A DNA stretch of 25,927 nt, taken from the IMG/VR virus record IMGVR_UViG_3300046778_000073, positions 1 to 25,927 of that record; one strand, given 5' to 3'. The position numbers and the translations under genes were made by a program. The notes beneath the pieces were generated by a model. The model was not told where the DNA came from and did not search any database. It was given only the letters and a program-made list of their open reading frames with translations. Origin of the DNA: a virus. Its lineage: Duplodnaviria; Caudoviricetes. Positions 1 through 25,927 of this stretch are shown here, one piece after another (positions within the stretch are counted from its first letter, which is position 1; each line of letters opens with the position of its first letter).

Positions 1-114
1 TGGGAGATTTTAAGGGAACAATATTCATTGGAATATAAACAGATAGAGGATCTAATAAGGTTCTGGATGGAAGAGACTTTCAAATTGGGGTCATTAATAC
101 CATATTGGTTTTAA
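1..114 (+). CDS. 3' end of a small hypothetical phage protein, truncated by the window start
   Basis: Frame 1 is open from base 1 to TAA at 112-114: WEILREQYSLEYKQIEDLIRFWMEETFKLGSLIPYWF*. Not in the ORF track. Confidence 0.6.
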   Translation, partial: WEILREQYSLEYKQIEDLIRFWMEETFKLGSLIPYWF

Positions 115-167
115 AATACTCTTTTACTTGTGATGGAAGAGGTTTACAAATTGGGGTCATTAACCCC
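66..167 (+). repeat. Two 36-nt direct repeats separated by a 30-nt unique spacer (CRISPR-like mini-array or duplicated C-terminal cassette)
   Basis: 66-101 GATGGAAGAGACTTTCAAATTGGGGTCATTAATACC and 132-167 GATGGAAGAGGTTTACAAATTGGGGTCATTAACCCC match at 31/36. Spacer 102-131 is ATATTGGTTTTAAAATACTCTTTTACTTGT. Confidence 0.85.
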
Positions 168-197
168 TTATTAAAATATAATATAGGGTTTTTTTTT
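162..197 (+). terminator. Putative intrinsic terminator
   Basis: Imperfect stem AACCC...TATTA/TAATA...GGGTT followed by a T9 run. It overlaps the end of repeat copy 2. Confidence 0.55.
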
Positions 198-206
198 ATT
201 CCAAAC

Positions 207-214
207 TATTTATA
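207..214 (+). promoter_or_regulatory. TATTTATA motif, putative phage late promoter
   Basis: Ends 4 nt before ATG 219. The same motif and 4-nt spacing occur upstream of the genes starting at 5976 and 9683. Confidence 0.55.
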
Positions 215-218
215 AATA

Positions 219-539
219 ATGAAAATTATTATAACCGAAGAACAAAAAAAGAAATTATTCATACCTAGGAAATTATCTGGTAATGATTCTAGATATACGG
301 AATGGAATAATAAACAACCGATGGTTGATGGTGTTCAGATAAATCAATATGATTCTGATGGTAATAAACAAGGATTTTGGGATCAACCATATAATTTTAC
401 CATCAACGAAAAAAAATTAACTTCTAAAGGTAATTATACTAATGGTAAAAAGGATGGTATTTGGATTATTTCATATCCAAACGGAAATATATATTTAACT
501 TCAAAATTTAAAGACGGTAAAAGACAATATGGTATATAA
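219..539 (+). CDS. MORN-variant repeat protein (YwqK-like) with an MKIIITEEQ N-terminal leader
   Basis: Repeating beta-hairpin units INQYDSDGNKQGFW, KGNYTNGKKDGIWIISYPNG and FKDGK are typical of MORN-variant repeats. Confidence 0.7.
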   Translation: MKIIITEEQKKKLFIPRKLSGNDSRYTEWNNKQPMVDGVQINQYDSDGNKQGFWDQPYNFTINEKKLTSKGNYTNGKKDGIWIISYPNGNIYLTSKFKDGKRQYGI

Positions 540-540
540 A

Positions 541-566
541 AAAAGGTGGATTTTACCCTACCTTTT
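541..566. terminator. Bidirectional terminator between convergent genes
   Basis: AAAAGGTGG-N8-CTACCTTTT stem flanked by A/T tracts, between ORF 219-539(+) and ORF 553-972(-). Confidence 0.5.
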
Positions 567-972
567 CTGTTTCTGATGATATGGAAACCTCTTCAGTTTC
601 AATTATCTTTATTTCGGGTATTACATCATCACCCCTAATATTAAAATCAAGTTTCGATAATTCATCTAACGATGATGAATTAAACAAATCGTCTAATTGT
701 TTTCTTTTCTCAGCCAATAATTTAATTTTCTGCTCTCTTTCAATATTTACCCTTATAATTTGGTTTATAAACCCCAACATATCCATAAAAGATATATCCT
801 TATCTTTTGTTATTAAATATGTCAAATTATCTTTTTTCTTAACAATAATACCTTCTTGTTGTATTTCCCATTCAGGTTTAAAATAACACTTTAGAAGTTT
901 TATATTACCATCAAATTCAAAAGAAAAAACATAACCCTTATATTCTTCAAATATTCCATCAATATTATTCAT
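553..972 (-). CDS. Hypothetical protein with a C-terminal coiled coil
   Basis: ORF track gives 553-990. ATG 972 overlaps the upstream stop and is the likelier start. EREQKIKLLAEKRKQLDDLF is helical and charged. Confidence 0.7.
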   Translation of the reverse strand: MNNIDGIFEEYKGYVFSFEFDGNIKLLKCYFKPEWEIQQEGIIVKKKDNLTYLITKDKDISFMDMLGFINQIIRVNIEREQKIKLLAEKRKQLDDLFNSSSLDELSKLDFNIRGDDVIPEIKIIETEEVSISSETEKVG

Positions 973-1363
973 CTTTTTTTTCCTCTCCATTAATTACATC
1001 ATATATCGGATGTAACGTTTCTTTATCAACCTCAATTAATATCTTATAGTTCAATAATTCATCTGAATTATAATCCCCACATTGTTCAAACTGAATCGTT
1101 TTTGGTTTAAAAATAAATCCACCTACAACACTTCCGATTGGATCTAAAAATTCAATATTAATTTCTTCAATATTAAACAAATCTTTCGGATTAATCTGAC
1201 GATGAACAGTTTCATATATTTCAGTCGAAAACATTAGTTTATTGCCATCATTGAAAATCTTATATTTTCTAAAAAGATATTCTTCAATAAAACATCCTTT
1301 AAATTTAATTACCCACCTATTTGTTTTAAGTGGTTCAATATATTCCCATTTATTTATCTTCAT
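965..1363 (-). CDS. Tail-tube (T4 gp19-like) paralog
   Basis: Motifs EPLKTNRWVIKF and INIEFLDPIGSVV...DYNSDEL resemble gp19-like tube proteins. ATG 1363 lies 4 nt after the upstream stop. Confidence 0.5.
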   Translation of the reverse strand: MKINKWEYIEPLKTNRWVIKFKGCFIEEYLFRKYKIFNDGNKLMFSTEIYETVHRQINPKDLFNIEEINIEFLDPIGSVVGGFIFKPKTIQFEQCGDYNSDELLNYKILIEVDKETLHPIYDVINGEEKKDE

Positions 1364-1367
1364 ATTC

Positions 1368-1676
1368 TTACCAATCCGGCCATAATTTATGGTGTATAGC
1401 ATATAATATATGATTCACACCAGATGATAAGCAACCATCAAAAAATAATACTTTAAGTATATTATCTATTCCCCATAAAAAACTTATAGGACTGAATAAA
1501 AATAAACTTAAAAAAACCCCACACCAGAACCCAAAACACATTGGACATCTAATTACCGTACTCCAATAAGGACTAATACCTTCAGCCCAATCTCTAAGCC
1601 ATCCAAAAATCTTACTCTGAGTTACAATCGTTGTAATCCCATAACTAATTAAACTAAATAAAATTAAATCTATCAT
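1368..1676 (-). CDS. Small membrane protein, DUF1360-like
   Basis: Hydrophobic segments plus the motif IFGWLR...CPMCFGFW. ATGA start/stop overlap with the upstream gene at 1673-1676. Confidence 0.6.
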   Translation of the reverse strand: MIDLILFSLISYGITTIVTQSKIFGWLRDWAEGISPYWSTVIRCPMCFGFWCGVFLSLFLFSPISFLWGIDNILKVLFFDGCLSSGVNHILYAIHHKLWPDW

Positions 1677-1855
1677 ATTGTAAACCCACAAATTAAAAGT
1701 GTTATTATTATTGATAAAGATACACCTAAAATAATTAACTCTGTTTTAGATATCGGTCTAACTTTATCAGCAGTTATTCCTTTATAAAATAAGAATCCGC
1801 TTCTTAAACAATTTAATAAACTTATTATAAAAAGAAATACTAAAATATGCATCAT
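1673..1855 (-). CDS. Small two-TM membrane protein
   Basis: 60 aa with two hydrophobic stretches; overlaps both neighbours by 4 nt. Confidence 0.65.
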   Translation of the reverse strand: MMHILVFLFIISLLNCLRSGFLFYKGITADKVRPISKTELIILGVSLSIIITLLICGFTI

Positions 1856-2046
1856 TTTACTCCACGACCTTTCATTGTTTTTTTTATTTTATTTACATTC
1901 TTCCACATTATCTTTGTTTCAGACGCTAATTCTTTTAATTTTTTTCTTAACTTAAAAGAATAAACTTTCTTACCTTTAATATAATATTGTTCAGATAATA
2001 TTTCAACATCTTTTAGTATATTTTTTAATATTTGATATTCTTCCAT
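1852..2046 (-). CDS. Small basic protein resembling the histone-H1-like Hc1 family
   Basis: 64 aa, Lys-rich. The pattern LKNIL...YYIKGKKVYSFKLRKKLKEL resembles the KF-x-x-KGNKAAGxRxRK pattern of Bacteroidota Hc1-like proteins. Confidence 0.45.
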   Translation of the reverse strand: MEEYQILKNILKDVEILSEQYYIKGKKVYSFKLRKKLKELASETKIMWKNVNKIKKTMKGRGVK

Positions 2047-2047
2047 A

Positions 2048-2485
2048 TTACTCAGGTATATTTTTATTTATTAACCCCATATTCGTTAAATAATCCTCAA
2101 CAACAACCCAATTAATAAATGGTCTACTATATGATACTTCTTCCCCATCATCATTTTTTGTTTTCATTATAGTTAAAGGAGCTCCAAGAGAACAATCATC
2201 AATAAATAAATCAGCATGACATTTATTGGATGTAGTCCATCTGGCTTGTGTTGGGTTATAACCCACAGCATATAATTCAATACCATTCACTTTAAACCAA
2301 TTAATAGCTTCATTTAACTGACGACCACTACGCATTGTGTTTAATATTAATCGGTGTTTATTTTCAACTAACTTTTTTAATACTGGAATAGCCCCAATAT
2401 CTTGACCTAGTTTTGGATACTCATGAGTCAAAACAGTTCCATCAAAATCAAGTCCTATAACGATACTTTCTTTATTATTTCCCAC
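2048..2485 (-). CDS. HAD-superfamily hydrolase (BT0820-like)
   Basis: Motif I LDFDGT, motif II LILNTMR, motif IV ADLFIDD. A GTG at 2485 avoids the 59-nt overlap that the track start (2551) would need. Confidence 0.85.
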   Translation of the reverse strand: MGNNKESIVIGLDFDGTVLTHEYPKLGQDIGAIPVLKKLVENKHRLILNTMRSGRQLNEAINWFKVNGIELYAVGYNPTQARWTTSNKCHADLFIDDCSLGAPLTIMKTKNDDGEEVSYSRPFINWVVVEDYLTNMGLINKNIPE

Positions 2486-2492
2486 GATATTT

Positions 2493-3149
2493 TTAATTAT
2501 TTTTTGATTTTTGATTAAATACTGAGATCCCAAGAGTGATTGAATCGGCAATATCGTAGTTACTTTTCTTCAATCTACCTTTAGTATCTTTTAACCATTC
2601 CAATTTAGGGTATAACTTATTTACTTCATCAAAGACTACTTTCTTCTTATCTAATGTAGCAAATCCTACTTTATCCACCTTATAATAATGTTTATGTTCT
2701 TCTTTAATTTCATCAATACTTTCAGCCTTTTTCTTATAAGCCCCAAATAACACTAATTTATTTTTAACTGAACCAACTTGCATTAAATTAGGGAATGCTT
2801 TCGCTCTCGCATCGTATGATGAAATGTATTTAGGTGCTACACCTAATATATCATAACACATTTTAGAAATAATACCATTAAATTTTAATAGAGTTGCTAC
2901 CGTATATATATTGTTTGAGCTTAATAATGGTTCTTCAATCCAAATATGTTTAATTGGTAATCCTTTATACTCCCCAATAAGGGTTTGAACTAGGTTAGCT
3001 TTCTCATATAATAGAGAATCATTTGTAGCGTTTTTAACCTTTGGTTCGATTTGTTTAAGTTCTAATACTTTTTCATTATTATAATCAAATAGAGCTATAC
3101 CGACACAACTTGTCGACACATCAAGACATAACATAAATACTTTTTCCAT
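2493..3149 (-). CDS. RuvC-like Holliday junction resolvase (RNase H fold)
   Basis: LCLDVSTSCVGIAL (catalytic Asp), IWIEEP (Glu) and YDIADSITLG (D-x-x-D). Confidence 0.8.
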   Translation of the reverse strand: MEKVFMLCLDVSTSCVGIALFDYNNEKVLELKQIEPKVKNATNDSLLYEKANLVQTLIGEYKGLPIKHIWIEEPLLSSNNIYTVATLLKFNGIISKMCYDILGVAPKYISSYDARAKAFPNLMQVGSVKNKLVLFGAYKKKAESIDEIKEEHKHYYKVDKVGFATLDKKKVVFDEVNKLYPKLEWLKDTKGRLKKSNYDIADSITLGISVFNQKSKNN

Positions 3150-3155
3150 ATACGG

Positions 3156-3183
3156 AATATATAAAAAAATAACATATTGTAAA
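3156..3183 (-). promoter_or_regulatory. Putative host-RNAP-type promoter for the ruvC-like operon
   Basis: TTTACA-N16-TATATT ending 6 nt before ATG 3149. Confidence 0.35.
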
Positions 3184-3185
3184 GA

Positions 3186-3362
3186 TTATATGATTTTAGA
3201 AAAATTAATCCTATCTATGTTACGCGATAAATAACGATCATATGATACTAATACAATTATACCATCAATTTTAATTTTACCAACCATACTTTCAATATCA
3301 ATATCCAAACCAATAATTTTAGATTGTTCTTCCCTTAATATTCGTTTGATTAAATTTTTCAT
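3186..3362 (-). CDS. Small hypothetical protein (58 aa) with an MKNLIKRILREE leader
   Basis: Read manually: MKNLIKRILREEQSKIIGLDIDIESMVGKIKIDGIIVLVSYDRYLSRNIDRINFSKII*. Starts 1 nt after the stop of the 870-aa gene and is absent from the ORF track. Confidence 0.65.
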   Translation of the reverse strand: MKNLIKRILREEQSKIIGLDIDIESMVGKIKIDGIIVLVSYDRYLSRNIDRINFSKII

Positions 3363-3363
3363 A

Positions 3364-5976
3364 TTAAAAATCTAAATTAATTTGATATATTGTTGAGTTC
3401 TGTCTTGATTTAATTACCGGTGTAGATAATTTAGCAATACCTACTAAATCCTTATCATCACTATATATACCAACTTCACTTATATATGGAGTTCCTGTAT
3501 ACACATTGAAAGTCGGATTTACTGACCTATTAAACATCGTTTCATCAATTACACATAATAAATTAGTTTGGTATACCGTAGCTCCGATATCTGTTGATAT
3601 GTTACCAAATAAGAAATCTTCATCACCTAATTGTAATGTTGAATTGGTTGTATTATATGTCATATAGTCAGTTATATTAAACTGATTTCCATGTGTTAAA
3701 GCCGACCAACTTAATCTTATTTTACTACTATTCAAATTAGGACCAACCATAGGTAAACCAACATTTTGATTTCTTACAGATGATGTCATATCATATATTG
3801 TCCAACCTGAAGGGTTATACGTATCACCACTTATTGTTTTCTTTAATAACACATAAAACTTATCTGCTGTATATCCAGTCCAATTACTAAAATTAGATAA
3901 AAAACCAAATCCACCACTAGGGAACGATAAATATATGTCGGTAGCAACATTCTTACTCGGACTAATCGTTGAGTAATTTAAACATGGTAAAGCCGTTGTA
4001 AATCCTGTTGATGACCCTAACATATAACTCACCCATAATTGATCGGTTGTTGCTGACATAATACCTATTGTTTCCACACCACAAGGATCAACAATACTTT
4101 CACTTAATGTGGGTTTTGGCAACGTCCAATTTCTATTCGATTTATAAGATAAAGCGGCATTTACTTCCTTATCTTCCATAATAGCAACTTTTAAATCAGG
4201 AAATACTTTACCAACATTATAACCATCAATAGTATCCACTAAATCATAATATCTTAATGAAAAATCGTTATTTATTGTTTTACCTGTAAACCCTGTTGTA
4301 TTACCTGAAGGTAGATTAAATAAATCTAACGGTGTTGATATATTTTCAAAATCATTATCTAAGAATGTGTATGATAATGTATTCTCACCTAATATAATTC
4401 TCCTAGTATCATCTACCAATGAAATAACACCATTAGCAGTCTCACCTGAGTTTAATAAATTAAAACCAACATTTAATGATCTTCTTAAACCCGTTCCACC
4501 TGGTTTTGTTATATTTAATAACGTAAATTCATTATCGATAGTAGTTGACCCTGTAAATGTCGTAATAATAACTCTATTTCCTGGATTAAAAGGTATTGAT
4601 TCAGTCATATTAAAAATTGATACATTACCCCTACCATCACCATAATTCCCTGTTGTTACACCACTAAATGAAAAGTTCTTTCTAGTATATAAATTATATC
4701 CAGTAGCGTTTGTTACACCACTCCAACTTAAATAGATACTAGTATTTTCAGCACCTGTATTATATCCCACACCATAAGTTGTTTTGTCGAATAGATAACC
4801 ATCCTTCTTAAAGTAAAACTTTTTAGTTGTTAAAGTTTCACCTCTATCAGTATAAGCCGATACATAAAATGTATACCCACTTAACATTTTAGCCACACCT
4901 ACATTTGTATAACCTGTTACTTGTAAATTAGGGGTATCTATTGTCGGTATATTTAACTCAATTTCATTCGTAAAAAATTTATCTTCCGTATTAGCACTAA
5001 AAGTATGTCCAATAACATTACTTCTATGATACATAAGTGTTGGGAAACTAAATTTAGTTTTAGTTATAAACTCACCATATTCATTACCAACTGAATTATT
5101 TGTATAGTGAATAATACTTAAATTTTCAAGGTTATTTGGGTAGTTATTTAATAGAGTTAATGACCCCTTATAACCATCCGTTTTATATGGTCCGTAACCT
5201 GTATTATACCCAATAGGATTTTTACCCCATATAGTTGATAAGTTCCACACCGGAACATCATATCGACTTAAAGTACAAGTTCCTGATAAATTTAAATTTC
5301 CACTATCCCAATAAGCTGTCGGTGTATTTAACCCATAATAATTCGTAATGGAGTCTCCACTAGGATATACAAATATTTTAACTTGGTTGTTCGGATAACT
5401 ACTCAATTTAGGTAATAACCTATCTAAACTCATAGTAAAGTTAGTCCCCATTGTTCCTGTCACACCTGTAATTCTATACCATAAATAAGGCACTGGAACA
5501 TTAACAGATGTTTCACCACTAAAACTAATTAAAACCATATCGTTTATTATAGGCGTATAAGCATTTCCTGTTGTCGCAGTTGTTGCTGATATGGTTAAAC
5601 CATTCTTAAAATCAATACTATTGGCATTTAATATTTGCTTATATAAACTAATCGTATTATATGAAGACCCTGAAAAGAAACCTCTAATTTTAACAGTATT
5701 TGTAATGATATTTTTATCTACATATTGATAGTCAATAACCTTAAAAAAGTTAGTTGGATCAGATTCATTAGGTATTAAAGGATATTTTATGTCAGGATTA
5801 TTATCTTTTGGTTTAAAGATATTAAGTCCTGATGGTGTAGGATAATTATAATTTACTTCACTATCACCAACAGCGAAATAAGTATAATTTAATATACCTG
5901 ACGATAACTTATACCTACCAATATTAGTAAGTTTAATATTTAATATTGGACTATTATTTTTTATTATATATGACAT
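3364..5976 (-). CDS. Virion baseplate / tail-collar-fibre-like structural protein (870 aa)
   Basis: N-terminal IKLTNIGRYKL...FAVGDSE and C-terminal YISEVGIYSDDKDLVGIAKLSTPVIK resemble the two halves of tail-collar-fibre/baseplate domains. The middle is S/T/G-rich. Confidence 0.65.
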   Translation of the reverse strand: MSYIIKNNSPILNIKLTNIGRYKLSSGILNYTYFAVGDSEVNYNYPTPSGLNIFKPKDNNPDIKYPLIPNESDPTNFFKVIDYQYVDKNIITNTVKIRGFFSGSSYNTISLYKQILNANSIDFKNGLTISATTATTGNAYTPIINDMVLISFSGETSVNVPVPYLWYRITGVTGTMGTNFTMSLDRLLPKLSSYPNNQVKIFVYPSGDSITNYYGLNTPTAYWDSGNLNLSGTCTLSRYDVPVWNLSTIWGKNPIGYNTGYGPYKTDGYKGSLTLLNNYPNNLENLSIIHYTNNSVGNEYGEFITKTKFSFPTLMYHRSNVIGHTFSANTEDKFFTNEIELNIPTIDTPNLQVTGYTNVGVAKMLSGYTFYVSAYTDRGETLTTKKFYFKKDGYLFDKTTYGVGYNTGAENTSIYLSWSGVTNATGYNLYTRKNFSFSGVTTGNYGDGRGNVSIFNMTESIPFNPGNRVIITTFTGSTTIDNEFTLLNITKPGGTGLRRSLNVGFNLLNSGETANGVISLVDDTRRIILGENTLSYTFLDNDFENISTPLDLFNLPSGNTTGFTGKTINNDFSLRYYDLVDTIDGYNVGKVFPDLKVAIMEDKEVNAALSYKSNRNWTLPKPTLSESIVDPCGVETIGIMSATTDQLWVSYMLGSSTGFTTALPCLNYSTISPSKNVATDIYLSFPSGGFGFLSNFSNWTGYTADKFYVLLKKTISGDTYNPSGWTIYDMTSSVRNQNVGLPMVGPNLNSSKIRLSWSALTHGNQFNITDYMTYNTTNSTLQLGDEDFLFGNISTDIGATVYQTNLLCVIDETMFNRSVNPTFNVYTGTPYISEVGIYSDDKDLVGIAKLSTPVIKSRQNSTIYQINLDF

Positions 5977-5980
5977 ATCT

Positions 5981-5988
5981 TATAAATA
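5981..5988 (-). promoter_or_regulatory. TATTTATA motif, putative late promoter
   Basis: Ends 4 nt before ATG 5976. Confidence 0.55.
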
Positions 5989-6654
5989 CTATTGGATTGA
6001 AAATAATTTGATATTATTTAACCTAACCTCATCTTCACTTTTAATGAAGAAATCTAACCATAGGTTTGTTGATGTGATTCCGCTTATATCTAATATATGG
6101 TTATAGGTACCTGGCGTATTCACTCTAATAACTCTACTATTATACTTAAATACATCCATTATAAAATCAGCGTTATTGGAAACATTGTATTGTAATAATA
6201 ATGTTGTTGCAGATATTGTTGTCGCCGATGATACTTTTATTAAAACATTACCTGATAATGTGGTAGCCGTTGTTACGGTTAAACCAGTATAGTCGGGTAA
6301 TCCTTGCATTGTATATGACTTAGTTATTGCCGTATATGAATTATTGTTTGTTGTTATACCACTAAAATTAGTATAAGTATTTCCTGAAATATATACGTTA
6401 TAACTATAACCAATATCACCCCAATTAACTATAATTCCTTCCGAACCAGCACCCTTATCAAAGAATGTTGATTTTCGTTCAATAAAATTACTCGAATAAT
6501 CAAAAGAATCTACAATAATATTATTATACCTATTACCAGTTGTAAATGTTCCACCTGTAATAATATTAAATGTATTAGGGTAATGATTAGTATTTAATAC
6601 ATACCCATCAACCCTTTTATCTTTTCTCATATCACCACTTAAATATATATCCAT
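5989..6654 (-). CDS. Putative virion structural protein (beta-rich)
   Basis: Lies in the structural operon, is S/T/N-rich, and shares a module with ORF 9705-10886. Confidence 0.55.
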   Translation of the reverse strand: MDIYLSGDMRKDKRVDGYVLNTNHYPNTFNIITGGTFTTGNRYNNIIVDSFDYSSNFIERKSTFFDKGAGSEGIIVNWGDIGYSYNVYISGNTYTNFSGITTNNNSYTAITKSYTMQGLPDYTGLTVTTATTLSGNVLIKVSSATTISATTLLLQYNVSNNADFIMDVFKYNSRVIRVNTPGTYNHILDISGITSTNLWLDFFIKSEDEVRLNNIKLFSIQ

Positions 6655-6658
6655 TTAC

Positions 6659-8788
6659 CTATAAATTATTACTTACATTATTAGAAATAAATACACTACC
6701 CTCGTCAACACCTCTATTATATATGTATTTTTGTGTTTGAAATTTAGTATTAGATATCTTTTCACCAACAAACGATATTGTTGTCGCAGGGACAAATTGC
6801 TTAACTAAATTAGTCCAATAATCACCTATACTATCCAAATATTTTAATACGTGTATATATCTAAAACCAGTAGTTCCTGACGCATTTAAATATTCTTCAT
6901 ATACTTTATATAATGTTGGGTATTGTGATATACCTTTCCTATTTCTCACGTTTATAAGTCTTGAATATGTTTCATCTAAAAAGTGTTGTAATCCTTGAGG
7001 TGTTTCATTCAACCATTGACTAAACCAAGTGTTCCCCGATAATGTGGTGTAATAATATTTATAAACATCATTCTCTATCGGTTTACTTAATTTTAAGTTT
7101 AGGTCAATAAACTTATTATTTAATACTAACCTTTCATCATTAGTTTCATAATTAGCATAACTCTCATCAATATATTCGGATCTAACAACATCTGTCACAC
7201 CTGAAACAAACCAAACTTTCTTATTATCTATTTCTTGAGTCAATTCATACCCATAATTTAACCCAGGGAACTTATTAAAGTACTGTTGGTATGTTGGCAT
7301 CTGATAATAGAATTCATTAGTATTATTTAATATATACGGATAACCCTCACTATCCACCGGTATAGTTGTCACATCAATTATTGTTCCGGTTTGTACTTCA
7401 GTTAAACTAATAACCGATTCTAATTCATTAATATTAATCTTACCGTCAACTAAATAAATATACTCATTAAATTCGTATAAACTTTCAGGTGCTCCAATAT
7501 ATTCCAATATGAACTCTAAAGCCTTTCTAGTTCCCTTTGACTTGAATAGGTAAGCCGAATTTAAAAATAATCTTCGCCAAAACTCAATATCTAACTCATA
7601 AGGGGTTTTATTCTTATTATTCGTGAGAACTTGCTTCGTATTAACCCCAAACACATTTTTTAATAAATCGTCAGAATTATAAATCGTATCAACCTTCCAA
7701 CCAATTGTTTCGGCTAAGTTTTTAATTAAATTATCAGCCGCATTATTTTTCTTATCATATGCAACAGTATTCGCAAAAGCTAAACCATCAATAAATTTCT
7801 TAATCTCATCAAAACTCCTACCATATACCTGTAACATTTTTTGTATTTTTTGATCTGGTGTATCGAAATCCACTATACTATCTGATATATAAAATCTAGT
7901 AATTAAATTAGATTTTATTTCATCAATATCATTACCAATACCAACTAATGTATTTATATATTGCTCCAAATAATTCACATTTATGTTTGGGTTATAACCA
8001 TAGAAATATGTCTCCCAAGTTATAGATGTGGTATCATCAACCAACGTTTCATTTAAATATCTACGATATTTAAATGTTGCGGTATATAACGGAGTAGAAT
8101 CCCTATTTAATAAAAATTGCTGTATTTCATCAAACCCCTTAAACACATTTTCCCTCTCCAAATAATTTGGTTTTATAAATATATTAGCCGTAGATGATGT
8201 AAATATATTACCATTTATACTTATACTTAAATAATTATTATCCGATATTAAATTCACTAATGGAGTTTCCTCATCATTATACTCTAATACGAATTTATTA
8301 TAATATTTAACAAGATTTCTTAACGTAGTCCCACTAACACTATTTTCTAATAAACCATCACTCGTTAATGTAATATTAAATGGGTTATATATAAATGCTA
8401 TTGGTATTTGGAATTGGGTTATATTTGTATTAGAATCATATATTATATTATATAGTGTTTGATTGTAATAAATACCAGCAGGGAAATCGGTGATAATACC
8501 ATTTACCGCCGACCTTAATCTTTCAGATAATGACCCATAATTCGCATAGTTTGTAATATCCGAATAATTAAAGTTTATAAATATATTTAAATTAGTATTA
8601 TAACCATTAGTTTGATAATTATACACTAATGGATGACCTACCATAGGTAACATACCTTGAGATGGGGTTATATTAGTCGTAATACTAAAATCACCAAAAC
8701 TAAATAAAGGAGTTCCATTGGTCGATTGTAAACCCACCAAATTATCGCCGAAAACATCCGCACCATTTCTAAATTGTTTAATCGCCAT
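6659..8788 (-). CDS. Baseplate wedge protein with a P2 gpI-like domain
   Basis: LIKNLAETIGW...WRRLFLNSAYLFKSKGTRKALEFIL is the KGT motif of gpI/gp7-like wedge proteins. Confidence 0.65.
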   Translation of the reverse strand: MAIKQFRNGADVFGDNLVGLQSTNGTPLFSFGDFSITTNITPSQGMLPMVGHPLVYNYQTNGYNTNLNIFINFNYSDITNYANYGSLSERLRSAVNGIITDFPAGIYYNQTLYNIIYDSNTNITQFQIPIAFIYNPFNITLTSDGLLENSVSGTTLRNLVKYYNKFVLEYNDEETPLVNLISDNNYLSISINGNIFTSSTANIFIKPNYLERENVFKGFDEIQQFLLNRDSTPLYTATFKYRRYLNETLVDDTTSITWETYFYGYNPNINVNYLEQYINTLVGIGNDIDEIKSNLITRFYISDSIVDFDTPDQKIQKMLQVYGRSFDEIKKFIDGLAFANTVAYDKKNNAADNLIKNLAETIGWKVDTIYNSDDLLKNVFGVNTKQVLTNNKNKTPYELDIEFWRRLFLNSAYLFKSKGTRKALEFILEYIGAPESLYEFNEYIYLVDGKININELESVISLTEVQTGTIIDVTTIPVDSEGYPYILNNTNEFYYQMPTYQQYFNKFPGLNYGYELTQEIDNKKVWFVSGVTDVVRSEYIDESYANYETNDERLVLNNKFIDLNLKLSKPIENDVYKYYYTTLSGNTWFSQWLNETPQGLQHFLDETYSRLINVRNRKGISQYPTLYKVYEEYLNASGTTGFRYIHVLKYLDSIGDYWTNLVKQFVPATTISFVGEKISNTKFQTQKYIYNRGVDEGSVFISNNVSNNL

Positions 8789-8789
8789 T

Positions 8790-9683
8790 TTACCCTATAA
8801 TATTACCCCTACTATCATTAAAATCTATATTATCCCTTAATCTTCTAATCTCATAATTAGAATCTGTTAGTGAAACTTTTTGCTCGTATAAATCATATTG
8901 TTTATATATATTACCATCAAAGTCATATATAGTATAAACACCATCATCCACATTTTTAACCTGCTCACCATATAACATATAAGCCAACGTCTCCACATCA
9001 TACTCAACTAAATCCAATTCAACGTTTACTGGGTTAAAAAATGAATTAGTTATTTTAACACTTTGATTTGGTTGACCGATAAAAGGTATTGCATTAGGTT
9101 TAACACTCGGAGCCGCTGTCGGTGTTAAAGTACAAAATAATAAATTCCCACTATCACTATATCTATATCTTATAGATTTCTGACTACTATCCGTTAAATT
9201 TTGACTAATAGGTTCACATAAAAATGATGATGTAATCACCTTAAAATAATTCTGCAATAAACTACCATCTGAATTTATATATTCTATCTTATATCCAACT
9301 AAACCACCATTTATAAACTTATTAGTGTATTCAGCTGGAGCTTGACTAATATCAAATACTAAGCCTCTAACATCTGGCGATGAACTTAAAACACCGCAAT
9401 CTAATATTTTAACCCTTATTTCCGCCGGTCTAATATATATGTTATATATACCCTTTTGGTTAAAATTCGCCGATGGTAATGTAAGATTATACATACCACC
9501 CAATATTTCATTAGTATTACCACCTGTTTCTGATGTATTATAAATAGGTGTTACAATATCAACAGCGTTTAACTTAGTGATTGTAGGTGATCCAATAAAA
9601 TCCCTTGTTGGGACATATATTGAAAATACCTCCATATCTGAAGGTGATGCTGTTGATGCTTTAACTGTTCCGAATATACTCAT
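8790..9683 (-). CDS. Putative virion structural protein
   Basis: 297-aa ORF in the baseplate operon, preceded by TATTTATA. Confidence 0.55.
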   Translation of the reverse strand: MSIFGTVKASTASPSDMEVFSIYVPTRDFIGSPTITKLNAVDIVTPIYNTSETGGNTNEILGGMYNLTLPSANFNQKGIYNIYIRPAEIRVKILDCGVLSSSPDVRGLVFDISQAPAEYTNKFINGGLVGYKIEYINSDGSLLQNYFKVITSSFLCEPISQNLTDSSQKSIRYRYSDSGNLLFCTLTPTAAPSVKPNAIPFIGQPNQSVKITNSFFNPVNVELDLVEYDVETLAYMLYGEQVKNVDDGVYTIYDFDGNIYKQYDLYEQKVSLTDSNYEIRRLRDNIDFNDSRGNIIG

Positions 9684-9687
9684 ATAT

Positions 9688-9695
9688 TATAAATA
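9688..9695 (-). promoter_or_regulatory. TATTTATA motif, putative late promoter
   Basis: Ends 4 nt before ATG 9683. Confidence 0.55.
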
Positions 9696-9704
9696 TTAAA
9701 ATTA

Positions 9705-10886
9705 TTATTTTGCTTGTTCTTTTTTTACATTAAAAAAATTATTATCATATCCACTTATATCATCAACAGTATTTACATCACAAAATTTCATTATTGGCTC
9801 AAATACATTATTATTACCTCTTTGAATAAATGCATAATTATTTATTTTAGGTTTTTCAACCACACCAATCAATATATCCCTTTTAGTTATACCTGTAAAG
9901 ATTAAATCATTACTACCCATACCATTTGGTGTATATTTATAATATGTAGTTACACCAGTTGTTGCCGAATACTCATAAAAATATAAATTAGTATTACCTG
10001 ACTGCCTAATAATATATAATGTAGACCCATCAGTTAAACCACTTTTACTAATCACCTCTTTACCCGCCGAAATCGCCCCAATATTAACAGTTTTTCCAGT
10101 CCCATAAGTAATAAACTCAAATAATGTACTATTAGTTATCCCTTGTGTCGTTGAACCTGTTACTTGACCAGTATAATAATCAATAGTATTAGGTAAAATA
10201 CCGGTATTTAATGACGTATACGAATTATTAACCACATAAGTCGTATTAAATAAAGATGTTTTATATGTGTTTGAGCTAGTGCTACCTGAAATATATAAAT
10301 CATATCTAAAACCAGGGTATGTCCAATTTAAATTAATATCCCCTGTTGTTGATGGTCGATAAAAATTCAATATCTGATTTCGTTTTAAAAAATTATTATT
10401 ACTATCGAAAGCATCTATATAAAAATTAAAATATTGTTCACTAAATGTCGTTCCACCTATATTTGTAGCGGATAAGTAATTACCGATATGGATCGTTTGA
10501 CAAGTTTTTACATAACCAGCACTATTTGTAGCTGTTAAACATACGGTGTATGCTGTGGGTACACTTGAATATAATATTGGTGGGTTTGTTGTCGTTGCAG
10601 TTAATAAATTTTCCACATCCCAAACATATGAAAAACTATTAGAAACAGATGTATTCACAATATTAACCGCAGTTGATCCGCTAGGGTATGCAACAAAATT
10701 AATATCACCTAATAATTGTTTTATATCCCAAGCAACATTATCATAAACTCCAATTTCTCTAGTATCAACATCTAACAAAATTGGTATTTGTATAATACCA
10801 TTAGAAATATTTAACGTATTACCCTTCACAGGTAATTGTAAACTACTTAATTGGTTCGTACTTACTTTAATTTTTATTTTATCCAT
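9705..10886 (-). CDS. Virion protein with a PKD (Ig-like) domain
   Basis: NTSVSNSFSYVWD...TNPPILYSSVPTAYTVCLTATNSAG matches the PKD pattern (about 10485-10700). Confidence 0.65.
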   Translation of the reverse strand: MDKIKIKVSTNQLSSLQLPVKGNTLNISNGIIQIPILLDVDTREIGVYDNVAWDIKQLLGDINFVAYPSGSTAVNIVNTSVSNSFSYVWDVENLLTATTTNPPILYSSVPTAYTVCLTATNSAGYVKTCQTIHIGNYLSATNIGGTTFSEQYFNFYIDAFDSNNNFLKRNQILNFYRPSTTGDINLNWTYPGFRYDLYISGSTSSNTYKTSLFNTTYVVNNSYTSLNTGILPNTIDYYTGQVTGSTTQGITNSTLFEFITYGTGKTVNIGAISAGKEVISKSGLTDGSTLYIIRQSGNTNLYFYEYSATTGVTTYYKYTPNGMGSNDLIFTGITKRDILIGVVEKPKINNYAFIQRGNNNVFEPIMKFCDVNTVDDISGYDNNFFNVKKEQAK

Positions 10887-12028
10887 TATCCTTCAGCTGG
10901 TTTTGGTATATTAGGTGACGCTTGATTCGTAACCCTCACGTCAGATATTATTTTTTCATACATAGATATTGTTGTAGTCCCACTTATAACTGGGTTAATA
11001 TCGAAAGACAAAGTATTTGGGTTATATAATCTAACACCATAAGTCTTTGTCGATGCACTAATATTTAATTTTATGTAAGTATAATTATCAGTAAATTGCT
11101 CCCTATAAAAAATACTACCATCTTTATTTGGGTTTATAATATCGTTTGACGTTGCCCCTGACTTTGTTACCATTTGGATTGATTTACCTGTCTTAGGATT
11201 ATAAAACGCAACTTGTAAATAAAGTTCGGTTATATCACTACTTTTAGGTAAATAAATATTATTACCTAAAGTTTTATTATACTTATCAAGATTTAAATTA
11301 GGTTTTCTAACTGATTCGTATGTAACACCCTTTGGGGGGTTATAAAAATTAGCGAAATTGGGGAACATACTTAACACAGATGAGTAATTTATTGCATTAT
11401 ACCCAATTAAATTAAACCCTGTTTGTCCTGTCTCACCCGTAAAAATTAATTTATTATAATAAAACTGATCATATCCTGACGAAGTTGATTTCGTTCCAAT
11501 CAAGATTTTATCAACCTCCTTTCTATTAGAAATTACGCTACTATTAAAATACGTGAATATAAATTGAGCGTTTGACATCGACTGTTCACTAATAGGTGCG
11601 ACATTCACCTCCCTTATTTTTTTAATATTTCCACCACCAACATTAATAACCCATTCATTATTATTAACATTATTCCCAATGATTTGGTTTTCAACTGGAT
11701 GTAAATTAATATTATCCCTTAATGTGTTAGCGTATGAGTTAATAAAATATCCAGTATTTTTTGTAAAAATATTTTGCTTATAATATGGATAATATGGGTT
11801 ATTACCTTCATCACCTTTATCATCCCCACAACAAAAAAAGTTAAATTGGTAGTTTAAATTTTGACCCTCATATTGATATAAATCTACTTCGAAATCAACC
11901 ACTGGGTTAATATTCCCACTTCCTTCAGTATTAACCCAATCCTTTATTAAATCCTCCTTATCATCAGTAAAATTCAACGTAAATGGGATATTTATTTTTT
12001 TACTTTGATTAGTGTTTCTTATTTCCAT
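10886..12028 (-). CDS. Putative virion structural protein
   Basis: Track start is TTG 12037; ATG 12028, 2 nt after the upstream TAG, is more likely. Lies in the structural operon. Confidence 0.55.
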   Translation of the reverse strand: MEIRNTNQSKKINIPFTLNFTDDKEDLIKDWVNTEGSGNINPVVDFEVDLYQYEGQNLNYQFNFFCCGDDKGDEGNNPYYPYYKQNIFTKNTGYFINSYANTLRDNINLHPVENQIIGNNVNNNEWVINVGGGNIKKIREVNVAPISEQSMSNAQFIFTYFNSSVISNRKEVDKILIGTKSTSSGYDQFYYNKLIFTGETGQTGFNLIGYNAINYSSVLSMFPNFANFYNPPKGVTYESVRKPNLNLDKYNKTLGNNIYLPKSSDITELYLQVAFYNPKTGKSIQMVTKSGATSNDIINPNKDGSIFYREQFTDNYTYIKLNISASTKTYGVRLYNPNTLSFDINPVISGTTTISMYEKIISDVRVTNQASPNIPKPAEG

Positions 12029-12030
12029 TT

Positions 12031-15000
12031 CTAACAAATATCTATATCATTTATTGTTTGTAAAGATCCGAGACCATTACCATAATTATAATCACTATTA
12101 TAACTTAAACTTTTTCTATTACCAGTTATTGGATTCCAATACTTACTTCTAAATGGTAAAATAAAATCATTATATATGTAATGTCTACCATTTAAAAATG
12201 GGAAGTCAGTCCCATCACCAGTTTCATCAATATTACCATTAGGTATTAAATCTCTCCATTGCCATATGTTTAACTTATTATTAAATACCGCCCAAGATCT
12301 TTTATCTTCAACATTATTACTACTATATATAGTATTTGTAAAATATTTTAACCTTATCGGATTTAATAAATCTGTTTTAACATACGTTGAAGTTGTCGCA
12401 CTAAATGATGTTGTTCCTGAATACCCATACAAATCCTTTAACTTAAATAAATAACTTGGCGTTTGTAAAATATATGTTTGTAACTCTCTTTCATTATATT
12501 CGACAATATCACCATAAATACTATCACCAATATTAGTTGAGTTAGAGATACTTATTTTTGTCTCGTAATCACCTAAATAATAAACAACAAAATGATCAAA
12601 CATTAAATCACTTAATTTTACATTATATGAATCACCATAATATTGTAATGTATATAAACTAGTATATCCTGTTGTTGGTAAATTACTATAAGTCGTTGTC
12701 GATATTACAGCATATAACCCACCTAACTCATACCCTAAAATAGTTGCACTTGTTAAAGTATCAGTTGATCCAGTGGCGAAATAAAGATTACCTCCAATTG
12801 GAAAATCACTTAGTTGTCTATTGATTAAAACCATAGAGTTACCAGGATATAAACTACTACCAGCAATTTGTGATGAACCATAATTCGTTAAGGTGGGTTT
12901 AACACCTAATTCTGTTAATGTATTACCAGATGTGTCACTAATTGGTTTTTTCGAAAACTCACTAAATAATGAAAAATATCTATTAGAATTATAATTAAAA
13001 TCATCACCACTACGATAAACAATAGATCTAGTTAAACCTGTCATACCAGCATACGTTGGGTGTGAATCAGTAAAATCAATATATGTTCCAATACCAAGTT
13101 CCGTATCCGTATCAAATACAAATATATTATCCGATAAATAAGAACCGTCCGGAGTAACACTACCATTTCTATATGTATTTGTTAAACCCGAAACCATCAA
13201 CCCTAAACCATATGACGATGTATTATGATATGAACTACCACTTAGGAATAAATTAGTATTATTACTATATAATTCCCTTGATATAAACCCATTTCTAGCA
13301 CCATAATACTCATCATAAAAACTATTTTTAAGTTTAGTAATCTTTCGAGTTGTCGTTGACATCTTATTTTTTTTCTTAAAAAAATAAGATATACTTGTAA
13401 TTGGGTTATTATTTTCATCGTATAACCCGGTAACATCAATTTCACCCTTATTGGTTAAATAATAACTATTATTACCAAAACCATTTTTAGATAATGGAGT
13501 TGTTAGCGTATAATTATCACCATTTTCAATTACCTTATATTTCCTAATATAGTATTGAGATACACTACCAATATCATTAGGGGTTAAACACCTTTTGAAT
13601 TGGATATATGTTCCAGTAAATCCACTTAATTTTATAGTGAATAACCTATCACTTATACCATTATTTTTAGAACCAATACCTGTGATAGGGAATATACCTA
13701 AATTTTTTTGAGTTGTCCCAGATACTTGTATTACACTCACATATTCACCACTTTTAAGATTATGATTAAAATACGAATTAAATACAGTGTTCGTTGTCGC
13801 ACTTATTTCAAATAATGTTAATCCTGGATTATATTTAGCCGGTATCCCATCACCAATATTAAATGTATTAGTTAAACCACTCTCAATTATATATAATGGA
13901 ACAGTATCATCTTTATCGTTCGAATACATTGAAAATAACTCCCAATTCTCAGTATTATTATTTAAGTATTCTAAATATTTTTTAGATGGAACAACCGAAT
14001 CAAAGTAATCCTCGTATGATAATAATTTTTGAGTTCTATATTTATAAGGCTCTCTTTGTAATAATTTATAATTCACCAACCCCTTAAATGCGTAAGTATT
14101 GGTGTGTGCCGAAATAACAGTTGTTGGGTTAAATACATATACATTTGTAGCTCCAGTATTTGTCCAACCATAATAATCCCTATAACTAACATTAGCTGTT
14201 GTCGTAGTAGCTGTTAATTCATACGAATCTGGCCATATATTTAACCAACAGTATTGTTGATATGACTTAATATTTACTTGATCACCACCACTCATTGACG
14301 ATTGTAATCCCATATAACCAGCAATCGATTCATATCCATAACTTGTTTTTAGAAAACCAACATCGCCAGTTTTAGCCGTAACAAAAAATGAATATGTTTT
14401 ATATTTAGGTATTTTAATATTCATATTACCCCTAAATGTGTATAGGTTAGTCCTTAATACATTAGATTGGGTAAAATCAACTTCAGTCGTTCCGGTTAAA
14501 AATTTACCGATATTTATCCACCCTGTCGAAGCACTAACTATTATCGGATTACCTGCAATATTAGTATAATTAGTTGTGGTATAAGAACCATCTTTCTTAA
14601 TGTCAGTAGGTAGATACCAATAATCTAATAATTCAACCGTCTGTTCTGATGAGATAGTGGTTAATGGTGATATATTTGTCACAATAATATCATCATATGG
14701 CGCAGTTAAACTAAATATCGTTGACTGACATTTAGAAATTGTATCAGTAACATTTGTATTCGTAACTACTTTAATCGGATCATATAATAAATCAATATTA
14801 CTTAAATTACTCGTTAATGAGTTAATGTCATCAACCAAAGAATAAAATGTATTACTACCACCAACATCACTTAATTTACACTCTAAAAAAACCCCAACAC
14901 CATTCATTTCTTCAATAAACATACTTATCGTATCGGTAGCCGTTATAGTATTACCACTACTCATTATATTTGGATTTATTCTAAATGAATTACCAGCGCC

Positions 15001-15585
15001 TATATTATTATTATATAATTGTTGACTATATAATATATCAACACCATTTTTAATAAAAGATACTTTAACTGAAAAATTATGACTACTTGTATCAGTATTC
15101 TTTAACCAAATATTTAAAGTAGAACCAAAGGAGTAGTTACCGCTTTCTTGAGCAGTAAACTCAAAAGTCCCTATATTATAACCAGCTGGGGTTGAGTTTT
15201 TAATTATAGTATCAAAAGGTATTGTTGATGGCGTATATACCGTTACATTACCACTTATACCAGCAATAAAATTCCTTCTATCATCCGAACTCTTAATTAT
15301 TTGCTTATTAATAGAATAATTCGTATTATAATTTTTAAAATAGTTATTTATGAGTGGACTATTTAACGCATTACTATAATACATACCACTAACTTTAAGA
15401 TATGGTCTAAATAATTCCGAATCTTGTCTTTCAGTAATAAATTGCTCACCTGAACTAATAGTGTAATTATATAAACCCTCAATAGAATTCTTCGAATCAT
15501 TTTCAAGATTTAGTTTAATTCGAATATCTTTATCAGGACTTCCAACATATTTTTTATTCGGTAATAATATTTTCTTATTTTCCAT
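12031..15585 (-). CDS. Large virion/baseplate protein (1184 aa) with a C1q-like segment
   Basis: S/T/G/N/Y-rich. FEFTAQESGNYSF...TATDTISMF looks like a C1q/BclA-type jelly roll. Confidence 0.55.
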   Translation of the reverse strand: MENKKILLPNKKYVGSPDKDIRIKLNLENDSKNSIEGLYNYTISSGEQFITERQDSELFRPYLKVSGMYYSNALNSPLINNYFKNYNTNYSINKQIIKSSDDRRNFIAGISGNVTVYTPSTIPFDTIIKNSTPAGYNIGTFEFTAQESGNYSFGSTLNIWLKNTDTSSHNFSVKVSFIKNGVDILYSQQLYNNNIGAGNSFRINPNIMSSGNTITATDTISMFIEEMNGVGVFLECKLSDVGGSNTFYSLVDDINSLTSNLSNIDLLYDPIKVVTNTNVTDTISKCQSTIFSLTAPYDDIIVTNISPLTTISSEQTVELLDYWYLPTDIKKDGSYTTTNYTNIAGNPIIVSASTGWINIGKFLTGTTEVDFTQSNVLRTNLYTFRGNMNIKIPKYKTYSFFVTAKTGDVGFLKTSYGYESIAGYMGLQSSMSGGDQVNIKSYQQYCWLNIWPDSYELTATTTTANVSYRDYYGWTNTGATNVYVFNPTTVISAHTNTYAFKGLVNYKLLQREPYKYRTQKLLSYEDYFDSVVPSKKYLEYLNNNTENWELFSMYSNDKDDTVPLYIIESGLTNTFNIGDGIPAKYNPGLTLFEISATTNTVFNSYFNHNLKSGEYVSVIQVSGTTQKNLGIFPITGIGSKNNGISDRLFTIKLSGFTGTYIQFKRCLTPNDIGSVSQYYIRKYKVIENGDNYTLTTPLSKNGFGNNSYYLTNKGEIDVTGLYDENNNPITSISYFFKKKNKMSTTTRKITKLKNSFYDEYYGARNGFISRELYSNNTNLFLSGSSYHNTSSYGLGLMVSGLTNTYRNGSVTPDGSYLSDNIFVFDTDTELGIGTYIDFTDSHPTYAGMTGLTRSIVYRSGDDFNYNSNRYFSLFSEFSKKPISDTSGNTLTELGVKPTLTNYGSSQIAGSSLYPGNSMVLINRQLSDFPIGGNLYFATGSTDTLTSATILGYELGGLYAVISTTTYSNLPTTGYTSLYTLQYYGDSYNVKLSDLMFDHFVVYYLGDYETKISISNSTNIGDSIYGDIVEYNERELQTYILQTPSYLFKLKDLYGYSGTTSFSATTSTYVKTDLLNPIRLKYFTNTIYSSNNVEDKRSWAVFNNKLNIWQWRDLIPNGNIDETGDGTDFPFLNGRHYIYNDFILPFRSKYWNPITGNRKSLSYNSDYNYGNGLGSLQTINDIDIC

Positions 15586-15586
15586 T

Positions 15587-18247
15587 TTAATTTATTTCGT
15601 TATATATAAAATCCCTTAATTTCCAATATTGATTACAAAAGAAATAATAATTTATTGTTCCATTCTCATATGGGTTATTTATTTGCGTATGCTCAACTAT
15701 ATTAAACATCTCATCAGTTATTGGGTAAAGCATTAAATCCATTTCAGTTAATCTAGGTGCATTAAACCCACCACTATTCGTATCAAAAATATCTTTTCCA
15801 GAACCAACAGGGTAATATACCGTATCGTATTTAGTAGCTTCAAATGTTGGTAAATACATATTACCAATAATTAAAGGGAAGAGATTACCTGTGGGTATCT
15901 TATAGAAATTTATGTCTACATTTTCCAAATACATACCCGCGCGTGATATAACACCCTCAGTATAGAATTGAAAGTAGATTAAATCCCCCTCCTGTAAATA
16001 AAATGACTCATTAATAGAAGCGAGGTAACTTAATCCATTGTATAATGATTGATTATTACTAAGTGATACCTTTAACGGATTAATTAACTCAATATTAGTA
16101 TTATTAGAGTATTTTATAATAGTAAAACAATAATTTAAATAATTAGGATATCTAATATTAACATTACCAGTTATCGTAAAATTACCTTTTATATTATAAT
16201 AACCACCCTCCTTAATTTCAAAAACACTATTAGTGAAAGCACCACCTACCGTTGGATGTGAGAGTGGACCCCAAACACCTATATTTGGATTAATATTATT
16301 AAAATTAAAATCACCCCCAGGATTTATTTGTGGGTTTCTACCAACACTTAAATTAATACTTGATGGTGTTATATTACCAATATGTCCATTAGGGTAAAGT
16401 TCAGTATTTAAATCAAGAGGATACCAAGCACTATTATTTAGAGTATCATCGTCCAATGGTAATTGATTACCAGGTAAAGCCAATCCTTTTGTAGTTAAAG
16501 TTGTGATAAGTTGTGTATCACCTGACAGTGGTTTAGTTGAATAGCAATTCGGCATTGGAGCTCCCCTACCTTTTATTAACGTATCACCATACCCACCACT
16601 TAAACCATTATTTTCAACATTTAACGCCGAATAATAACCATACTTCGTCCATTGACTAGCTATTGTATAGATATTACTTTTCCTATTTTTATAATCCCAA
16701 TTTAACTCAGCACCATTCCTATATTTCGAACCAGCATCTTCTTTTGGGTAAGGATAATAATTACTATTAATTGGGTTATAATACCCATTTGGAAATGGTG
16801 AATCTGGATAATATTGAGCATTGTAATTAATATCAAACCTATTAACTGTCGTTATTCCGGTTGATCCGTCATAACCTATTTGCCCTATAAAATCACTACC
16901 ATTATTTAAATTAAACCCTATACTTGATGCTCTTGAATATGTCTTACTATTACCCATATTAACACTAACATTATTATTAATATATATCATTAGACAATAA
17001 GGTGTTCTAGTGAAAATACCTGTCGGGTTTTTTGAAAAGTCATCGTTAGTCTTATACCAATTACCTTCTTCATCAATATTATACCTATCCCATTTACAAG
17101 GTATTGTAGCGTAAAACGTTCCATCCGAATCAACATCAGCTGAAACATCAGGGTCATTTTCATCATACCCATCAAGTAAAAAAGCTACCTTACCACCCAT
17201 CGTTTGTTTTGATCTAGTCAATGCCATATTATCGGTGGTATATGTCGGTGTAGCCGAATTAAATATATTATAGTCAGAGTAAAATGTTCCAATGATGTAA
17301 TTACATGGTTGGTATTTGTATTCTAACCTATAATCATACCTATTTATACCAATTTCACATTTATCAAAATCACCGAAAAATGATTTAATCTGAACATTTG
17401 TTGATCTCGATATTACAACACCGGCGGTATTATCCGCATTAATACCATCATTAGGTATTTGTTTTTGGATTACAGATATATTATCACCATTCTGATTTTT
17501 TAATGTTTTACCACCACCAAAATTAGTTGACGTAGCTCCACTTATAATTATTACCTCCCTACCACTCTCATCCAATCCTGTTATATTACCTAACGATACT
17601 GATTGACCGGTGGTATTACCTGTAACAGAATTCCCACCATTAGCATTTATTGGAGTTCCATTTATTTTCGAATCCTTTTTAAAATTCTTCTTATCTTTAT
17701 TACCTGTAGCCAACTGCTGAACTGGTGTAGTACTTAACGAACCAGCGTCAGTACTATCAAAATTCATTAATAAACTACCCCTACCTAATGGAATACCTAA
17801 AATAGTGTAATCTCCGTTTTGATTAGTTGATGTTACAAATTTAAAATATTTTTTATACACATACTCTAAGGCTGAATTAGCCATTACTTCATCTTCACTT
17901 GGAAAACCACCGATAGGGTAATGATTTTTATTTACCTTATATTTTGGTAATAACGGATATTTATTACCCATAATACCATTATATATAGAGCTAATTATTA
18001 TATTATTTTTATCGGTATCATCTAATGGTTGTATATAACCAACTTTAACATTTTCCATTGGAAAACTATTACTATCTACAATTCTACCTACAATAATACC
18101 CCAATCACCACAAGGGTTAGGGTACGCATCAGTTCCATATATACTTAAAGTTAATATATCAAGAACATCAAAATTTTGCTCAATATTAACCTTTAAATAT
18201 TGATTTTTATCTGGAAGTATTTTAGTCTTAATCCTATATTTATTCAT
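15587..18247 (-). CDS. Large virion/baseplate protein (886 aa) with a carboxypeptidase-regulatory-like N-domain and a C1q-like segment
   Basis: GIIVGRIVDSNSFPMENVKV...TNQNGDYTILGIPLG (prealbumin-like fold) and FEIKEGGYYNI...FYLQEGDLIYF (C1q-like). Confidence 0.6.
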   Translation of the reverse strand: MNKYRIKTKILPDKNQYLKVNIEQNFDVLDILTLSIYGTDAYPNPCGDWGIIVGRIVDSNSFPMENVKVGYIQPLDDTDKNNIIISSIYNGIMGNKYPLLPKYKVNKNHYPIGGFPSEDEVMANSALEYVYKKYFKFVTSTNQNGDYTILGIPLGRGSLLMNFDSTDAGSLSTTPVQQLATGNKDKKNFKKDSKINGTPINANGGNSVTGNTTGQSVSLGNITGLDESGREVIIISGATSTNFGGGKTLKNQNGDNISVIQKQIPNDGINADNTAGVVISRSTNVQIKSFFGDFDKCEIGINRYDYRLEYKYQPCNYIIGTFYSDYNIFNSATPTYTTDNMALTRSKQTMGGKVAFLLDGYDENDPDVSADVDSDGTFYATIPCKWDRYNIDEEGNWYKTNDDFSKNPTGIFTRTPYCLMIYINNNVSVNMGNSKTYSRASSIGFNLNNGSDFIGQIGYDGSTGITTVNRFDINYNAQYYPDSPFPNGYYNPINSNYYPYPKEDAGSKYRNGAELNWDYKNRKSNIYTIASQWTKYGYYSALNVENNGLSGGYGDTLIKGRGAPMPNCYSTKPLSGDTQLITTLTTKGLALPGNQLPLDDDTLNNSAWYPLDLNTELYPNGHIGNITPSSINLSVGRNPQINPGGDFNFNNINPNIGVWGPLSHPTVGGAFTNSVFEIKEGGYYNIKGNFTITGNVNIRYPNYLNYCFTIIKYSNNTNIELINPLKVSLSNNQSLYNGLSYLASINESFYLQEGDLIYFQFYTEGVISRAGMYLENVDINFYKIPTGNLFPLIIGNMYLPTFEATKYDTVYYPVGSGKDIFDTNSGGFNAPRLTEMDLMLYPITDEMFNIVEHTQINNPYENGTINYYFFCNQYWKLRDFIYNEIN

Positions 18248-18309
18248 TTATATTTATAAATATAAATAAATGATTTTCAAAAAATATAAACAAAAGTATT
18301 TATTTAAAT
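18248..18309. promoter_or_regulatory. Divergent late-promoter region
   Basis: Minus-strand TATTTATA at 18255-18262 and 18261-18268 upstream of ATG 18247. Plus-strand TATTTATT at 18297-18304, 5 nt before ATG 18310. Confidence 0.5.
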
Positions 18310-18684
18310 ATGGCTAGTATTGGTATATTTTTTCCATTCACAGAAAGTGATACTGAATTTGTTAAACAAACAACAACAACTAATGATGAAATACGTTCAT
18401 CATTAACACATCTATTATTAACTAATAAAGGTGAAAGATATTATAAACCAGATTTTGGGACAAATCTTAGGAACTTCATCTTTAACCCTAACGATAATAC
18501 TACTTATGACGCAATGAAAGAAGAAGTAAAAACTGCAGTTACTAAATATTTTCCACAATTACAAATAACCGATATAATTATAAACACAGACCCTAATAAT
18601 GAAAAAAAAGCAAATATTCAAATTAAATATATAAATAATGCTTCAATATTCGGAAAACAAGATACAATTAATATTACAATATAA
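18310..18684 (+). CDS. Baseplate wedge / sheath initiator, GPW/gp25 family
   Basis: IRSSLTHLLLTNKGERYYKPDFGTNLRNFIFNP is the gp25 signature. Confidence 0.9.
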   Translation: MASIGIFFPFTESDTEFVKQTTTTNDEIRSSLTHLLLTNKGERYYKPDFGTNLRNFIFNPNDNTTYDAMKEEVKTAVTKYFPQLQITDIIINTDPNNEKKANIQIKYINNASIFGKQDTINITI

Positions 18685-20486
18685 TGTCAGAAAGAAAAAT
18701 ATCATACGCAGAACGCGAATTCACAGGTTTAAGAAATGAACTTATTGGGTATGTTCAAACTTATTACCCCGACTTAATAACTAATTTTGGTGATGCCGGA
18801 TTATTTTCCGTATTAGTTGATATCAACGCAGCTGTTGCCGATAATTTAAATTTCCACATCGATAGGAGTATCCAAGAAACTTATCTTCAATTCGCACAAC
18901 AAACAAATTCTATTTACAATATCGCCAGGACTTACGGTTTAAAAATACCGGGGAATAGACCATCTGTTGCAGTATGTCAATTTAGTATAAACGTTCCTGT
19001 TGATGGAGATAAAGAAGATGTAAATTATTTAGGTATACTTAAAGCCGGAACTAAAATTAGTGGTGGTGGTCAATCTTTTGAAACACTATCTGACATTGAT
19101 TTCTCATCAACAATTAACTCGAATGGTTATCAAAATAGATTAAAATTACCTATATTCGATTCTAATAATAAAGTTGTATCGTATCAAATAATTAAAACTG
19201 AAGTTGTTGTTAACGGTGAAACAAGAACACTTAGGCAAATCGTAAATACTAATAACGTTAAACCTTTCTATCAGATTATTTTACCTGAAAGAAATGTCCT
19301 ATCTATTAGTTCAATAATTGTCCAAGATGGGACATCAATCACTACAATCCCTGAAGATTCGGTATTTTTCGATGATAATCAAAGATGGTTTGAGGTGGAC
19401 GCTTTAGCTCAACAAAAAATATATATTGAGGATTCTAACTTACCAGTTGTGGATGGTATTAGACAAGGTAAATGGACTAAAACAAATAAAAAGTTCATTA
19501 CTGAATATACCCCAGAAAACTTTATGGTTATTACTTTTGGTGGTTCTGAAACAGATAATGACGCAATTACACAATTTACATTAAACGAATTCAATATTGA
19601 TTATAATGAATTAACAAATAACCCTGTTTTAGGTTTAACCCCAAAAGCGAATACGACAATATTTGTTAAATATAGGGTTGGGGGAGGTCAACAGTCAATC
19701 CTTAACCCTAACACCCTTACAAGGATTACATCCTCTAATCTTGTTATTACGGGTCCAAATTCTACAATTAACACTGCGGTTTCTAACTCATTAAGAGTGA
19801 CAAATGTTACATCTTCATTAGGTGGAGCAAATCAACCTACAATAGAAGAAGCTAGAAACTATATCGGTTTTAATTTCGCGTCGCAGGAAAGGTGTGTTAC
19901 TCTTGAGGATTATGAATCACAAATATTTAAAATGCCGGGTAAGTTTGGAGCACCCTCTAAAGTAAGTGTTACTAAAGCAGGTAATAAGATAAATATAAAT
20001 ATTCTCACTACTGACGTAAATGGTAATTTAAGTAGTAATATTAACTCTAATATCGCAAATAACATCTCAACTTATTTATCGCAATATAGAATGATAAATG
20101 ACTATGTGGTCGTTCAACCAGCTCAAGTCGTGAATATTGGTTTTGTGTTAGATATTCAATATAATAAACAATACCCACCAACTGATTTATCAACATCTAT
20201 TGTAACAAACTTATCAAATATTTTCGATAAATCTAAACTTGCTTTAGGTGATGATGTTTTTCTAGGTACAGTTAAAAATGTTATTATGAATACACCAGGA
20301 GTATTAAACTTAACATCACTTAAAGTATATAATAAAGTGGGTGGTATTTATTCACAAAACACATCAGTTCAAACTGTAGCTTCTGATGGTGAAATACAAA
20401 TAACAGAAGAGGTAATACTTGCAGATGATAATCAAATCTTACAAATATTAAACCCTTCTATCGATATTGTAGTTAGATTAAAATAA
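18684..20486 (+). CDS. Baseplate wedge subunit, T4 gp6 / baseplate J-like
   Basis: ETYLQFAQQTNSIYNIARTYG, YRVGGG and GGANQPTIEEAR...ASQERCVTLEDY. Directly follows gp25. Confidence 0.88.
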   Translation: MSERKISYAEREFTGLRNELIGYVQTYYPDLITNFGDAGLFSVLVDINAAVADNLNFHIDRSIQETYLQFAQQTNSIYNIARTYGLKIPGNRPSVAVCQFSINVPVDGDKEDVNYLGILKAGTKISGGGQSFETLSDIDFSSTINSNGYQNRLKLPIFDSNNKVVSYQIIKTEVVVNGETRTLRQIVNTNNVKPFYQIILPERNVLSISSIIVQDGTSITTIPEDSVFFDDNQRWFEVDALAQQKIYIEDSNLPVVDGIRQGKWTKTNKKFITEYTPENFMVITFGGSETDNDAITQFTLNEFNIDYNELTNNPVLGLTPKANTTIFVKYRVGGGQQSILNPNTLTRITSSNLVITGPNSTINTAVSNSLRVTNVTSSLGGANQPTIEEARNYIGFNFASQERCVTLEDYESQIFKMPGKFGAPSKVSVTKAGNKININILTTDVNGNLSSNINSNIANNISTYLSQYRMINDYVVVQPAQVVNIGFVLDIQYNKQYPPTDLSTSIVTNLSNIFDKSKLALGDDVFLGTVKNVIMNTPGVLNLTSLKVYNKVGGIYSQNTSVQTVASDGEIQITEEVILADDNQILQILNPSIDIVVRLK

Positions 20487-20489
20487 TAT

Positions 20490-21659
20490 CTAATACAACG
20501 TTATAGTCGCATCGTTTATCTCCTCTTCCGTTACTTTAGATAATAACCTTAAAGCAACTCTTTGGGTTGCTTTAGAGATACGATAACCTTTTTTAGTGTA
20601 TTTAACAATCCTATCTATTAAAGACGCTGGAGCCCTTAATTTTTCATTTATAGTAATTTTTTTAGATTTAGCATCCCTAAAAAATTTATCATTGCAAATT
20701 AATTTCCTATCCCTTAAATCCACACCACACATTACACAAGTAAAATCAAATTGATTAATTATAGTATCGATATTACCAAGACTATATTTGGATGGATTAA
20801 TGAATTGAAATTTATGTGTTGATTTAACCGTAAACGTCTTAGCATTACTGGTATTATACCTACATATTAAATCACTACTAAAAATTCCCCCATCCCTTTG
20901 TTTTTCATATAATATATCCATTTCATTAGTTGCCTTATCATAATCACCCTTATTTGAAAACCATATATCGTAATCCACTATTTGCTCATTCAATATAATT
21001 GACGTTAACGCCCCACCAGCAATTATCGCATTATTATTTATTAATATTTTTAACACATCATGGTCAATTCCCTCAACTAATTTTGATATTATCGATGAGT
21101 TTTCAGATTCTAAAAATACATTAATATTCAAATTAATTAAGTCAAATATGTTTGATGTGTAACTTATATCCGATCTATCCCAAACAACCACACACCTATC
21201 ATTCATAATTTGAACAATAAATTTATTAAATTGACTATTATAAGGTAAATTCTTAGAAATTACTAAGTAAAACATATTCCCTTCGTTAATATACCTATCC
21301 CACACACTACTGTCATCAGAAGCTATACACCATTTACTACCCTTACCGTATAATTTCATAGCGTTTACACTATAAATTCTTTTTACGATAAAATCTTCGT
21401 TTTCGTAAATTAAAGCTGAACCACTATTTTTAATAATTTCTTCAGCCTCAGATTCGGATTCTAAACTATCCACATATGATACAAAATGATCTACGGATTT
21501 AAATTTAAAAATATCTCGATATTCAATAGGTATTTTATCATTTAATCTTTTATGTTTATTACACATAAAAACAAGTGAAGGGTGTGTGATATCACCACCA
21601 TTAATAGTTTTTAACCATTTTTTATATTTTGAATCAATTTCTAATGTAAGTATATCCAT
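20490..21659 (-). CDS. Two-domain protein: phage YGxxxKWC domain fused to a Pol-beta-superfamily nucleotidyltransferase (CCA/poly(A)-polymerase-like head)
   Basis: N-half AMKLYGKGSKWCIAS...FYLVISK. C-half AIIAGGALTS...DYDIWF, FDFTCVM and RIVKYTKKGY. Confidence 0.7.
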   Translation of the reverse strand: MDILTLEIDSKYKKWLKTINGGDITHPSLVFMCNKHKRLNDKIPIEYRDIFKFKSVDHFVSYVDSLESESEAEEIIKNSGSALIYENEDFIVKRIYSVNAMKLYGKGSKWCIASDDSSVWDRYINEGNMFYLVISKNLPYNSQFNKFIVQIMNDRCVVVWDRSDISYTSNIFDLINLNINVFLESENSSIISKLVEGIDHDVLKILINNNAIIAGGALTSIILNEQIVDYDIWFSNKGDYDKATNEMDILYEKQRDGGIFSSDLICRYNTSNAKTFTVKSTHKFQFINPSKYSLGNIDTIINQFDFTCVMCGVDLRDRKLICNDKFFRDAKSKKITINEKLRAPASLIDRIVKYTKKGYRISKATQRVALRLLSKVTEEEINDATITLY

Positions 21660-21661
21660 AT

Positions 21662-21829
21662 CTATCTTTTATTATTAAATTTTAAAGTATCTTTGATATT
21701 ATATTCAGTTGAGCTGAATATTGTGTAATTAAGTATATCATTGCTGGTGGTATATTTATAATAATCACCACAATTTTCTTTGCTCTGTATGACAAAGAAT
21801 AATATCGATCCAAATAGTATTGTTTTCAT
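21662..21829 (-). CDS. Small hypothetical protein (55 aa) with a hydrophobic N-terminus
   Basis: Read manually: MKTILFGSILFFVIQSKENCGDYYKYTTSNDILNYTIFSSTEYNIKDTLKFNNKR*. Stop lies 2 nt before the next ATG; not in the track. Confidence 0.55.
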   Translation of the reverse strand: MKTILFGSILFFVIQSKENCGDYYKYTTSNDILNYTIFSSTEYNIKDTLKFNNKR

Positions 21830-21835
21830 AATTTA

Positions 21836-21897
21836 ATAATAGGGAAATTATTTAAAGAAAACAAATTTGGTAGTTACAAATTAACATATTATATTTG
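21836..21897. promoter_or_regulatory. Back-to-back divergent host-type promoters; the plus-strand one matches the Bacteroidota -33/-7 consensus
   Basis: Plus: TTTG (21866-21869)-N20-TATATTTG (21890-21897). Minus: TTGTTT-N17-TATTAT (21864 to 21836). Confidence 0.6.
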
Positions 21898-21900
21898 TAT

Positions 21901-22311
21901 ATGATTAATGAATTAAAAGACAACGATATTAAAATTTTCATTTATGCGGGTAACGCCACTTTCACAATTACCAACACCAAAACAGGTAATCGTTTTACAT
22001 ATAAAGTCCGCAAATCAAAGGATAATGATATTTATTTCGTATCGGTTTTAACGGGTTCCGATAATACAAATGATTATTCATATATCGGATTCATTAAAAA
22101 CGAATTATTTAAAACAAGTAAGAAATCAAAAGTCACTTCGGATTCACCATCCTTTAAAGTCTTTAATTGGTTTATGATTAATATCAATAAAATACCATCA
22201 ATTGTTCAAGTTTTACATGAAGGAAGTTGTGGTAGATGTGGTAGAAAACTTACAACACCTGAATCAATTGAGAGGGGTATTGGTCCAGAATGTGTTAGAA
22301 TAATGAGATAA
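21901..22311 (+). CDS. DUF6011-like zinc-binding protein
   Basis: C-terminal HEGSCGRCGRKLTTPESIERGIGPEC. ATG 21901 is preferred over the track's TTG 21895. Confidence 0.75.
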   Translation: MINELKDNDIKIFIYAGNATFTITNTKTGNRFTYKVRKSKDNDIYFVSVLTGSDNTNDYSYIGFIKNELFKTSKKSKVTSDSPSFKVFNWFMININKIPSIVQVLHEGSCGRCGRKLTTPESIERGIGPECVRIMR

Positions 22312-22344
22312 AAAAAAAGGGATAATTTCTTATCCCTTTTTTTT
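22311..22344. terminator. Bidirectional rho-independent terminator
   Basis: Perfect 15-bp inverted repeat AAAAAAAAGGGATAA-TTTC-TTATCCCTTTTTTTT between convergent genes. Confidence 0.9.
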
Positions 22345-22346
22345 AT

Positions 22347-23357
22347 TTAAGGTGTTATTGAAGATCTCATAGCTTCTAATATTTCAGGACTTATCTCACA
22401 ACTACCAGAACTACACGCTTGAGCTCCCATAGTGTCCATATTAACATATTCAGGTTGTTTAATCGCCACATTAAAATCAAAATCTCTTTGTTTTAATTCA
22501 CGATTAATTCTAACCCATTTATGGTATAAATGTAAGTCTTTAATACATAGTATTGTTTCTTTAATATCACCCTTAAAGAATCTTTTAGCGAATTGTTTAG
22601 CTCTCCTAATCCAATCTTTCTTGATTAGGGCTTCAACTCTAGTTCCTTGTAATTTTAAATCCCTTTTATTGACATAATCACAAGCCTCCCATAAATTACC
22701 ATCGAAAGCGTGTAATCCATCAACAATTAAACCTGACGCAAATAATGACGCATCACCATACTTTTCAAATAACTCTTCAGATGATAATATAGATGTAAAT
22801 GGTGCTTGATTATAATCCTTATCCCCACTTAAAGGTAAAAAAGATACTGCTGCAAAGTCAAATCTATTTTCAAATAAATATTTCTCCACCTCATCATAAT
22901 CACCATAATCCAATTCGACAGTATTTGATACCGAATGTCTTAAAAAAGGTTTAACATTTCTTTCGTGGTTTGTCCCATATTCAATCCAATTATTTTGTAA
23001 TGTCTTAACCACCTCTAATTGCTTTAACCCAATCAAATCCTTTTTAAATTTAGCGTTTTTATTCGCCACAACAGGGATAAATGCAACATAATCTGTTTTA
23101 TTAGAACTCCAAACACTTTCCTCAATAAGATATGGGTGCTCATCTATGAGATATTTACCAATACCAGAAACCTTATTTATTTGCATACATCGAAAATATC
23201 TTGGTGAATGATCCCCATGACAACCACTAGGTGATTTAAGTATAACTGAATTATGTGATACCACACCATTAGATAATTGATATGAGTGTGTATTCTTCAC
23301 CTCTATATCACCTGTATGGAAATTATTTTTATTTAATATTATTTTTTTTATTTTCAT
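22347..23357 (-). CDS. nrdJ: Class II ribonucleotide reductase, C-terminal fragment, preceded by the split-intein C-part
   Basis: After IntC the extein reads SVILKSPSGCHGDHSPRYFR...HSVSNTV...VSFLP...YNQAPF and ends in the redox CxxxxC tail ACSSGSCEI. Confidence 0.9.
   Translation of the reverse strand: MKIKKIILNKNNFHTGDIEVKNTHSYQLSNGVVSHNSVILKSPSGCHGDHSPRYFRCMQINKVSGIGKYLIDEHPYLIEESVWSSNKTDYVAFIPVVANKNAKFKKDLIGLKQLEVVKTLQNNWIEYGTNHERNVKPFLRHSVSNTVELDYGDYDEVEKYLFENRFDFAAVSFLPLSGDKDYNQAPFTSILSSEELFEKYGDASLFASGLIVDGLHAFDGNLWEACDYVNKRDLKLQGTRVEALIKKDWIRRAKQFAKRFFKGDIKETILCIKDLHLYHKWVRINRELKQRDFDFNVAIKQPEYVNMDTMGAQACSSGSCEISPEILEAMRSSITP
23250..23357 (-). mobile_element. Split intein C-fragment (IntC, 36 aa)
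   Basis: MKIKKIILNKNNFHTGDIEVKNTHSYQLSNGVVSHN|S: block F (GDIEV..H.Y), block G terminal His-Asn, Ser at +1. Confidence 0.92.
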
Positions 23358-23362
23358 TTTTT

Positions 23363-24199
23363 TTATTTTCTTTTTATTCTAATTATTTGACCTCTACCTT
23401 TACTATACTGTGGATTTTGTAGTATAAAATCATTAAAAGATAATACTTTCATCTGATTAGGTGTATATTTATATAATTTAACCCCGTCATTATACCATTT
23501 AGCACCCTTATTTTTAATACCACCCCTTTTACCCCTTTCACTTTGCTTTTTTCTCATTTCCTCATCACTTATTCCATTCTTATCGGCATAGTGTTTCGAG
23601 AAAAGACCATGATCCCCACCTTTTTTACATATTTCATACCTTAATAATGGATCATAATACGCACTACTTTGTTTATTTCTCAATGTTTCATGCATTTTTC
23701 GCCTAACTTCTTCACTATACATACCAGTTCCGTTCAATTTATTAACTATTTTAGCCGCCTTACCACCTTTACTACAAACATCCAATTTTTCATGTTCAGT
23801 TAATTTATAAAACCCTAATTTATTGGTGTAAGATAACATTCCATGAAATCTCCTCACCTTAAACATTTTCTCTTTTTCTAATTCATAATCATTAACATTC
23901 TCACTTACGAAATTATAATGTAAATTCAAATAATCTTTCCTATGTACAGCAATATTTAATAATTTTCTTTCATATCGTAAGGTTTCAAACTCACTATCAA
24001 AAATCTTCAATATTTTATATTCAAAATCATCTTTACCATACACATCAATAAATTTTTTTACTAAACTAGATGATGTAAAATAAGTAACCCAAAAATTTTT
24101 AGGGTCAGACTTTTTAGAGTATTTCGCTCCGATATATTTCAATCCTGTTGTTATGTTTTTAATAAAATAAACATAAGGTATTCTGTCATCTTTTTTCAT
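23363..24199 (-). CDS. Free-standing GIY-YIG homing endonuclease (Seg-like) with NUMOD3-like DNA-binding repeats
   Basis: PYVYFIKNITTGLKYIG, YFTSS, conserved E (LRYERKLL) and YLN. C-terminal SEEVRRKMHE and SDEEMRKKQSE repeats plus KWYNDG. Confidence 0.85.
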   Translation of the reverse strand: MKKDDRIPYVYFIKNITTGLKYIGAKYSKKSDPKNFWVTYFTSSSLVKKFIDVYGKDDFEYKILKIFDSEFETLRYERKLLNIAVHRKDYLNLHYNFVSENVNDYELEKEKMFKVRRFHGMLSYTNKLGFYKLTEHEKLDVCSKGGKAAKIVNKLNGTGMYSEEVRRKMHETLRNKQSSAYYDPLLRYEICKKGGDHGLFSKHYADKNGISDEEMRKKQSERGKRGGIKNKGAKWYNDGVKLYKYTPNQMKVLSFNDFILQNPQYSKGRGQIIRIKRK

Positions 24200-24200
24200 A

Positions 24201-24240
24201 TTTGTTAAACCATTTTAATATAAATACATGGTTTAACAAA
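24201..24240 (-). promoter_or_regulatory. 13-bp hairpin abutting the endonuclease start codon, with TATTTATA in the loop
   Basis: TTTGTTAAACCAT (24201-24213) and ATGGTTTAACAAA (24228-24240) are a perfect inverted repeat. The 14-nt loop contains minus-strand TATTTATA (24219-24226). Confidence 0.75.
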
Positions 24241-24250
24241 AAATGATTAT

Positions 24251-25927
24251 TTAATATGAAATAATTTCATCACCATCTAATAATTCATCAACTTTCTTCC
24301 ACCCATTAATAGTTTTTAACTTATGATTACCGGTGAATTTATATATACTACCATCCTCAAATTCAATATCATATACTGGGGTATTACCATTCATATATAA
24401 TGCAGTTATATCTTGTAACTCATTATTTTCGTCAAAAACTTTTAATAAGTTTTTAGGTTTGGCAAAAGTATCATAAATTAAATTGTCAATAATAATCTCT
24501 TCACCCATACAATAATTAAAAACCTCATTTAATGTCATATCACCTAATTCAGTTTTTATTTTAGTGTCAAATGTCGTGCATGAATTTCCTGATGGTTTGC
24601 AGGTTGTGGCCCTAGACGCTGGGTTAATTTCTATAATACTGGCAAGTTCTCTATTTACCTCTTTTATAATTTCAGCACCTTTTCTTTGTATATCAGGATT
24701 CATCATAATATGGGGATTTGACATCCAACCTGTGAATGAACAACCTAATAACGCTTCACGCTCAAATAATTCTCTAGTTGTCTTATTAACGTATTTAAAA
24801 TTAGTATATCCGGCTTGTAACGTACCTAGTATTGATAATGAACGACAAGCCTCATAAAATTTTTCTTCCGTATTACAAGCACTACCATTACCTTCTGTTA
24901 AATTACATCCCTGCCAACCTGTTCTACCATCTTCCAACATAGGGAAAAATCGAATCTCAACACATGGGTTACTAACCTCATCATAATCACTTACAAAAAG
25001 AAATCCTGGTTCACCATACTCCTTAATTTTAGAAAATACATTATTAAAATCACTATCACTTATTTCATCTCTCTTCAAAACAACAGAATTATTAGACCTA
25101 GCTCTTTGTGGATTATCGTAATACCAATTACCAATTTTAGCGTTCATCATTTCATCGTCATCATAACTAAAAAAGCAAATTGTCGCACTCCTTCGTACCC
25201 CTCCTGACAATACGGCATCTGCCATATGCATAACAAAATCATACGCAGTTATACTTTTAATTCTAAACCCACCATTATTTATTAACTTCTCTAATAGTTC
25301 CTCACATTTTAATAATGATTTTCTTAAACCCTCAGGTCCTGGAGCTTTAAAACCACCGGAAATCATAGCACCCTCAGGTCTTATTAAACTTAAATCAAAT
25401 CTTATTTCATATCCTTCATACTCAGGAAATGACGATTCACCCTCATCACTCACATATGATGATATTAAAATACCAAAAGCATCTGACCACCCTTCAATAC
25501 TATCAGGAACAATAAATGTCTTAACACCTTTTATTCTTTTACCGATATTAGGTAATTTATCAATGTGTCGTTTTTGAACAGAAAATCCTAACCCACAACC
25601 ATTTAATAAAAAAAACATTACTTCCTGAAATGCACTTATTTTATCTAAATAACCACCAACACAATTGTACATCTTAGTCTCATGCTTTAAAATAGGATCA
25701 CCACCAAACTGTAACGCCCTTTGTGATCCTAATACCAATTTATTTTTATAAGCGCTAGTTGCCTCATTAAATAATTCCATAAATCTCGGATTACTTAAAT
25801 ATTTAGAATATTTTGTTTTATGCATATCCATCACCCTATCAACCGATTCATCCCAAGTCTCAGTCCTATTCTCATCGTCAATCCATCTCGAATAATCTAA
25901 ATAATATTTTAAATCACTCGCCAATTG
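24251..25927 (-). CDS. nrdJ: Class II (adenosylcobalamin-dependent, RTPR-type) ribonucleotide reductase, N-terminal fragment plus IntN; 5' end probably beyond the window
   Basis: RTETWDESVDRV, MYNC, GGVRRSA, SNPCVEI (thiyl-radical Cys), GCNLTE and TTCKPSGN. The frame is open to the window edge, so the track's TTG start is probably not the true start. Confidence 0.92.
   Translation of the reverse strand, partial: QLASDLKYYLDYSRWIDDENRTETWDESVDRVMDMHKTKYSKYLSNPRFMELFNEATSAYKNKLVLGSQRALQFGGDPILKHETKMYNCVGGYLDKISAFQEVMFFLLNGCGLGFSVQKRHIDKLPNIGKRIKGVKTFIVPDSIEGWSDAFGILISSYVSDEGESSFPEYEGYEIRFDLSLIRPEGAMISGGFKAPGPEGLRKSLLKCEELLEKLINNGGFRIKSITAYDFVMHMADAVLSGGVRRSATICFFSYDDDEMMNAKIGNWYYDNPQRARSNNSVVLKRDEISDSDFNNVFSKIKEYGEPGFLFVSDYDEVSNPCVEIRFFPMLEDGRTGWQGCNLTEGNGSACNTEEKFYEACRSLSILGTLQAGYTNFKYVNKTTRELFEREALLGCSFTGWMSNPHIMMNPDIQRKGAEIIKEVNRELASIIEINPASRATTCKPSGNSCTTFDTKIKTELGDMTLNEVFNYCMGEEIIIDNLIYDTFAKPKNLLKVFDENNELQDITALYMNGNTPVYDIEFEDGSIYKFTGNHKLKTINGWKKVDELLDGDEIISY
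24254..24580 (-). mobile_element. Split intein N-fragment (IntN, 109 aa)
   Basis: Starts at Cys1 (KPSGNS|CTTFDTKIKT), has block B TxxH (KFTGNHKL), and ends GWKKVDELLDGDEIISY-stop with no endonuclease domain. Confidence 0.92.

Follow-up and report, generated by a model that had tools for sequence, protein, structure and literature searches.

Repeats of 36 nt combined with spacers of 30 nt are typical of type II, V-A and VI-B CRISPR systems. Such arrays occur in viral genomes as well. According to PMC7162821, the arrays of huge phages are compact, mostly lack Cas1, Cas2 and Cas4 and may use host Cas proteins, and PMC11656645 describes viral mini-arrays that hold one or two spacers, with repeats identical to those of the host and spacers directed against related viruses. 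Arrays can also be founded anew by off-target integration ('neo-CRISPR'), which 10.1101/148544 and PMC7054753 (citing Nivala et al. 2018) report in the E. coli chromosome under conditions in which the acquisition machinery was overproduced or artificially up-regulated; a spacer-sized insert and a duplicated, repeat-sized stretch of local sequence are the outcome. Two further phenomena have a similar appearance. Intragenic tandem repeats (minisatellites) are the usual false-positive 'CRISPR'. In the gene 60 bypass of T4 (10.1101/2022.08.31.505936 and 10.1101/2024.12.09.627546), a phage gene is interrupted by a short insert that does not code, and a stop codon closely follows the first of the two matching sites. 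Matching codons for take-off and landing are all that bypassing requires, and through it an essential ORF downstream is restored.

The phage locus described here resembles each of these in part. With the viral mini-arrays and the cas-less arrays of huge phages (PMC11656645, PMC7162821 and PMC6858448), it shares a viral genome, one to few spacers, repeats of CRISPR size (36 nt, with spacers of ~30 nt), the absence of adaptation genes nearby, and compact arrays that vary between related viruses. Unlike in those arrays, the first repeat codes for the end of a conserved domain, the repeats differ between paralogs, many paralogs each carry a small array of their own, and no resembling host repeat or spacer target was found in the searched collections. 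The insert of spacer size and the duplication of local sequence are what a neo-CRISPR event would leave; unlike the events reported from E. coli, these would have taken place in phage genomes, at one coding motif, throughout a deep family, with growth to four repeats and by a hypothetical integrase. As in intragenic tandem repeats, the 66-nt period is divisible by three, the units lie inside an ORF and their number varies by whole units, but a minisatellite repeats its whole unit, whereas here no spacer is related to another and identical genes have entirely different ones. The short non-coding insert in a gene of a T4-like phage, with a stop soon after the first matching site, recalls gene 60; unlike in gene 60, 12 codons are duplicated and nothing is conserved past copy 2.

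Results

The window, that is, the whole stretch of DNA analysed, is the complete IMG/VR record IMGVR_UViG_3300046778_000073 (25,927 bases, estimated completeness ~8%), which comes from a large T4-like myovirus with a G+C content of 29%. Its proteins gave Pfam matches to gp25, baseplate J, a SegE-type GIY-YIG endonuclease and a ribonucleotide reductase with an intein signal. Both the window and its relatives' records are fragments of genomes estimated at ~320 kb. Since the record is only ~8% complete and is cut at the contig start, the 5' part of the gene studied here is missing.

All the features described below are on the plus strand. Positions 1-114 hold the 3' end of the gene (37 codons plus stop), in which frame 1 is open from the first base to the TAA at 112-114 and reads ...RFWMEETFKLGSLIPYWF before the stop (the end of ...LIRFWMEETFKLGSLIPYWF); this frame matches the family HMM and encodes the C-terminal domain of a multi-copy phage protein family. 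Direct-repeat search of positions 1-1500 returned one strong family, 66-106 versus 132-172 (41 nt, 85% identity, period 66). Set in codon register, repeat 1 (67-102, 36 nt) encodes MEETFKLGSLIP, the last conserved motif of the domain. It is followed by a 30-nt spacer (103-132, 23% G+C), which contains the last three codons of the ORF and the TAA stop, and by repeat 2 (133-168, 36 nt), which shares the frame of the ORF and reads MEEVYKLGSLTP, or MEEVYKLGSLTPY up to its own stop. In this register the copies differ at 6 of 36 positions (30/36 identical). The initial annotation had described two 36-nt repeats separated by 30 nt, with copy 1 coding, the stop in the spacer and copy 2 in frame. All of this was confirmed, its figure of 31/36 being obtained in a register one base off. 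It had also noticed similarity beyond the 36 nt, and reading the sequence directly bears this out: TAT...TAAAATA follows both copies, given an in-frame gap of 6 nt (TGGTTT).

Last bases of repeat 2 are covered by a hairpin (162-190) with a run of nine T residues (162-197), which would act as a terminator. That overlap stands as first reported. The fold itself (-8.1 kcal/mol) was no better than that of shuffled sequences (z = 0.44), and the hairpin was not among the results of a consensus terminator scan. The RNA of repeats 1 and 2 likewise folded no better than shuffles. Repeat 2 has a 5-bp hairpin at its 3' end that both repeat 1 and locus L055 (see below) lack. A promoter reading of repeat 2 (GTTTAC, 142-147) was rejected because a -10 element is absent at 16-18 nt. 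Positions 186-218, immediately 5' of the next gene, carry a conserved intergenic motif (a T-run plus TATTTATAAATA) that is also found before paralogs in the relatives' loci L013, L014, L015, L017, G001 and G003 (86-93% matches). The next gene (219-539) is a paralog of the same superfamily, with the leader MKIIITEEQKKKLFIPRK and a weak MORN-like repeat, and has neither the C-terminal domain nor the 36-nt repeat.

Repeat 2, with Y and T where repeat 1 has F and I, is the nearer of the two to the family consensus, and all the changes in copy 2 keep the conserved residues of the family. The six differences are not adenine-specific and no reverse transcriptase is present among the window proteins, which rules out a diversity-generating retroelement. 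A degenerate repeat pattern (variable positions N/Y, up to 3 mismatches) matched twice in the 25.9-kb record, and its reversed control did not match. Across IMG/VR, a degenerate motif pattern had a single match, L055, whose contig also breaks inside the gene; it reads ...MEEKYKLGSLTPII and a stop, directly after which come a hairpin plus T-run and then the next paralog, without a second copy. Over 36 nt, copy 1 differs from copy 2 at 6 positions and from L055 at 6, and copy 2 differs from L055 at 5. L037, a very distant member for which DNA was seen, carries a 36-nt copy and, beyond a 30-nt spacer, the opening ~10 nt of another, again with a period of 66 nt. Taken by itself, the sequence of the window looks like an old duplication.

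Relatives ~90% identical at the amino acid level in a neighbouring gene (2493-3149) are syntenic with the window only over ~505-3200, and they carry different genes in the slot of the gene tail, the repeat and the MORN paralog. The tail peptide was not found in the records of five relatives or in IMG/VR, and in the scanned metagenome contigs it had no match except the distant L036/L037. A 17-mer core of the repeat matched four times in IMG/VR, the matches having nothing in common beyond the 17-mer. GenBank phages gave no blastn match to window 1-1500 and no tblastn match to the 37-aa tail or to proteins P0003, P0053 or P0057. Logan contigs of the run that best covers the locus were fragmented over 1-300 and contained no 66-nt joint, contigs being unable to show rare variants. 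No RNA runs containing the stretch were listed.

The 37-aa fragment is too short for most searches, and the in-frame read-through translation, with X at the stops, was used as query. The tail is 72% identical to the C-terminus of P0002 (156 aa), and searches seeded from P0002 and from a C-terminal profile collected 23 and 56 proteins, respectively. These proteins consist of the N-terminal leader MKIIITEEQKKKLFIPRK, a variable body and a C-terminal domain; the leader is common to the window's next gene and to MORN-repeat paralogs. The C-terminal domain always closes with W/x-[MLV]E..[YF]K[LI]GSLTP, which is the motif of repeat 1 (WMEExYKLGSLTP). An AlphaFold2 model of a two-copy member, P0025, was built from 28 family sequences (mean pLDDT 78.5). 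Block means of pLDDT were 81-95 over residues 21-150, residue ~150 being the end of repeat 1, and fell from 53 to 34 beyond it. Confidence up to the end of repeat 1 and not further indicates that repeat 1 is real coding sequence that closes a folded domain; the predicted fold of the family stops exactly at the motif encoded by this repeat. Fold searches retrieved no solved structure at E<=0.001, the matching predicted viral structures were all uncharacterised proteins of uncultured caudoviruses, and ESM Atlas scores did not exceed 0.77. The family is multi-copy: several members have the same longest contig (123,655 nt, which encodes P0025), a further member, P0094, is encoded on a contig of 312,525 nt, and in the Logan contigs of the best-covered run the summed depth over the motif was ~9x that of its flanks.

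Beyond the window and L037, the array data come from proteins predicted in metagenome assemblies (DNA was seen for the window, L055 and L037), from which nucleotide-level identity of the repeats, the length of frame-shifted spacers and the genomic neighbours were deduced. Second copies were located by an offset scan of 59 unique repeat/tail combinations, 30 of which extend at least 13 codons beyond repeat 1; a start was scored as perfect if the first 3-5 residues of the repeat were encodable in some frame. Perfect starts were present in 21 of these 30, at 30 nt (15), 29 nt (4), 32 nt (1) and 48 nt (1); the other 42 offsets in the range of 9-54 nt had none. In the remaining nine the start was imperfect or missing. 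In P0033 and P0041 a canonical second copy is impossible because codon 11 is a stop. Copies in frame with the ORF are those of P0003, P0025 and others. Those in frame +2 are recognised by tails such as WKWNTNWDH before a stop, which is the repeat read one base off (the window's copy 2, shifted in the same way, would read WKRFTNWGH and a stop), and P0047 has its copy in frame +1. A codon-compatibility dynamic programme with shuffled controls confirmed the in-frame, +1 and +2 copies. As deduced from these predicted proteins, members of the family bear zero to three extra 36-nt copies beyond the domain-end motif, each after a spacer of 29-30 nt (rarely 32 or 48).

In a maximum-likelihood tree of the gene bodies, second copies were present in every major clade, including the LEEH clade, which inner branches set apart from the rest (1.8 and 1.15 changes per column). 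Copy 2 begins with ATG in most clades; the repeat of the LEEH clade begins with L, not M. Second copies are eroded in P0027, P0030/36, P0066 and L037. What lies downstream of copy 2 is short and unconserved (Y, YPQFGFAFP and EKRMEQ, each closed by a stop, and ILFHQ...); no conserved ORF resumes there, unlike in a bypass of the T4 gene 60 type.

At least two in-frame copies were found in 16 proteins, with a maximum of four (P0048/P0074 and P0073), and P0053 and P0054 have three each. The unique in-frame spacers number 19; 18 of them span exactly 10 codons and one has 16 codons. P0048, for example, reads R-VAFTSISDFK-R-QLFFTTREFS-R-INVDIGEVIK-R'. Within a gene the repeats are identical at the protein level even at positions that vary between genes (MEME, MEIT, MEGV, LEEH, VEET, VEEA). 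P0048 and its cluster mates P0074/P0075 end the array with a degenerate repeat (..LTT versus ..LIP).

The clearest case of spacer turnover is that of five proteins, four from the cluster of P0057 plus P0058, the sole member of its own cluster. Their bodies are identical (95/95 residues in 10/10 pairs), as are both repeats and the tail EKRMEQ, and their five spacers are unrelated in any reading frame, none of the comparisons beating shuffles. Units are also gained and lost. P0053 (R-a-R-b-R) and P0073 (R-a'-R-b-R-c-R) have spacer b and the tail in common; P0075 is P0048 without the middle unit; P0097 and P0085 are P0062 and P0088, respectively, with one more unit; and in P0077 a new spacer lies between the gene and the first spacer of P0048. 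The array common to P0048 and P0074 was recovered on one and four contigs, respectively. At the level of the predicted proteins, then, near-identical genes differ only in their spacers and in the number of units, and the distal tail is constant. No spacer was common to different clusters among the sequences seen. In some of the closest pairs the spacers seem to be inherited and drifting (P0025/P0030, at best 19/24 nt, with 13 of 2000 shuffles as good; P0004/P0007, at best 18/24 nt). The initial annotation had asked whether homologs are consistently followed by arrays with variable spacers of 30 nt, and the outcome is positive: copies 2-4 follow at 29-30 nt with unrelated spacers, and units come and go among near-identical genes. 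The repeat is not confined to the window, homologs carry arrays and the spacers are not invariant.

The spacers look non-coding. Their composition is close to that of a random-frame null, and stop codons are about as frequent in them as in random sequence: of 52 unique first spacers or tails, 31 are open through 10 codons, versus 0.497 for random-frame 10-mers of the window. Because of this stop rate, a suggestion made in the initial annotation, that of a cassette which swaps protein C-termini, is weakened.

The 36/30/36 layout of the window, with repeats 30/36 identical, has the repeat and unique-spacer form of a CRISPR array, and so do the predicted proteins of the family, with up to four repeats and unrelated spacers of near-fixed length. 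In form, the arrays are CRISPR: repeat size, unique spacers that obey a length rule, gain and loss of units and a degenerate terminal repeat. Membership in a known CRISPR system was not shown by the searches. Rfam 15 (cmscan, window 1-3000, E<=1) gave no match, CRISPR-DR families included. No cas or defence families were detected by Pfam among 25 window proteins or by PADLOC on 21 of them, and a Cas1 model had no match in five records (the window and four relatives, ~250 kb, with completeness of 8-30% each). Screening 185,579 species-representative genomes for the repeat in the window's version gave no match. Array-type pattern matches in Oscillatoria, Saprospiraceae and Lewinellaceae proved to be unrelated tandem repeats of 65 nt and 17-29 nt, and 401 sampled genomes of one phylum showed no array-like multiplicity of the repeat. 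For the window's spacer, GenBank phages gave chance-level matches only (E>=0.6), and there was no match in the records of five relatives or in 409 kb of collected DNA; against the same 409 kb, 37 spacer peptides had only self matches and matches at chance level. The search for a protospacer of the window's spacer in phage and relative DNA, proposed at the outset, and the comparison of the repeat with the CRISPR-DR families of Rfam gave nothing above chance level. The idea that the locus borrows or decoys a host Cas13b or Cas9 has so far gained no support from cas genes, Rfam matches, host repeats or protospacers. Overall, the interpretation given in the initial annotation is partly supported.

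Discussion

With a probability of about 45%, positions 1-197 of the window are an old, diverged unit seeded on the last 12 codons of the gene, such units having arisen by insertion of the CRISPR-adaptation type, in which a 36-nt target is duplicated and ~30 nt of unrelated DNA is added. A ruler-type integrase would insert the new units adjoining the gene. To our knowledge, Cas1-Cas2 is the only enzyme that leaves a duplicated target together with an insert of fixed length, and for this reason the enzyme is presumed to be that of the host, acting on phage DNA either off-target (as in neo-CRISPR) or after recruitment by the phage. We also know of no other process that would give gene-copied repeats, unrelated inserts of fixed length and growth on the gene side together. 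The neo-CRISPR type of duplication, which in the reported cases copies local sequence, would explain why the repeats reproduce each gene's own motif (MEME, MEIT, MEGV, LEEH, VEET) around inserts of 29-30 nt. Units may then be lost by recombination between repeats, giving single-copy forms (L055, P0062, P0088), or decay by mutation into eroded forms (P0027, P0030/36, P0066, L037), and the 30/36 pair of the window would be such an old unit. An insertion just past the last functional codon is probably tolerated, which would explain the persistence of units at this place. Provided that the terminator-like hairpin after repeat 2 functions as such, the array would lie within the transcription unit of the gene, and the RNA would carry guide-like repeat-spacer units that a Cas protein might use.

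Several observations stand against insertion. The repeats of the window are no closer to each other than to the motif of another phage (6/36). Repeat 1 is coding, encoding the last conserved motif of the folded domain where a CRISPR array would be non-coding, and the repeats differ between paralogs, unlike in arrays read by a single Cas protein. The data searched contained no Cas1, Rfam repeat, host repeat or protospacer. Some closest-pair spacers drift and are not replaced, L055 has a single copy, and P0033 and P0041 are incompatible with a second one. A wider proposal seems doubtful to us: that large freshwater phages carry many small CRISPR-like arrays grown from the coding 3' ends of paralogous genes, where an integrase with a 36/30 ruler repeatedly writes ~30-nt spacers at the motif, so that the phage genome would be a substrate or a user of adaptation and each mRNA would deliver a guide-like RNA.

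The main rival to insertion is an exchange of cassettes by recombination, without any integrase, in which the very active recombination of T4-like phages swaps or deletes the DNA between repeats among paralogs and strains and homogenises the repeats; genes that are otherwise identical would thereby come to hold different spacers. This is unlikely, though the most probable of the alternatives. It agrees with the multi-copy nature of the family (the shared 123,655-nt longest contig and the ~9x depth over the motif), with the loss of units between identical repeats (P0075, P0088, P0062) and with the homologous spacers kept in some close pairs. It leaves the source of unrelated spacers of fixed length unexplained, and no spacer was common to different clusters among the sequences seen, and the spacing of 29-30 nt persists in spite of randomised sequence.

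That the locus is a functional virus-borne mini-CRISPR array, whose transcript would supply a guide processed by a host effector of the 36-nt-repeat class and used against competing phages or as a decoy, is improbable. The 36/30 geometry, the turnover of spacers, the degenerate last repeat and the position of the array inside a transcription unit that would end after repeat 2 all suit such an array, as do the one or two spacers of viral mini-arrays and the cas-less arrays of huge phages reported in PMC11656645 and PMC7162821. The mini-arrays described in PMC11656645 have host-identical repeats and spacers against related viruses, and neither was found here. Moreover, paralogs and lineages do not have the same repeat, repeat 1 and L055 lack the 3' hairpin seen in repeat 2, and no Rfam CRISPR-DR family matched.

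A protein or translational device seems more improbable still, be it a tandem C-terminal peptide, a mini-ORF starting at the ATG of repeat 2 or, as in gene 60, ribosomes that skip from the first repeat to the second. The conservative changes in copy 2 of the window, the ATG start of copy 2 in most clades and the open, in-frame spacers throughout P0048, P0053, P0057, their cluster mates and P0058 would be expected of it. Shine-Dalgarno sites are missing at 21 of 23 starts in the window phage, so the lack of one before copy 2 is uninformative. Against such a device, each of the three frames relative to the ORF is represented among the second copies, the spacers contain stops at about the random rate, the P0025 model is of low confidence past repeat 1, nothing is conserved after copy 2, and the repeat of the LEEH clade opens with L instead of M.

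An ordinary 66-nt tandem duplication of the gene 3' end, by slippage or unequal crossover and now decaying, was a caveat of the initial annotation. It fits the window alone, with its two copies, 6/36 differences and similarity past the repeat, and it is in line with the eroded second copies of P0027, P0030/36, P0066 and L037. A duplication predicts spacers as similar as the repeats, but the arrays combine identical repeats with unrelated spacers, identical genes have different spacers, and the spacing is kept across clades between which the inner branches measure 1.15 and 1.8 changes per column. At the family level this explanation is contradicted, and as a whole we regard it as very improbable.

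An assembly artefact, with assemblers looping through the 36-nt repeat of many paralogs and so producing false arrays and spacer variants, can hardly be the cause: both IMG/VR contigs with the gene (the window and L055) do break inside it, the Logan contigs are fragmented over 1-300 and P0072, P0083 and P0076 end within the repeat at a contig end, but real reads must still show each spacer flanked by repeats on both sides, the array of P0048 and P0074 was recovered on one and four contigs, the pattern is seen again in data from JGI, ENA, NCBI and Logan, and a longer array that had collapsed would remain an array of repeats and spacers, so that collapse would at worst hide longer ones.

Conclusions

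Loci of this kind break metagenome assemblies and appear in protein databases as odd repetitive C-termini; they would be strain-level markers for these phages. If recombination alone is responsible, they still represent an unusual hypervariable cassette with a strict length rule in need of explanation. If the insertion reading is true, they would represent natural integration of CRISPR-type spacers into viral DNA at a protein-coding site, recurrent across a deep family, with arrays that change between otherwise identical phage genes. This would bear on the birth of CRISPR arrays, on phages that recruit or suffer host adaptation, and on coding sequence that doubles as a repeat.

Variable slot occupied by gene 219-539

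The window was compared with the loci L021-L028 of related phages, with which it shares a syntenic stretch of approximately 1.9-2.7 kb at 80-86% nucleotide identity. Synteny ends at the end of gene 219-539 (+ strand; window ~505-540), and in these relatives the slot of this gene is filled by genes of a different kind, encoding 325-390 amino acids. Since synteny is lost at this point and other genes take its place, the slot around gene 219-539 is, by sequence comparison, a variable island.

A T-run followed by the motif TATTTATAAATA lies directly 5' of the ATG of gene 219-539 (window 186-218). The same element also precedes paralogs in related contigs, with 86-93% identity to the window copy (L013 1581-1609, L014 4146-4173, L017 2831-2859 and L015 4143-4171). 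TATAAATA is the box of T4 late promoters, but in the window it adjoins the start codon of gene 219-539.

Coverage of window 1-300 by contigs of one run

Contigs from one sequencing run (X1; X2 contains the same data) were matched to window 1-300 and their depths were summed. Depth was ~82 over the motif and ~115 over the conserved start of gene 219-539, against ~9 in the flanks. One contig matched from window base 132 onwards and carried 60 unrelated letters 5' of the match, the 30 of them that were displayed being GC-richer; in this sample, a further spacer may thus adjoin a nearly identical copy of the repeat.

An Oscillatoria genome contig (L059 1953-2311) has a tandem repeat with a 65-nt unit (5.5 copies, 90% matches) and a GC-rich palindrome. 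This tandem repeat shares a 13-mer core with the phage repeat by chance and is unrelated to the repeat pair of the window.

Modular proteins and other genes of the window

Long concatenations of modules were observed among some family members, such as P0060 (849 aa) and L038 3001-3885. Between their modules a linker sequence recurs, EGLNLPKK in P0060 and KKKLFIPRK within the ORF of L038. The leader that family members share at the N-terminus may therefore connect modules or serve as a site of processing.

Elsewhere, a SegE-type GIY-YIG homing endonuclease gene (23363-24199, - strand) adjoins a ribonucleotide reductase gene (24251-25927, - strand), which gave a weak intein-splicing match and continues beyond the contig end. 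A 138-aa protein (21895-22311) showed a strong DUF6011 match at its C-terminus (E = 1.6e-14).

Shine-Dalgarno-like sequences were absent, with only AT-rich leaders present, at 21 of 23 predicted gene starts examined in the window, which suggests that the phage host uses SD-independent initiation.

Follow-up and report, generated by a model that had tools for sequence, protein, structure and literature searches.

In the window, i.e., the whole analysed stretch of 25,927 nt of viral DNA, the three open reading frames (ORFs) of the split locus, nrdJ-N, a GIY-YIG gene and nrdJ-C, all lie on the minus strand (Table 1). A cassette of 1,331 bp, composed in this order of IntN, a 13-bp hairpin, a SegE-type GIY-YIG gene and IntC, interrupts nrdJ at KPSGN-S|S. 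nrdJ-N is truncated by the contig end and lacks approximately six codons at its 5′ end, where relatives start MSKNGLQLASDL. TTCKPSGNS|C marks its junction with the 109-aa IntN (24254-24580), which is followed by TAA. A gap of 51 nt separates this stop from the 837-bp GIY-YIG frame, and a gap of 5 nt separates the latter from nrdJ-C, where M-IntC ends in SHN and continues into the C-extein. The hairpin between the converging genes looks, from its sequence, like a bidirectional terminator; the terminator scan did not list it.

Table 1. Features of the split nrdJ locus.
Feature	Position	Strand	Basis
nrdJ-N, whole ORF up to the contig end	24251..25927	-	
nrdJ N-extein, ends KPSGNS, 5′ end cut	24581..25927	-	1L1L match, E 1.3e-18; profile matches
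NPCVEI, uninterrupted, N chain	24953..24970	-	
IntN, 109 aa plus TAA: Cys1, block B TGNH, net charge -11	24251..24580	-	
Perfect 13-bp hairpin, ends 1 nt before the GIY-YIG ATG	24201..24240	-	
Free-standing SegE-type GIY-YIG putative homing endonuclease, 278 aa	23363..24199	-	
nrdJ-C, complete frame	22347..23357	-	
IntC, 36 aa: own Met, block F Asp and His, terminal His-Asn, charge +3	23250..23357	-	
nrdJ C-extein, Ser+1 (SVILKSPSG), C-terminal CSSGSC at 22398-22415	22347..23249	-	
A9-GGGATAA / TTATCCC-T8 hairpin, between converging genes	22310..22344	.	sequence

The host gene encodes a class II, monomeric RTPR-type ribonucleotide reductase (RNR), as indicated by similarity to the L. leichmannii RTPR, NPCxE, the resolving cysteines and the C-terminal CxxxxC; its match to TIGR02505 (E 1e-38) lies below the cut-off of that model, as does the match of an empty relative. 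Among L001-L080, 75 of the 78 empty orthologues with the motif read KPSGNA-SVLLK. Compared to the empty orthologues, the cassette is inserted precisely and without any indel; residue -1 is Ser in the window and usually Ala in the orthologues. A contig of run X6 represents an empty allele, in which 23240 is joined to 24645 with 73 letters between. The split falls in the KPSGT loop (1L1L residues 548-554), which we take to be the substrate-phosphate-binding loop.

According to the initial annotation, the class II RNR is fractured, its halves carry a naturally split intein, and a GIY-YIG endonuclease lies between them; ORFs, profiles and motifs agree with this description. They likewise bear out its assignment of the catalytic NPCxE (NPCVEI) and the CxxxxC tail (CSSGSC) to separate chains, and of the site to a position distinct from NrdJ-1: NPCVEI is intact, and the insertion lies 127 residues further downstream than the NPC cysteine where the NrdA and NrdJ alleles of Dassa et al. 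2009 (PMC2677866) are inserted; among these, NrdJ-1/2 sit a single residue C-terminally of the thiyl-radical position. Also as described, nrdJ-C is in a different frame, since the cassette length of 1,331 nt leaves a remainder of two when divided by three.

Both stops are TAA, and together with the differing frames this rules out stop-codon recoding. It is hardly credible that RNA splicing or ribosomal bypassing joins the halves, or that the assembly is in error: besides the frames and stops, the same layout, split at the same codon, recurs in 11 other distinct loci on other contigs, which rules out an assembly artefact. The Rfam scan revealed no intron family and five weak matches, all at the terminator hairpin. 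What speaks for a faulty join is that in run X1, maybe the source of the window, the listed Logan contigs end at 24215 and resume at 24226, within the 13-bp hairpin, such that no listed piece spans 24216-24225; this comparison covered the listed contig pieces. No RNA run is among the sequencing runs listed as containing the sequence.

Intein halves and predicted trans-splicing

The halves display the features of a class 1 split intein (Cys1, block B TxxH, block F Asp, His-Asn and a +1 nucleophile), and TIGR01443 matches IntC above its cut-off. Relatives were collected in a clade of 56 distinct inteins, obtained from 98 loci after removal of duplicates. Candidates with an IntN score <60, a partial profile match, a non-RNR host, or no IntC in the fetched flank (e.g., L102, L130, L170) had been dropped; L183, which looks frameshifted near the site, L194, which is misparsed (gap -23), and the near copies L123/L150 were kept, and the clade size is a lower bound. 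A scan of viral contigs with a single GIY-YIG sequence gave no match where a GIY-YIG alignment did, and a GTDB scan revealed one locus, on a contig found in the metagenome scan as well.

All 56 inteins retain the class 1 residues (Cys1, TxxH, the Asp of block F and the terminal His-Asn), and their +1 residue is Ser or Thr. IntN carries a net negative charge in all 52 split members, IntC a positive one in 19 of these 52; in the window, as in NrdJ-1, an acidic IntN faces a basic IntC, and the two likely associate and trans-splice. The Hint fold for the clade rests on L099, a natural contiguous relative with 48% identity to the window IntN, whose model (pLDDT 94) has a TM of 0.78 to Npu DnaE; a model of IntN only gave a weak intein match (best E 1.8e-3, TM 0.36). 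Estimated dN/dS values between the window and L022 of approximately 0.16 for IntN, 0.30 for IntC and 0.41 for the GIY-YIG gene show purifying selection on the cassette.

In the reading that we hold with good confidence, nrdJ is expressed as two genes around the GIY-YIG gene, and IntN and IntC would associate and trans-splice via Cys1, TGNH, His-Asn and Ser+1 to give the full-length B12-dependent reductase; the endonuclease would home the whole cassette, and the split cassette would have shifted its register. Alternatively, the halves might assemble non-covalently with the intein pieces as interaction tails. Crona et al. 2010 (PMC3045599) offer a precedent, phage Aeh1 nrdA, which like the window gene is fragmented by a free-standing endonuclease gene (mobE) and yields NrdA-a/b that assemble via tails, but which is class Ia and without an intein. 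For the window we judge such an assembly very unlikely, because the splicing residues are invariant throughout the clade and tails in the KPSGT loop would likely block the active site.

Putative endonuclease gene and hairpin

The GIY-YIG ORF matches Pfam SegE_GIY-YIG above the cut-off (E 2.7e-8) and PHROG 314, homing endonuclease (E 1.4e-15). YVY..YIG, Glu77 and Asn92/96 are invariant among four aligned GIY-YIG sequences. At the canonical Arg position of I-TevI, the window has Lys26 and no Arg, and a Lys/Arg two residues past YIG may replace this Arg. At least three endonuclease families are present in the clade; thus, invasions recur.

The hairpin at 24201-24240 had been overlooked by the initial annotation. 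Its z score is -3.2 in the window, -5.3 in L022 and -4.6 in L082. Stems of at least 9 bp occur downstream of IntN in 22 of the 41 loci with an endonuclease versus one of the 11 without (p 0.014); L023, which has no hairpin, and 18 other endonuclease loci lack the long stem. The loop contains TATTTATA (24219-24226), a candidate late-promoter motif, and TATTTAT lies upstream of five of 20 window ORFs (background 1.8%, AT-matched 5.3%). The sigma-70 promoter scan stayed at chance level (26 vs 26.8). On nrdJ read-through, the hairpin would reduce translation of the endonuclease; a late transcript starting in the loop would be without the 5′ arm, which would release translation.

The layout is shared with the fractured genes of Dassa et al. 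2009 (gp41-1, IMPDH-1, NrdA-1 to NrdA-7 and NrdJ-1/2), i.e., N-extein-IntN, a spacer with hairpin, a free-standing endonuclease and IntC-C-extein as separate ORFs on one strand; in their set, a late promoter frequently accompanies the hairpin. The spacer length is inside their range of 27-51 nt, their endonucleases are GIY-YIG or Vsr-like, and the endonuclease-loss state is found in both sets. In contrast, the loop motif is not their T4-type TATAAATA, and the window has its 5-nt gap where an overlap of the endonuclease 3′ end with the IntC start is common, if not universal, in their set (15 loci). By eye, no obvious match was seen between the UTR motifs of their Figure S4 and the window stem.

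Distribution of the cassette among nrdJ alleles

In IMG/VR, nine occupied sites stand against approximately 1,100 estimated empty ones, i.e., about 1% of matching sites. An extein tree of nine cassette and 33 empty alleles requires nine changes, and a single cassette clade on the host tree is rejected (p-AU 1e-66). This low occupancy, scattered over the host tree, suggests that the entire cassette is likely mobile by homing: the endonuclease would cut empty nrdJ alleles, and the whole 1.33-kb cassette would be copied in.

The scatter also fits old presence and repeated precise loss. A cassette that is old, vertically inherited and often lost, with an endonuclease that no longer homes, would agree with the decayed copies (L091 is frameshifted; L092, L101 and L124 are remnants), with the sister relationship of the window and L022 endonucleases, which mirrors that of their hosts, and with the correlation of GIY-YIG and extein identity (Mantel r 0.46, p 2e-4). 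We nevertheless consider it improbable, as some 99% of alleles would have had to lose the cassette precisely, the window endonuclease ORF is intact with dN/dS <1, and the window and L093 differ by a dN of 0.29 in the intein versus 0.75 in the extein. For the preferred homing of the cassette, the remaining Mantel tests are relevant: intein identity is uncorrelated with extein identity (r 0.02, p 0.43) and weakly correlated with GIY-YIG identity (r 0.28, p 0.03). The GIY-YIG gene is thus closer to the extein than to the intein, and therefore either the parts of the cassette do not travel strictly together or the test is confounded by composition.

Between the occupied L022 and the empty L013/L018, none of 120 nt differ upstream of the site and three of the first nine downstream, a pattern noticed post hoc that resembles a short co-conversion tract. 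Sliding mismatch counts for the window gave no clear tract, its nearest empty allele being too distant. Unlike in the 2009 set, empty orthologues and host-tree scatter are available here, and together with the occupancy and all life-cycle states they put the gene-fracturing model to a test with population data.

Insertion registers within one loop

Insertions of the clade fall in five registers of a single loop (P+1, +2, +3, +4 and +9), of which P+2 (P-x-G|T) is the commonest with 36 of 56 members. The window site, P+4, lies two codons downstream and does not read P-x-G|T; it holds 12 of the 56 inteins, all split, 11 of them with the same GIY-YIG gene. The same intein and GIY-YIG pair is found at P+2 in another nrdJ subfamily (L093, KPAG|T host), which clusters with the P+4 cassettes in trees of the intein (98/97) and of the GIY-YIG protein (100/100) and aligns to them without gap. 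This points to a ready-made, already split cassette that probably relocated by two codons (P-x-G|T to P-S-G-N-A|S, or the reverse), since in KPSGNAS hosts the positions at which splicing requires Ser/Thr are taken by Asn and Ala, and the first usable +1 nucleophile would be the following Ser. Such a rule fails in eight of 56 members, including the window with its -1 Ser. Placements of L093 within and sister to the P+4 group are both compatible with the data (p-AU 0.39 and 0.42); therefore the shift may have run in either direction and occurred once or more often.

A contiguous mini-intein at KPSGNA|S might instead have been fractured in place by the GIY-YIG gene (step II of Dassa et al.), with splicing otherwise the same. 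Contiguous mini-inteins do exist in the clade (L084, L099, L122 and L132, i.e., four of 56, plus that of Campylobacter phage PC14), and the recurrence of invasion speaks in the same direction. We regard in-place fracture as possible but rather unlikely: no contiguous form occurs at P+4 (0 of 12 loci), the pair exists at P+2, and the L099 split point (TTC TAT AAA GAA AAA GAT ATG) looks like a re-fusion of the split form with the IntC Met retained. The nine exact DNA-pattern matches are all known split contigs, or L102, cut by the contig end. Hence, of the relatives that the initial annotation had proposed to seek, intein-less alleles were found and a contiguous P+4 allele was not; its idea that an endonuclease invaded a mini-intein is weakly supported at this site, and the split may have arisen so earlier at another one.

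Contiguous, cis-splicing inteins are known from the same loop in the P+2 register, two codons upstream: a long haloarchaeal RNR intein with an internal domain at TTTIAPTG|C (Soucy et al. 2014, PMC4071816, supplement) and the PC14 nrdA mini-intein (IAPTA|C...HN|T), which matches the clade profile (E 6e-28). The fractured-gene layout has been published since 2009; here the site lies two codons from a known insertion site, and P+4 was not found in the literature searched. The site after the thiyl-radical residue and the high similarity that characterize NrdJ-1/NrdJ-2 alleles are both lacking in the window, and with 18% identity of L099 to NrdJ-1 (8UBS) in a structural alignment the clade is an unrelated lineage. 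In actinobacteriophages (bioRxiv 10.1101/2025.01.02.630785), an intein occupies a different site when its homologous one offers no Ser/Thr/Cys at +1; that intein is contiguous and changes to another gene, whereas here a split three-part cassette would shift codons within one loop. The matched cassettes of the window and L093, whose endonuclease targets can be compared, would provide a small-step case for inteins reaching new sites.

Tentatively, and with slightly less than even confidence, we propose that one phage-borne split-intein clade colonised the same loop of class I and II RNRs in five registers, moving as an IntN-hairpin-endonuclease-IntC cassette, swapping endonuclease families, shifting register to Ser/Thr, and reversing its cycle by decay, loss and re-fusion to mini-inteins. 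If true, fractured genes would be self-propagating, retargetable elements and not transient fission intermediates. The identity of the clade to the split inteins in use is low (14-26% in a fold search), and with its Ser/Thr+1 and 36-aa IntC it may yield orthogonal ligation tools; the cultured phage KP13-7, which carries a member in a three-piece nrdA, makes the system testable.

Anatomy of the split nrdJ and its insertion site

The window nrdJ is a real, intact fractured gene of the type described by Dassa et al. in 2009. New here are the P+4 allele (registers counted from the conserved Pro of the KPSGT-type RNR loop), the evidence of cassette spread among empty nrdJ alleles, and a probable change of register by the cassette as a whole. 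The window is one complete 25.9-kb contig from a tailed phage, with genes for the baseplate wedge and for a RuvC-like resolvase. Its NrdJ-N chain resembles L. leichmannii RTPR (1L1L, E 1.3e-18) and closes with KPSGNS and a 109-aa IntN, while NrdJ-C opens with an IntC ending in SHN, followed by SVILKSPSG. The cassette is 1331 nt long and out of frame. The layout in the initial annotation proved correct in every detail.

Features of the split nrdJ region and of two cultured phages (arrow, insertion point)
Feature	Location	Strand	Description
nrdJ-N	window 24251-25927	minus	open at contig end
Hairpin	window 24201-24240		perfect 13-bp stem, ends one base ahead of endonuclease ATG; z -3.2
Middle ORF, 837 bp	window 23363-24199	minus	SegE-type GIY-YIG protein
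nrdJ-C	window 22347-23357	minus	36-aa IntC start, then C-extein
DUF6011 zinc-finger gene	window 21895-22311	plus	synteny kept in many close relatives
Nucleotidyltransferase-like gene (PHROG 1614)	window 20490-21659	minus	synteny kept in many close relatives
Campylobacter phage PC14 (L274)	KX236333.1, 1955-3337		contiguous clade mini-intein at P+2, IAPTA↓T
Klebsiella phage KP13-7 (L273)	OP617745.1, 396-4350		nrdA in three pieces, two split inteins

Intein-less relatives, a comparison proposed at the outset, were found: 78 of the 80 loci retrieved with the nrdJ C half as query are empty, 75 of them reading KPSGNAS, and two carry the same split. Since the closest empties show 84-87% C-extein identity to the window and many share its downstream DUF6011 and nucleotidyltransferase-like genes, they represent the orthologous locus. 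The cassette is inserted between positions matching 1L1L residues 553 and 554. The PSGT/PSET loop has a phosphate-binding role. As initially proposed, the site differs from that of NrdJ-1: Dassa et al. (PMC2677866) locate NrdA inteins immediately ahead of the thiyl cysteine and NrdJ-1/2 a single residue further on, whereas the window intein lies 127 residues beyond an unbroken NPCVEI. P+2 in this loop is already published, as a contiguous haloarchaeal RNR intein is placed at IAPTG↓C in the Soucy 2014 supplement (PMC4071816); P+4 was not found in the literature searched, InBase and subscription papers, such as that on the Trichodesmium nrdJ intein, lying outside that search.

Profile scans gave 98 loci with both halves, reduced to 56 distinct clade inteins. 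All 56 keep Cys1, TxxH, the block F Asp, His-Asn and Ser/Thr at +1, and each of the 52 split members has an acidic IntN (window net charges: IntN -11, IntC +3). Inteins are the top-ranked, if weak, matches to an IntN-only model. L099, a natural contiguous relative with 18% identity to NrdJ-1, has a confidently predicted Hint fold (pLDDT 94, TM 0.78 to Npu DnaE). For IntN, IntC and endonuclease, dN is well under dS in all pairs with estimable dS (6 compared). An Rfam scan returned no intron matches. We infer that IntN and IntC join the NrdJ halves by protein trans-splicing.

Registers and spread of the cassette

The 56 inteins occupy P+1 (1), P+2 (36), P+3 (6), P+4 (12) and P+9 (1) in class Ia and class II RNR hosts; the genes that separate the halves are of GIY-YIG, HNH, Vsr-like or unclassified type. 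The P+9 (L166/L167, SSLVSN↓STQGID) and P+1 (L189/L190, VAPN↓TSSAF) members have endonuclease-free gaps of 238-265 nt. All 12 P+4 loci are split, none having a contiguous intein; 11 carry the window-type GIY-YIG gene, one frameshifted (L091), and L092 retains a remnant gap. In the protein search, 10 of 19 matches besides the window are IntN-ended NrdJ halves at P+4, L022 among them. A family-independent DNA pattern retrieved 9 occupied contigs, all known already, against an estimated ~1100 empties.

A C-extein tree was built from 9 occupied and 33 empty alleles, cut from 66 rows by removing near-identical empties; 4 occupied loci did not have the length required. Occupancy requires nine changes on it, and a single occupied clade is rejected (p-AU 1e-66). 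Occupied L022 is identical to empties L013 and L018 over 120 nt upstream; three mismatches fall within the first 9 nt downstream. L018 (2640-4906) has an internal frameshift near codon 224, which may be an assembly error. Across 11 cassettes, intein identity shows no correlation with extein identity (r 0.02) and a weak one with endonuclease identity (r 0.28, p 0.03). Endonuclease identity correlates better with extein identity (r 0.46, p 2e-4) than with intein identity, which disfavours the cassette as a rigid unit. Of the 11 occupied P+4 proteins in the protein set, 5 have Ser at -1, as against 0 of 78 empties; besides the window, all 11 occupied P+4 loci of the profile-scan set lack it.

L093 belongs to a different nrdJ subfamily (KPAG↓T), with 62% intein and 34% extein identity to the window and gap-free alignment of the flanks. 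It groups with the P+4 set in the intein (98/97) and GIY-YIG (100/100) trees; nested and sister placements both fit (p-AU 0.39, 0.42). From this pattern, the assembled cassette is likely to have shifted as a whole by two codons at least once, in one direction or the other, between the L093 register and P+4. P+4 is the first workable site in KPSG-N-A-S hosts, because P+2 and P+3 would put Asn or Ala at +1; the rule, partly true by necessity, holds in 48 of 56 inteins. The same +1 constraint is argued in an actinophage preprint (bioRxiv 2025.01.02.630785) for an intein jump between genes, whereas the window cassette would have moved within one loop.

Hairpin and candidate late promoter

Stems of at least 9 bp follow IntN in 22 of 41 loci with an endonuclease versus 1 of 11 without. 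The hairpin loop of the window includes TATTTATA. Of 20 window start codons, 5, mostly those of structural genes, have TATTTAT within 25 nt (background 1.8%, AT-matched 5.3%; p 0.003). Copies of TATTTAT(A) at 207, 5981, 9688 and 18251-18268 precede structural gene starts by ~3-10 nt, with no Shine-Dalgarno motif there, and where the divergent genes at 18247/18310 meet, copies lie back to back. Upstream of the structural genes, TATTTAT(A) is a candidate late promoter. Control of endonucleases in fractured genes by hairpin plus late promoter is described by Dassa et al. (PMC2677866); the window agrees in layout, but the motif differs. Hairpin and loop motif may exert late-promoter-type control of the endonuclease.

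Life-cycle forms and further inteins

Within the clade, intact, frameshifted (L091), remnant (L092, L101, L124) and contiguous states are present. Where split relatives terminate, L099 carries a Tyr codon, one base off a stop, followed by a retained Met (1000-1080); at this single locus, both features suggest re-fusion of a split intein. L108, with a 24-nt in-frame gap after IntN, is one stop short of an L099-like state.

In cultured phages, the PC14 mini-intein is hosted by a separately encoded C-terminal nrdA piece. Of the two KP13-7 split inteins, one precedes the thiyl cysteine (NLC↓C...HN↓C) and is accompanied by a GIY-YIG-like ORF; the other, a clade member at IMPGE↓T, has another endonuclease-like ORF. 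The region is annotated mostly as hypothetical proteins. phiKp_21 gave a similar match.

A second, contiguous intein occupies the NPC site in NrdJ-N chains of L022 (301-3072), P0010, P0014, P0015 and L082, so that cis- and trans-splicing would both be required there. More distant split inteins (…YNVIG↓C…HN↓S/T) occur in phage UvsX/RecA-like genes (L086-L088 and metagenome loci, e.g., L200, L207, L219-L223); an ORF or gap separates their halves, and L231 is contiguous.
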